From contig NC_057726.1 of the NCBI RefSeq assembly GCF_004010195.1, positions 53,180,722 to 53,244,721 on the forward strand: a stretch of 64,000 nucleotides of DNA, given 5' to 3'. The notes beneath the pieces are model-generated. The model saw nothing but the letters and a program-made list of their open reading frames with translations. It had not been told where the DNA came from and ran no database searches. The position numbers and the translations under genes are program-made. Source of the DNA: Chiloscyllium plagiosum (lineage: Eukaryota). Of the stretch, positions 1-64,000 are shown in pieces (the first letter of the stretch is position 1; each line of letters starts with the position of its first letter).

Positions 1-537
1 TTTAGAATATTGTGTGCAATTCTGGTCTCCCTCCCATAGGAAGGATATTGTGAAACTTGAAAGGGTTCAAAAAAGATTTATAAGGTTGTTGCCAGGGTTG
101 GAGGGTTTGAGCTCTATGGAGAGACTGAATAGGCTGGAGCTGTTTTCCCTGGAGTATCGGGGGCTGGGGGATGACCTAATAGGGGTTTGCGGGGTTGTGG
201 GGGGGCATGGGTGGGGTGGGTGGACAGGGTCTTTCCCGGGGGTCGGGGAGTCCAGAACTGGAGGGCATGGGTTTGGGGTGAGAGGGGAACGATATAGGGG
301 AGACCTGGGGGGCAACTTTTTTGCGCGGAGGTGGTGCGTGTGTGGGATAAGCTGCCAGGGGAGGTGGTGGAAGCTGGTGCAATTGCAGCATTTAAAAGGC
401 ATTTGGATGGATATATGAATAGGAAGGGTTTGGAGGGATATGGGCCAGGTGCCTGGCAGGAGGAACTGGATTGGGTTGGGATATCTGGTCTGGACCGAAG
501 GGCCTGTTTCCATGCTGTACATCTCTATCACTCTATG
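1..537 (+). mobile_element. CR1-clade LINE (HER1-like) 3' end, with A>G hypermutated tract
   Basis: RT C-terminus QFWSPSHRKDIVKLERVQKRF. 3' tail ggaccgaagggcctgtttccatgctgtacatctctat is shared with the copies at 8775, 9495 and 11114. Confidence 0.9.
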
Positions 538-539
538 AA

Positions 540-1300
540 CTGCTGGAGGTGATGGTGTGGGAGAGGTGAAGGCGCAGGCCACCTCTGAAATGACCTGAGT
601 TGAAGCTACTGGGATCCTGTCTGTTTTTCCTTCTCCCTCTGAGTGTATACTGGCACCAATCAGTCTCCTTAAAAAGAACGAATACCAAGGGAGTGAAGTG
701 GATTTGTCTCAACCCCCTTCACTTACCATTAATGCTGAGCACCCTTGGCTAGAGCAATGAAGTGTGGGTCTGAGCACATATCTGGCAAGCACCTGGGTCT
801 CCAAGGTAGCTGCCACTCTTTCCATGGAGGTAGCCAAGCATATGTATGCCAGAGTCACTACACCAGTGGGACTGAGGACAGACTCCTCCATCTCATATTC
901 CAACCTACAGATAGGCACTCAGATGTGAGATTGGGAGGATGGCATCGGTGTGAGTCCTCAAGCTACATTGTGCCTTAACATTTGGAGGATATGAGGCTTT
1001 GTGAGATGCCTGTGTAGTGGCAGTGGTACATTGAGTGATGACCCTGTAAGTGTGATGTAGCAGAGAAAAGATGGTTCCACTTACCCTTGCAGAGCACAGG
1101 AGATTATTGACAATTCTCCTGCACTGCTTTCTAGTCCTTTGCAGGCGACTAGTGGCATTGTGGTTTCAATCCAGTTTGATGGGTCTGATGTGATGGCCTC
1201 CTGGCACAGTCACCCAGGAAGAGGATCTCTCCTCTGTCTGTGGCCCTGGCAGAGACTGCAACTTACCTGATATCTATCTGCAAGCTGCAGCCTTTTCTCA
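540..1300 (-). mobile_element. PIF/Harbinger-like DNA transposon remnant (Myb/SANT-like ORF)
   Basis: The minus strand at 1080-1240 gives DRGEILFLGDCARRPSHQT...QRTRKQCRRIVNNLLCSAR|gtaagt, resembling Harbinger Myb/SANT proteins. Boundaries are approximate. Confidence 0.5.
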
Positions 1301-1734
1301 CATTTCATTTTACATGATACTGTTCTTGAAAAAGCTAGAGTAATCCTATGTATAAACACTGCAATATACAGTAATTGAGATTTATAGTTTAAAATTCCAT
1401 AAAGCTTCCTTAAAAATAGAAAGCTACCTTAGTTCAATTACCAGAAATCGATCACTCAAATAGATTATTGGATAAATTAACATCAAATTTTTAGAGTTAA
1501 GCAAACAGAGCATAAAAATAGACCATTCAGCCTGTTTGGTTATAATTGTGCGCAGTGATTGGTGTTACAGCCATCTTTGAGTAGCTTTGTGGAATTAAAA
1601 TAATGACCACTAATTATCATCTTTTGTTTCTGACTAATGCTGCAAGTTAACAAAAACATCCTCCCATCCTATTGCGTTGACAGAGCCCTCAATTCTGTCT
1701 GACCCGTCTCCTGGAGTTTTGCCCTTACGCCTTG

Positions 1735-1910
1735 CCCTTCCTGCCAGAATAACAATAGAACAACTCCCTGTCTTCAGTTTCCACCCCCCCAGTTCAAAGG
1801 ATCATGCTCGACTGTTTCTGCCACCTCCAGCAGGATACAACAATCAAATTCTTCTTCCCCTCCCCTCCACTGTAAGTATTCAGCAGTGATTGTTCCCTCT
1901 GTGACACCCA
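1735..1910 (+). mobile_element. Old Penelope-like element fragment
   Basis: Degenerate homolog of the LVLTFHP...DPTTRDIFPSP region seen in the PLE at 6560-7670. Confidence 0.5.
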
Positions 1911-2024
1911 CAAGAAAGACACTTGCCATTCACCTTATCCATACCCCTCATGATTTTAAAAATCTCTTTAAGGTCACCTCTCAGCATCCTATGCTCCAGT
2001 GAATGAAATCTCAGCCTATCATGG

Positions 2025-2310
2025 GGATCCCTGGACTGTGACCAACAAAAACTAACAAAAGATCATTCAGGAAGACACTGAGCACGTCAAGATACTTCGT
2101 TTGGAACATACAAGGGTAAAGTTGAGGCAAAAACAAAGTGCACAAACCTTCAAACACCTCACCTATCAGATTCTATAAGCACTAGCTGCCCTGCTAGTCA
2201 CGGCATCTGAAGATCATGCATTGGACTTATCAGTCATTTCAGAATCCATCAAACTAGATTGGAAGCATTTCATCCTCGATCCCAAGGAACTGTCTGAGAA
2301 AAGGAGACTG
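2025..2310 (+). mobile_element. RTE-clade LINE 3' remnant
   Basis: CPASHGI*RSCIGLISHFRIH near 2187-2250 resembles the RTE C-terminal CxxC..RIGLxSHxRxH motif. Confidence 0.55.
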
Positions 2311-3559
2311 AATCTGAATCAGCACCTTCAAAATGTTTTAAGCACAGTCTAGTTAGAGTTAAATGCATGAACACTGTTTTGATGAATCCTTAAAGTAAAG
2401 GGAAAACCTTTCCAGAAATTCAGCTGCAGAATGTTTTGTGCATGTACCATTGTATTATAGATGTTTGGTTTGGCAACATCAAATCAGTTGTTTGAGTAAT
2501 ACATTTCCTGACATTTTGTATAATTAAGCCTTAATGTACATTGTACAGAGTTTTCAAAGGAACAAATGACCTTGACCTTCTTGTCAAATTAACTGGATGG
2601 GAAACAATAATTCATAAATATAACAAAATACTTAAGAACGAATGGCAATTTCCTACTTTTATTTATTGTGAAAGGTAAACATGTTATCATTATTAAACTA
2701 ATATTAGTACGTCATAGTTGCTGACTTCCTCAGGGAACGAAAGAAATCACATCGGATTTGAGACGAATGATAGAGTTCATTTCCCCGACTAGTCAAATTT
2801 TTTATTGAGGATGTAAAATTAAAGAAACGAAAGTCATTCAATAAAGAAAACTGTATATTATTTGGATGTCTGTTGAAACAGGTTGGTTCAGTCCATGTTC
2901 ATTGTAGTCCATGCTCACTAGAACTAAGAGATTGTTTAATAAAGGAAGTGAAATTCATTCGCACTCAAATATGGTCAGGTTTATGCATCTTACAAATATA
3001 TTTTCTTTTAGGAATCATGTTGAATGTGAGTTGTTCAGGTGAGAACATTTAATATTTTGGAACAATATTATCAGCATCAAGGAGACATGAAATATAGAAT
3101 CATGAATTATGAGGGCACTTGGTCAATCATATCTGTGCTGGCTCTTCAATAGAGCTAATTCAATTAATCCAGCTCCGTGCTCTTTTCCCAAAACTCAGCA
3201 TTTTTTACATGTCAAGTACATATCTAAATCTCCTTTGAAATAATTATTGAATTTGCTTAGACTACCCTTTCGAGCAGTACAGTGCAGATATGTCCAATAC
3301 GTCCATTATTTCTTCATTTTCATTGAAAATGTCACCGTTAGCAGTTTCCAATGGCTCAGCTTATTCTTGACCACTTTTTTCCCTAAAATAATAGCAAAAC
3401 ATTCTTTCTATATCACATTTTTGTTGATTTCACGATGTGTTTTGTCCAGCTTTACTTTTCTTTGCATTCTTATGTATAACACAAAGTAGACTTAGAATAA
3501 AATTCCCTCAGTTCCTGAGACATTCAAGCCCAGGTATCAACAGATAAAAGGGGAAGAAC

Positions 3560-4165
3560 ACCGACAGATTAAGTACCTTAGTGCATTAGATGCAGTTCAA
3601 TGTAAGAGTAAGTTCATGCAGCTTGGATGTAAAAATTAATGATGAGATTACATTCAAAATGAAGCACTATTGTAGTGGTTGGTCAGCCAAAAGTGTTTGA
3701 GAGCCAAGATGATTAAGAAACAACTCATTACTTCTAAAAACATTACATCAAAACAAGGAAGTATTACTAAAATAATGTACATTTTAGGAAGGATGTGAAA
3801 CCATGAGAGAGTGTAGAAAAGATTTACCAGAATGTCTCCATGTATAAGGGTTACAATGTAAGATTGGAGACAATGGGGCTCCAGATTGAGAGGAGTTTTG
3901 ATAAAGGTGTTGCAAATCATGAGGGGCATAGACAAAGAATATAAAGATAAACTATTCCGTTGATGGAAAAATAAAAAACAAGAAGACATGGATTGCAGAT
4001 GAGTTAGGTTCACACAGTGTTTGCAAAAGAAGAGTTTGACAGTTATCTGAAAAGAAAATAGTTGCAGGGCAATGGAGAAAGGCAAGAAGTTGAGATAAGC
4101 CAAGATGTTCTTGCAGGGATCCCAAAAGGATGCCGCTTCTGTGCTTTAATCCTTCTTTGATTCTA
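3560..4165 (+). mobile_element. Ancient CR1-like LINE 3' remnant
   Basis: Degenerate gagagagtgtagaaaagatttaccagaatg and atcatgaggggcatagac blocks, plus a CR1-type tail. Confidence 0.55.
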
Positions 4166-4459
4166 TGCCTCAGTTCTCGGTATATAAAAAAGGGACATAT
4201 CTCTCCACAGAGAAATTGTGTATCCCATGCGAGTTATACAAAATCACTCATTAGGTGAACATACATAACATTGATAAGATAAAATACCATAGTTAAATTT
4301 GTCAAACAGTTAAATAGAAAAGATGTTAACAACAATGTATTTACCTGACTAATGCCACAAGGGATTTGCTTTGAGTGAGCCTTGTTCTACTCTGAGGGAA
4401 CATTTAACTCCTGACTTTAAGGTCCTTGTTTATGCATTCAAACATACCTATTGCATTCC

Positions 4460-4640
4460 TAGCTACCTTACCCCCAGCCCCGCCCCCTCCCATTTATGTC
4501 TCAGCCCCTTTGCCGGCCACCACCCTCCGCAAACAAACAACATTCCTGATGAAGAGCTTATGCTCAAAACATTGACTCTCCTGCTCCTCGGATGTTGCCT
4601 GATCTGCTGTGCTTTTCCAGCGCCAGACATTTTCACCCTT
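4460..4640 (+). mobile_element. PLE terminal repeat (pLTR) with decayed hammerhead core
   Basis: CTGATGA-AGAGC-TTAT-GCTC-AAAAC at 4546-4570, followed by ctcctgctcctcggatgttgcctgatctgctgtgcttttccagc. Confidence 0.75.
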
Positions 4641-6658
4641 ATGGATTCAAATATCCCATTGAACAGATGCTTCAGCACAAATGATTTTTCTTGTTTTCCT
4701 GGCAATCATCTATTCTATTACTTAATCTGAGATACCACAGTCAGTACCTAACTTCCCAGTCCTCCATAAAACTAGAAAACTGAAGAGTTCCTTGTTTCCT
4801 TGGAACATTACAAGGACATGCCTGCCTAAATAAGGTTTCAATCTTTAGCTGTCTGTTTAAAATGCAATGTTATAATAAACCCTTACAAAAATGAAAGAAT
4901 TATTCTTTAAAATGCCTTTCTTCAATATTGAAAGCTTGCGAAAACATTTTGCTTACAAATGAGGCGAGAATTGAGATGAATTTCTATAAATGCTGAGGAT
5001 ACCCAATGACCAAAAATTGAAGATTCTATCCATAAAGGTGATAGTGTTGTTAAAGTTTATTGTATTTCAGACACTTATTGATTTGCTTTGGATTGTCAGC
5101 ACATTCTAGTTTCAAGTTCATTTGTCTGACGCAAGGATTATAAGTAATTGGTGGATTAATTATATTGCCCACAGTATTTTTCTTGCAAGCATTGAAATGC
5201 AGTGTCGTTGTATTAAAAACAAAGGTGTGCTGCTTGATAATTTGCCAAAACAAAAAAAAAACCAATCTTCATCTGGTTGTTGCAAAACAAAATGTTGTGG
5301 CAGCTGGAAATATAAAGTAAAAACAGAAAAATTATGCATAAGCATGCAACAGCTTCAACAACCTTTTCTCCTGACAGGAGATGACTGATTGTTTCACTAT
5401 GTGTCTCTCTAAACAGGTGAAGCCAGACCTCCTGAGGATGTCCAGCATTCTCAATGTCTATTCTATATATCAGATACTAGTTAATCTGTAGGTGTTAAAT
5501 AAATATCTGAGTATTTGGATGGAGAAGGAATGAAAATCACACTTCATCATTGAAATTAAGAACATACTAATAAGTAAGAATGGGAAAATAAGAATGGATA
5601 AATGTGCAGAAAATTGCTTTGTTAAACTCATGTACAGCCACTCAGTTCTCTTTTAGTCATCCATTTTGAGTTGTCTTTTCTTTTCCAGCTCTGTGCTGAT
5701 CTAAACTTGTATCATAATTGGTTTTAAAGGGTTGAAGTGGCTTGCGTCATCCTTTCTTAGTGTTTCTTAGTCTCTCTGTTGGGGTATTTGTGTTGAGTTG
5801 CAGCCTGACAAGCATATGTCACAGCAGCCTATTGAGAAAAACCAGATGGGAAGTGGTAAACTTGGCACCCAGCAGCTCTTTAAAAATGAGGAACTTAGAA
5901 GATGCTTTGGCAAGAGAGTGTTATATGTAATATAATAGAAGAAATGAATTCAGGGTACAGGAGAAAAGGTGCTCTCATGATCACTGAATAATCACAATAT
6001 GAGCTGGTCTGCAGCAAAGTGCAGAGATTAAAATCAGATATACAGCTAAGTAATCATCTAAAACCAAGGAATGAAGTTGGAGCGAGGGATCCAGATATTT
6101 TTGTGTGGGTTTGGGAGGTGGAAGGAAAAGGAAACTTTGATAAATCCAAAGATAGAGGCTAACGAATGATTAGTAAATGGGTACTCTTTCTGCCAGAGGA
6201 TGGATTGAGAGCTGCGAGTAAAATTAACACTGAAGGAATGGAATCTGCTCTAACAAAAACATGAGCATTGAAATTGATTTATCAGGAAGAATAATTAAAG
6301 ATCATATTAGCTTTATTTTACATCCTCAGTTTGACATTGATCTGTCACCCATGCTGGAATCATACACCGACAAAGTACTGACTGTATGGGAGAAAATGTA
6401 ATTCCAGTTCCATCAATTATTTATACTGTTTCTGCTATTTAATTCTTTCCCGTTCTCCAACTCAGCACTTTACGTGCAAGGAGGCCATTTGATCAGCCAT
6501 AACCAGTTTGGTGCACTGACCTCTACACTGCTGAAGCCAGGCGCCAACTTGAAGACTAGGCAAAAGTGAGGACTGCAGATGCTGGAAACCAGATTCTGGG
6601 TTAGAGTGGTGCTGGAAAGGCACAGCAGATCAGCCAGCATCCGGAGGAGCTGGAAAAT

Positions 6659-6690
6659 CGACATTTCGGGCAAAAGCCCTTCATCAGGAA
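6659..6690 (-). ncRNA. Minimal hammerhead ribozyme core (PLE-associated)
   Basis: Minus strand TTC-CTGATGA-AGGGC-TTTT-GCCC-GAAA-TGTCG: both conserved boxes and stem II are intact. Confidence 0.65.
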
Positions 6691-6892
6691 TGGAGGCAGG
6701 GAGCCTCCAGAGTGGAGAGATAAACGGGAGGGGGTTGGGGCTGGGGATAAGGTAGCAAAGAGTATAATAGGTGGATGGGGTGGGGATGAAGGTGATATGT
6801 CAGAGAGGAGGGTGGAGCGGATATGTGGAAAGGAAGATAGGCAGGTAGGACAGGCCATGGGGACAGTGCTGAGCTGGAAGTTTGGAACTGGG

Positions 6893-7030
6893 NNNNNNNN
6901 NNNNNNNNNNNNNNNNNNNNNNNNNNNNNNNNNNNNNNNNNNNNNNNNNNNNNNNNNNNNNNNNNNNNNNNNNNNNNNNNNNNNNNNNNNNNNNNNNNNN
7001 NNNNNNNNNNNNNNNNNNNNNNNNNNNNNN
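6893..7030. other. Assembly gap
   Basis: Run of N inside the PLE. Confidence 1.
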
Positions 7031-8774
7031 GATGGAGGTGAGGGAGGAGGTGTGGGCGCAGTTTTGCAATTCCTGCGGTGGCAGGGGAAGGTGCCAGGAT
7101 GGGAGGGTGGGTTGTTGGGGGGTGTGGACCTGACCAGGTAGTCACAGAGGGAACGGTCTTTGCGGAAAGTGGAAAGGCATGGGGAGGGAAATATATCTCT
7201 GGTGGTGGGGTCCGTTTGGAGGTGGCGGAAATGTCGGCGGATGATGCGGTTTATGCGAAGGTTGGTAGGGTGGAAGGTGAGGACCAGGAGGGTTCTCTCC
7301 TTGTTACAGTTGGAGGGTTTGGGTTTGAGGGTGGAGGTGCAGGATGTGGTTGAGATGTGTTGGAGGGCATCTTCGACCATGTGGGAAGGGAAATTGCGGT
7401 CTTTAAAGAAGGAGGCCATCTGGTGTGTTCTGTGGTGGAGCTGGTACTCCTGGGAGCAGATACGGTAGAGGCGGAGGAATTGGGAATGCGGGATGGCATT
7501 TTTGCAGGAGGTAGGGTGGGAAGAGGCGCAATCCAGGTAGCTTTGGGAGTCGGTGGGTTTGTAAAAAATGTTAGTGTCAAGTTGGTCGTCAGTAATGGAG
7601 ATGGAGAGGTCAAGGAAGGGGAAGGAGGTGTCAGAGATGGTCCAGGTGAATGTAAGGTCGGGGTGGAATGGATGGAATTACATGGTGACAAAGTGAAAAA
7701 ATGACCTTTTGTGATCTTCTGTCTGTGCCTTGTTGCTTGGTTTCTGGCTGCCTTCTTCTTCCAACTGGTCATCCAGCAGAAGTTCAAAGCATTTGGTGAC
7801 AGTATATGATGAATGATATACATCCATCCAAAATGACAGATAGCACACTGCAGAGTGAAGCTACAGGGCCATGTCGTGATTATTGTGTAAGGACCACATC
7901 CTGTTGAGTTTTACATCTGCTAAAGCATTACCTTAATGTATAAAGGTAATGTACTGTGGTGCATTCTTGTATATTTTTATCCAAACAGGTTTCCTATTCA
8001 TCAAAGGAAAAAAGAGGAATGCTGTAATATTGCACAGATGTTAGAAGGTCACTGTATTAAGGAAGCTAAAGATATCAGATAACAGTATAAAAGGTTACTC
8101 TCTAAATTACTCTCTAATAGTTGGTTAGTCAATGAGTCAATCTGCATTAGTCAAACTATCAGTCAGTCAGTTATGTATGTAATGTAATAATAATATAAGT
8201 AAGTATAGAACCTAAACCATATATCAGCCTGAGATTTCATTTTAGTGTAGTTAGTTGTCAATAAACTTCCAGATGTCTGTCTCAATAAAAAAAAAGATTC
8301 TCTGTGGTTCACGTTATATAGGCTAACATAGAGAAAACTACAACACATCACCTCTTGATTTTGATGTGTCTTGGGAAATTTTCTGAATCTTCGATAGTGA
8401 AAACAGTCACAAAATATTTGTTCAACACTTATATCATTTCCTTATTTTCCATTATTAATTCCCTAGACTCATTCTCCAGAAGACTGACACCAGCTTCAGT
8501 TATTATCTCTTTTGAATACTTGTTGAAACTCTTACCATTTGTTTTTACATTCCAGCTAGCTTTCTCTCATAGTCAACTTACTCATTCTTTCTTTTAACTG
8601 GTCTTTAAAATGGACTAAGATTTGCAGAATTGTATAGTGCATCTTTCAATTTGATACTCTCCGTAACTTCCTTATTTAACCACCTTTGATGTGGTTCTCA
8701 AAGAGTCTTTCTGAGTCACTGGGATAAATCTTTGCTGAGAGTTAGTAAATATCTCCTGAGAAATTTGCTCGGAC

Positions 8775-8930
8775 ATGGAGCCATTGAGATGTACAGTACG
8801 GAAACAGACCTTTTGGTCTAACTTGTCCATGCCGACCAGATATCCTAACCTAATCTAGTCCCATTTGCCAGCACTTGGCCCATACCCCTCTAAACCCTTC
8901 CTATTCATATACCCATCCAGATGCCTTTTA
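8775..8930 (-). mobile_element. HER1/CR1 LINE 3' tail fragment
   Basis: Reverse complement of the tail at 395-537. Confidence 0.85.
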
Positions 8931-8979
8931 TCTCAATTATCTTTCCTTTTAATATAGTTTTCCTATTTCCATTCGCCGG

Positions 8980-9480
8980 ACTTAACCACTGTTGTTAAGT
9001 AATCTGACTTCAGTGCGGGATAAGCAGAAATTTTCTTCCATGGTCTTCCAACCTCATCAAAAACTCTGGTCCTCAACCACAACTCCATTCTTCTCCCTAA
9101 CAACTGTCTGAGGCTGAACCAGACTACACAAGTGCAGTATTAGTTTAGACTCCAAAATGAGTTTCTAACCACATCCCATGTCACCACTAAAACCATTTGC
9201 TTCCATCTCAATATTTTCACCCAACTTCAGCCCTGCCTTACTTCTGTTGTTGAAACTCTCATGAATCCCCCTGACTCATCCAGTGCATTCTGAACATTTG
9301 AGTCAACTAAATCTGTCACCCAAATCTTAGCATGCATCAAGTCTCATTAATCATCACCCCTGTGATCATTGACACACATTGGCTGCTGGGCTTGATTTTA
9401 AATTCTCTCCCTTCAAATTCTTTCATGACCCTGCCCATCCCTTCCTCCCTACCTTTGTTTCCTCCGGCCCAAAGCTATAA
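8980..9480 (+). mobile_element. Old L2-like LINE fragment
   Basis: Degenerate blocks ttccatctcaatatt, atcacccctgtgatcattgacacacattggct and tttaaattctc resemble L2 ORF2 (FHLRNI, ITPVLxxLHWL, FKIL). Confidence 0.5.
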
Positions 9481-9494
9481 TATTCCATTAATTA

Positions 9495-9837
9495 GAGTGA
9501 TAGAGTCACAGAGATGTACAGCACGGAAACAGACCCTTCAGTCCAACTCGTCCATGTCGACCAGATATCCCAACCCAAATCTAGTCCCACCTGCCAGCAT
9601 CCACCCCATGTCTCACCAACTCCTTCCTAATCACATACCCATCAAAATGCCTGTTAAATGTTGCAATTGTACTAGCCTCCACCACTTCCTCTGGCAGTCA
9701 TTTCACGCACGTACCACCCTCTGCGTGAAAAGGTTGTCCCTTAGGTCTCTTTTATATCTTTCCCAACTCACCCTAAACCTATCCCATCTAGTTCCGGTCT
9801 CCCCCACCCCAGAGCAAAGACTTTGTCTATTTATCCT
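9495..9837 (-). mobile_element. HER1/CR1 LINE 3' end
   Basis: Tail agagtgatagagtcacagag followed by the reverse complement of the ORF2 C-terminus. Confidence 0.9.
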
Positions 9838-10447
9838 TGGTGGGCAAGTTGTTGGAGGGAATCCTAAAGGACAGGACGTACATGTATTTGGAAAGGCAAG
9901 GACTAATTAGGGATAGTCAACATGGCTTTGTGTGTGAGAAATCATGTCTCACAAACTTGATTGAGTTTTTAGAAGAAGTAACAAAGAGGATTGATGAGGG
10001 CAGAGTGGTGGAGGTGACCTATATGGACTTCAGTTAGGCATTCAACAAGGTTCCCCATGGGAGACTGATTAGCAAGGTTGGATCTCATGGAATACAGGGA
10101 GAACTAGCCATTTGGATACAGAACTGGCTCAAAGGTAGAAGATAGAGCTGGTGGTGGAGGAATGTTTTTCAGACTGGAGGCCTGTGACCAGTGGAGTGCC
10201 ACATGGATTGATGCTGGGTCCACTACTTTTCGTCATTTATATAAATGATTTGGATGTCAACATAAGAACATAGTTAGTAAGTTAGCAGATGACACCAAAA
10301 TTGGAGGTATAGTGGGCAGCATAGAAGGTTACCTCAGATTACAACAGGATCTTAATCAGATGGGCCAATGAGCTGAAGAGTGGCAAATGGAGTTTACTTT
10401 AGATAACCGCGAGGTGCTGCATTTTGGGAAAACAAATCTTAGCAGGA
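9838..10447 (+). mobile_element. CR1 LINE RT core fragment, inverted relative to the adjacent 3' end
   Basis: VGKLLEGILKDR...DSQHGFV..KSCLTNLIEF...YMDFS, then LADDTKIGG and EVLHFGK. Confidence 0.9.
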
Positions 10448-11113
10448 AATAGCTGGGGCCCTGACAGATATCTTTGTCGTATTCTTAAACACAGGTGAGG
10501 TGCCAGACAGTTGCTCATGTTGTCCCCCTGTACAAGAAGGGTAGTAGCGATATTCCAGGTAACTGCAGGCCAGGCACCATCCGAGGAGCAGGAAAATCGA
10601 CGTTTCAGGCAAAATCCCTTCATCAGGAAGCCCTTCCTCATTCCTGATGAAGGGCTTTTGCCCAATTTTCCTGCTCCTCAGATGCTGCCTGACCGGCTGT
10701 GCATTTCCAGTACTACTCTAATTTAGACTCTGATCTCCAGCATCTGCAGTCCTCACTTTTGCCTATATTCCAGGTAACTACAGGCCAGTGAGCCTGACGT
10801 CAGTGGTAAGAAAGTTGCTGGAGAAGGTACTGAGGGATAAAATCTACTTACAATTAGAAAAGAATTGGCTTATTAGTGATAGGCAACATGGTCTTGTGCG
10901 TGCCTTACCAACTTAATAGAATTCTTTGAGGAGGTGATCAAGTTGATAGATGAATGAAGGGCTATAGATGTCATATACATGGACTTTAGTAAGGCGATTG
11001 ATAAGGTTCCCCATGGTAAACTAATGGAGAAAGTGAAGTTACATAGTGTGCAGGGTGTTCTAGCTAGTTGGATAAAGAACTGGTTGAGCAATAGGACACA
11101 GAGAGTAGTAGTT
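10448..11113 (+). mobile_element. CR1 LINE RT fragment (second subfamily) interrupted by a PLE mini-element
   Basis: PGNYRPVSLTSVVRKLLEKVLRDKI...LTNLIEFFEEV...YMDFSKAIDKVPHG. Confidence 0.85.
10574..10764. mobile_element. Fold-back PLE mini-element with two hammerhead-derived cores
   Basis: Inverted pLTR halves. Flanking direct repeat atattccaggtaact(g/a)caggccag at 10550-10573 and 10765-10788. Confidence 0.85.
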
Positions 11114-11797
11114 ATTGAGTCATAGAGATGTACAGCACAGAAACAGACCCTTTGGTCCAACTCGTCCATGTCGACAAGATATTCCAACCGAATCTAATCC
11201 CACCTGCCTGCACCTGGCCCATATCCCTCCAAACCCTTCCTATTCATATACCCATTCAAATGCCTTTTAAATGTTGCAATTGTACTAGCCTCCACCACTT
11301 CCTCTGGCAGCTCATTCCATACACATACCACCAACTGCATGAAAAAGTTGCCCCGTAGGTCTCTTTTATATCTTTCCCCTCTCACCCTAAACCCATGCCC
11401 TCTAGATCTGGACTCCCCCACCCTAGGGAAAATACTGTCTATTTATCCTATCCATACACCTCAAGATTTTGTAAACCTCTATACAGTCACCCCTCAGCCT
11501 CCAACACTCCAGGGAAAACAGCCCCAGCCTAATCAACCTATTCTCCCTATAGCTCAAATCCTCCAACCCTGGCAACATCCTTGTCAATCTTTTCTGAATC
11601 CTTTCAAGTTTCACAACATCTTTCCGTTAGGAAAGTGACCAGAATTGCACGCAATATTCCAACAGTGGCCTAACCAATGTCCTGTACAGCCGCAACATGA
11701 CCTCCCAACTCTTGTACTCAGTATTCTGACCAATAAAGGAAAGCAGACCAAATGCCTTCTTCACTATCCTATCTACCTGCTACTCCACTTTCAAGGA
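11114..11797 (-). mobile_element. HER1/CR1 LINE 3' portion
   Basis: KLERIQKRLTRMLPGLE...LFSLE..RLRGD and GESRSRGHGFRVRGERYKRDLRGNFF; used as the unedited comparator for 1-537. Confidence 0.9.
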
Positions 11798-12081
11798 GCA
11801 AAATACTCATTTAGTATCTCGCCCATCTCCTGCGGCTCCACACAAAGGCCGCCTTGCTGATCTGTGAAGGGCCCTATTCTCTCCCTAGTTACCCTTCTGT
11901 CCTTAATATATTTGTAAAAACCCTTTGGATTCTCCTTAACCCTATTTGCCAAAGGTATCTTATGTCCCCTTTTTGCCCTCCTGATATCTCTCTTAAGTAT
12001 ACTCCTACTGCCTTTATAGTCTTCTAAGGATTCACTCGCTCTATCCTGACATATGCTTCCTTCTTTTTCTTAACCAAACCC
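11798..12081 (-). mobile_element. CR1 ORF2 internal fragment
   Basis: Minus strand RVKENPKGFYKYIKD..VTRERIGP, typical of the CR1 EN-RT linker. Confidence 0.8.
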
Positions 12082-12466
12082 TTATAAAAACACTTTAACT
12101 TAATGAAAAGGCTCTCAAGATATTTCACAGCAAAGCGAAATTAGACAGCCAACTTAATTCAATATTAGGACAGATTTGTTAGATGTAGAAACAAATACAA
12201 AGATTGCTGAAAATCTCAGCATGTCTGGCAGCATCTGTGGAGAGAAACAGAGCTTATGTTTCGGGTTCAGTGACCCTTCTTCAGAGAAAAGCGTCACCAG
12301 ACCTGAAGCATTAACTCTGTTTTCTTTCCACGAATGCTGCCAGATCTGCTGAATTTTTCCATTTCCAGCATTCACAGTTTTTTTTGTTAGGTGTAAGTTT
12401 TATTGAGTGACATAAATTGAGTGGAGTGGCTTAGAGAGGAAATTCCATGCTTAGGGAACAGGTGTG
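12082..12466. repeat. Left arm of ~385-bp inverted duplication (partner 13557-13940)
   Basis: Direct reverse-complement match with few substitutions. The ORF track shows near-identical peptides at 12154-12375(-) and 13647-13868(+). Confidence 0.95.
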
Positions 12467-12809
12467 CCCTAATTAAATTGAAAAGGCCAGAGCCATCTAT
12501 GCTCCAGGGAAAACAGACCCATTCAACCTCTCCCTATAGCTCAAATTCCTCCAACGCTAGCAACATCCTTGCACATCTTTTCTTAAATCTTACAAGTTTC
12601 CCAACATCCTTCTGATAGGACACCAGCATTGCCTGCAAGATTTCAAAAGCAATGTCCTGTATGGCCTCAACAGATCTCCCAACTCCTGCACTCAATACTC
12701 TCACCGATAAAAGAAAGCAAACCAAATACCTTCATCACTATCCTATTTACCTGTGACTATACTTTCAAGGAGCTATGAACCTGCACTCCAAGGCCTCTGT
12801 TCAGCAGTA

Positions 12810-12980
12810 CAAGAGATTGATTGTGTTAGGGGACTCTAGTCCGAGGAACAGTCAGACGTTTCAGTGGCCAGCAGATGTTTCAGTGGCCAGCAGCGAAAAA
12901 GCAGAATGGTGTGTTGTTTCTGTGGTGCCAGGACCAAGGATGTCTCAGAGAGGGTGCAGAATGTGCTGAAGGGGGAGAGG
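12810..12980 (+). repeat. Inner inverted copy of a CR1 ORF1 segment (partner 13259-13413)
   Basis: Both copies encode the same unusual variant FSGQQRKSRMVCCFCGAR. This copy also has a small tandem duplication of tttcagtggccagcag. Confidence 0.9.
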
Positions 12981-13550
12981 AGCATACTTGTACAGGTAAT
13001 TTCTACCCCAAAAGAGATTCCAATTATCCAAAAATGTGAATCCTTCTCCCATACACCAGTTCCTCAGCCACATATTCAACTGCTCTGTCCTCCTATTCCT
13101 GCCCTCACTAGATCGTAGCACTGGGAGTAATCCAGATATTACTACTCTCAAGGACCTCCTTTTTAAATTCCTGCCTGAATCTGTAATCTCCCTTCAGAAT
13201 CTCAACCTTTTCCCTTCCTGTCATTGGTTCTAATGTGTACAATGACCTCCTGTAGGCCCCTCTTCCCCCTTCAGCACATTCTGCAGCCTCTCTGAGACAT
13301 CCTTGGCCCTGGCACCACAGAAACAGCACACCATTCTGCTTTTTCGCTGCTGGCCACTGAAACGTCTGTCTGTACCTCGGACTAGAGAATCCACTAACAC
13401 AATTGATCTCTTGGAACCCAACGTACCCCTCGTTACATTACAGCCAGTCTCAATACCAGAAACTTGGCTGTTAGAGATACATTCCCCTGTGAATCGATCA
13501 CCCCATACATTTTCCGAAATAGCATACTTCTTTGAAATGGGGTTAGTCAC
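12981..13550 (-). mobile_element. CR1 ORF1 (SGNH esterase-like) fragment
   Basis: IVLVDSLVRGTDRRF...VCC..GARAKDV, VVISGLLPV and LNMWLRNWCMGEGFTFLDNW. Confidence 0.85.
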
Positions 13551-13556
13551 AGAATT

Positions 13557-13940
13557 CACACCTGTTCCCTAAGCATGGAATTTCCTCTCTAAGCCACTCC
13601 ACTCAATTTATGTCACTCATTAAACTTACACCTAACAAAAAAAACTGTGAATGCTGGAAATGGAAAAACTCAGCAGATCTGGCAGCATTCGTGGAAAGAA
13701 AACAGAGTTAATGCTTCAGGTCTGGTGACGCTTTTCTCTGAAGAAGGGTCACTGAACCTGAAACATAAGCTCTGTTTCTCTCCACAAACACTGCCAGACA
13801 TGCTGAGATTTTCAGCAATCTTTGTATTTGTTTCTACATCTAACAAATCTGTCCTAATATTGAATTAAGTTGGCTGTCTAATTTCGCTTTGCTGTGAAAT
13901 ATCTTGAGAGCCTTTTCACTAAGTTAAAGTGTTTTTGTAA
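13557..13940. repeat. Right arm of inverted duplication, abutting the promoter
   Basis: Reverse complement of 12082-12466; contains an old fold-back PLE mini-element (CTGAAGA-AGGGTC-ACTG-AACCT-GAAA near 13738-13763). Confidence 0.95.
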
Positions 13941-14253
13941 CGATAGTTTACGATGAAGAAATGCCACAAACCACGCACCTAAACACCAAACGCCCCACCA
14001 CTACAATACACATGCTCGATGCAGGCCTACGGCAGAGGTTACGCATGCGTATTCGCGGAAAGTTTGTCGGCGAAACCAGCGCATGCTCAGTATTCAGTAC
14101 GAGGCACGTACGTACGGTTTCTATGGTTCCGCTGTGGGGAGGAGACGTTGGCACTACGCATGCTCGGTGTGTATGGTCAGCTGACTTAGTCAGGTGGTGT
14201 GTAACAGCTGGGAATCTGATTTCTGAGACAGCTTCTCGCTCTCCACTTCCGAC
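13941..14253 (+). promoter_or_regulatory. CpG-rich housekeeping-type promoter / 5' UTR of ATP6V0D1
   Basis: Abrupt CpG enrichment in a CpG-depleted background. NRF1-like sites TACGCATGCGTA (14040-14051), GCGCATGCTC (14079-14088) and ACGCATGCTC (14157-14166). ETS/GABP-like CACTTCCG (14244-14251). Palindromic E-box GTCAGCTGAC (14176-14185). No obvious TATA box. Confidence 0.8.
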
Positions 14254-14383
14254 ATGGGTTCTTTTAACGAACTGTACTTCAATGTGGACAATGGCTATCT
14301 GGAGGGGCTAGTGAGAGGTTTTAAGGCCGGCATCTTGTCGCAGGGTGATTACCTGAACTTGGTGCAATGCGAGACACTTGAAG
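14254..14383 (+). CDS. ATP6V0D1: ATP6V0D1 coding exon 1
   Basis: gacATGG start; [43 protein letters not shown]; donor AAG|gtgagc. Confidence 0.97.
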
Positions 14384-17300
14384 GTGAGCGAGTGCTGGCT
14401 TCGGGCCTGGTTGATGTATAAGAGGGACAGGGGCCTGCTCCCAGCTCCAGAGTTATCCATTCGATTTACTGGCCCTCTGCACAAACAACTCCCCTAGTGT
14501 CGCCTGTAGTCTTTTTCTTTCCCCCCTTGTTCAGAGTTTGCTAATGACAGATTTACCTGTGGCTTTCAAACAATCTCCACACAGGCAGTACATTCCAGAT
14601 CCTAATCAGGCAACGTTTTTTTTAAAAAAAATGTTCATGTTATTTTGATTTACCAGTCATTTTAAATCTTTGTCTTTTGGTTCTCAGCCCTTTTGTCAAT
14701 GGGAGTTTTACCCACTCTGTATAGGATTTCTCCTATGATTATCAATGTCAAATCTGCTTAACCTTCTAGGAGCCTAACCCCACTTCTCAAATTTGTGCAT
14801 GTGATTGAAGTACCCCATAATCTTATTGGCATCTTTAAAGCTCTCGCATCCTTCCTAAAATATGGTGTTCAGAAATGGATATGTTACTCTTAAGCTGAAC
14901 CAGTGTTTTATAAAAGGGTTTAATATCCTTGTTTTTGTATTGTTAGTCTTCAGCTGCCCTTGTTACTAGATAAGGCAAGGACAACAATGGGAACAGGAGG
15001 CAGTTAATAAGGTTCTGATTAAGGCTATCAGTCTTGTCCAGGGAGAACAAACACCTTTTGCCTGAGGCTGAAAGTAAAGTCCACATGTAGGGCTCCAGAC
15101 CATTTTGCCAGCTTGGAGTCAGTCAGACCCCCCTACTGTGATCTCCAGTCTCACTCTGTCAGAGGGCAGGCATGCAATCCATACTGCAGTGAGTCCTTTT
15201 AATAGTGGATCTTTAACCCTTGAGATCCAATAAATCATTATAAGCAAATAAGAATTGAACTTATTCTTTTGTGGTTCTCTAACTTTGTCAAGTAGATGGA
15301 GAAAAACTTCCCATTGGTGAACAAGAAGGCATAGATTTCAGCTCACTGGCAAAGGAAGCAATGCAGACATAAAGACAAACCTTTTGAGACAGCAAGATAT
15401 GAGATCTGAAATGTGCTACCTGAGAATATGATGGAGACAAGTCCAATCAAGATGTTCAAGAGGAAATTAGACTTTGTTGAAAATGATGAAGCAGGCCTGT
15501 GAGGGGAGGAATTGATCCTATTATTTAACCCAGTTAACTGCCTCTTCATGAGCCAGCAGATGGTTGATAGCCCAGACTTCCTTCTGCACTGTATCTTTCC
15601 TGGCCAATATGTGTCCCTCAATGAAAAATAGAATATAGACATAAATAGCTGATTTGATCATTGTCACATTACTGATTATGGGAGCATTCTGTGCACAATT
15701 CTGCCGCCACGGTTTCGACAATGCACTGGTGACTACACTTCAAACAGTGGCTACAAACTGTTCTCAAATGTGAGGTAGTCATGAAAAGTGGTTTTTATAT
15801 GCATATAGGATCCCAATTTATATTGGATAACAAGGGTAGTTTTCTGATAACCTAATTAAAATGGGCAGCAGGCAGAGTAACAATGGAAAGTGGAGTGCAG
15901 ATTTGGGTTAAGACGTTTGAGTGCTAGTTTAGTTTTATCACTCAGTTCGAAGCTTCAGAGTATAGACATGTATGTGCCGACAACAGGGTACTTTTGCATT
16001 GGCCCCAAAGTCACACACACAAATGATCATAACAAAAATGCAAGCGCCGTCTGACGAACTCTCTCAAACATACCCAAGCTGATTTTACCTTCATGTTTGT
16101 GCTCAGGAGGCAATGTATCCGTAATATGGAGTTCATTCAGGCTACTTTGACAAGAAAAGAAAAATAATTAATAGTCAAAGGCTGAATTTTCATCAGGGGA
16201 ATTTATTTAAAGGAAAATTTCCAATAAATCTACAAAGGCTTTAATAGAAGAGGGATTTTGTTTTCTCTTGTCAGTCCCAGGTCACCTCTGCAGGAGCTTC
16301 TTAAGGTAGAATCTGTAAATCCAACAATCTTAAGCTACTTCAATGATGATCTTCCTTCCCTTTATGATGAGGTCAAAGTGGGGATGTTCACTGGTCGTAT
16401 ATTGGTCAGTGTGATTGGGGGCTCCTCATACTGAAATGGTCCATGTCCATATGCTGCAAAACTTGGACAATGTCCATGCTATACTGCTGGTAACTGACAG
16501 TAATTTCATGGCATATATGCCAGGCAATGACCATCTCCAACAAGAGAGAATCCAAATGTTGCCCTTTACTTACCACCATTGAATCCCCCACTATCAAAAT
16601 CATAGAGGTCAGCATTGACCAAAAAACTGATCTGGCCTAGCGATGTAAATAATATGGTTATTATGGAACTCCAAGGTAAGTAACTTGCATATTGGCATTA
16701 TGTTACAGTTCCTTTTATTGTTGGTTGAAATACTGGAATGCCATCCATACATTGCAGTGATTCAAGAATTCAGCTTGTCACCATCACATCTGGGGCATCT
16801 AAGGATGGATAATGAGTGTGCTGGCCTAGCTAATAAAACCCACATCCCATGAATTAAGTTTCAAGTTGAGTTAAGCATGTTCTGCCTTGAAAATCTGTGC
16901 TTGCTTTCCTTCATCCACACTGTTAATTTTTGTTCTGGATTATCATTTCTAAAATCCTTCCCTTGCATAAATTAAACTGACTAGCTACTGGATTTAACCT
17001 TTTTCTATTGAGTTTGAAAGACTTTTGGATTCCCTTTTTATGTTGCTTCCTCTCTCTCTTCTCACTTCCCCTCTGAACTTCCTATATTCATTTTAGTTCT
17101 CATTTGTCCAGGATGTTGTCCTGTCTTTCCCATTGATGGGAATATACCTTGACTATACATGAGCCATCTCCAAGGTAGCTCATTGTTCAGTTATCACTTT
17201 GGTTGTGAAACTTTAGTTAGTTTGTCTGGGTATATATGTTCTCAACCCAGTTAAACTGGTTTAACTTCAAATGTATTTTTACTCTAGATTGCTCCGTATC

Positions 17301-20300
17301 CCTTATCCATAACTAATTAAATCCCTATGGTTGTATGATCTCTGTTCACCTACTGATTTATATTTGGTTCATTCACCAAAAGAGACATTGACTTCACGCT
17401 GCTGTTACTGGATCAGCAATCCACAAACCCCAAGATAATTCTCAGAATGTGGGTTTCAATCCCACCACTGGGAAATTTCGAGCACCTTAATTAAATCTGG
17501 AATATAAGGCTAGTTTCATTCCCCAGAATTAGAGCTAGCAATGCCTCTCATTATATTAGAAATATAATGCTGTAGCAAATTTTCCTACACTCATTTCAGA
17601 CTCTTTACCGTATAGCTATCCAACAGGTTAGGATAATTGGAGCCCCAATTGTATCCCTCCCCCATCATTCTATCACCCACCTTTACAGCTGCAAGGTTTT
17701 CCACTGCAAACTTACTTCCAGTATCCTTATAGTGGTTGGCAACTGTTAGAACAATGACTTTTTCAATTCTAACACATGGATTCTGTCCTTACCTCTCCAT
17801 GCCAGCCTTTCTGTAACTGAAATGGCAGAAGTACTGAATAGCTACTTTGTCTCATTATATAGCGAAGTGAATATGACATTGAGATCAAAAAAGATACAAA
17901 GTATTTTATGGACGTAAAAAATCATTGAGTGGCGCCTATTTCTTGGCCTAAAAATATTTTAGAATATAGTGCAATTTAAACAATATTGTAAGCTAAAGTT
18001 TAAGCAGCACTCTTTATGGAGCCATGCTTTACACGTGTAGCAAATTCTTTTACTCTCACTTCCTGCTTCTAGAAATCTTATCTGATGTTGAAATTCAGAA
18101 TTGTGACATCCATGTAATTGCTTTTGTGTTCCAAACAGTGTTTAAATACAATTTATAAATGTAATTTAATTTGATTTCTTATGCCAAGCCATGAATTGGC
18201 ATACAGAACAAAGTGTATGCAATTCTGTATTAGCAAATGTGTTTGAAAAGTGTCTTCAGTGTGGTAACTTATCACGTGTACCACATATTGACATATTTGA
18301 GTCAGAAATTCTGGAGCATTTCTGTCAAGACTGTTAATTGCTCTCATTGATGCTAGTGGAAGGTGAGTGGTCTTTGTCTGCACTTGATGTTTTGGATTTT
18401 ATCCAGATTAGATGCAATAGTGCTTTCAGCCTTTTAAGTATGCCAGTTAAAATGTTTGATCTTGAGAAATTCTGGAGAGTTCAGAATGTTGCCTTTTGCC
18501 AATGAATGTTTCAAATAATGGAATGCTGAGGATGCATCAGAAGACTCTTCGATAGAAGAACCAATTGCCCTTGGTGCTGTGAGGCTACCTTGCTGGTGTT
18601 GATTTGAGTATGCAACTATAAAAAAGTACTTTTTTTTAAAACAATATCTTCACTCTTGTTCCAGAACAAACAATTTGCAAGAGAAAAACACAAGCATGAG
18701 AAATAGGAGCAGCAGTAGACACATCCATGCACTATCAAAAAAAAATCAGGTCAGAGGGCTTATGATGAATGATGCAAGTGGGATGCATTGGTTAGTGTAG
18801 ATTTCAGGAGCATGTCATACAGTCATGGAATCAGACCCTTTGGCCCAACTCAATCAGACCGACCAAGCTCCCTAAACTGAAGTAGTCCCATTTGCCTGCA
18901 TTTGGCCAATACGATCTAAATCTTTCCTATCCACGTACCTGTCCAAATGTTTTTTAAATATAGTAATTGTTCTCTCCTGTACCACTTCCTCTGGCAGCCT
19001 GTTCCATATACACACCACCCACTGCGTGCAACAGTTGCTCCTCAGCTTCCTTTTAAATCCCTTCTGGCCCCCACCTGCTGCCTCACCTTAAACCTCTAGT
19101 TTTGGACCTCCTACCCTGAGGAAAAGACCTTGGCTGTTTATCTTATTTATACCCCTTATGGTTTTTACAAACCTCTATAAGGTCACCCCTTCAGCCTCCA
19201 TTGCTTCAGGGGAAATAAAGTCCCAACCTATTCAACCTTCTTTTAACTCCAATCCTCCACTCTCTGTATCATCCTTGTAATTTTTTGCACACTCTCCACT
19301 TGATTAAAAATCCTTTCTATAGTAGGATGACCAGAATTGTATGCAGTTTTGACACGTAATTCTAGCAGACAAGATTTCAAGGAAAATGCAGAGGAACTGA
19401 TAATTTAACCAGCAACAAGATTAATTTGGTTCTTTGTGGAAGTTCTCTGCTGGAAATAGATGATTTTCCATTTTCTGGTATCCAAAATAAGGGTTTGGAC
19501 AGAGTAGGGTGGTAATAATAAACAAGCACCTAATTATTCTAATTGTGTTTTCTAGCACTTGGTCCATTGTCTTGTATCCATAGCATTGCAAATACACTTC
19601 TAAATACGGCTTAAATGTTATGACCAGAATTTTGTCTGGTCATTGATTCCTCCACCAAGAGGAAAAGTTCCTTCCTGTCTCCCCTATCCAGACTCCTTAT
19701 GTTATAATCGCAATCAGGTCATTCCTCAATTTTCTCTGCTCCAAGGAAAACAATCCTAGAATATACAGTCCCTCTTTGTAAATAAAATACTCCATATTGA
19801 GCAATATCGAGAAGAATCTCCACCCTCTCCAGTATGAATTTCAGACTTAAAAAAAGCTACTACTGTAACCTGTACGGTACTACTATAACCTCCCTGCTAT
19901 TAAATTCTTTCTCACCAATAAAAATCAAGTATCTCATATACCACCTCAAATACTTTATCTAACTGTCCTGCTAGCTTAAGGGTCTGGTGGACATGCATAC
20001 CGAAGTCCCTCTGATTCTCGGTGCTTCCCAGAGTCTTACCATTTATCATGCACTCCCTTGCCGTGTGTGTTCTGCCCAAATGCATCACCTTACATTTATC
20101 TGAATTGAATTCAATTTGCCACTGATCAGACTATCTAGATCTTCCTGTAATCTTAAGCTATCCTTTCTAGTTACCACCCCACCAATTTTTGTATAAGCCG
20201 TAAATTTATTGATCAACTCTCCATTTAATTTTAAATCATTTATAACTACCACAGATGACAAGGGCAATGGTTTTCTATTTTACAACATGACTACATTTCA

Positions 20301-23300
20301 AAAACGAGTGCCTTGTGGTCATGAAAGGCAATAAATGCACATCTTTTTCTTCATGTAGGGAGTGTTAAGGGAAAAGTTGCAGCCTGCTGTGTTCTTTGTG
20401 CATGGATTGTCAAGGAATTGGCTGTTCAAAGATTGTGTTTTGTTGTACCTAAAAGAGACTTGTTTAAAAAGAAAACTGGAGAGCTGAACAGTACAAACTG
20501 TACAATATTATGTAGTGTGATTTAAATGTTTAACTTATGGAATGTGGAAAATGATTTCTTGTTGTCTGTCTTCCACGTAGTTTAGATTCTCAGGTTTGCA
20601 ATTTATCAGTCTGTATAAATGTAAATTATTTTCCAGTTTTAAATTTTGTTAGAATGTTTATGATTACAATTAATTTCCTTATCTGCATTTTATAAGACCA
20701 TAAGACCATAAGACATAGGAGTGGAAGTAAGGCCATTCGGCCCATCGAGTCCACTCCACCATTCAATCATGGCTGATGTGCATTTCAGCTCCACTTACCA
20801 GCGTTCTCCCCGTAGCCCTTAATTCCTCTAGACAACAAGAATCTATCAATCTCGGCCTTGAAGACATTTAGCGTCCCAGCTTCCACTGCACTCCGTGGCA
20901 ATGAATCCCACAGGCCCACCACTCTCTGGCTGAAGAAATGCCTCCGCATTTCTGTGCTGAAATGACCCCCTCTAATTCTAAGGCTGTGTCCACAGGTCCT
21001 AGTCTCCTCGTTTAACTGAAACAATTTCCTAGCATCCACCTTTTCCAAGCCATGTATTATTTTGTACGCCTCTATTAAGTCTCCCCTTAATCTTCTAAAC
21101 TCCAACGAATACAATCCCAGTATCCTCAGCCATTCCTCATATGTTAGAACTGTCATTCCAGGGATCATCCGTGTGAATCTCCGCTGGACACGTTCCAGTG
21201 CCAGTATGTCCTTCCTGAGGTATGGGGACCAAAACTGGACACAGTACTCCAAATGGGGCCTAACCAGAGCTTTATAAAGTCTTAGTAGTACATCTCTGCT
21301 TTTATATTCCAACCCTCTTGAGATAAGAGACAACATTGCATTCGCTTTCTTAATCACGGACTCAACCTGCATGTTTACCTTTAGAGAATCCTCGACTAGC
21401 ACTCCCAGATCCCTTTGTGCATTGGCTTTATTAATTTTCTCACCATTTAGAAAGTAGTCTATGCTTGTATTCTTTTTGCCAAAGTGCAAGACCTCGCACT
21501 TGCTCACGTTAAATTCCATCAGCCACTTCCTGGACCACTCTCCCAACCTGTCTAGATCCTTCTGTAGCCACCCCACTTCCTCAGTACTACCTGCCTGTCC
21601 ACCTAACTTCGTACCATCGGCAAACTTCGCTAGAATGCCCCCGGTTCCCTCATCCAAATCATTAATATATAATGCGAACAGCTGTGGCCCCAGCACCAAA
21701 CCCTGCGGGACACCGCTCGTCACCGGCTGCCATTCTGAAAAAGAACCTTTTATCCCAACTCTCTGCCTTCTGTTAGACAGCCAATCCACAATCCATCCCA
21801 GCAGCTCACCTCGAACACCATGGGCCCTCACCATGCTCAGCAGCCTCCCATGATCATAACCCTTTAACATTTTTTGGAAAAAATTAAAGATAAAATACAA
21901 GACTTTTTTGTTTCAACCATTTAATTTGAAAGTTATACACATTACAGGACAAGAGAACTTAATTACTAGTGTGCTATCACAACTTTGATGAAGAAAGATA
22001 AAGGTGTTTAGTGGCCAAAAAAGGACCAATTGAAATGCATTGTACTATTGAATGTTTGCATGCTTAGAGTCAGTGAAATATGTATGCATTATATTGAACA
22101 AATAGCATAAGTTTTTAAAAATGAAGCCATCTTTCTACATTGAGAGATTTTTTTTAAGGGGGAATGCAATGATGCTATGGCTTTAAGAGGTGTAGTTTGT
22201 CTTTTCTTTTGAAAAGAGGTTTAGAGTCATAGTTGGTGAGTATCTATTCAAATCCAATAAATTTAATCGCTTGTGAGGCCTTTGTTTATTTTTCATTTAG
22301 AACAATAGAAGCTGTATGACTAGGTGGAGTCAGGCTCCCACAGATCTGGGGTTTTAATTTAGCTTTCAGTAGTTGTTGGGGTTTTGAATTTTGCTGTGGG
22401 AGCTGATACATTTCTCTGTTATAGCAAAAAGGTGGAGTTTACTCTGCCAGAATTTTCTCTTGGTGTTCTTTTCTCCTGGACTGGAGAAACATTGCATGTG
22501 AGATAATCTATTTTACTGAATTTGCCTTTACCAATGGTGTGCTTATGGAATGTTACTACATTGGAATGGTTGCTGTTTAGTTGAATAATCTGTTATTCTG
22601 TTAAGTTTTACAATAGAGTTAAAGTAATTCTGTTCAAATACACATGTTAAATACTTGGGCTAAGATAACTGTATAGCTGGTGCACATGCATTAACTGAAT
22701 CCTGTCAATGGGAACAACAGATAATTTTGGGCAAAATCTTTTGTTTTGGCAGCCACACATTTAATCAACATTTTAAAATTTATGGATCTGTGGGAAAAAT
22801 TAAGAACCAATGGGCATTCCAATTCAGAATGTTAGATTATTGAGGATCCAGTAGAATCTTTTTAGCAATATTATGGAATCCTAAAGAATTCACCCTTCTT
22901 CAAATAAACGTGGTAGCATCATGTGCAGTGACTGAGTGATGATGGTGATTTGAGAATTGTTGATCTTTTAAGGCAATAGCTGCAGTCTGGGAGGTCAAAA
23001 ATAGAAGAATGCATTTTCAAATTTTAAATAATTTTGGGATGTGAGCCTTGTTGACAATACTGGCCTTTATTGCCCATTCACATCTGCTCTGAGAAGTTGG
23101 TAGTGGACTTAGTTGTTAAACCCATCCGATTTTGCCTTCTCCCTTTCAAACTCCAGACTGAACTCTACCATATTATGGTCGCTACTTCCTAAGGGTTCCC
23201 TTACTTTAAGATCTTTTATAGAGTCTGGTTCATTGCAAAGCACTAGGTCCAGAATAGCCTGCTCTCTTGTGGGCTCCATGACAAGCTGTTCCAAAAAGCC

Positions 23301-26300
23301 ATCCTGTAAGCATTCCATGAATTCCCTTTCTTTAGATCCACTAGCAACATTATTTACCCAGTCTCCTATGATCAATGTAACCTTGCCTTTCTGACATGCC
23401 TTCTCTATTTCCCGGTACATGTTGCGTCCCTGGTCCTGACCTGTTAGGAGGTCTATACACAACTTTGACAATTTTGTTTTTGCATTTGAACATGCATTTA
23501 GGCTGAACATCAGATGCTAAGAATCTGATCCAAGAGGAGTTGCTGATTAATTCCATTTAAGTGGTTGGCCGAATGTGCCTGCAATTATAGTCAGTGTGTT
23601 TCTGGCTGCGTTGTTATAATGAAAATGTAACTTGAATCATGTTAGTAAGGTTACTTAAACACTCTTATTGATAGCCTCAGGAAAATAAAATGTGGAGGTA
23701 TGCATACCCATAACTGGTTTGATTTGATGCGGAGTTACTGGCGTTGGACTGGGGTTGACAGTCAGAAGTCACATGACAAGAGGGTATAGTCCAGTGGGTT
23801 TATTTGAAATCGCCAGCTTCCTGAGCTCTGCTCCATTGTCAGGTCGCAAACTTCAAAAGCCTGTGATTTCAAGTAAACCTGTTGGACTATAACCTGGCCA
23901 AGCACAGCTATATTTTTGACCATTAACCCCTGTTCTGTTTGTAGTGAGTTTTGAAAAGTAGTCTCCACCTCATTCTTTCAAATTCTAACCAAGCTGGATA
24001 TGTGTAGTGTTGCCAGAATTTTCCTGGTTTCTGATTATTAGGACTTTGTTATTTTATTGAGATGAATAATTAAATAGCCTATGTAAAGCTCAAAAATGCA
24101 GAAAGCAATAGTGCAGATCTTTATGCATGGGAAAGATGTAAAGAACAGCAAAGGGGATCAGTACTTGCAAGAAATAAAGAAGCTTGCAAGGAATATCAAA
24201 AATATTAAAATAGGATGATGAGAATGGTCAGGAATCACGTGGATGCTTTAAAAACTAATCGGATTTTTAAATAGCAAATAGAGGGAGGTTGCAGATGCAA
24301 TGTTAAATCATTGCTTTACATCAACATTTGCAGTAAAGAAAAAACACATGGCAGACATTTAGGAAATTAATGTCAGATTAAGATTAATGAAGAATATAGT
24401 TCTAAAAGAGAGACAAGTTTCCAGGAAATGGATGAGAACATTGCAGATGTCTTAACTATACTCGCTAAAGGTTCTCAATTGAGAACCATTCCTTTACGTC
24501 GAAAGCTGCATGTTCAAGAACATGAGGTTACAACCTTAAAATTATAGACTAATTGACCTAATCCTTCTTGGGAAATTGCTAGTCTGTAATTAAGGATGGC
24601 ATTATTTAAACATTCAACTGATTAGAAAACCAGCTTGGATTTGTAAATAGTGGGTCATTGTCTGATGTCTATGATTAGCGTCCAGGTATGTAAGTCAGCT
24701 AATGTTGAAGCTTGTGGAAATGAGGGCAAATTATTTATCTGAACAGCAAAAAATAGAGGGGTGGAATCATGGTTTATGAGCTTTTTTCATAAAAAGTTTA
24801 GTAATCATACCATCCTACTCAACATAAATTACATGAAAGTGCTGCATTTAAGACTGTGTCTGGTGTTTGGACAAAAATAGTTAACTACATGGAGGAATAA
24901 TTTGAAGATTTGATCCTTGATATAGACTCAGACAGATCAATAAAGGCACAGAGTAACTCTGCTGATGTTCTAAGGAAGGATATATTTGCCATAGTGCAAG
25001 AAAGGCTCACTGGATTATTTTGAGTTGAAATGGTTGTTCCTTGAAAAGTTATGTAGAATGGGTTTTTACTATCTACTTCAGAAGAATAAGGTGATTGAAT
25101 TCAAAAGAATGCGGTGACACAAGTTCCAACAGGGGCTTGATTAGGCAGATGCTGAAGGTTGTTTCCCCATTTGGTGATTTTAGAACGAGGAAGTGTCATC
25201 TCCAGAAAGTGGCTGTTCATTTAAGTCTTAAAGAGAAGGTGCTCCACTTTGGCTTTGAATCTTTAGAATTCTCCACCTTAGGTTTATGAATATTCAAATG
25301 TTGAGTATTGTGACAATACTATGGCTTTGAGGTGTATTTTATCCTTTTTTTGGAGAGGTTGAGCCATAGGCATTGAGCTGTCTATTTTAAGCCAATAAAG
25401 TAAGCAGCTTGTGAGGCCTTGGTTTTTCATTGAATAGAAGCAGCATAAATGGGTGGAGTCAGGCTCCCACAGAGCCAAGGTTTCAGTTTAGCTTTCAGTA
25501 GTTATTAGGGTTTTGAAGTTGGCTGTGGAAGCTGTTACATTCCTCTTTTACCGCTAAAGCTGGGGTTCTTTCTGCGACCAAAACCGCATGTGAGACATTC
25601 TGTGTTACTAACTTTACCTTTGCTGGAGCTGTGTTTATGGGATGTTATATTGGAACAGTTGCTGTGGTTAGATAATTGTTTTAAGTTTTCAAATAGTTAT
25701 ACCGATTCTTGTCTTTGTATTTCAACTGGAGTAAGAATAAAGTGTTTTGCTTAAAGCCGAGTAATGTGACCAATTGAATGACATCTGAACACAGGACCTT
25801 ACATCTGCCTTTAAATAAGATAAAAGTTAGGGTCTAGGTAATTTCTTGGTATGATTGCAGTGGAGTTGGTCTGGTCCATAATATACTTAAACGAGAGTTT
25901 CTTGCACTTTGCCAAGTGAGATATGGATTTGGTTAGGCAAGTAAAGTTGAGGTCAGAGATCAGTGACATCTTATTGAGCAGTGGGACAGGATAGTGTGCT
26001 CCTCTTATTTCTTGTGTCCTGGTGTTGACAGAGCCGTGTTGAATACCCTTGAAGAGTGCCTTTAATTGCATACATATACAATTGGCTCTCTGATCGCAAC
26101 CAGTGCAAAGTTTAAATTTTGTTTTAGATTGGATTACTTAGTGTGGAAACAGGCCCTTTGGCCCAACAGGTCCACACCGATCTGCCGAAGCGCACCCACC
26201 CAGACCCATTCCCCTACATTTACCCCTGCACCTAACACAGGCAATTGAGCATGGCCAATTCACCTAACCTGCACATTTTTTGGACTGTGGGAGGAAACCA

Positions 26301-29300
26301 GAGCACCCGGAGGAAACCCATGCAGGCACGGGGAGAATGTGCAAACTCCACACAGTCAGTCGCCTGAGGCGGGAATTGAACCTGGGTCTCTTGCGCTGTG
26401 AGGCAGCAGTGCTAACCTCTGTGCCACCGTGTTCACCAAATGAATATTACAAGAGTGTCTCTCTATTTAAATATTACCAAGCTGAAAATAGGTTGCTAGG
26501 TTAATTTTGAAAAGCTTTCCAGAACCAAGTAAATTTCCTTCCCTTTAATTCATTTAGAATACTTGGTTGAATGAAAAACTCTCCGGAATGGTTACTAACC
26601 AAATAAACCCACTTCAATTTCTGCAGTTTTTTTTAAAAGGAATTAATTGCAACATAGTTGAAGATTCATTGTCAAGGCCGACAGCTATTCTATGATTAAA
26701 ACTGAGTGCAGTATAGATTTACAAGAACAGCATCTTGTCTTTGAGTTAAATTGGGAGGAGAAGTTACGCAACCTTGGAATTCTTGGGGTTTAGAAGACAA
26801 AGGAGTGTTTTGATCAGAGTTTTACAAGATTTTAAATGAAACAGGGTATGATGGGAGAAACTATTCCCCTTAACTGTTTAAGTTTAAAGAAAAAAAACAT
26901 ATTTCAAATTGAGAAATTAGGAGAAACAAAGGGTAGTAAAGTTTCTAAAATTCTGGTGCAATAGCAATTGATTAATCATTGAATGTACTGTTGTACCATA
27001 GCAGAAGCTGATTCTCCCATGTGTGCCCACCGAAAGTAAATTTGAGACTCCCATGACAGCGAAAGGACAGGTATTAGGTAGCAATGGAGGTGGCTGTTTG
27101 AATTTATCTCGTGATCACATTCCTGCAGTGTGGAAACAGCTCATTTGCCCACAGAGTCCAAAAAGAGTCCCACACCCACCCCCCAACCCTGTCTCTGTAA
27201 AAGTGCATTTCCCATGGCTAACTCACCACGGTGGCACAGTGGTTAGCATCGCTGCCTCAGCGCCAGAGACCCGGGTTCAATTCCCCGCCTCAGGTGACTC
27301 TGTGTGGAGTTTGCATATTCTCCCTATGTCTGCTATGGGTTTCCTCTGGGTGCTCTGGTTTCCTCCCACAATCCAAAAATGTGCAGGTTAGGTGAATTGG
27401 CCATGCTAAAATTGCCCGTAGTGTTAGATGAAGGGGTAACTGTAGGGGAATGGGTCTGGGTGGGCTGCGCTTCAGTGGGTCGGTGTGGACTTGTTGGGCC
27501 GAAGGGCCTGTTTTCACACTTTAATCTAAAAAAAATCTACACATACCTGGATGCTATGGGCAATTTAGTATGGTCAATCCACCTAACCTGCACATCTTTG
27601 GATTGTGGGAGGAAACTGGAGCACCTGACATCTTTGGGTTGGTGATGTTATCCATGAAATAGGATAGGAGATAACATTACAGGAAGTGACATCACCAACC
27701 CAAAGAAACCCAAACACCTAAATAGAAAGCAGGAATTTTCAGCATTGCTTCACCTGAGGCCCACTGAAGGTGTTACCTAGTAGGGTAACGAAACATCTGG
27801 AAATGAACCTTGCAACTCAGCGAGCAAAGCTACATCCAATGAATTCCAAATGAGGATGATATGCCCCTTGGAGGGGAACTTGCAGTGGTTTTGTTTTTAT
27901 GAACCTGCTACCCTTATTCTTCTGGGTGGTAGTGGCTGCAGGTTTGAAAGATGCTGTTGAAGGAGCCTTAGTGAGTTATTGTCATGAATCTTGTAGCTGG
28001 AATATATTGTTTCTACTTTGTTAGTGGTGAAGGGAATGCAATCCATGCACAAAACAAATGGGGGCAATTTTTTACACTGGATGCCAGTGATATAAACCAG
28101 CTGCATCAGCTTAATTAGGGGCACAACTAGTTCTGTAGCGCAAAAATTCAGGATTATTGCCAGAATGTTATAGCAGAACCTGTCTTCAGCTGTCTTGCTA
28201 TGATGCGAATTGGCTGAAGACTTGCATCTGTGATGTTAGGGACCTCAGGGCAAGATCAAAACCAACAATCCTCTTAGGACTTCTGACTGAAAATGCTAAT
28301 ACTTCAGTCTTTTCATTTGCGCTGATGTTTTGAGATTTAGGAGTACTGATGGAACCTCGCCTCATGTTAGTTTTATTGTCCTGCACCATTCATGAGTGAA
28401 TATAGCAGGACTGCAGAGCTTGGATCTGACAACTGGTTGTGGGATCATTTAGCCTTGTCACTTGTATCCTACCTGCCTTGTTTGGCATGCAAGTAGTCCA
28501 AGTCAAAGTGTGGTGCTGGTAAAGCACATCAGGTCATGCAGTATCTGAGAAACAGGAGAGTCGATGTTTCAGGCATAAACCATTCATCAGGAATGTGGAG
28601 GGAGAAGAGACCAGAGGTAAATGTGGGTTGGGGCTAGGTGGAAGGTAGCTGGGTAGGTGGGAGGCAATTGATTGGGAAGTGGGGAGGGTGGGGCAGATAG
28701 GTGGCAAGGAAGATGGGCAAGTCAAGAGGGCAGTGCCCAGTTGGAGGGTTGGATCTGAATGGGAGTGGTGGAGGGGAGATTTGGAAACTGGTGAAGTTGA
28801 TGTGTGGCATTTGGTTCTCTGGTCCTGAGGTAGAAGATGAAGTCTGTGTTTTGTCACCCTGTCCTTTGTACATTGGGTTGATTGCACAGTGAACTCTGAA
28901 GTACAGTAACCAATTTCATAGGGTTAGTAATTTTTTTTAAAAGCAGTAAGAATTGCTTGACAGGAATAATTAGGAGAAAGTGAGGACTGCAAATGCTGGA
29001 CATCAGAGCTGAAAAATGTGTTTCTGGAAAAGCGCAGCAGGTCAGGCAGCATCTAAGGAGCAGGCGAATCGACGTTTCGGACATAAGCCCTTCAGGAATG
29101 AGGATGGTGTGCCAAGCAGGCTAAGATAAAAGGTAGGGAGGAGGGACTTGGGGGAGAGTCATTGGGAATGTGATAGGTGGAAAGAGGTTAAGGTGAGGGT
29201 GACAGGCCGGAGAGGGGGTGGGGGCGGAGAGGTCAGGAAGAAGATTGCAGGTCAAGAAGGCAGTGCTGAGTCNNNNNNNNNNNNNNNNNNNNNNNNNNNN

Positions 29301-32300
29301 NNNNNNNNNNNNNNNNNNNNNNNNNNNNNNNNNNNNNNNNNNNNNNNNNNNNNNNNNNNNNNNNNNNNNNNNNNNNNNNNNNNNNNNNNNNNNNNNNNNN
29401 NNNNNNNNNNNNNNNNNNNNNNNNNNNNNNNNNNNNNNNNNNNNNNNNNNNNNNNNNNNNNNNNNNNNNNNNNNNNNNNNNNNNNNNNNNNNNNNNNNNN
29501 NNNNNNNNNNNNNNNNNNNNNNNNNNNNNNNNNNNNNNNNNNNNNNNNNNNNNNNNNNNNNNNNNNNNNNNNNNNNNNNNNNNNNNNNNNNNNNNNNNNN
29601 NNNNNNNNNNNNNNNNNNNNNNNNNNNNNNNNNNNNNNNNNNNNNNNNNNNNNNNNNNNNNNNNNNNNNNNNNNNNNNNNNNNNNNNNNNNNNNNNNNNN
29701 NNNNNNNNNNNNNNNNNNNNNNNNNNNNNNNNNNNNNNNNNNNNNNNNNNNNNNNNNNNNNNNNNNNNNNNNNNNNNNNNNNNNNNNNNNNNNNNNNNNN
29801 NNNNNNNNNNNNNNNNNNNNNNNNNNNNNNNNNNNNNNNNNNNNNNNNNNNNNNNNNNNNNNNNNNNNNNNNNNNNNNNNNNNNNNNNNNNNNNNNNNNN
29901 NNNNNNNNNNNNNNNNNNNNNNNNNNNNNNNNNNNNNNNNNNNNNNNNNNNNNNNNNNNNNNNNNNNNNNNNNNNNNNNNNNNNNNNNNNNNNNNNNNNN
30001 NNNNNNNNNNNNNNNNNNNNNNNNNNNNNNNNNNNNNNNNNNNNNNNNGGGGGGGGGGGGGAAGGTGTTAGGTGACAGGAATAATTGTTTTGTATTAATA
30101 CAGCTTATTAGAATGAGAAGTGGGAAAGGGGAGCAAAACCTTTGCTGTGGATCATTGTTCCATTTAATAATCATGCTATATCTGTTTTTATAAAATTGAT
30201 GCATTATATTTGGCAGTTACGTTAAGTCTGTCTTATAACTACAGATTGCATTGAAACTTTTACAGCAATTAGCTGTTCTCCTGTTGCATTGATGATAAAG
30301 TGAAGATGGACTAACTTTCCCTCAATTGGTTTAGAAATACAGTAAGGCGTAAGGATCGAGACCTGTTATGTTCAGTTTCTGACTCTCTAACCTGTTGTAA
30401 AATAGTACAGTTGGGGAAATGACAGCCCAATTGAGGATAGGCATCACCTACTTTCTGCTTTCCCTTGATTTGAAGTTGTATTTTCATGTCATGCATGTAA
30501 CATACACATGTTGCATATATGGCATCTACTTGTGGGTTTCTGCCATTTGTATTTGTCTCTAAACAAGTCAATTCTTAATCGATGAATATCCCACCAGGTA
30601 ATAGGATCCAGAGTGCAGGATTTGACTGGGGTTTTTTCCCACTCCTTCTCAATCACTGTTCTACCTCATTAAGATTGTGACTCAAAGCATAAGGCTAGCT
30701 GATGGGCAAGTTGTCAGCATTCTGAACACTTGGTAATAAGGTCCTCCAGTCATTGTGGTTGCAATGCCTTGAGAGCTTCAGTGTATCTTTTTTGAAGCAT
30801 TTTCTTTGTTTTTACGTCGAGCATTAGCCATTTGAGAAAACCCAAAAAAGCATCCAAGCCATCAAAGTCGATTTTACAAGAGTTTGCTTGAATGCTTGTT
30901 GAGTTGGTTTGCAGAAGGATACTAGCATTTTTCTGGTTCTACCATTGAATCCAGAGAATGTGACAGCATCAGTGATTGAACTTCACTGTTTTTAAGTGCA
31001 GTGATACAGTCACTACCACTGATACAATCTAGGTCTCCCTGCAGTCCAAGAGTTTAGTGACAACCAACAGTGAAAGATGGCACCTGAGTATTGATGACTT
31101 AGTTGTAGGTTGGGTCTGGTGCTGGTGGCAGCAAAGCAGTAGTGGAAGGGCATCACCGTGACATCAAGGTGGGTCAAGCAGGGAGAGATGTGATCCTGAC
31201 TTCAGTGCATCTGGTGCAGGTGGTGAGGCAGTGTTAGAGGAGAATCAGCCCAGCTTCAAAACATGGCATTTGAAGAGTGGTGAGTTCAAAATTGGGTCTG
31301 GTGTCGACGGTGAGGCAGTGGAAGAGGGATAGCAGCACAGGTGTCATTAATGAGCTGGCTGAGAACTGACTGACCCTTTAAGTTGAGCCTTCCTCTTTTT
31401 TTAAAAAAAATTATTCAAAATGACACTGGATCATGGTGACAGTGGAAAAGCTTTTCACTATTTTGCACTATTTTATTTACTCACTGTACAAAACACGTAA
31501 CGGTAATCTCATTCATTCACTATTTTGTACAGTAAGTCTTGCAGCAGTACGTTTTAGAAGATTGAGCTACCAAAGCTGATCCAGTGTTTATCTCGACTGG
31601 AACCTTCTGAGATGGCCTGCAGGTGAAATATGGGAAATAATTATCGTCTTCAACACAAATAAGTGGTGGAATGTTATGTTGACTGGATCTGGGTTAGTAA
31701 GTTTTTTTTAATTTTGGTTGAGTCTCTTGAGCATGGAATGAACAGATTGGTAGTGGTTTCCAAACCTGGTGTAGTGTGAAAAATGACACTGCAGTTACCT
31801 GCATACTGTAAACCAGCCTACTGTGTGTCAATAATGGTCAGTTTAGTTTTGGCACAGAAGAGAGAGGTTGGAGTTATCCATCTTGATATTTAATGCTAAC
31901 GCCATAGGGCAATTGATCTGAGTTGAAAAGCCACTCAGATAAGTTGTAAATAGTATGGGTCTATTGCGCAACCTTGCTCGACATTCTGATCTCTATTTTG
32001 GATCTTCCATTAAAGACAGTTGCAGGATTGAGGTTAACTTTGTGCCCTCATTGACACTAAATTGAAAGGGAATTTGAATGCAGGTTGGATTTATTACAGC
32101 ATGTAAGGAACTTTTGTGCAGCTGCAGGTTTAAATGCAGCAAACATGTCTACGTATTAGAAGAATACAAGGGGTGAGAGTTCAGTAATGATTACATTGAA
32201 GTCCAGTATCTCACGTGTCTAAGCCGAGCCTAGAGGAGTTTGCATAGCTGCCCAACTGTTTGGGCACACGTGGTGTATTTGAAAGTGAGCTTAGTCATGT

Positions 32301-35300
32301 GGGTTACCATGTTCATGAATTGAATGAAAACTGATTTAGACTCCAGTGGTACATTTTAGATAGCTTTGATATAGTGACCTGGAAGAAATGTGAATAGCTT
32401 TCTTGAGTAATATGTTAGTGGGTATGCTTGCAATGTCCAAAGGGCACATAGCCATGATATTGCTATTTATGTGTAGGTTTTATATGGTCTTTGAAAGTGT
32501 AGGGATCCTCTACTGTATAAGTGGCAGGCTGAAACTGGTTCCAGCAACATTTCTTGACCAATTCATGTTGGTGAACCATTTTGGATAAATTATTATTTTC
32601 ATAAAGTTGACTTCCTTGTGGTTCATTCCTGGTAATTGCAAGGCTGAAAAAGTTTTGATCGACGTCTAAGTCCTATATTGCATGCAATTGTTGTCTATTT
32701 GGCCTGTAATTTCTAAGATGGAGAAAGATGGTTTGAAATGGTTGGAACAGCAAAGCATGCATCTGTCAATTAGTTTTAATCTTGTAGCCAATGAACTAGA
32801 ATTCTGAAAACTTAAGATAGAAATGTGAATAACATAGTTGAGGATGAGCTGTTTGTTTAGAGACAACGTCCTTGTGCACTACATAGAGCACCCCTCTGTA
32901 AATTGGGCAATGTTGTGAAATTTGATATGATTTGGTGCTGCATTTCCATGCTGTCTCCTGACTTGTGCAATTCTCACAGCTGAAGTTAGTAACTTCCGTT
33001 ATGCTCCACTATGATCCATGAAGACCGATAGGAACCTTCTGCTAAAAGCAGAATGTGATTCACCAAAGGAATGGGGTGTGGTTTTGTGTGTGTGATGGAA
33101 TCAAAATGAAAAGCAGAGTTCATGGTTTGAAGATATTAAACTCCGTTTTGAGTCCTGAAGGCTGTAAAGTGCCGAAGTGGAAAATGAAGTGCTGTTCCTC
33201 CATCTTCTGTTGAGTTTTGCTGGAACACTTCAGGCCTAGGACAAATAGTTGGCATGACATCAAGATGGTATTTCAAATTTTCTGGCTACTATTCCTCCTG
33301 CAGCCAGTGCTGTTTGGGCTGATGTTTTGTCCTAGACAGTCTGCACTTGGGTAAAGGTAATGACTCTAGAACTGAGGAATGAATTGAGAACCATTTTCAG
33401 ATGTGAAATGTAATGAGGTTTCAAATGAATGCAGTAATTTTTTAACTTACTAAGGATCCTAATAGAACCATTTAAATTATTTGTAATGTATCAAATGTAA
33501 CATTGCTTTATTGAACATTTATTTTAAATTCTGGGAAGCAGCATTGTAGTTCCACTGGAAATAATAATTGTGCTTATCTTGAAATGTTACTGAATTCCAC
33601 ACAGTTATTCAATCATTCTGCAAACGTTATCCTTCCTCCAGAGGGCAGGAGTGCTGTAGCTCAGTACAACTAAACTCAAATACTTGATAGATCGACAGTT
33701 ATTTATAAGTTCCAGGCACAAAAACTGCTTGGGGAAGAATATTTACTACCAGCATGCATTAAAAATAATTCTTCTGTTGTCAGTGGTAGCATTCTACATC
33801 ACGTTTGATGGCCTCGAATGTGAGCACAAAATGTAGGCTGCCAATTCAGTGCATTACTGTGATGTTGATTCACTGGGCCAGGGGTTCTATCTTATGTGAG
33901 TGTACATAATTTAATCTACATGTTACAGCACACTTCTGGGGCAGATTCTGGCCTGGAAGTATGGAAGCTATTACCATGCTACAAGAACATCGAGTTGATG
34001 TAGAAATTCAGGTGGTGCTGGTTACAAGACAAAATGAATTTTCTCCCATTATAGCCAATATTTATCCCACAATTACCACTAAACTAAAATAGAATAGTTG
34101 GTCATTAATAGGTTGCTATTTGTGGAACCTTGTAAATTGAGTGGTTTTTACTACGAAAGTGACTATTATCCCAAATGCTTAATTGGTTCTAAATATTTTG
34201 GGGTATTCTGAAGATGTGAACATTTCTATGCATGTTTTTCCCCCTCCCTTCTGGTTTATCCTGCAATAAAATGTTACATAATTAATTATATGGTTGCATC
34301 TGGATTCCGAAGGTGATCAGGTCATCTTCAATGTCTGTCAAATCATGCAGCTGCATTTTGCTAAATGTACCATGATACATTATCCCTGTTGTAAAGCCAT
34401 TTACATGTGCTCACGCAGTGCATTTTACAATATTAGAAATTGCTGTATGCCAAACCATAAATGAGCAACAAAATTAATCTATCAACATTTGCTTAATAAA
34501 AGCAAGAAACTGAAAAGGTTGGAGATTAGAACTAAAAATAGCAATATTTTCAAACATCCAGCAGATTTGTCAGTACCTGTGGGGGGTAAAATAGTTAACA
34601 TTGCAAGTCCAATATAACTCTTCATAGTTTTTCACACACTGCTTTTATTGCATTAGTTTCTTGATACATCATTTGTCATTTATGACATCAAACTCGGTTG
34701 ATTGAATTAATGCTTCACTGTAATGTAATTAACCTTTCGTTAGTACAGAGCTTGAATTGCTGAAAAATAATTTTGTTGAAGGCTTTCGCCTTGCACTCAT
34801 CAGGACATTTTGCAAGGATACAAATTCAATGGAAAAAACATCAACATTTATACTTGAGTATCGGATGGTCAATTGGCATTGTTCCCTCAAATGTAGATGT
34901 ATATCAAATCTTGGAAGATAAATTGTATATACTATTTACATTTCTTGAGGCCATAAAACCATTGATCTGGATTTAGCTCTAAATACATCCCCTTTACACA
35001 AAAGGTCATTATAAAGGGTAATTGCTGTACACTGCCTGGTTAATAACTCTGAATGATAAGACTTGATAGCAATTAATTTTTCTCGATGGAATACTTACGT
35101 CCAAAAGTGTAGATGTATTCTTGAACATCTTTCTCTTTTCCGCTCTTGCCCTCCAGCCTCCCTACAAAGGTTTAAGAAAGAAATTCTGAATGCTCATAAG
35201 TATTAAGATTGCTTCCAAATATATTTTCACACACTTTACTTTTTGGGCTGTTTTTGGGCATTTGTGCCCAACAGTTTTTCAGTGTCCAGAGGTAATATGT

Positions 35301-38300
35301 ATTGGCTGCAAAGTCAGATTGTTGAGAAATTTTTTTAAAAATTCTCCTATTTAAGCCTAACAGAACTACTGTGATGGCATTTGCTGCAGTGGCTGATTCT
35401 GTTGTATCCCTAAGTCTGAATTTCAAAACAGTTTGTCAGCTATGTTTCAAGTGGTAGCAGTCACCTCTGAGTCACAAGATTCCAAGTTCAATTCCCACTT
35501 CCGGATTTGAGCGCAAATGTCAAGGCTTGGTCATTGACTGCACTACTGACAATGTGCTGCAATGTCAGAGGTACGGTCTTTCAGAAGCTTGAGGCCCTTC
35601 ATCCTGCGTTGGGAAATGTAAAAGACTCCATTCAGCTCGAAAGAATTGCAGGGGAATTTCACCAATGACTTGACAATACTTATCCCTCCATCAAAGTCAA
35701 ATCAAAACTGGTCATTAGCATTTGTAGGAGTTTGCTGCGGCCGCACCACTTCTTGTATTAAAGCAGTGACCATGTTTCAAAAGTACTTCATTAGCTGTAA
35801 AGTCTTTTGAGAGATTAGTGGTCATGAACAGTGCTATATAAATTTATTTTTATAATAGCTTGCTTTGTGATCAAGGATAAGTGAAGGGGCAACAAAATAA
35901 AATGATCCCTTCAGATTTCAGTGGCATTTCTTGTCAGAATAACTCCAAAAGAAACTATTTTACACCAGTATGCTAAACCTGATTTACGAATAATTAAAGT
36001 TCCAGAAACAGTGGTGCTGCACTTGTTAATAGAATGTTGCTTGTCACTAAATTATTGTGAGCCAGTCTATATTTCAAATGGATTAATGACTATTATAAAA
36101 TGAAAACAGTAATTCAGTTTGCTCCAAATATGATTTTTATTTTTAATTTTTATTTGGGACTTTTAAAGCTGAGATTTTGTAGTGCATACTTTAATTTTAT
36201 TTAATTCTCCAGGGAAATGGCAAAATTAAATCTTACAAGTACAGCAATTAGACAAGTGTTTAAGAACATACTGTTCTCTATGTTTAATATTCTTCAGTCA
36301 AGTACGTGACAGAAACCAAATTGAAAGCCTCTGAAGGAAATATATGCTTTTCTAATTGAAAATGGTATCCAGATGTTTGGAAAGCTGTTTTTTTAAACTT
36401 TCTTGGCCCTTAGAGCAGATTGTTTCTAGATTCTGTGGGTCAATTGTAAATTTAGAAGGTAAGACTAATAAATGTGATTTTATCCGTATAAATTTTCTAA
36501 ATGATTGACAGGTCTTGGGAATGAAAACAAATTGAATTGAGCTTTAAATATTTGCAATTTATTCATTGTGTTCCAGTACTGCACTGCTCCAAGCTTCAGA
36601 GAAATTAGTGAGTGGGAGAGATTTTACACCAGGTAGCTGAAGTACGCTATTTCTAGTTGCGAAAGCCAAAAAGGGGTTCCAGTTCTGGAGCATGCTTCAA
36701 AAAGGCGTGTGTTTTAGATTAGATTAGATTAGATTAGATTACTTAGTGTGGAAACAGGCCCTTCGGCCCAACAAGTCCACACCGACCCGCCGAAGCGCAA
36801 CCCACCCATACCCCTATATTTACCCCTTTAACCTAACACTACGGGCAATTTGGCATGGCCAATTCACCTGACCTGCACATCTTTGGACTGTGGGAGGAAA
36901 CCGGAGCACCCGGAGGAAACCCACGCAGACACGGGGAGAATGTGCAAACTCCACACAGTCAGTCGCCTGAGTCAGGAATTGAACCTGGGTCTCTGGCGCT
37001 GTGAGGCAGCAGTGCTAACCACTGTGCCACCGTGCCGCCCAAAAAAAAAAGAGTTCGTTGGGCCCCCACTTGTCCCGGCCCTTGCGGAGTTGCTCCGAGC
37101 CGAGGCCGGTTTTAATTAATGTTTCTCCTCTTATAATGCCGCCTTAGTTTTCCAAGGTTGTAATTTCTGCTGTAGTTGTCATATTGAAGAGTTGTCTATA
37201 ATTCCATCAGACCATAACATACAGAAGCAGAATAGGTCATTTGGCCCATAGAGTCTACTCTGCCATTCAATCAAGGCTGAGAAATTTCTCAATTCCAATC
37301 TCCTGCCTGCTCCCTGTGATCCTTAATTCCCTTACCAATTAGAATCTATCTGTTTTTGTCTTAAATACACTCAATGATTTGGCCTCCACAGCCTCTTGCA
37401 GTAATGAGTTCCACCTTCTGGCTGAAGAAATTCCTTGCAATCTCCGTTCTAAAGGCTGGCCCTTCACTCTAAGGTTGTGCCCTCAGTTCCTAGTCTGTTC
37501 AACAAGTGGAAACACCATCTCTGCTTTCACTCTATATCTGCTTCTCAGTATTCTAAGTTTGTCAGTTTCAGTTCTTGTAAATACTTTTATTGATGCTAAT
37601 TTTAATAGCAGTATGAATATGAACAAGTCTCAATAAATTGTGTACATATTACATTTTAAATATAGAAAAACATTCAAACGTACTTTTAAATATAATCAGA
37701 TAAATGAGTGGAAATAGACTAAACGTGAGGAGTAAAAGGGTTCAGAGGAATATGGGCCAAGTGCTGGCAAATGGGACTAGGTTAGGTTGGGATATCTGGT
37801 TGGCATGGATGAGTTGGACCGAAGGGCCTGTTTCCGTGCTGTGTATCTCTGACTCTAAAAGAATAAAATGCAGAAGAGGCAAGAGGGAGATAAAAGCATT
37901 TGAGCAGGTTCTCTGGGAAACTGCAGGCATTCTTAATATAAGATCCCCAGAAATCTTCCTCTGCTGTGCTCTTTTAAATTTATAACCCTCACTGTTGACT
38001 TGGTTCATACTATGGCAGCAATTATTGACTGATCTTGCAGTTTATCCAACTCCCCCTTCTCCATTTGTTATTTGACTAAATATATTCCACATCACCCTTA
38101 TTTCACGGTTTGTGGTTCTCCTTAAGTCTGAAGTAAGTTTTGAACTTAAAACTGTTCTGTTGTTTACCAACTTTGTGGACCTTCTCTGCAAAGCTTAGAT
38201 ATTTTCCTGTGAATCTGTAACTAAAATAGTTATGAAAGTTAAATGTGACAAAGTTTGTTCAAGGTTTCAGTTACAGTAGATTTGTCTGAAATTAACCATA

Positions 38301-41300
38301 GGATTAAACCTGAATTTAAAGTGGATCCAAAATACTGTCAAAAATGGGTTGTCAACCTGATGAGTGCTTGCAAATATGTGTTCTCTCATCAAATTTGGTT
38401 GAAAATGGAGTGTTGCATCTTATAAACTTGCCATCAGTACTACTTTAAAGCATTTTTAAACCTCAGTGGATTACTTGAAGACATTCTGACCCAGTTTCCT
38501 GTGAGGAAGTTAAAGTATTTATATTGTGAAATTAACTGGGTGAATGATTAGTTCTGTACTAACCATCAAATATTTTTCCCCTCGCAGCAGCCCCTCATTT
38601 CATGTGAAAGCTGTTTTGTATAAGTCTAGTCACCAGTAATGAGCAACATATTGCTTTATGCTCAAAGCCATGTTCTACTTAATGAATAAATTACATTAAA
38701 AGTTAAAGCCAAAAGTTACCAAAGTGCCACAATGGCAGTTTTCAGTTTTGCTTTTGCAAATCCTGACCCTAGCCAAGTGCTGAAAAATTAATATTCCCAA
38801 AGAGATGATTTTCATTTGCATGTGACTTAATTGAAAGGATATTTTTGGAAGATTATTTTAGAGGAACCTTGATTATCGCTAGTTAATTGATGCTGGATAA
38901 CTTAGTTAGCCATGCATTGGGATGTTGCGATCTTGTTCGGATCATTCGAAATTCGGTTAATAGAGTGAAAGATAATCGAGGTTCCTTTGCAAAACCAAAA
39001 GCACTTCCTAATTTGTTTTCTGCTTCCTTTGTAATTTGCACATTTTTAAAAAAACACTCATCGTAGTCTTACTAACAGTGTAGGGGTTCACTTATCCACA
39101 CGCGCACATGTTAAATTACGCAATAAATTAGAGGTAACTACATTGCTTTAGTTGGTTCTTGATGCTGACCTCTTCCTGATTATTGCAACACTAAACTTAT
39201 TTGGTCAACTATGTTCACAATGTTCAAGAAAGTGAATGGGTGCTGACCTTAATAAGTGAAGGATTGCAGTACAGGTACACAATCCTTTATCCAAAGTCCT
39301 TGGGGCCAGTTGTTTTTGGGATTTTGGAATTTTTCAGATTTCAGAATAAATTACATTTTCACACTGAAATTTAAAAAAAACTTACCACACAGCAGATCCA
39401 CACTTGACTAGTATGAGTGCTGAGACACAACGGGCGCCTGCCAGTGCTGGGCCGTGCCGCCACATCACATCTGAGTGATGCAGTAGAGTGTGGGGGGAAT
39501 TGGGTCACCTGTTATACAGAAATAAAACTTCACAAAAAACTTGGAGCTTTTTGGATTTTGGATAAAGGATTGTGTACCTGTACTAAGATGCAGAAGTCAT
39601 GCTGCATACAAAACCTTGGTTAGGCTCCACTTGGTGATACTGAGAGCAGATCTGGGTACCCCACATAAGAAAAATATATTGGCCTTGGATTGAGTGTAGC
39701 ATAGGTTTATGAGAATGATATGTGAATTGCAGGGGTTAAGTTATGAGGAGAAACTATACAAATTAGGTTTGTTTTCTCTAGAATCTAGAAGGTTAAGGGG
39801 TGACCTGATTGAAGACTTCAAGGTAGTAACAGAAAAATACATGACGGTTAACTTATTTCCACTTGGGCATTCTAGAGCTAGAGGGCATATTATGAGAATT
39901 ACGGTTACACCATTCAGGAGATTGTAAGACCATTGGAAATAAGAGGAGGAGGCCATTCGGCCAATCACGGCTGATTCAACATTCCACACACATCCCTGTA
40001 ACACTTGATTTCCGTATGCATGAATAATCTAGCTATCTCAGCCTTAAGTATGCACAAGAACTCTGTCCCCACAGTTCTGTGGCAAGGATTTCAAAAAATA
40101 CTCAACCCTCAGAAGAAATTGCTCACCTAAGTCTTAAATTGGCACCCCTTTGTTCTGACACCAAACCCTCTGGCCTTAGCCTCTTCCATGAACAGAAGCA
40201 TCATCTCAGCGTTTACCCTGTCAAGTCCCTTAAGAATCTTATGTTTTAATAAGGTCACCTCTTATTCTTCTAAACTCCAGTGAGTAGAATCCCAACCTGT
40301 TTAGTCTTTGCTCACAAGGCCATCCCTCCACATCATGTATCATCCTAGTGAATCTTCTCTGAATTGCCTCCAATGAAATGATACCTTGCCTTTAAATAAG
40401 GGGACCAGAACTGCACTCGGACTCCAGATGTGGGCTCACCAGATCCTTGTGTTCCACAGGGATCAGTGCTGGGGCCACTGTTATAAGCAAATAATCTGGA
40501 AGAGGGCATTGGTGGTCCAATCAGTAAATTTGCAGATGACACAAAGATTGGTGGCATAGCAGAAAGCATAGGGGACTATCAAAGAATACAGCAGAATATA
40601 GACCGGAGAGTTGGATGGAGAAGTGGCAGATGGAGTTCAATTTGGGCAAATGTAAGGTGTTGCATTTTGGGAGGTCTAATTCCAGAGCAAACTATACTGT
40701 AAACAGAAGAACCTTGGGAAAAGTTGATGAGCAGAGAGATCTGAGAGTTCGGGTTCATTGTACCCTGAAGGTGGCTGCACAGGTGAATCACGTGGTCAAG
40801 AAGGCAATATGGTATGCTTGCCTTCGTCAGACGGGATATTGAGTATAAGAGCTGGCAGATAGTGTTAAAATTGTACAAGACTTTGGTTCGGCCGCATTTA
40901 AAATACGGTGTATAGTTCTGATTGCCACATTACCAAAAGGATGGGGACATTTTGGAGAGGGTGCAGAGAAGGTTTACGATGATGTTGCCTAGTATGGAAA
41001 GTGCTAGCTATGAAGAGAGGGTGATTAAGTTAGGATTGTTTTCATTAGAAAAAAGGAGATTGGGGGACCTGATTGAGGTCTACAAATCATGAAGGGTGAA
41101 TAGAGATAAGCTTTTTCCCAGGGTGAGGGATTCAATAATAAGAGGTACGTGTTCAAGGTGAGGGGAGAAAAGTTTAAGGGGGGGTATACGTGGAAAGTAC
41201 TTTGCACAGAGGGTGGGAGGTTCCTGGAATGCATTGCCAGCAGAGATGGTAGAGGCAGGCATGGTAGATTCATTTAAGGTGTGTCTGGACAGATGCATGA

Positions 41301-44300
41301 GTAGGTGGGAGCAGAGGGATACAGATCCTTAGGAATTGGGTGATAGCTTTAGATGGTACAGGCTCGAAGGGCTGAATGGTCTACTCCTGCACCTATTGTC
41401 TATTATCTATTTGGATCAGCACAAGCTTGGAGGGCTGAAGGGCTTGTTCCTGGGCTCTAAATTTTCTTTGTTCTTATTCTTGTCATTTGCAGTAAGATTT
41501 CCTTATTCTTAAATACAAATCTCTGGAAATAAGGGCCAGCATTCCATTAGCCTTCCTGAATACCTGCTGCACCAGTGTGCTAACTTGCCTGTTAGGAAGC
41601 ACCTGTACACACACACAGTGGTAATGCTTGGAACTCTATTCCACAAATGGCAATGGATGCTGGATGGATCACTTTTTTTTTCTATCTGAGATAAATACAT
41701 CTTTGCTAGGCAAAGGTATAAAGGATAAGAAAAGCCCAAATGGAGTTAGGCCACAGATCAGCCATGATGCCATTGATTGGCAGAGCAGGCTTCAAGATCT
41801 GAATAGCCTATTCCTGTTCCTATGTTGACTTCCTCAGCTACCTGCATTCCCAGAGTTTTAGACGATTTTGTACCATGGGTGCGTACTGTATCTTGCAATC
41901 TTAAATTTGTTAAAAATGGATCTGTTTCGTTTGGATTTTGCATGGATGTATATCAGATGACAATTTCCTAGGTTTGACCAGTGTTCTGTTGAGCTTGTAG
42001 AACTGCCCAATGAATCAAATGTGTAGTCTAGGTTAGTGGTATATATGCTGCAATTTGCTTGCATTGTATCACATTCAAATGATTTGGTTTAACACTTATT
42101 TTGGCCCATTTCTCTTCACCCTACTACTGTACGATTTAGTGGACCTTTGGAGAGAGGATTGCAAGGTTGGGGAAGATATACTTAACCTGTGTTAAAGCTT
42201 GGTTAGATGTAGCACAGGTATATAGCACACAAAAGAGAGTAGATATGATCAATGAGAAAAATGTGTAGCATAATTGCTGATGTGAATTGGTTGAGCTGAA
42301 CACACTTACTTTGTATGTCACATATAATCCTCTGCATTTATAATCCTTGGGTCTGAATTCTTCCCAGGGTACTGGAAAGAAAATCTGAATTTGTCTCTCT
42401 ACAATAGATTGCTATATACCATCTGCAAGCTGCATTGGAGCAATTTATTGAGGCTGTGTTGACAGCAGCTTTCAAACTCGCAACCTCTGCTTAGAAGGAA
42501 GGGTCGTTTTAAGATAGAAAAGTTATACCTTAAGTTCATGAAACATATTGTCATTTTTCAATTGTTACGTTGAACTTCCTACCTAAACAGCTTTGGGAGT
42601 AGTTTGCTACGTGGGACTGTCGTGGTTCAGGAAGATGACTCTTCATCTTTGAGGGTAACATGGGTTAGGAGCAGATGCTGGACCTTCTGATGGTACCTGT
42701 GAATGATTACCCAACTCTATTTTTAATATAGTCTTGGCTTGAAACCTACAACATATGATTCAGCAGAGGACGGCAACCTTAATTTATAACCTTGGAAAGA
42801 AGTTGGTTTCTCTACATGCTATGATCTAAAGTTGATTTTAAGAAATCTATTGGCAAGATCTGTAGATATTTGCTGAAGCTGGATTTCAGAAATGGGATAA
42901 TGTTCATTTTCCCCATGTTAATGTGTCTCAGTTCAATTGCCACAAATGGCAAAACTATCATATTTGAGGTGATTTGTGCCATCAAACTGCATATAGCAAT
43001 ATGGTAGACTACAGGAAGGAAGTACATGAAAGTCTACTCAACTTGTTGGCCTGCAATTTATTTTCCACTCCTTGTTTAGTGGTGATCTCTATTTTGCTGG
43101 GATGAAGAAGCATTGTCTTGTGGAATATTTAACAGTTAATTTTCTTGTCACATCTTACAGATCTAAAGCTTCACCTCCAGAGCACAGACTATGGCAATTT
43201 CCTGGCAAATGAGGCCTCCCCACTCACTGTGTCAGTGATTGATGACAAGTTGAAGGAGAAGATGGTGGTTGAATTTAGGCATATGAGGAACCATGCATAT
43301 GAACCCCTGGGCAGCTTTCTTGATTTCATCACGTGAGTAAAACGTCTTGTGAATGGGTCAAAATAATGCAGGACAGCAATCTTCCTTGGTTTTAAGGATA
43401 ATGTTTGTATCCTATTTTCTCTAGTTGTCTGAGCTGTCGATCCTTCCTCAACCAACAACCAAAAATTGATTAACTGCATAATCAACTCATTGCTATTTGG
43501 GTTTGAGTACAGTTCATTTGTGTTTACCTGAATACAGGTGGTGATTATTTAAAGACTGGTTAATTGGACACATTCCTGTTTGAATATTATCAGGTGCTAT
43601 GTCAATGCAAAAGCTTTAATAGTGATTTAGGTCCCAGTCTTTATAGTGATAAAGTCCTAAAATACTAATGAGCATGAAGTACTCCCAGAATTGCACCATC
43701 CAAATCAAAAGCAAAATTTGATGCCTGACCATCCATATTCCACTGCTTTCTATATTCTAATTCAAACAAGTATTGAAAATTTGGAATGTCAGTCGCCAAA
43801 TATTATTCTTTGCACCAAGAGCAAGAATACACTTTGAAAGTGGACAGCAAGAAGCTTTAGAGAAGATAGTTGGCAAAAATTGTTTCATGACTATTGAATA
43901 CAACTATTATATTGATTATGATTTACAAATTGGTTGGCAGCTTGTTGCATTTAAAATATTGTACTCCTTTCAGGATATACATTTTTGTTTTAAAAGCATT
44001 TTGGAACACCATCCCAACCATGATTAGCTGAAATAGGGCAGTTGCTTTTCAAAATACCTGCTATCTTAACCAACACGAACCTAAATGCTGCCCAGTATAA
44101 ATGTTGTGGAACGGCTCTTGTGCAATAATAGTGTTCTTATTGCTGAGTCAGGAGGCCTGAGTTCAATTCCCACCTGATCTAAAGGTGTATAATAACACAT
44201 TTGGACAGATTGATTTAAAAAGAAATGTTATGAGAAGAAGGTTTCTTCACTGGATGATTTTAAGACATTTGCAAGATTACAAGTTGCCTGAAGTATTGAC

Positions 44301-47300
44301 ATTTTTTAAGTATCAGATTGACTTTGCTATTTGCCTCAATCAGGCTTTCTTGTTTAAGCTTCCAGGTAAGCTTTAAGATCTCTTTGCTGGCTTTCAGCTT
44401 CGTGTTTGATGCTTTGAATGTACTGCACATCTCATACTGACTCCCACCCACTTTTCTTTTTAAACCTTTGAAACTTGCCACTTTGACCCATTAATTTTCC
44501 TTCCTACTTGTTCATTTTCTATTCCCTTTATGTCAATAATAGTGGAATCAATCTTTAACCATAATTTTCTTACATTCACAATTTCCTTCAAAAATGTTTT
44601 ATTCCACATTTTCAAAAACTTAATCTATCTCATCTTGACTTGCTACTTTCTTTAGCTCCCTTGTGTTTGAGGTCCTGCTATTGTCAAATCCTCCTCCATT
44701 TCTTGAAGTGCTTTAGGATATTTGCTACACTAAAGGCAAATGATCTTAATCATTGCATTCTAATTTTACAACAGTCTGGCATTCTTTTTAAAAAAAACTA
44801 AGGTTTCAGACTGAGCTCTTTTATAAGCTATTAATGTATAATTTTATTGATACAGGTACAGCTACATGATAGACAATGTCATTCTCCTGATTACTGGAAC
44901 ATTACACCAGCGCTCCATTTCTGAGTTAGTTCCAAAGTGCCATCCCTTAGGTAGCTTTGAGCAGATGGAAGCAGTCAATATTGCCCAGACACCAGCAGAA
45001 CTTTACAATGCCATCTTGGTTGATACACCTTTAGGTAAGGTATGATTCTAAAGATTTTTTTAAAATAGAAAACTCCTAATGAGAAAAGTTGTTTAATTAC
45101 TCTATGATTGACCCAAGAACATGAGTGAAAGCATTTTTCTGAAGCGGGCTAATGGTTTTATAGCAGAGTAGGGTGATTACTTTAAAGAAATTGCTATGTT
45201 TGTGAAAGCCAGCCAAGCTGCAGTCACTTAAAGGGACAAATGTTGAGCATGCTTAAGATTGCGCAATGCTGTTTTATTGAGTTCATTAAATGGAAAGTTA
45301 AGTTCGTTTTCTTTATGCTGGGTTGCTTAGTTATTTAGTGAGTACTGCAAAAATTTACGGTGCTGATTGAGTTGAGTTATGTTCCTCATTGCACCTAGTC
45401 CTTCAATTAGGACATGTTATAGCTGTGTATAAATTGGAAGAGTGATCTGCCTACATCTCCACGGTGTTAATGACACTGACCAGAAAGAACAATTAGTCTG
45501 CTAAAAAGTAAATATAAAGGCAGGTTTAACGGTAAAGAGTGCATATTGGAGTTGCAAAGGACTGGGTTTGAATTGAAAACATTCACTTTTGGAACATGTC
45601 AGTACATTGCCTCCATAAAATTTAAAGATCTAGAGCACTGCATGAACAAATTGCAATCTTATTAAAGCTAGTTTGCATGTAATACTTTGACCTCAGAAAT
45701 AAAAATGGGGTTATCATTTAAGTGTTCAAAGATTAAATGTTCTTTTAAAATCAATAACACTACTGTAGAAAATCGAAATATCCTGCTGCTGTGTTTGGCA
45801 CTAAAACATTAGCAACAGCCTTAAGCTGGCAGTGCCAAATGGATGATTACATCTCTGCCTCCTCCTGAGGTCCCCAGCATCACAGATGCCAGTCTTCAGC
45901 GAACTTGACTCATTCCAAGTGATATCAAGAGGCACTAGAAACTGCAAAATCTATGGGCATTGGCAACCTTCCAACAATAGTATGGAAGACTTGTATTCCA
46001 GAACTTGCACCCTTAGCCAAGCAGTTCAGCCACAACACTGGCATTTACCCCTGACAATGCGGAAAACTTCTCCGGTATGTCCTATACACAAAAGGCAGGA
46101 CAAATCCAATCCGAACAGTTGATGAAAGTTGACAAAAGTAGAATGATCAAGTGGCAAGCTCCAAACCATTTACCACCCTAACTTGGAAGTACATCACCTT
46201 TTCTTCAATGTCATTGGGTTCAAAATCTGGAGCTCCCTCCCCACTGGCGGTGGTATTTTACTTACACCAAATGTAAGAAGCCATCTTCTCAAGGGCAACT
46301 AGGAATGGGCTAAAATGCTTCGTCAGTGATGCCCATGTCCCATGAGTGAATTAAAAATTAGTGAGAAAATGGCATTTAAGAATTGTACTTATACACAGTA
46401 TAATATACAATAGAATACATTAGCATACTGTGCCCTGAGAACTTGTTATCCTTGATCTTCCAGCTTCTTACAGGGTATTAAGTACAAAACATCCAGAAAC
46501 CAGTCTCAAAGATTTTGGATCTTCCAATCTACAGTGTTTAAAAATCACACAACACCAGGTTATAGTCCAACAGGTTTAATTGGAAGCACTAGCTTTCGGA
46601 GTGCCGCTACTTCAGGTAGTTGTGGAGGACACAATTGTAAAAGGGAGAATTTATAGCAAAAGTTTACAGTGTAATGTAACTGAAATTATACATTGAAAAA
46701 TACCTTGATTGTTTGTTGAGTCTTCCATCTGTTAGAATACCATGATAGTTTCACTTCTTTTATCATGGTATTCTAACAGATGAAAGACTCAACAAACAAT
46801 CAGGGTATTTTTCGATGTATAATTTCAGTTACATCACACTGTAAACTTTTGCTATAAATTCTGCGTCTTACATTTGTTTCCTTCACAGCCACCTGACAAA
46901 GGAGCGGCGCTCCGAAAGCTAGTGCTTCCAATTAAACCTGTTGGACTAAACCTGGTGTTGTGATTTTTAACTTTGTACACCCCAGTCCAACACTGGCATC
47001 TCCAAATCATGACCAATCTACAGTAGTGAGGCAGAAACAATACTTTGTATAACATGAAAGGCCGCAGACATTACTGTTAGATTTTAATGAGTATTGATAT
47101 TAAAAGTGCACATAACTGCAAGTTTACCAAGTGAGAGAGGCTATTTGTGTGAACACTTAGTTGACAGAACAGGTCATGTCATATCCTTTACAGTTTGGGC
47201 TACTTGGAAAATAAGCCTGTTTTGCAAATCTTTGGGCCCCTCAGGCAATCGGAAATATATCTGAACTTAATTTAAAGGTTATAAGATCTGTGATTCTTTC

Positions 47301-50300
47301 GGCGAGTATCTTATTGGGAGACGCTTGCAATTGACTATATCTAGGTGATGCAACAGTTAGTGTTCCATGACACAGACTGTACAGAGTCTGTTTTAAAATA
47401 CAGTTTCCTGCTGCAGAACTCTGGGAACCTGGATACACAGTAAAATTAGTTCTGTGCTTTCTGAAATATATAATACTCAACTAAATCATTCCGTCCAGAT
47501 TTTATTAAATGCTTAGTGTGAGATTTTCATATTTACTTTGCATTTTATTTATAGATTTCAATGAGATTTTTTTCTTTACAGCTGCATTTTTCCAGGACTG
47601 TATATCTGAGCAGGACCTTGATGAAATGAACATTGAAATTATTCGTAATACACTGTACAAGGTAATGGCAAAGTAACTTGAACTTTAAATGAGCTTATGT
47701 TCTCAACAACGTAAAAGATGTCAGTACTAAGAAATAAACAGATTCTCATCTTGGGCAGCCAGTATTAGCATCCAGAATGCATAAGTGGGTGCAACAGATT
47801 TGCCGTAAATACCCTCTATTGTACAATTTCCATAAATGTGAAGCACAACTAACAAAGAGGAAACCTCAACCTTTTAAAATGTACTTGAATGAGCACTAAC
47901 TGATAAAATTATGCATCTGACTAATCATGCAAAATATCCATAAATTTCATAGAGGCAACATATGCCAGTATTCCTAGACTCAAAATGTTGAAAACTGCAT
48001 TCATCTGCTTTTCACTCCTGGAGTGGAAACAGTATACATTCCAAACATCACCCAAAAAAAAGTCTTGTCTAATATTCAAGGCTATGCACTTAAGTGCTGT
48101 AAAGTGTGATTAATGTAGATTTGGCGTAGTTTTGTTTTGGTGCAGACTCCATGGGCTAAAGGGCTTCTCCTGTACTGTCTGATGTTATGAGGGTGCAATG
48201 GATTTTGTAAATCCTGTAAACACCAAAACGTGCGTGTTCTGAGACAACTATTTTGTTAGTAATAGATTTTTGGCAGTTTGGCAAAGTATGCGTGGAAACT
48301 GATATATGAAGGCTGGTAAAGTTAATTTCAATGCAAGACTTTTTTTTGGGTGATGTTTGGAATGTATACTGTTTCCACTCCAGGAGTGAAAAGCAGATGA
48401 ATGCAGTTTTCAACATTTTGAGTCTAGGAATACTGGCATATGTTGTCTCTATGAAATTTATGGATATTTTGCATGATTTTATCAGTTAGTGCTAAGTGTT
48501 AATGTGGCATCTATTGTAATACAATAAAGTAAAATTCAACTCTGCCAAAACTCAAACATATTGTTTATGCACCCATATGTAATGTGATAAAAGGCTCTCT
48601 GAGCATAAAACAGTGCAGGTTGTTCTGCAATAACACGTGTTTCATCAAGGCGAATTCATTTTAATGCACTTGACAAATAGGGAATGCTTTTTCTAAAATG
48701 TGAACTTTTAAATGTGTTGGCTAAAGTGTGATCATATCGCCAACACTTATTTGTCACGCACAATTCTTGTATAGTGCGGGGTTGCACAGGAACGTGACTA
48801 TAACCTTAATGAAGAAATTACTGTGCTTCTATGGAAATCATCGTTTTTGAGAGAGATTCTAGTGAAGTTTCGTGCATGTTCGAGCAACATTTTTGCTGAA
48901 TGTCATCAAATCCATTATCATTCAACCACAATAGGTTTGAGATATGAAAGTGGGCATTACTAGACTTTTACGACTTAATTTTTGGAAGCTTGTTTCTATG
49001 TAACTGACTTGTGTTTTCCTCATTCCTCTACTGTCAAACCCTAAGGCCTATCTTGAATCATTTTACAAGTTTTGCAAGACATTGGGAGGTACAACTGCTG
49101 ATGCAATGTGTCCTATTTTGGAGGTGAGTTTTTAAGCAGCAATACACAATGTTCTGAAACATTTTATTAATGTTAGTTTAAACTTGATGTATTATGTTTA
49201 AAGATTAAGCACAGCACCTCCGTGGTTAACGGAGGCCTCACAACACCAGGGCATCTGGTTCAATTCCACCCTCAGGCAACTCTGTGTGGGATTTGCACAT
49301 TCTCCATGTCTGAGTGGGTTACCCCTCCTCCCCTCAGTACAAAAATGTGCAGGTTAGGTGGATTGGTCATGCTAAATTGCCCATAATGTCCAGGGAAGTG
49401 CAAGCTAAGTGGATTAGCCATGGTTAATGCGGGGTTACAAGGAAAGGGTGGCAGGTGGGTCTGGGTGGGATGCTGTTTTTTTTAGGATTAGTGTGGACTC
49501 GATGGGCCGAATGACCTGTTTCCACATTAAGGATTCTAAGTCTAACTAAAAGACTGCCATGATTAAGTTTTTTGTATCACTATTTTGTGACAGTCAATTC
49601 ATTCCTTGTATGTTTTCTAAAACTCTGATTAAATTTAGATTTAGTTTCTTGTTTGTGGTTGAATTTTGAGATTTTAAAACTTTGGCTTTTTCTTCAGAAT
49701 AAAGATTAAAGCTTAGAATTTGCAGCAGTGGTTATAAATTGGTGTGGAACTGGCAGAAATACCTCAATGTAACAGCTTTAGCTAGATTGCAAAACAAACT
49801 GCTTACATTAGTTGTGATTTTATTAGCTTTGAACTGAATTTGATGTGTACGTAGACAAGCCATTATAGCTGGCCATAAATGAGTTTTAAAAAATAAACTC
49901 TACAGAATTAAGTCTAACCACTAATTCTCTCTCCTAAAACTTGACCAAGTTGCTATTTCAAATTCTAGTTAATTTCTTCTCTCAGAATTGGAACATATAT
50001 TTGTTTGTGTTTAGTAAGTAAAATGAGTATTTAATCCAACCCAATTTCAATATTTGAAATAAATTTAGCCTGTTTAATCATTGCATATTATTATCTTTAA
50101 ATTTATTTGAATGTAATAGCATTGCACAAATGTAAGCTGGAACTCTGGAGATTGTCAGATAATGCCAAACTCAGTCAAATTTGTTGAAGTTTGAGTGGGA
50201 AGACATCAGATTTCAAGTAACAACGAAATAACATCAATCAGCTTGGGGTACTAATTCACTAAAGATCAGGAAGTACAATGTCTGGGAGTGCAGATAAAAT

Positions 50301-53026
50301 TGAGATAAAATAACCACCCTTTCCTGCCACATTTTCCCCAGAACAATTCTTCACCACTCTAAATGGTCTTGATTTCTCTTGACTTGTGCAGTTTAAAAAG
50401 AAACTGTCTTTGGATCGGAATATCCCTTGCTTCATAAAATACTTGATGATGATGTCACTGGACTAGTAATTGAGAAACTAGGCTCATGTTCTTAAATTAT
50501 GCATTTGAATCCCACAATGGTGGATGAAGTTTGAATTCAATAAAATTTTGAAATATTGAAGTCTAACGATGGCCATGTAACCACAGTTGTTTGTCATTTT
50601 AGAAGAAAAATCCATCTGTTCAAGAAGGAAATCTACCATGTTTAGCATAGCTGACATGTACTGCAGACTCTCAGCAATGTCATTGATACTTAATTAGTCT
50701 CTAGGCAAATGTAGGATGAGCAATACAGGTAAATGGTGGCCCAACTGCAATGCTCACATCCTGTGAATAAATAAACTGTATTTTTTTAATGAATATGATG
50801 TTTAAAACATTTCCTATTTTGTTCTAAAAGGCTGTAAAATCACAAGCTTAGCTTTGCAGTTAGGAAATTAATTTCCATGGTTATGCAACACTAATTGAAG
50901 TGTATTAATGTGTTCATATGGACAACATATGCTGTGCAGATTTGTGTTGAGAAGAAACTAACCTATCGTGAAATTAAAACAAGATATTTTTTCTGTATTA
51001 TGTAGTTTGAAGCAGACAGGCGAGCTTTCATCATCACCATAAACTCTTTTGGGACAGAGCTGTCTAAAGAAGACCGAGCAAAGCTCTTCCCCCATTGTGG
51101 AAAATTATATCCAGAAGGTCTTGCTCAGTTAGCAAGAGCAGATGATTATGAACAGGTGAAGACTGTGGCAGACTATTATCCAGTAAGTAGTGCTGGTTTT
51201 TGTATTTAAAAATTCTGGAATAAGTTGTGCATGCTAAAATACAGACACATTTGATCTTTAAATAGCTTGCTTTTTTCTGTTACATCCTGCAATAATATTT
51301 CATACTTGATGTTCTTTTATTCATACTTCGACTTTCTTTTAAGGGAGCACTATTTGTTTTTGTTTCAAACCAAGTAATTTAATATTTAAAAGTAACTAAT
51401 TTCTTTTAACTTACAATGAACTCTATTACCTCTGATTTCTAGACTGGTTTAGATGTAGAATAAAATACGTGTTCAAGGAATTATTGCATTTTCTTTATTT
51501 GATGCACTGTAGATGCACATGTTATAAATATAAGCTCCCACTGCAGTAATAGTTTTACTTTGCATTTCACAAGACAATTGAGTTGAGTGCCAGATTCCTT
51601 CTGTACTTATTGTTTTTACCCCACAGGAATACAAATTACTGTTTGAAGGCGCTGGCAGCAATCCTGGAGATAAAACCCTTGAGGATAGATTTTTTGAACA
51701 TGAGGTATTTTATTTTTGTCACACTGAATTAAATGTTGTGTGAGGTGTTGCACTATATTCCCCAATGGCTAAGAGATGATGTGGCAGAAAAGCACCAATA
51801 ATCCTGAGTTACCTAATGTATTTTACTGCACAGTCGTATTTTAAAAATTAAAGCATTTTCTGTTCAGTCTCTCTTTGTAATAAATATTGAATGAAGTATT
51901 GCTCAGCAATGCTTTGTTAGATGCTGATTACTACCTTTATGAACTAGATGACAACCACTTAAAGCCAGTTCATTCAGATGGCCCACGTTATTCTAGATTC
52001 CTTACTGTGGAGGAGCCAGAAAAGAGGTGAGGTGACTTTGTTCTTCCTATTCTAGGCATCCAAATCTCAGCATACATGTCTCCTCTTTAATGGTGAAGAC
52101 TTGACAAGACATTTGATGAAAACCCTTAGGCTTAGAAAATTGCACTAACGTAAGGCAGCCTGTGTTTATGCACTTGCATGTTCTAAGGTTTTTTGATTAC
52201 TGGTGTTTTGATGCAACACAAATATTTTGTTAAATCATCAATAATATAGAAGTAACATTAATTGTATGTGGCTGACTCCTGTCGAGTCGCTATTTGAGAA
52301 TGACAGGTAATTTACATGCCATGGATGGAATTTGGAAAGAACTTTCCATTCTTTATTCATCAGCTATTCAGAATCTGGAATTTGAAAAATGCAGATATTC
52401 TCATGATTGTTCAGTAATTCTAACTAGTGTATTAGATGTCTTCCTTACTGGAGTTGGAAGAATGTTTTGTGTTTCAGGTTTTGTAGAAATCCTGTGAAAT
52501 TCCAATGTAAACTTAGTAGATTTATGAAGAATAACACTTAAATGACTGTTTCAGTGGATTTTTACAAATCCAGCCACCACCAATTATGGTTGTCCCTAGG
52601 TATATAGTTTCTGTGCAACAGTAATCCCCTAGGCAAACACCACTACAGGGATGGTAGGATGTGTGAACCTGATCTTTTAGTGAACAACTGTGCACGTACA
52701 CAGAGGTTTTGAAATTAATACAGTGAGTGGCTCAGGAAGCAGTTTAAATTCTAATCCTCAATTCCACTTTGGTTTACATTAACATTTTTATGTTAAAATG
52801 TCTTTGGTGTCTACAACAGTTAAGAATTCTATCTTGCTAGCATTAATTTTGGATTGTTTTGCAGGTTAAACTGAACAAGTTGGCATTCCTTAACCAGTTC
52901 CACTTTGGGGTGTTTTATGCATACGTGAAGCTTAAAGAACAGGAATGCAGGAACATTGTATGGATTGCAGAGTGTATTGCACAAAGGCACCGAGCCAAGA
53001 TTGATAATTATATTCCAATTTTCTGA
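14254..53026 (+). CDS. ATP6V0D1: V-type proton ATPase subunit d1, spliced CDS join(14254..14383,43161..43332,44856..45034,47582..47661,49046..49123,51006..51182,51627..51704,52865..53026), 351 aa
   Basis: Exon lengths 130+172+179+80+78+177+78+162=1056 nt form one open frame with GT-AG introns. The protein runs [22 protein letters not shown]...[18 protein letters not shown] and KIDNYIPIF match vertebrate d1 rather than d2. Confidence 0.97.
15595..15805 (+). mobile_element. DeuSINE-like (SacSINE1/AmnSINE1-type) 3' fragment
   Basis: tcctggccaatat.tgtccctcaa...tcattgtcacatt...gtgactacacttcaaa...gtcatgaaaag. Confidence 0.6.
16270..16855 (+). mobile_element. Old CR1-like LINE 3' portion (second tail type)
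   Basis: Degenerate RT (gggatgttc...; aaatgccaggcaatgaccatctccaacaagagagaatc-like) and tail gctggcctagc...cccacatcccatgaat, also seen at ~46320 and ~50750. Confidence 0.6.
18815..19345 (-). mobile_element. CR1 LINE 3' portion
   Basis: Similar to 11114-11650 but more diverged. Confidence 0.8.
19540..20265 (-). mobile_element. Old CR1 LINE fragment
   Basis: [14 protein letters not shown]...LRLQEDLD on the minus strand. Confidence 0.65.
20692..21853 (-). mobile_element. Young 5'-truncated CR1 LINE with uninterrupted RT frame
   Basis: Open frame [12 protein letters not shown]...[22 protein letters not shown]...[10 protein letters not shown]...[13 protein letters not shown]. Tandem tail (cataagac)n at 20692-20715. 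Confidence 0.95.
22165..22630. mobile_element. Probable solo LTR (same family as 25309-25883), 3' truncated
   Basis: Shares ctatggcttt, gcttgtgaggcctt, ggtggagtcaggctcccacaga and tttagctttcagtagtt blocks with the second copy. Confidence 0.55.
23108..23465 (-). mobile_element. CR1 ORF2 endonuclease fragment
   Basis: VYRPP and [23 protein letters not shown]...[13 protein letters not shown]. Confidence 0.9.
23727..23897. mobile_element. Decayed fold-back PLE mini-element (family of 46536-47012)
   Basis: Inverted tatagtccag..ggtttatttgaaatc / gatttcaagtaaacctgttggactata, and tail ggcgttggactgggg. Confidence 0.65.
25309..25883. mobile_element. Probable solo LTR inserted in an old CR1 remnant
   Basis: Starts TGTGAC, has an internal AATAAA near 25736, is homologous to 22165-22630, and CR1 3' sequence resumes on both sides. 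Confidence 0.55.
26124..26430 (-). mobile_element. HE1-like tRNA-derived V-SINE
   Basis: A/B boxes (ggcacagaggttagc, ggttcaattcc), central V-domain gtgtggagtttgcacattctccccgtg, and LINE-like tail. Confidence 0.9.
27227..27528 (+). mobile_element. HE1-like V-SINE
   Basis: cacggtggcacagtggttagc...ccgggttcaattcc...V-domain...gggccgaagggcctgtttt. Confidence 0.9.
27631..27838 (+). mobile_element. PLE terminus (third family) with hammerhead core and short inverted end
   Basis: CCA-CTGAAGG-T-GTTACC-TAGTAG-GGTAAC-GAAA-CATC-TGG at 27761-27800; inverted tctttgggttggtgatgt / acatcaccaacccaaaga. Confidence 0.7.
27840..28500 (-). mobile_element. Old CR1-like LINE fragment
   Basis: Degenerate similarity to the family at 16270 and 45830, in reverse orientation. 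Confidence 0.45.
28501..28860 (-). mobile_element. PLE 3' terminus
   Basis: pLTR with CTGATGA...GAAAC core on the minus strand at 28561-28593, and [13 protein letters not shown] end. Confidence 0.8.
28972..29272 (-). mobile_element. PLE 3' terminus running into a gap
   Basis: ggagaaagtgaggactgcaaatgctgga tail and pLTR with gacgtttcggacataagcccttcagg. Confidence 0.85.
29273..30048. other. Assembly gap
   Basis: Run of N. Confidence 1.
33770..34235 (+). mobile_element. DeuSINE-like element, decayed and interrupted
   Basis: cagtggtagc...tgagcacaaaatgtaggctg..cagtgcattactg...gccaatatttatccc..tggtcattaat. Confidence 0.55.
34745..34860 (-). mobile_element. PLE terminus (fourth family) with hammerhead core
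   Basis: Minus strand GTC-CTGATGA-GT-GCAAG-GC-GAAA-GCCTTC at 34778-34806; same family as the terminus at 63459-63495. Confidence 0.65.
35445..35845 (+). mobile_element. DeuSINE-like (SacSINE1/AmnSINE1-type) near full-length copy
   Basis: tRNA-like head gtggtagcagtcacctctgagtc..caagttcaattcc and tail ttcaaaagtacttcattagctgtaaag...gtcatgaacagtgctatataaat. Confidence 0.7.
36714..37040 (-). mobile_element. Young full-length HE1-like V-SINE
   Basis: CpGs retained, head gggcggcacggtggcacagtggttagc, (TTAGA)n tail on the + strand at 36714-36740. Confidence 0.95.
37210..37560 (-). mobile_element. CR1 3' end (family of 20692)
   Basis: accataac...ggtcatttggcccatagagtc...ggcctccacagcc...ctggctgaagaaattcc. 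Confidence 0.75.
37715..37857 (+). mobile_element. HER1/CR1 3' tail
   Basis: gagttggaccgaagggcctgtttccgtgctgtgtatctctgactcta. Confidence 0.8.
39272..39580. mobile_element. Tc1/mariner-pogo (Tigger-like) MITE
   Basis: Perfect 24-bp TIRs CAGGTACACAATCCTTTATCCAAA (39272-39295 / 39557-39580) with TA on both sides. Confidence 0.9.
39583..39925 (+). mobile_element. Old CR1 RT fragment
   Basis: [27 protein letters not shown]. Confidence 0.8.
39926..40445 (-). mobile_element. CR1 3' portion
   Basis: taagaccat tail; minus strand VQFWSPYLK. Confidence 0.8.
40446..41470 (+). mobile_element. CR1 RT to 3' end
   Basis: [40 protein letters not shown], and 3' tail. Confidence 0.9.
43161..43332 (+). CDS. 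ATP6V0D1: ATP6V0D1 exon 2
   Basis: ttacag| (D)[56 protein letters not shown](T) |gtgagt. Confidence 0.97.
44856..45034 (+). CDS. ATP6V0D1: ATP6V0D1 exon 3
   Basis: tacag| [59 protein letters not shown] |gtaagg. Confidence 0.97.
45830..46355 (+). mobile_element. Old CR1-like LINE, internally deleted
   Basis: [14 protein letters not shown] joined to the 3' tail gcccatgtcccatgagtgaatt. Confidence 0.65.
46536..47012. mobile_element. Fold-back PLE mini-element (~210-bp inverted arms, 13-nt loop) with hammerhead-derived cores, in intron 3
   Basis: Arms 46538-46747 / 46761-46970. CAC-CTGACAA-AGGAGC-GGC-GCTCC-GAAA-GCTA-GTG at 46890-46924. TSD ccaatctacagt at 46524-46535 and 47013-47024. Confidence 0.9.
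47582..47661 (+). CDS. ATP6V0D1: ATP6V0D1 exon 4
   Basis: tttacag| (A)[26 protein letters not shown] |gtaatg. Confidence 0.97.
47892..48493. repeat. Near-perfect inverted repeat (arms 47892-48067 and 48334-48493) in intron 4
   Basis: The 145-bp core has 1 mismatch by eye. The left arm has a ~16-nt insertion and the spacer is 266 bp. Confidence 0.95.
48616..48823. mobile_element. Decayed Tigger-like MITE
   Basis: Imperfect TIRs caggttgttctgcaataac ... ttaatgaagaaattactg. Confidence 0.5.
49046..49123 (+). CDS. ATP6V0D1: ATP6V0D1 exon 5
   Basis: ctaag| [26 protein letters not shown] |gtgagt. Confidence 0.96.
49216..49540 (+). mobile_element. Older HE1-like V-SINE
   Basis: gtggttaac...ggttcaattcc...gtgtgggatttgcacattctcc...gatgggccgaatgacctgtttcc. 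Confidence 0.85.
50450..50772 (+). mobile_element. Old SINE-like element with LINE-shared tail
   Basis: Head atgtcactggactagtaat...tttgaatcccac (also at ~17400) and tail tgctcacatcctgtgaataaataaa. Confidence 0.55.
51006..51182 (+). CDS. ATP6V0D1: ATP6V0D1 exon 6
   Basis: tgtag| [59 protein letters not shown] |gtaagt. Confidence 0.97.
51627..51704 (+). CDS. ATP6V0D1: ATP6V0D1 exon 7
   Basis: ccacag| [26 protein letters not shown] |gtattt. Confidence 0.97.
52865..53026 (+). CDS. ATP6V0D1: ATP6V0D1 exon 8 (last coding exon)
   Basis: ttgcag| [56 protein letters not shown]. Confidence 0.97.
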
Positions 53027-54170
53027 ATTCAGTTTTCCCTTCTGCTCCAATACATGAAATACTAATTGCATTTCATCTCTACTGTTTCTAGTTGGAATAC
53101 TTTCATTTGTAAAGTGTACATTAAATTTCCTGCATATATTCCACTCATTTTTTTTTTTAAAAAGGCTTTGCTGATACTTATCTGTTTCTCCTTGAAATAA
53201 GTCTTAACGCAAACTAAATCCTGATCCTAATTTGTAATCTGTGAAGCATTGGCAAGTTGATGTACTATATTCATGAACATTGCTGTTACCTTTGTTTAAT
53301 GGTATTTTGAAAAACTAATTTTCCTAAAATTGTGGAAAATTAGCTTTACAACTTTATATTTTTGGCAAGATTGCAAATGTCAATGCTTTAACATCGCTAA
53401 TGGAGTAATTGCAACGTAAAATCAAGGCGAGAGGAAAGTTGGCATTGTATTTTCTTCAAATGTTTGAATGCCTTCATAATTTTTTTGTGATCAGTGGTAG
53501 TTTCTCAAGTGTAATGTTTAATTTCAGAAGATGCTGTAAACAGCATTGAGTAGCTAAAAATTATTTATGTTGAAGCATAGTATATGAAGTAATTATTATC
53601 TCAGATGTCCCTGGAAGAGTCACTTCTGCATGAGGTAAATGTAGTATTACTCCAGCACTCATCATAAACTTGTTTACGTTCGAGAGAATTAGCTGGCTAG
53701 GCACATGTTCACAAACAGTTTTGCTTATGTTGAAGCATCAAGTGCAAATTTTGAAATAAATTCATGACTATGGACCTAGAAGTAAAGTATTTCTGTGTAA
53801 TTTGGTAATTCATGTGCAGTGCGTAGAAAGTTCTTGAATTTTGTGTAATAATTAGGATGTAATGCTGAATAACTTCTGATTTGAAATTTAAACAAAAATC
53901 CTGTGACTTGTTGACTGCTGTATATTGTATTTGTGATCAAGTCCTTTAATAAAATGATGGCTGCTCCCTTGCAGATATCCAATTAAAATTAACTATTTTA
54001 AAATGTGAAACCAATTTAGAATCGGATGTTTAATGCAATGTTGGTAAGTCTTTAAAAATGTACAGTTCAAGATGTTTAATTTAGTAACCTTATTTTCCAT
54101 CATATTTCTGTTTATTCTAAATAAACTACTTTAAGGACATGTCAATAAACCTTTATGTTCTATTTTCTTT
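53027..54170 (+). terminator. ATP6V0D1 3' UTR with candidate polyadenylation signals
   Basis: AT-rich with no recognisable repeats. AATAAA at 53755, 53948, 54120 and 54144; the last is followed by a U-rich tract (tttatgttctattttcttttcatttt). The true end is inferred. Confidence 0.6.
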
Positions 54171-56167
54171 TCATTTTAGCAACAATTCAAATGCTTCAGT
54201 TATGTGTTTGCAATCTTAGTTTGTCTCTGAGTCTGTACCAAAGCAAGAGTGTAAAATCGCAGGAGCATGTTTAGTTTTAGGAGCTAAGATTCTACTTTGA
54301 TTCATCATCTTCTATCAGGTTTATCACCAGTTCTACACATTTTCTTTCAAGTGTGCAACTGCTCTGTTTTTCTTGATTTTGGCTCTTATCATTTTAGTAG
54401 GCTTGTTATATAACTGAAAAGGATAGTGATAACATTTACTTTCATGATAAGCGTCTCATTCCTTCCGATTCTAATTTTTGGATATTTAATTTTTTAAAAA
54501 ACCCTCGGAGAAATCCAAAGATTCCCAACTCCTGAATGAAGAGGTTTCTTAGTCTAAAACGGCTACTCAGATTGCGATTCTAGTTTTAGACTTTCTAGTC
54601 AAGGAAATGGCCTCTGGCATCCATCCTATCAAATCCTGTGAAAAATCTTACTCAATTTATAAAAAAGGACTGATTTAAATCAGATTGTATCTTATGCCAT
54701 CACACTAGTGCCAACTTCTGCTAATGTCCTTAGTGTACCTAAACCTGGTACCAACCCTGCCATATGTGAAAGCATGGTTCCATTGATGCCCAAGGTACTC
54801 TTGCTGCTTCACTCAGTGCCTTGCCTTGTCATTTGATGCCTACTTGTCAGTCTGTTCACAACCTCTCCACCTTGCACTCTGGGCCAGTGAACAGTAAGGC
54901 AGCATAGTGAGTGGGAGGGAGGCACTGAAGGGTGGGGAGCAGGGTGGACAAGTAATTATAAACTTGGATGTGAACAAATCACAATTCCATGAAGCAAATT
55001 CATTTAAAATAGTTGCAAAACATTTTATTGCTCCTACTTTTTGGTGCAGGCACCTCTGCTGGCAACGAGTCACAAGACACAGATGTAGCTGCAATGTCTG
55101 TGCAATGGCAATAATCACTGCCTTTTCCAAGTTTCTCTTTGATCTTAAAGGCAAATTCTCATCCTGGGTGCCAATTTATTGAATCTTCATTGTATCTCTC
55201 TTTCCTTCTGAAGACTGTCATTTCTTGATATAATCTGTTTTCCTAATTACTTACTCGCAACCTGTCTTTCCCTGAGCAGATTGTATCTCCTTCACGGCTT
55301 CCTTTGCCCAATTGGCTTTCTATTGTCTCCAAACCAGGAAGATTGTGCTGTGTTCCTTTAACCAAATAAATAAAAGGCTGAATATCTAAGGCCCATGGGT
55401 GACAACTGCCATGAATTACTTGTTTCTCTGTTCTTTAACCAATTCTCTTTGTACTAGAAAAGTCTGGTACCTTTTATCATTTTTGTAAATGTCGTTTCAA
55501 AATACATCTAAGAGTTTTCCTTTAGCTTGCTCTGCAACCTTAAAAAATTCAACTGTTTGTTAAACATTCTTTCAAACCCATGTTCCCTGAAATAATGTCA
55601 TTATTTTCTAAGCCTTGTTAAAACCTTAAGGAATTCAAAGCAACTGATATTAAACTAGCCAGCCTGTAGTTCTCCTTATTCTATGTTTTGAATTGCAGTG
55701 TTGCTTTTTCCACCCTCCAATCTATGAGTACTTCTCCACCATCTAGAATGTTTGTCAAGACAGACACTTTGTTTAGCGTCCCTGTCATTTCCTTATCCTC
55801 CATTACGGTTTCTCTTGTCTCAACATTGTAAGAGAAATATTTCTTTTTGCTACTCTTTCAAATGTATAAACAGAATTAGTGAGAATCAGACTCGCCTTTT
55901 ACAGCATAGAAAAAGGTCCTTTGGGTCATTGTGTCCATGGCAGTCATTTATTCTAATTCGGTTACAGGTAAAGTGCTGGAAAACAAAGTGTTCATGTACA
56001 TAAATATTTTGGGGGTTCCTGTCTCTACCATACTTAGTGTTCCAGATATCCATTATCCTCTGGATGATTTATTTTCTCAAATCCCTTCTATACCTCTTGT
56101 TCTTTACCTTAAAACTGTCCCCCACTCCCCCATCTACCTGTATCTTGGTTTCTTCTTATGGACCCTA

Positions 56168-59100
56168 CATATAGAACAGTACAGCACAGAACAGGCCCTT
56201 CAGCCCAAGATGTTGTGCCGACCATTGATCCTCACGTATGCACCCTCAAATTTCTGTGACCATATGCATGTCCAGCAGTCTCTTAAATATCCCCAATGAC
56301 CTCGCTTCCACATCTGTTGGCAACGCATTTCATGCTCTCTCAACTCTCTGCCTCTGACATCCCCGCTATACTTTCCGCCAAACAGCTTAAAACTATGACC
56401 CCTCATGTTAACAGTTTCTGCTGTGGGAAAAAGTCGCAGGCTATCAACTTTATCTATGCCTCTCATTATCTTGTACACCTCAGGTCCCCCCTCTTCCTTT
56501 TTTCCAATGAAAAAAGTCCAAGCTCAGTCAACCTCTCTTTGTAAGATAAGCCCTCCATTCCAGGCAGCATCCTGGTAAACCTCATCTGAACCCTCTCCAA
56601 AGCATCCACATCTTTCCTATAACAGGGTGACCAGAACTGGACACAGTATTCAAAGTGCGGTCTAACCAAAGTTTTGTAGAGCTGCAACAAGATCTCATGG
56701 CTCTTAAAATCAAACTCAATCCCCCTGTTAATGAAAGCCAAAACACCATATGCTTAAAGGATCTATGAACCTGCAAACCAAGATCCCGCTGTTCCTCCAT
56801 ACTGCCAATAATCCTGTCTTTAATCCTGTACTCAACGTTCAAGTTCAACCTTCAAAAATGCATCACTTTGCGTTTACCAGGTTGAACTCCATCTGCCACC
56901 CCTCAGCCCATCTCTGCATCCTGTCAATGTCACTCTGCAGCCTATAACAGTCCTCTATACTGTCAACAACATCTCCAACCTTTGTGTTGTCTGCAAACTT
57001 GCTAACATCCTTCAATCCCCTAAATCATTAATAGAAATTACAAAGAGTAGAGGCCCAAGAACAGAGCCCTGTGGAACACCACTGACTTCCAGGCAGAATA
57101 CTTTCCTTCCACTACCACTTGCTGTCTTCTGTCAACCAGCCAATTCTGTATCCAGACAGCTAAATTTCCCTGTATCCCATTCCTCCTGACCTTCTGAACA
57201 AGCCTACCATGGGGAACCTTATCAAATGCCTTGCTGAAGTCCATATACACCACATCCACCGCTCAGCCCTCATCAACTTGTCTAGTAACATCCTCAAAGA
57301 ACTCAATGAGATTTGTGAGGCATGACCTGCCCCTCTCAAAGCCGTGCTGTGACTGCATTTAATCAAGCCATGCTCTTCCAGATGGTCCTAAATCCTATCC
57401 CTCAATCCTTTCTAACACCTTGCAGATGACAGATGTGAGACTGGCTGGTCTGTAATTGCTGGGGATTTCCCTATTTCCTTTGTTGAAGAGAGGAATTACA
57501 TTTGCCTCCCTCCAGTCCTCTGGTACGACTCCGGTGGCGAGCGAGGATGCAAAGATCTTTGCAAGCGGCAAAGCAACCCATTTCTCGCTTCCCAAAGCAG
57601 CCGAGGACAAATCTGGTCTGGCCCTGGCAACTTGTCAATCTTAATGTTTGTCAAAATTTTCAGCACATCAGCCTCCTCAATCTCTATCTATTCCAGCATG
57701 CTTACCTGCTCCTCAATGGTTTCATTCACTACAAGGTCCTTTTCTTTAGTTAAGACAGAAGCAAAAAACTCATTTCGGGCTTCCCCTCACACCTCAGACT
57801 CTATGCACAAGTTCCCTATGCTATCCCTGATCGGCCCTACTCTTTCTTTGATCATTCTCCTATTCCTCACATATGTGTAAAATGCCTTTGGATTCTCCCT
57901 AATCCTTCCTGCCAAGCCGTTTTCACGTCCCCTCCTGGCTCTCCTCAGACCATTTTTGAGCTGCTTCCTCGCCTGCCTGTAATCCTCTAGAGCTGAGCAA
58001 GACCCTTGCTTCCTCCACCTTACGGAAGCTGCCTTCTTTCTTTTGACGAGAAGCTCCTCTGCTCTCGTCCTCAAAGGTTCATTTATCTTACCCCTTCATG
58101 CCTGTCTCAGAGGGACTTATTTATTCATCACTCTCAGCAACTGTTCCTTAAACAGTCTCCATATGTCTTTAGTGCCCTTTCCATGGAACAATTGCTCCCA
58201 GTCCATGCTTCCCAACTCACGTCTGATAGCATCACAGTTTCCTTTTCCCCAATTAAATATCCTCCCATTGTGCTTGCTTCTCTCCTTCTCCATAGCTATG
58301 TAGAATGTGAGGCAGTTGTTGTCACTATCACCAAAATGCTCTCCCACCGCAAGATCTGACACCTGCCCTGGCTCATTGCCGAGCACCAAGTCTAGAATGG
58401 CCTCTCCCCTCGTCGGCCTGTCAACTGTGTTAGGAAACCCTCCTGAACACACTTTATAAAAACAGCTCCTTCCAAACCATCTGCTCGAAGGAGGTTCCAT
58501 CAATATTGTGAAAGTTAGTCACCCATTAAAACAACCCTACTATATTCACACTTTTCCAAAATCTGCTGACCTATGCTTAATTTCCACCCATACTGACTCA
58601 GTAGGCAGACCCTCCTCGACAATGGTAGCTTCTGTAGCTGTGATATCCTCTCTGACTACACCCTCTCCTCTTTCCCCCCCCCCCATTCTTTTTAAATGTT
58701 CTAAACCCTGGAACATCCAGCAACCATTCCTGCCCCTGAGAAACCCACTTCTCTGTATGGCCACAACATCATAGCACCAGGTTCCCACCCCCCTGCCATA
58801 TAGGTTTAAACCCTCCTGAACCACTCGAGCAAACCTTCCACCCAGGACATTGGTCCCCTTCCAGTTCAGGTGCAACCAGTCCTTCACGTACAGGTCCCAC
58901 CTTCCCCAGAAGGCATCCCAATTATCTACATATCTGAAGCCCTCCTACACCAGCTGCGCAGCCACGTGTTAAGCTGCACCCTCTCCCTGTTCCTCACCTC
59001 GCTATCTCGTGGCACTGGTCGTAAACCCGAGAACACTACTCTGTTCGTCCTGGGCTGCAGCTTCCACCCTAGCTCCCTGAAATAACTTTATATCCTCAAT

Positions 59101-59420
59101 CCTTTTCCTAGCTATATCATTGGTGCCAATACGCAACACGATTTCTGGCTGTTCATCCTCCCCTTTCAGAATCTTATACACCCGATCGGAGACGTCCCGG
59201 ACCCTGGCACCAGGGAGGCAACATACCTTCCGGGAATCCCGATCCTGACTACAAAATCTCCTGTCAATTCTCCTAACAATCGCATCTCCTACCACTAGCG
59301 CTTTTCTATTCTGCCCCTTTCCCTTCTGGGCCACTGTCAGGCTCAGTGCCAGAGAACTCTCCTTTGGTAGGTCATTTCCCCCCCCCCCCCCCCCCCCACC
59401 AGTATCCAAAACTATATACT
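56168..59420 (-). mobile_element. Long CR1 LINE (ORF1 esterase plus ORF2 EN/RT), degenerate
   Basis: ORF1: ALVVGDAIVRRIDRRFC..VCCLPGARVRDV..IGTNDI, DWLHLNWKGTNVLGG. EN: PTRGEAILDLVLGNE..SDNN. RT: [38 protein letters not shown]. Multiple frameshifts. Confidence 0.95.
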
Positions 59421-60519
59421 TACTATTTTCTCATTACTTTCTCATTATTTTCTACACCTCAGTCAGGTTTCCCTCACAGCCTTCTTTTGCTCTAAGGAAA
59501 ACAGTCCCAGCCTATCTTTATAGTTGAATCACTCCAGTCCAGGCAGCATCTTGGTGAATTTCCTCTATGCTCTTCCTGTAGTGTGGCATCCAGAAGTGTA
59601 TACAATACTACTAGAGCCCTCACTTTTTAAAAATTTTTTTGTTTTATCACTTTCGGTTGGAGCTGAGCGCGGTGAGCTAAAACTGACTTTTGAACTGTGG
59701 GTAACAGCTTGTGTGGAACAGAAAACAGATCAAACAAGCTTTTGTTTTTGAGGCCAAGCCTGGAAGTTAATTGCAGGTTGGTTCCTGAACCAAAAGCTCT
59801 GCAGATGCTTAGTCTAGCAGGGAAGAGCATTATAGTTAAACAGATAACAAAGTTGGCTATTAACAAGGCCACTACATGGGAGGTGGTCGCTGGAAGTCTG
59901 GAAAAGACAATGCTCAAGCAGATGTTGAATGGTAACTGGGGCCATGAGAAGATTGTTAGTGTGTGGTTAAAGTTCGAAAGAGGGGAGAAGAAGGGCATTG
60001 GGCTGTTGATGCTACAGCATGAATTTCTGCCTAACCTCCCATGAGCTGCTGTTGGAGACTCAATAGAAAACTGATAGTTATTGCCTTTATCTGAGTGAAC
60101 TGTAAATATGACAGTGTTTGACATCTTCAGAAAATCAACCAAAAAATCCATCTTTGCCTGTGGGACAATGTATCACGAAAACTGAGTAATCTGGCCTAAC
60201 TTGTTCTTTTCTCATTTATTCCATAACTTTCATTTGTCTGTTTTGTCAAAATGGGGCTGAAAACAAATGCTTTTTTTAGAGCATATACCAATTAGATTAC
60301 CTAGTGTCATTTTGCTCTTCTAAGTTATTACGTTGTTAATAGATTGCTAAATCTTTTGTTTAAAATACAACTGGTGTCTGGAATTGATTATTCCGTGTGA
60401 TTGGTTATTCAAAAGTCTGATCAGGGACTGCTGGGGTCAATTTTGAGGATCTTTGAAGGTTTTAATTTTACCTATTGTGAATACAGAAGTAGAAAGGTTG
60501 ATTTTTGATTCAGCTGCCT

Positions 60520-61300
60520 TTCTCCATGTCATAACACATCCCAAAATGTATCACCTCATGCTTTTCAGGATTAAATTCAATTTACCACTCTTTAACCCAC
60601 TTGACTAGCCTGTCTATATTGACTGGTAGTCTAAGGCTTTCATTCTTACTATTTATTACACCACCAACTTTCATGTCATCTGCAAAACCTACTGATACTT
60701 CTAGATCATGCTTCCTAAATGTCCAGATCACTAATGTACACTACAAACAGCAAGAACCCCAGCACCAAACCCCATTCCTAGGTACACACTTAGTCAAAGA
60801 CTCCTTGCAAACATCACCCTCTGGTTCTTGCAATTTGAATCCCATAAGCTCTTGGTCTCACACGGCAGAACTACTTTTGTCAAAGCCGTACTGAAGTCCA
60901 TGGAGGCTACATCAATCTCACTACCCTCATCTATGCATCTCGTCACCAGCTCAAAATATAATCAGATTTGTTAGATGTGATCTCCAGTCTAAGCCATGAT
61001 GACTATCCTTGATAATCTGAGCTTCTCGAAGAGAAGATTAATTCTAACTCGCTGATTTTTTTTTTAACAGTAGTTTCCCTATCCTGATTTTAGACTTACT
61101 GGCCAGTAGTTTTCTAGTTTTTCCCTTTCACCCATCTTTAACAGTGTAGTATTAACTGCTCTCCAAGCCTCTAGCATCCCCTCCTGTGACCGAGGGCATG
61201 AAAATTAATGTCAAAGCCCCTGCAATCTCCTCCTTTGCAACCTACGACAGCCTTGGGTATACCTCATCTGATCCTGAGAGCTTATTCATTTATCAACTTG
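60520..61300 (-). mobile_element. Old CR1 RT fragment
   Basis: Minus-strand ggtttgcagatgacatgaaagttggtggtgta-like (FADDMKVGGV) and catggacttcag blocks. Confidence 0.65.
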
Positions 61301-61889
61301 CAAGCTTGTTAAAACTCTTAATATCTGCTTCCTTTCAATATCCTATCCTCTTTGAGGAATATGGCCAATAATACAGCACATGAAACTGTAGGAATCCCAA
61401 TGTATATACCGATAAGAGTAGAAATGGAGGCTCTCATCTGCCTGATGATTGTACTCTACTGTCCCTGACCACAAAGTAGATCTGTGCTATCCCTGAAATT
61501 TAAAAGGAGGGGAGTGACAGTCTTTGATCAAAGTATCCGAAATAACTCACCTTTTCCTTAGTGTCTCACAATGCTTGCACCTCAGACTCCAATCAATAAT
61601 TCATATTTTCTTCAACTCTTTAAAAAGAAAAAAAATTGAAAAACTTTGTGAGGTGTGACTAATCAAGTTGCTTTGTTTCACAGACAAGTGAATTGTACAA
61701 AGTGTTGTGGCGCAACATCGAGGGCCGAAGGGCCTGTACTGCGCTGTTATGTTCTATGTAAAGTAGGTTCAACTTGGCTATTGCTTAAAGCCATTAAGTA
61801 ATCCAACACCGTATCATGGTGATCTAATCATTATTCGTTGAATTTAGCAACTTGTACAGTTCAATTCAGTTTCAATGGTGCCATATGCA

Positions 61890-63530
61890 CTCATAGATGG
61901 TATTGTCATGGGATCCCCACCAGACAATTCTCTCATATTTTTGGATTTCTTAAATATGTCTTTGATTAAATAACACCTACCCTCTTTCCTCTTGCATATT
62001 TCTGATATACAGCTGCTATCTTTGAATGCAAAGCTGAATGTAAGAATTTCCGGCCTTGTCTTATTGGCCTCCATCCTGTGCTCAAATTCATGTTTGAAAT
62101 GGAATAATCAAATTATAACTCCTTTTCCTCATTATTTTAGCTGAGAAATTAGTCAGGGATTCTCTACTGCTGTCTACTGCATTCCTACCTTCACTGGTCA
62201 GTATATACATTTGGCCTCCTACGGTTCCATGTGCTGTAATATTGGCCCTATTCCTCAAAAATAGGGCCCAAACCATTTGTTCACTGCAAACCTGCTGCTG
62301 AAACAGGGTCAAGAGTGTGGTGCTGGAAAAGCACAGCAGGTCAGGCAGCATACAAGGAGCAGGAGAATTAACATTTCAGATATAAGCCCTTCATATCTGA
62401 ATGAAGCTTGTGGGTTGAGAGATAAATGGGAGGGGTGTGGGGCTGGGGGGGAAGGTACCTGTGAATGTGGTAAGTGGGTGTAGCTGAAGTGGATAGGTGG
62501 GAAGGAAGATGGATAGGTGAAGAGGGCAGTGCTGAGTTGGAGGCTTGGGACTGGGATAAAGTGAGGAGAGAACAAGAGGAAACTGGTGAAATCCGCATTA
62601 ATGGGATAAGGTGGAGAGGGGGAACTCGGCACTACTCTCTTGACCTGTTCATCATCTTTTCCCACCTATCCGCTCCACCCTCCTCTCTGACCTATCACTT
62701 TCTCTCCCACCTTCATCCACCTGGCTCATTCCAAGGTATCTTCCCCACCTGCCTTCCATTTATATCTCATGCCTCCGGCCCACAAGCCTCATTCGTGATG
62801 AAGGCCTTATGCCCCGAAAGTCAATTTTCCTGCTTTGGATGCTGCCTGACCAGCTGTGCTTTTACTGCACCACACTCTCGACTCTGTTTCACACTCTCCA
62901 GCATATGTAGTCCTCGCTTTCTCCTAGTTGATGCTGAAACAGGACATACCAAGACCATCCTGCGGGATAATGGCTGTTTTGATTGGATCATTTATCATGT
63001 GAGCTTATGAACAGCCTGAAGGCAGTCATTCTCAATCCTGAAGATCACCAACCACCCATGCTTGCAACATGGACAGCACAATACCTAACGTTAGATGTGG
63101 TTCTGCAATTAGACAGCATTTGGATAATCGTGAATGTGTGAGGAAATATGCTGATAACCAATTCAGGATTGTCAGGTGGGTTCACAGTGTGCTGTAGTTT
63201 CATGTACTGGAAGCTAAATCTATTAATACATGGGGTCCTGTTTTTATGCAGACAGAAGGAACACATTTGTACTGTACCTGTTTCAGCTCAACAAAATAGG
63301 CGGCAACTGTTTACTGGTTCATCTCTGAAGAAGGTGACTTGATCAATCAGTCAGGCTGTCTGGTTTAAAACAAAGTCTGGATGCTAACCAATGAGCACAC
63401 TCCTATCATGTGCTATAAATGTTGGTTTTTCTGCTGAAATTGATATTTTTTGCGAAACGTCCTGATGAATGCAAGATGTTAAAATTTGACAACATGAGTG
63501 TTTTGAGCAATACCCAAGTTCTGTACTTGA
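61890..63530 (+). mobile_element. Decayed autonomous-type Penelope-like element (RT, C-terminal endonuclease end, pLTR), interrupted by another PLE
   Basis: IDGIVMGSP, GLHPVLKFMFEME, FSTAVYCIPTFTGQY and SAIRQHL...VLEAKSINTWGP..CRQKE, then gtcCTGATGAatgcaag at 63459. Confidence 0.8.
62308..62931. mobile_element. Fold-back PLE mini-element nested in a PLE
   Basis: Inverted pLTRs. Decayed core gtgatgaaggccttatgccccgaaa near 62795-62819. TSD tgctgaaacagg at 62296-62307 and 62932-62943. Confidence 0.85.
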
Positions 63531-64000
63531 AGAAATGACTATTAGATTCAACTTATTTTATTCAATCTTGCTTTATTTCCCAAAACAGGAAATTAAACCA
63601 CATGTTCTGACCTATTTTGTAGATTCATTCTTTTTTTGGTCCTTGAGGAATTCCCAAATTGGAAATCCTGACCTCGGCCAGGCCCTTATTCAACACTCAC
63701 TGATCATGCGTGCCTTCATCGCTTTGTCTGTCGCCAGTGGCAACTAAAATACCGATTTCTTCCTGAAGTGATTGGACAGTAGATTACACTAAAACCAGCT
63801 GTTTCTTCTCCATTTCTGCCATTCACAAAATGATTGGCCTGGGATAAACCCTCAGTTTATCCATTGTGACATTTTGCATACAGGCCCATCTGATTGTCAT
63901 TTATTTTTGCAATACTTGATAGCTTGTATTGTTTTTCCTTTTTCAAATCTGTACATACTGATTTCAGACTTCAACACACTTCAATAGAATTCCATCTCAA

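What the first reader, a model, noticed from the sequence alone, without database searches (positions are those of the whole stretch)
161..388. A-to-G hyper-mutated LINE copy: possible ADAR hyper-editing fixed into the genome by retrotransposition
Seen: I aligned this CR1 copy by eye to the same-family copy at 11221-11520 (reverse complement). It has about 30 A>G differences on the LINE sense strand within ~230 bp and only a handful of G>A. Examples are agaggtttacaaaat > aggggtttgcggggt, gataggataaataga > ggtggggtgggtgga, tataaaag > tatagggg and gcaaca > gcagca. The tract is sharply bounded: A-rich sequence is normal before 160 and after 390. C and T are largely retained, and many surviving As follow a G. 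Known: ADAR hyper-edits long dsRNA in clusters, disfavours a 5' G, and inosine is read as G by reverse transcriptase. APOBEC editing would give G>A instead. Inference: the LINE RNA was paired over ~230 nt, hyper-edited, then integrated. That would record an RNA-editing defence against (or mutagenesis of) shark LINEs in DNA.
Basis: partly seen in the sequence, partly recalled or inferred. Interest (0 to 1): 0.85.

Follow-up and report, generated by a model that had tools for sequence, protein, structure and literature searches.

The report
RNA-edited LINE copies written into genome
In a 230-base stretch of a jumping-gene copy half of the A's have become G, as in at least 14 other copies in this animal genome, likely because the RNA-editing enzyme ADAR rewrote the element's double-stranded RNA before it was copied back into heritable DNA.

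Summary
Confirmed and extended. In window 161-388, 32 of 65 family-A sites read G (3 G>A, 0 T>C); 3 of 69 outside; background 2%. One public DNA run holds the tract at single-copy depth (it may be the assembly's own sample). No G-rich subfamily was found. I found 14 more clearly edited copies, each with its own G set. Pooled 5' neighbour rates are T .64, A .58, C .27, G .20 (p=8e-19; the focal copy alone p=0.064), as ADAR prefers. Exact genome-wide motifs: 5 edited copies against 32,482 unedited on the sense strand, 0 against 32,916 for the T>C control. One copy (C11) keeps both arms of a duplex, both A>G on the same RNA strand. Its sense-arm edits (2/154, 41/118, 0/33) track the complementary range, and an unedited source locus exists (C20). 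Best reading (0.88): ADAR-edited RNA was retrotransposed in the germline, about 1 copy in 2,000. Defence is not shown. The same route is reported in cultured human cells (3/235 insertions); my nine paper searches found no report of such LINE copies in a genome assembly. The scan's earlier notes held nothing on it.

The parts
2..538 (+). 3' end of a CR1-type LINE copy (ORF2 C-terminus, short 3' UTR, tail); 5' end runs into N before base 1
   Evidence: 82-83% to dozens of genome copies; backbone 941-1488; family codes RVT_1; the CR1 label rests on recalled ORF2 motif and tail type
161..388 (+). A>G hyper-mutated tract, 32 of 65 A sites, on the LINE sense strand
   Evidence: bases 134-379 present in run X1 contigs with 1 difference
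2..471 (+). broken ORF2 C-terminal coding remnant; the tract adds many missense changes, and small indels near 199, 231, 329 and 452 shift the frame
   Evidence: three-frame translation beside an unedited copy; indel list
523..538 (+). 8-nt tandem tail ending the element (intact 3' end, unedited)
   Evidence: read directly; same tail in the edited copies listed
539..1200 (.). unique 3' flank; joined to the LINE tip in runs of two species labels
   Evidence: contigs 512-1200 (X1), 512-1170 (X5), 517-1186 (X9, X13; 14 and 18 differences)

Best explanation
This LINE copy carries a strand-specific A>G tract that was likely made by ADAR on a double-stranded RNA and then likely written into germline DNA by the LINE's own reverse transcriptase. 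Steps: (1, inferred here, shown at C11) the sense LINE RNA paired over a few hundred bases with an antisense LINE fragment. (2, inferred from spectrum and neighbour bias) ADAR deaminated about half of the As inside the duplex. (3, established chemistry) inosine was copied as G when the RNA was reverse transcribed from its intact 3' tail. (4, inferred) copying usually stopped before the antisense arm, so most edited copies keep only the sense arm, which gives the strand asymmetry. (5, shown) the copy then aged like its siblings. The event is rare, roughly 1 copy in 1,300-2,600 (estimate), and is best read as incidental mutagenesis.
For: Spectrum: 32 A>G, 0 T>C. 14 more clear copies on 13 other contigs and this one, with different G sets (6-18 of the focal 29 sites shared). 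5' neighbour T 110/172, A 107/184, C 34/128, G 55/278 over 10 tracts, p=8e-19; unedited copies show no such order (T .026, A .018, C .013, G .018). The bias holds outside the query region (p=2e-11) and in motif-found copies (p=1e-5); it matches the U/A over C/G preference in PMC3113232. Strand: 5 edited per 32,482 against 0 per 32,916; T>C-rich query 0 of 29, A>G queries 7 of 29 and 2 of 29. C11 chimera: antisense arm 33 A>G of 79 As against its unedited source at C20, spacer 4 of 71, unpaired 5' part 8 of 201; sense arm 2/154, 41/118, 0/33 before, inside and after the complementary range; 259 of 294 arm bases pair with the sense arm in the predicted fold. Other changes per copy 2-6%, median 4.1%, against 3.3% in 125 unedited copies. 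Deaminase-domain genes on six contigs.
Against: No partner arm is visible for the focal copy or for 13 of the other 14; for the focal copy the 5' side is N. The focal 5'-G bias alone is p=0.064. The 3'-G preference is weak (0.44 against 0.35-0.41, p=0.11). The C19 copy has a low 5'-A rate (T 10/18, A 2/16, C 4/11, G 9/32). Present-day C20 has no sense copy within about 15 kb downstream of the junction, so the edited duplex needs a lost allele or pairing between two RNAs. No clear target-site duplication was found for C11. Only 1 of 4 laid runs showed the tract. Human L1 RNA was not edited in one cell assay (PMC5224506). The matched motif contrast is 5 against 0 (one-sided p=0.03).
Confidence: 0.88

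Rival explanations
1. In-place rewriting: the locus's own hairpin transcript was edited and its cDNA converted the resident copy, with no new insertion.
For: The C19 copy has two inverted copies just upstream whose range (983-1391, 987-1469) roughly brackets its edits (1049-1407). No target-site duplication was established for C11.
Against: Those C19 arms are unedited (2 and 5 T>C), as is the inverted neighbour of the C21 copy. Inverted neighbours within about 1.5 kb: 2 of 16 edited against 5 of 101 unedited loci. The focal copy's inverted neighbours 8-11 kb away are unedited and their ends do not match the tract. C11 homology to C20 stops at the LINE junction, as for a chimeric insert.
Confidence: 0.05
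2. Polymerase error burst: dG put opposite T during second-strand synthesis under a skewed nucleotide pool, with no deaminase.
For: It would give sense-strand A>G in bounded tracts at insertion time (reasoning; biased-pool hypermutagenesis is recalled, not from a call).
Against: It does not predict that edits stop where complementarity stops in both C11 arms, nor the T>A>C>G 5' order.
Confidence: 0.03
3. Sequencing, gap-filling or RNA-read artefact.
For: The focal copy and the C34 copy both abut runs of N. X5 and X13 list no contig with G at 307/308. X1 may be the source sample.
Against: X1's separately assembled contigs match 134-379 with 1 difference at flank depth. Gap-adjacent: 2 of 16 edited against 17 of 101 unedited loci. 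An edited read of another locus would have a ~94% identical parent; the best of 40 hits is 83%. Edited copies carry normal ageing changes.
Confidence: 0.02
4. A G-rich subfamily, ectopic conversion from one, or GC-biased gene conversion.
For: Subfamily structure does create apparent clusters: 12 older copies share G>A positions. Edited copies share hot sites.
Against: No near-identical copy; each copy has private G sets and shares at most two other changes with the focal copy. Biased conversion would also give T>C, A>C and T>G; the tract has 0, 1 and 1.
Confidence: 0.02

Closest known systems
ADAR-edited processed-pseudogene insertions made by L1 in cultured human cells (PMC11702581, preprint; passages read; its Fig. 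S8 not seen)
   Same: Edited RNA written into DNA by a LINE reverse transcriptase; clusters confined to inverted repeats (3 of 235 insertions).
   Different: There: induced, somatic, passenger mRNAs with inverted Alus. Here: old genomic copies of the LINE itself, at least 15 loci, in a non-mammalian genome, with an unedited source locus for one.
APOBEC DNA editing of LTR retrotransposons (PMC4866542, passages; PMC2873906, passages)
   Same: Hyper-mutated retroelement copies created at insertion and kept in vertebrate genomes; found by comparing copies of one family.
   Different: G>A on the sense strand, cDNA deaminated, LTR elements only screened. Here A>G, RNA deaminated, a non-LTR element, bounded by duplex extent.
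A-to-G hypermutation of retroviral genomes (title of Kim et al. 1996 seen in a reference list; paper not held; avian proviral cases recalled)
   Same: A>G clusters that pass through reverse transcription into DNA.
   Different: Infectious retroviruses in culture or tumours, not inherited LINE copies.
ADAR1 restriction of human LINE-1 (PMC5224506, passages)
   Same: ADAR meets LINE RNA particles.
   Different: That restriction is editing-independent and no editing was seen in 2.5 kb of L1 RNA; here editing left a record. A 2016 review says ADAR's role in Alu subfamily evolution was undetermined (PMC4982230, passage).

Membership tests
ADAR A-to-I hyper-editing signature | dense cluster of one change, A>G, on one strand | tested here: met
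   32/65 A>G, 0/49 T>C; same in 14 more copies
ADAR A-to-I hyper-editing signature | 5' neighbour U/A preferred, C/G disfavoured | tested here: met
   pooled p=8e-19, 2e-11 outside query, 1e-5 in motif-found copies; focal alone p=0.064; C19 copy low at 5'A
ADAR A-to-I hyper-editing signature | 3' G preferred | tested here: inconclusive
   123/280 against 183/482, p=0.11; p=0.10
ADAR A-to-I hyper-editing signature | edits confined to double-stranded range, both arms edited | tested here: met
   C11 only. Not testable for the focal copy (no partner visible; N upstream)
ADAR A-to-I hyper-editing signature | host encodes the deaminase | tested here: met
   PF02137 exons on six contigs; not sorted into ADAR, ADAD or ADAT
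ADAR A-to-I hyper-editing signature | inosine or matching edited transcripts in germline RNA | not testable with these tools
APOBEC DNA editing of retroelements | G>A clusters on the sense strand | tested here: not met
   3 G>A of 79 in the tract; G>A-rich copies elsewhere are older and share positions
LINE insertion by target-primed reverse transcription | intact 3' tail at a unique flank | tested here: met
LINE insertion by target-primed reverse transcription | target-site duplication or empty site | tested here: inconclusive
   focal 5' end is in N; none clear at C11; a 44-nt 89% direct repeat flanks the C9 copy but lies in another repeat
CR1-clade LINE | ORF2 reverse transcriptase and short tandem 3' tail | tested here: met
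   RVT_1 E 1e-21; 8-nt tail
CR1-clade LINE | placement in the CR1 clade by RT phylogeny or library match | not tested
   label rests on the recalled ORF2 C-terminal motif seen; no repeat library at hand
G-rich LINE subfamily | multiple near-identical copies sharing the G set | tested here: not met

The most novel reading that the evidence does not exclude
ADAR hyper-editing is an inherited mutational route for vertebrate LINEs, leaving dozens of datable DNA records of ancient germline duplex RNAs per genome. The C11 insert would record two separate RNAs, a LINE transcript and an antisense host transcript from C20, paired and edited together and then fused when the reverse transcriptase jumped from one to the other; the C18 insert, whose duplicated segment has two different edit patterns, would be a jump between two separately edited LINE RNAs.
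Probability: 0.35. Interest if true: 0.88.

Novelty: new variant of a known kind. Interest (0 to 1): 0.76.

Why it matters
It shows RNA edits becoming heritable DNA changes, at about 30 substitutions in one event. APOBEC scars in LTR elements are catalogued, but the A>G counterpart in inherited LINE copies was not found in my searches, and a review calls ADAR's role in retroelement evolution undetermined. The recipe used here (sense A>G against T>C motifs, 5' neighbour bias, chimera with source locus) can be run on any genome to date germline ADAR activity and to read its neighbour preference in extinct ancestors. Such copies also inflate repeat age estimates. The effect is rare and no function is shown.

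Tried and rejected
Search for a near-identical G-rich relative or an unedited parent of the focal copy: none in the best 40 hits. Search for an inverted partner near the focal copy: none in 8.8 kb of readable upstream sequence; downstream inverted copies are unedited. Self-folding of an unedited copy's last 550 nt: no better than shuffles (-152 against -148 +/- 5, longest helix 13), so the tract is not an intrinsic hairpin. No RNA holder listed. X5 and X13 list no contig with the edited bases at 307/308, and X9's 239-321 piece has 6 differences and 2 gaps; the tool says a hole proves nothing, so the state of the tract in the other sample and the second species is open. Dropped rows: of 6 hits of the first sense motif, L152 is a chance non-LINE match; of 7 hits of the second, one is the focal copy, L169 is clear, L170 probable (9 A>G, 0 T>C), L166 doubtful (6), L167 and L171 older copies, L165 unaligned. 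Both hits of the first T>C control are old diverged elements; no denominator was run for it or for the second sense motif. The pooled neighbour table (p=0.72) mixed in two old unedited L169 neighbours and was replaced by the single-copy count. Tract limits were set by a 60-nt gap rule, which cut C11, C31 and C21 short. Loci were fetched for 30 of 40 hits. Pfam found nothing in three short ORF pieces of the 11 kb copy. The 30-nt inverted match beside the C3 copy is only another LINE tail.

Full report
Observation. Window 2-538 is the 3' end of a very abundant LINE (more than 32,000 copies keep one 21-nt word intact). The family codes a reverse transcriptase (RVT_1, E 1e-21). I call it CR1-type from the recalled ORF2 C-terminal motif and the 8-nt tail; this was not tested by a tree. 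Against 32 copies, 161-388 has 32 A>G of 65 A sites, 3 G>A, 0 T>C, 1 C>T and 3 transversions; outside, 3 of 69 As are G. Background is 40 of 2,007. The tract lies in the end of ORF2.

Is it real DNA? The copy starts right after a run of N, which made a gap-edge artefact the first worry. Run X1's own contigs cover 134-265 with 1 difference and 259-379 with none, at depth 7.1 and 7.0, beside 6.5 for the unique flank. X1 may be the assembly's sample, so this excludes assembler error better than it shows fixation. The other three laid runs hold the flank joined to the LINE tip, including two of a second species label, but gave no clear tract contig. Edited copies are not enriched at gaps: 2 of 16 against 17 of 101. 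An edited RNA read of some other locus would leave a parent about 94% identical; the best of 40 hits is 83%.

It is a class. Searching with the copy and the tract gave 7 other hyper-mutated copies among 29 loci (one also). A second region gave 2 of 29. Exact motifs with three A>G changes gave four more, plus C11 again, then one more clear and one probable. That is 15 clear copies with the focal one. Each has its own G set and shares at most two other changes with the focal copy, so this is not a subfamily. Their other changes (median 4.1%) are like those of 125 unedited copies (3.3%): they are old insertions. From 5 per 32,482 and a 20-40% chance that an edited copy has that triple, I estimate 1 copy in 1,300-2,600.

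Signature. Over 10 tracts the share of As edited by 5' neighbour is T 0.64, A 0.58, C 0.27, G 0.20 (p=8e-19), while 138 unedited copies show .026.018.013.018. Because copies were found by likeness to the query, I recounted outside the query region (T .47, A .51, C .21, G .14; p=2e-11) and in motif-found copies (p=1e-5). Human ADAR1 and ADAR2 prefer 5' U and A over C and G (PMC3113232, abstract and sections 7, 8 read). Against: the focal copy alone gives p=0.064, the 3' G preference is not significant, and the C19 copy is low at 5' A.

Strand. A natural T>C-rich query found no other T>C-rich copy in 29 loci. Among 168 young alignments the densest 150 nt held at most 5 T>C, apart from the C11 arm. 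A T>C triple in a context ADAR would favour on the antisense strand had 0 matches against 32,916 unedited; the other control's 2 matches were old elements. The matched contrast is 5 against 0 (p=0.03), 7 against 0 over both pairs. G>A-rich copies exist but are older and share positions.

The telling locus. At C11 an antisense LINE fragment lies 238 nt upstream of a sense copy. The fragment has 31 T>C against the family, which is A>G on the same RNA strand. A search with the spacer found one full-length second locus, at C20. C20 has the same fragment and spacer with the As intact: 33 of 79 arm As are G at C11, against 4 of 71 in the spacer and 8 of 201 in the unpaired 5' part. C20's antisense pieces cover backbone 798-1089, 1142-1266 and, past another insert, 1252-1354. 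The C11 sense arm is edited from 803 to 1236: 2 of 154 As before 798, 41 of 118 in 798-1266, 0 of 33 after. The C11 stretch still folds arm to arm (259 of 294 bases). Homology to C20 ends at the LINE junction and C20 has no sense copy within about 15 kb downstream. So C11 is a chimeric insert made from edited duplex RNA. Either a lost C20 allele carried the LINE and gave a hairpin, or two RNAs paired and the enzyme switched template; my data do not separate these. C11 also lacks about 660 nt of C20, including part of the arm that its sense edits require, so that loss came during or after copying.

Mechanism. Shown: spectrum, class, neighbour bias, strand asymmetry, duplex-bounded edits and an unedited source at C11, normal ageing, deaminase-domain genes on six contigs. 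Established: inosine is copied as G. Inferred: that ADAR was the enzyme, that the focal RNA had a partner over 161-388, and that 5' truncation removed the partner in most copies. An unedited copy does not self-fold, so the partner came from elsewhere. Deamination of the cDNA strand in the RNA:DNA hybrid would give T>C and is not seen. Inverted neighbours of the C19, C21 and focal copies are unedited, which argues against rewriting in place, though C19's geometry keeps it open.

What is known. A 2024 preprint reports 3 of 235 L1-made pseudogene insertions in cultured cells with ADAR-type clusters in inverted Alus (PMC11702581, passages; its supplement was not seen and may say more). APOBEC G>A editing of LTR elements is catalogued across vertebrates (PMC4866542, PMC2873906, passages). 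Human L1 RNA was unedited in one assay (PMC5224506, passages). A review left ADAR's role in subfamily evolution open (PMC4982230, passage). PMC13648404 (passages) and PMC4189041 (one reference) added nothing further. Nine searches (listings and abstract starts) showed no report of A>G hyper-edited LINE copies in a genome assembly; subscription journals are largely not covered. The scan's own notes had no such finding (8 of 18 shown in the latter).

Verdict. Real, ADAR-like, and a rare recurrent route by which RNA edits enter the genome. It works like the cell-culture pseudogene cases and mirrors APOBEC scars, but differs in enzyme, element and heritability: a new variant of a known kind. Defence is not shown. 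Interest 0.76.

Noticed in passing
window 9492-10447: A same-family copy with an inversion: backbone 1494-1151 on the minus strand joined directly to 136-735 on the plus strand, like a 5'-inverted insertion; unedited.
   Followed up: partly
L151 1256-1820 (G000:C18): Edited copy with backbone 1201-1287 duplicated; the two repeats carry different A>G sets (2 against 8 sites, 1 shared), as if two separately edited templates or a pre-existing duplication were copied.
   Followed up: partly
L169 1-1841 (G000:C19): Edited copy (31 A>G) with two older, unedited inverted copies directly upstream; best place to test in-place conversion.
   Followed up: partly
L097 4685-5445 (G000:C9): Copy edited along nearly its whole 780 nt (64 A>G), flanked by a 44-nt 89% direct repeat inside another repeat.
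   Followed up: partly
L099 5706-5875; L101 3884-4047; L100 2039-2201: An abundant ~165-nt palindromic element; in L099 it interrupts the edited LINE copy with a ~15-nt duplication of backbone 376-390.
   Followed up: no
window 12154-13118 and 13230-13868: Near-identical translated stretches about 1.4 kb and 0.4 kb apart suggest a local duplication.
   Followed up: no
L085, L108, L121, L040, window 8774-8930: An older subfamily with shared G>A positions (backbone 1323, 1370, 1386, 1396, 1397, 1410, 1415) that mimics G>A clusters.
   Followed up: yes
G000 contigs C5, C7, C17, C32, C41, C51: Six multi-exon loci with the adenosine-deaminase editase domain PF02137; not assigned to genes.
   Followed up: no
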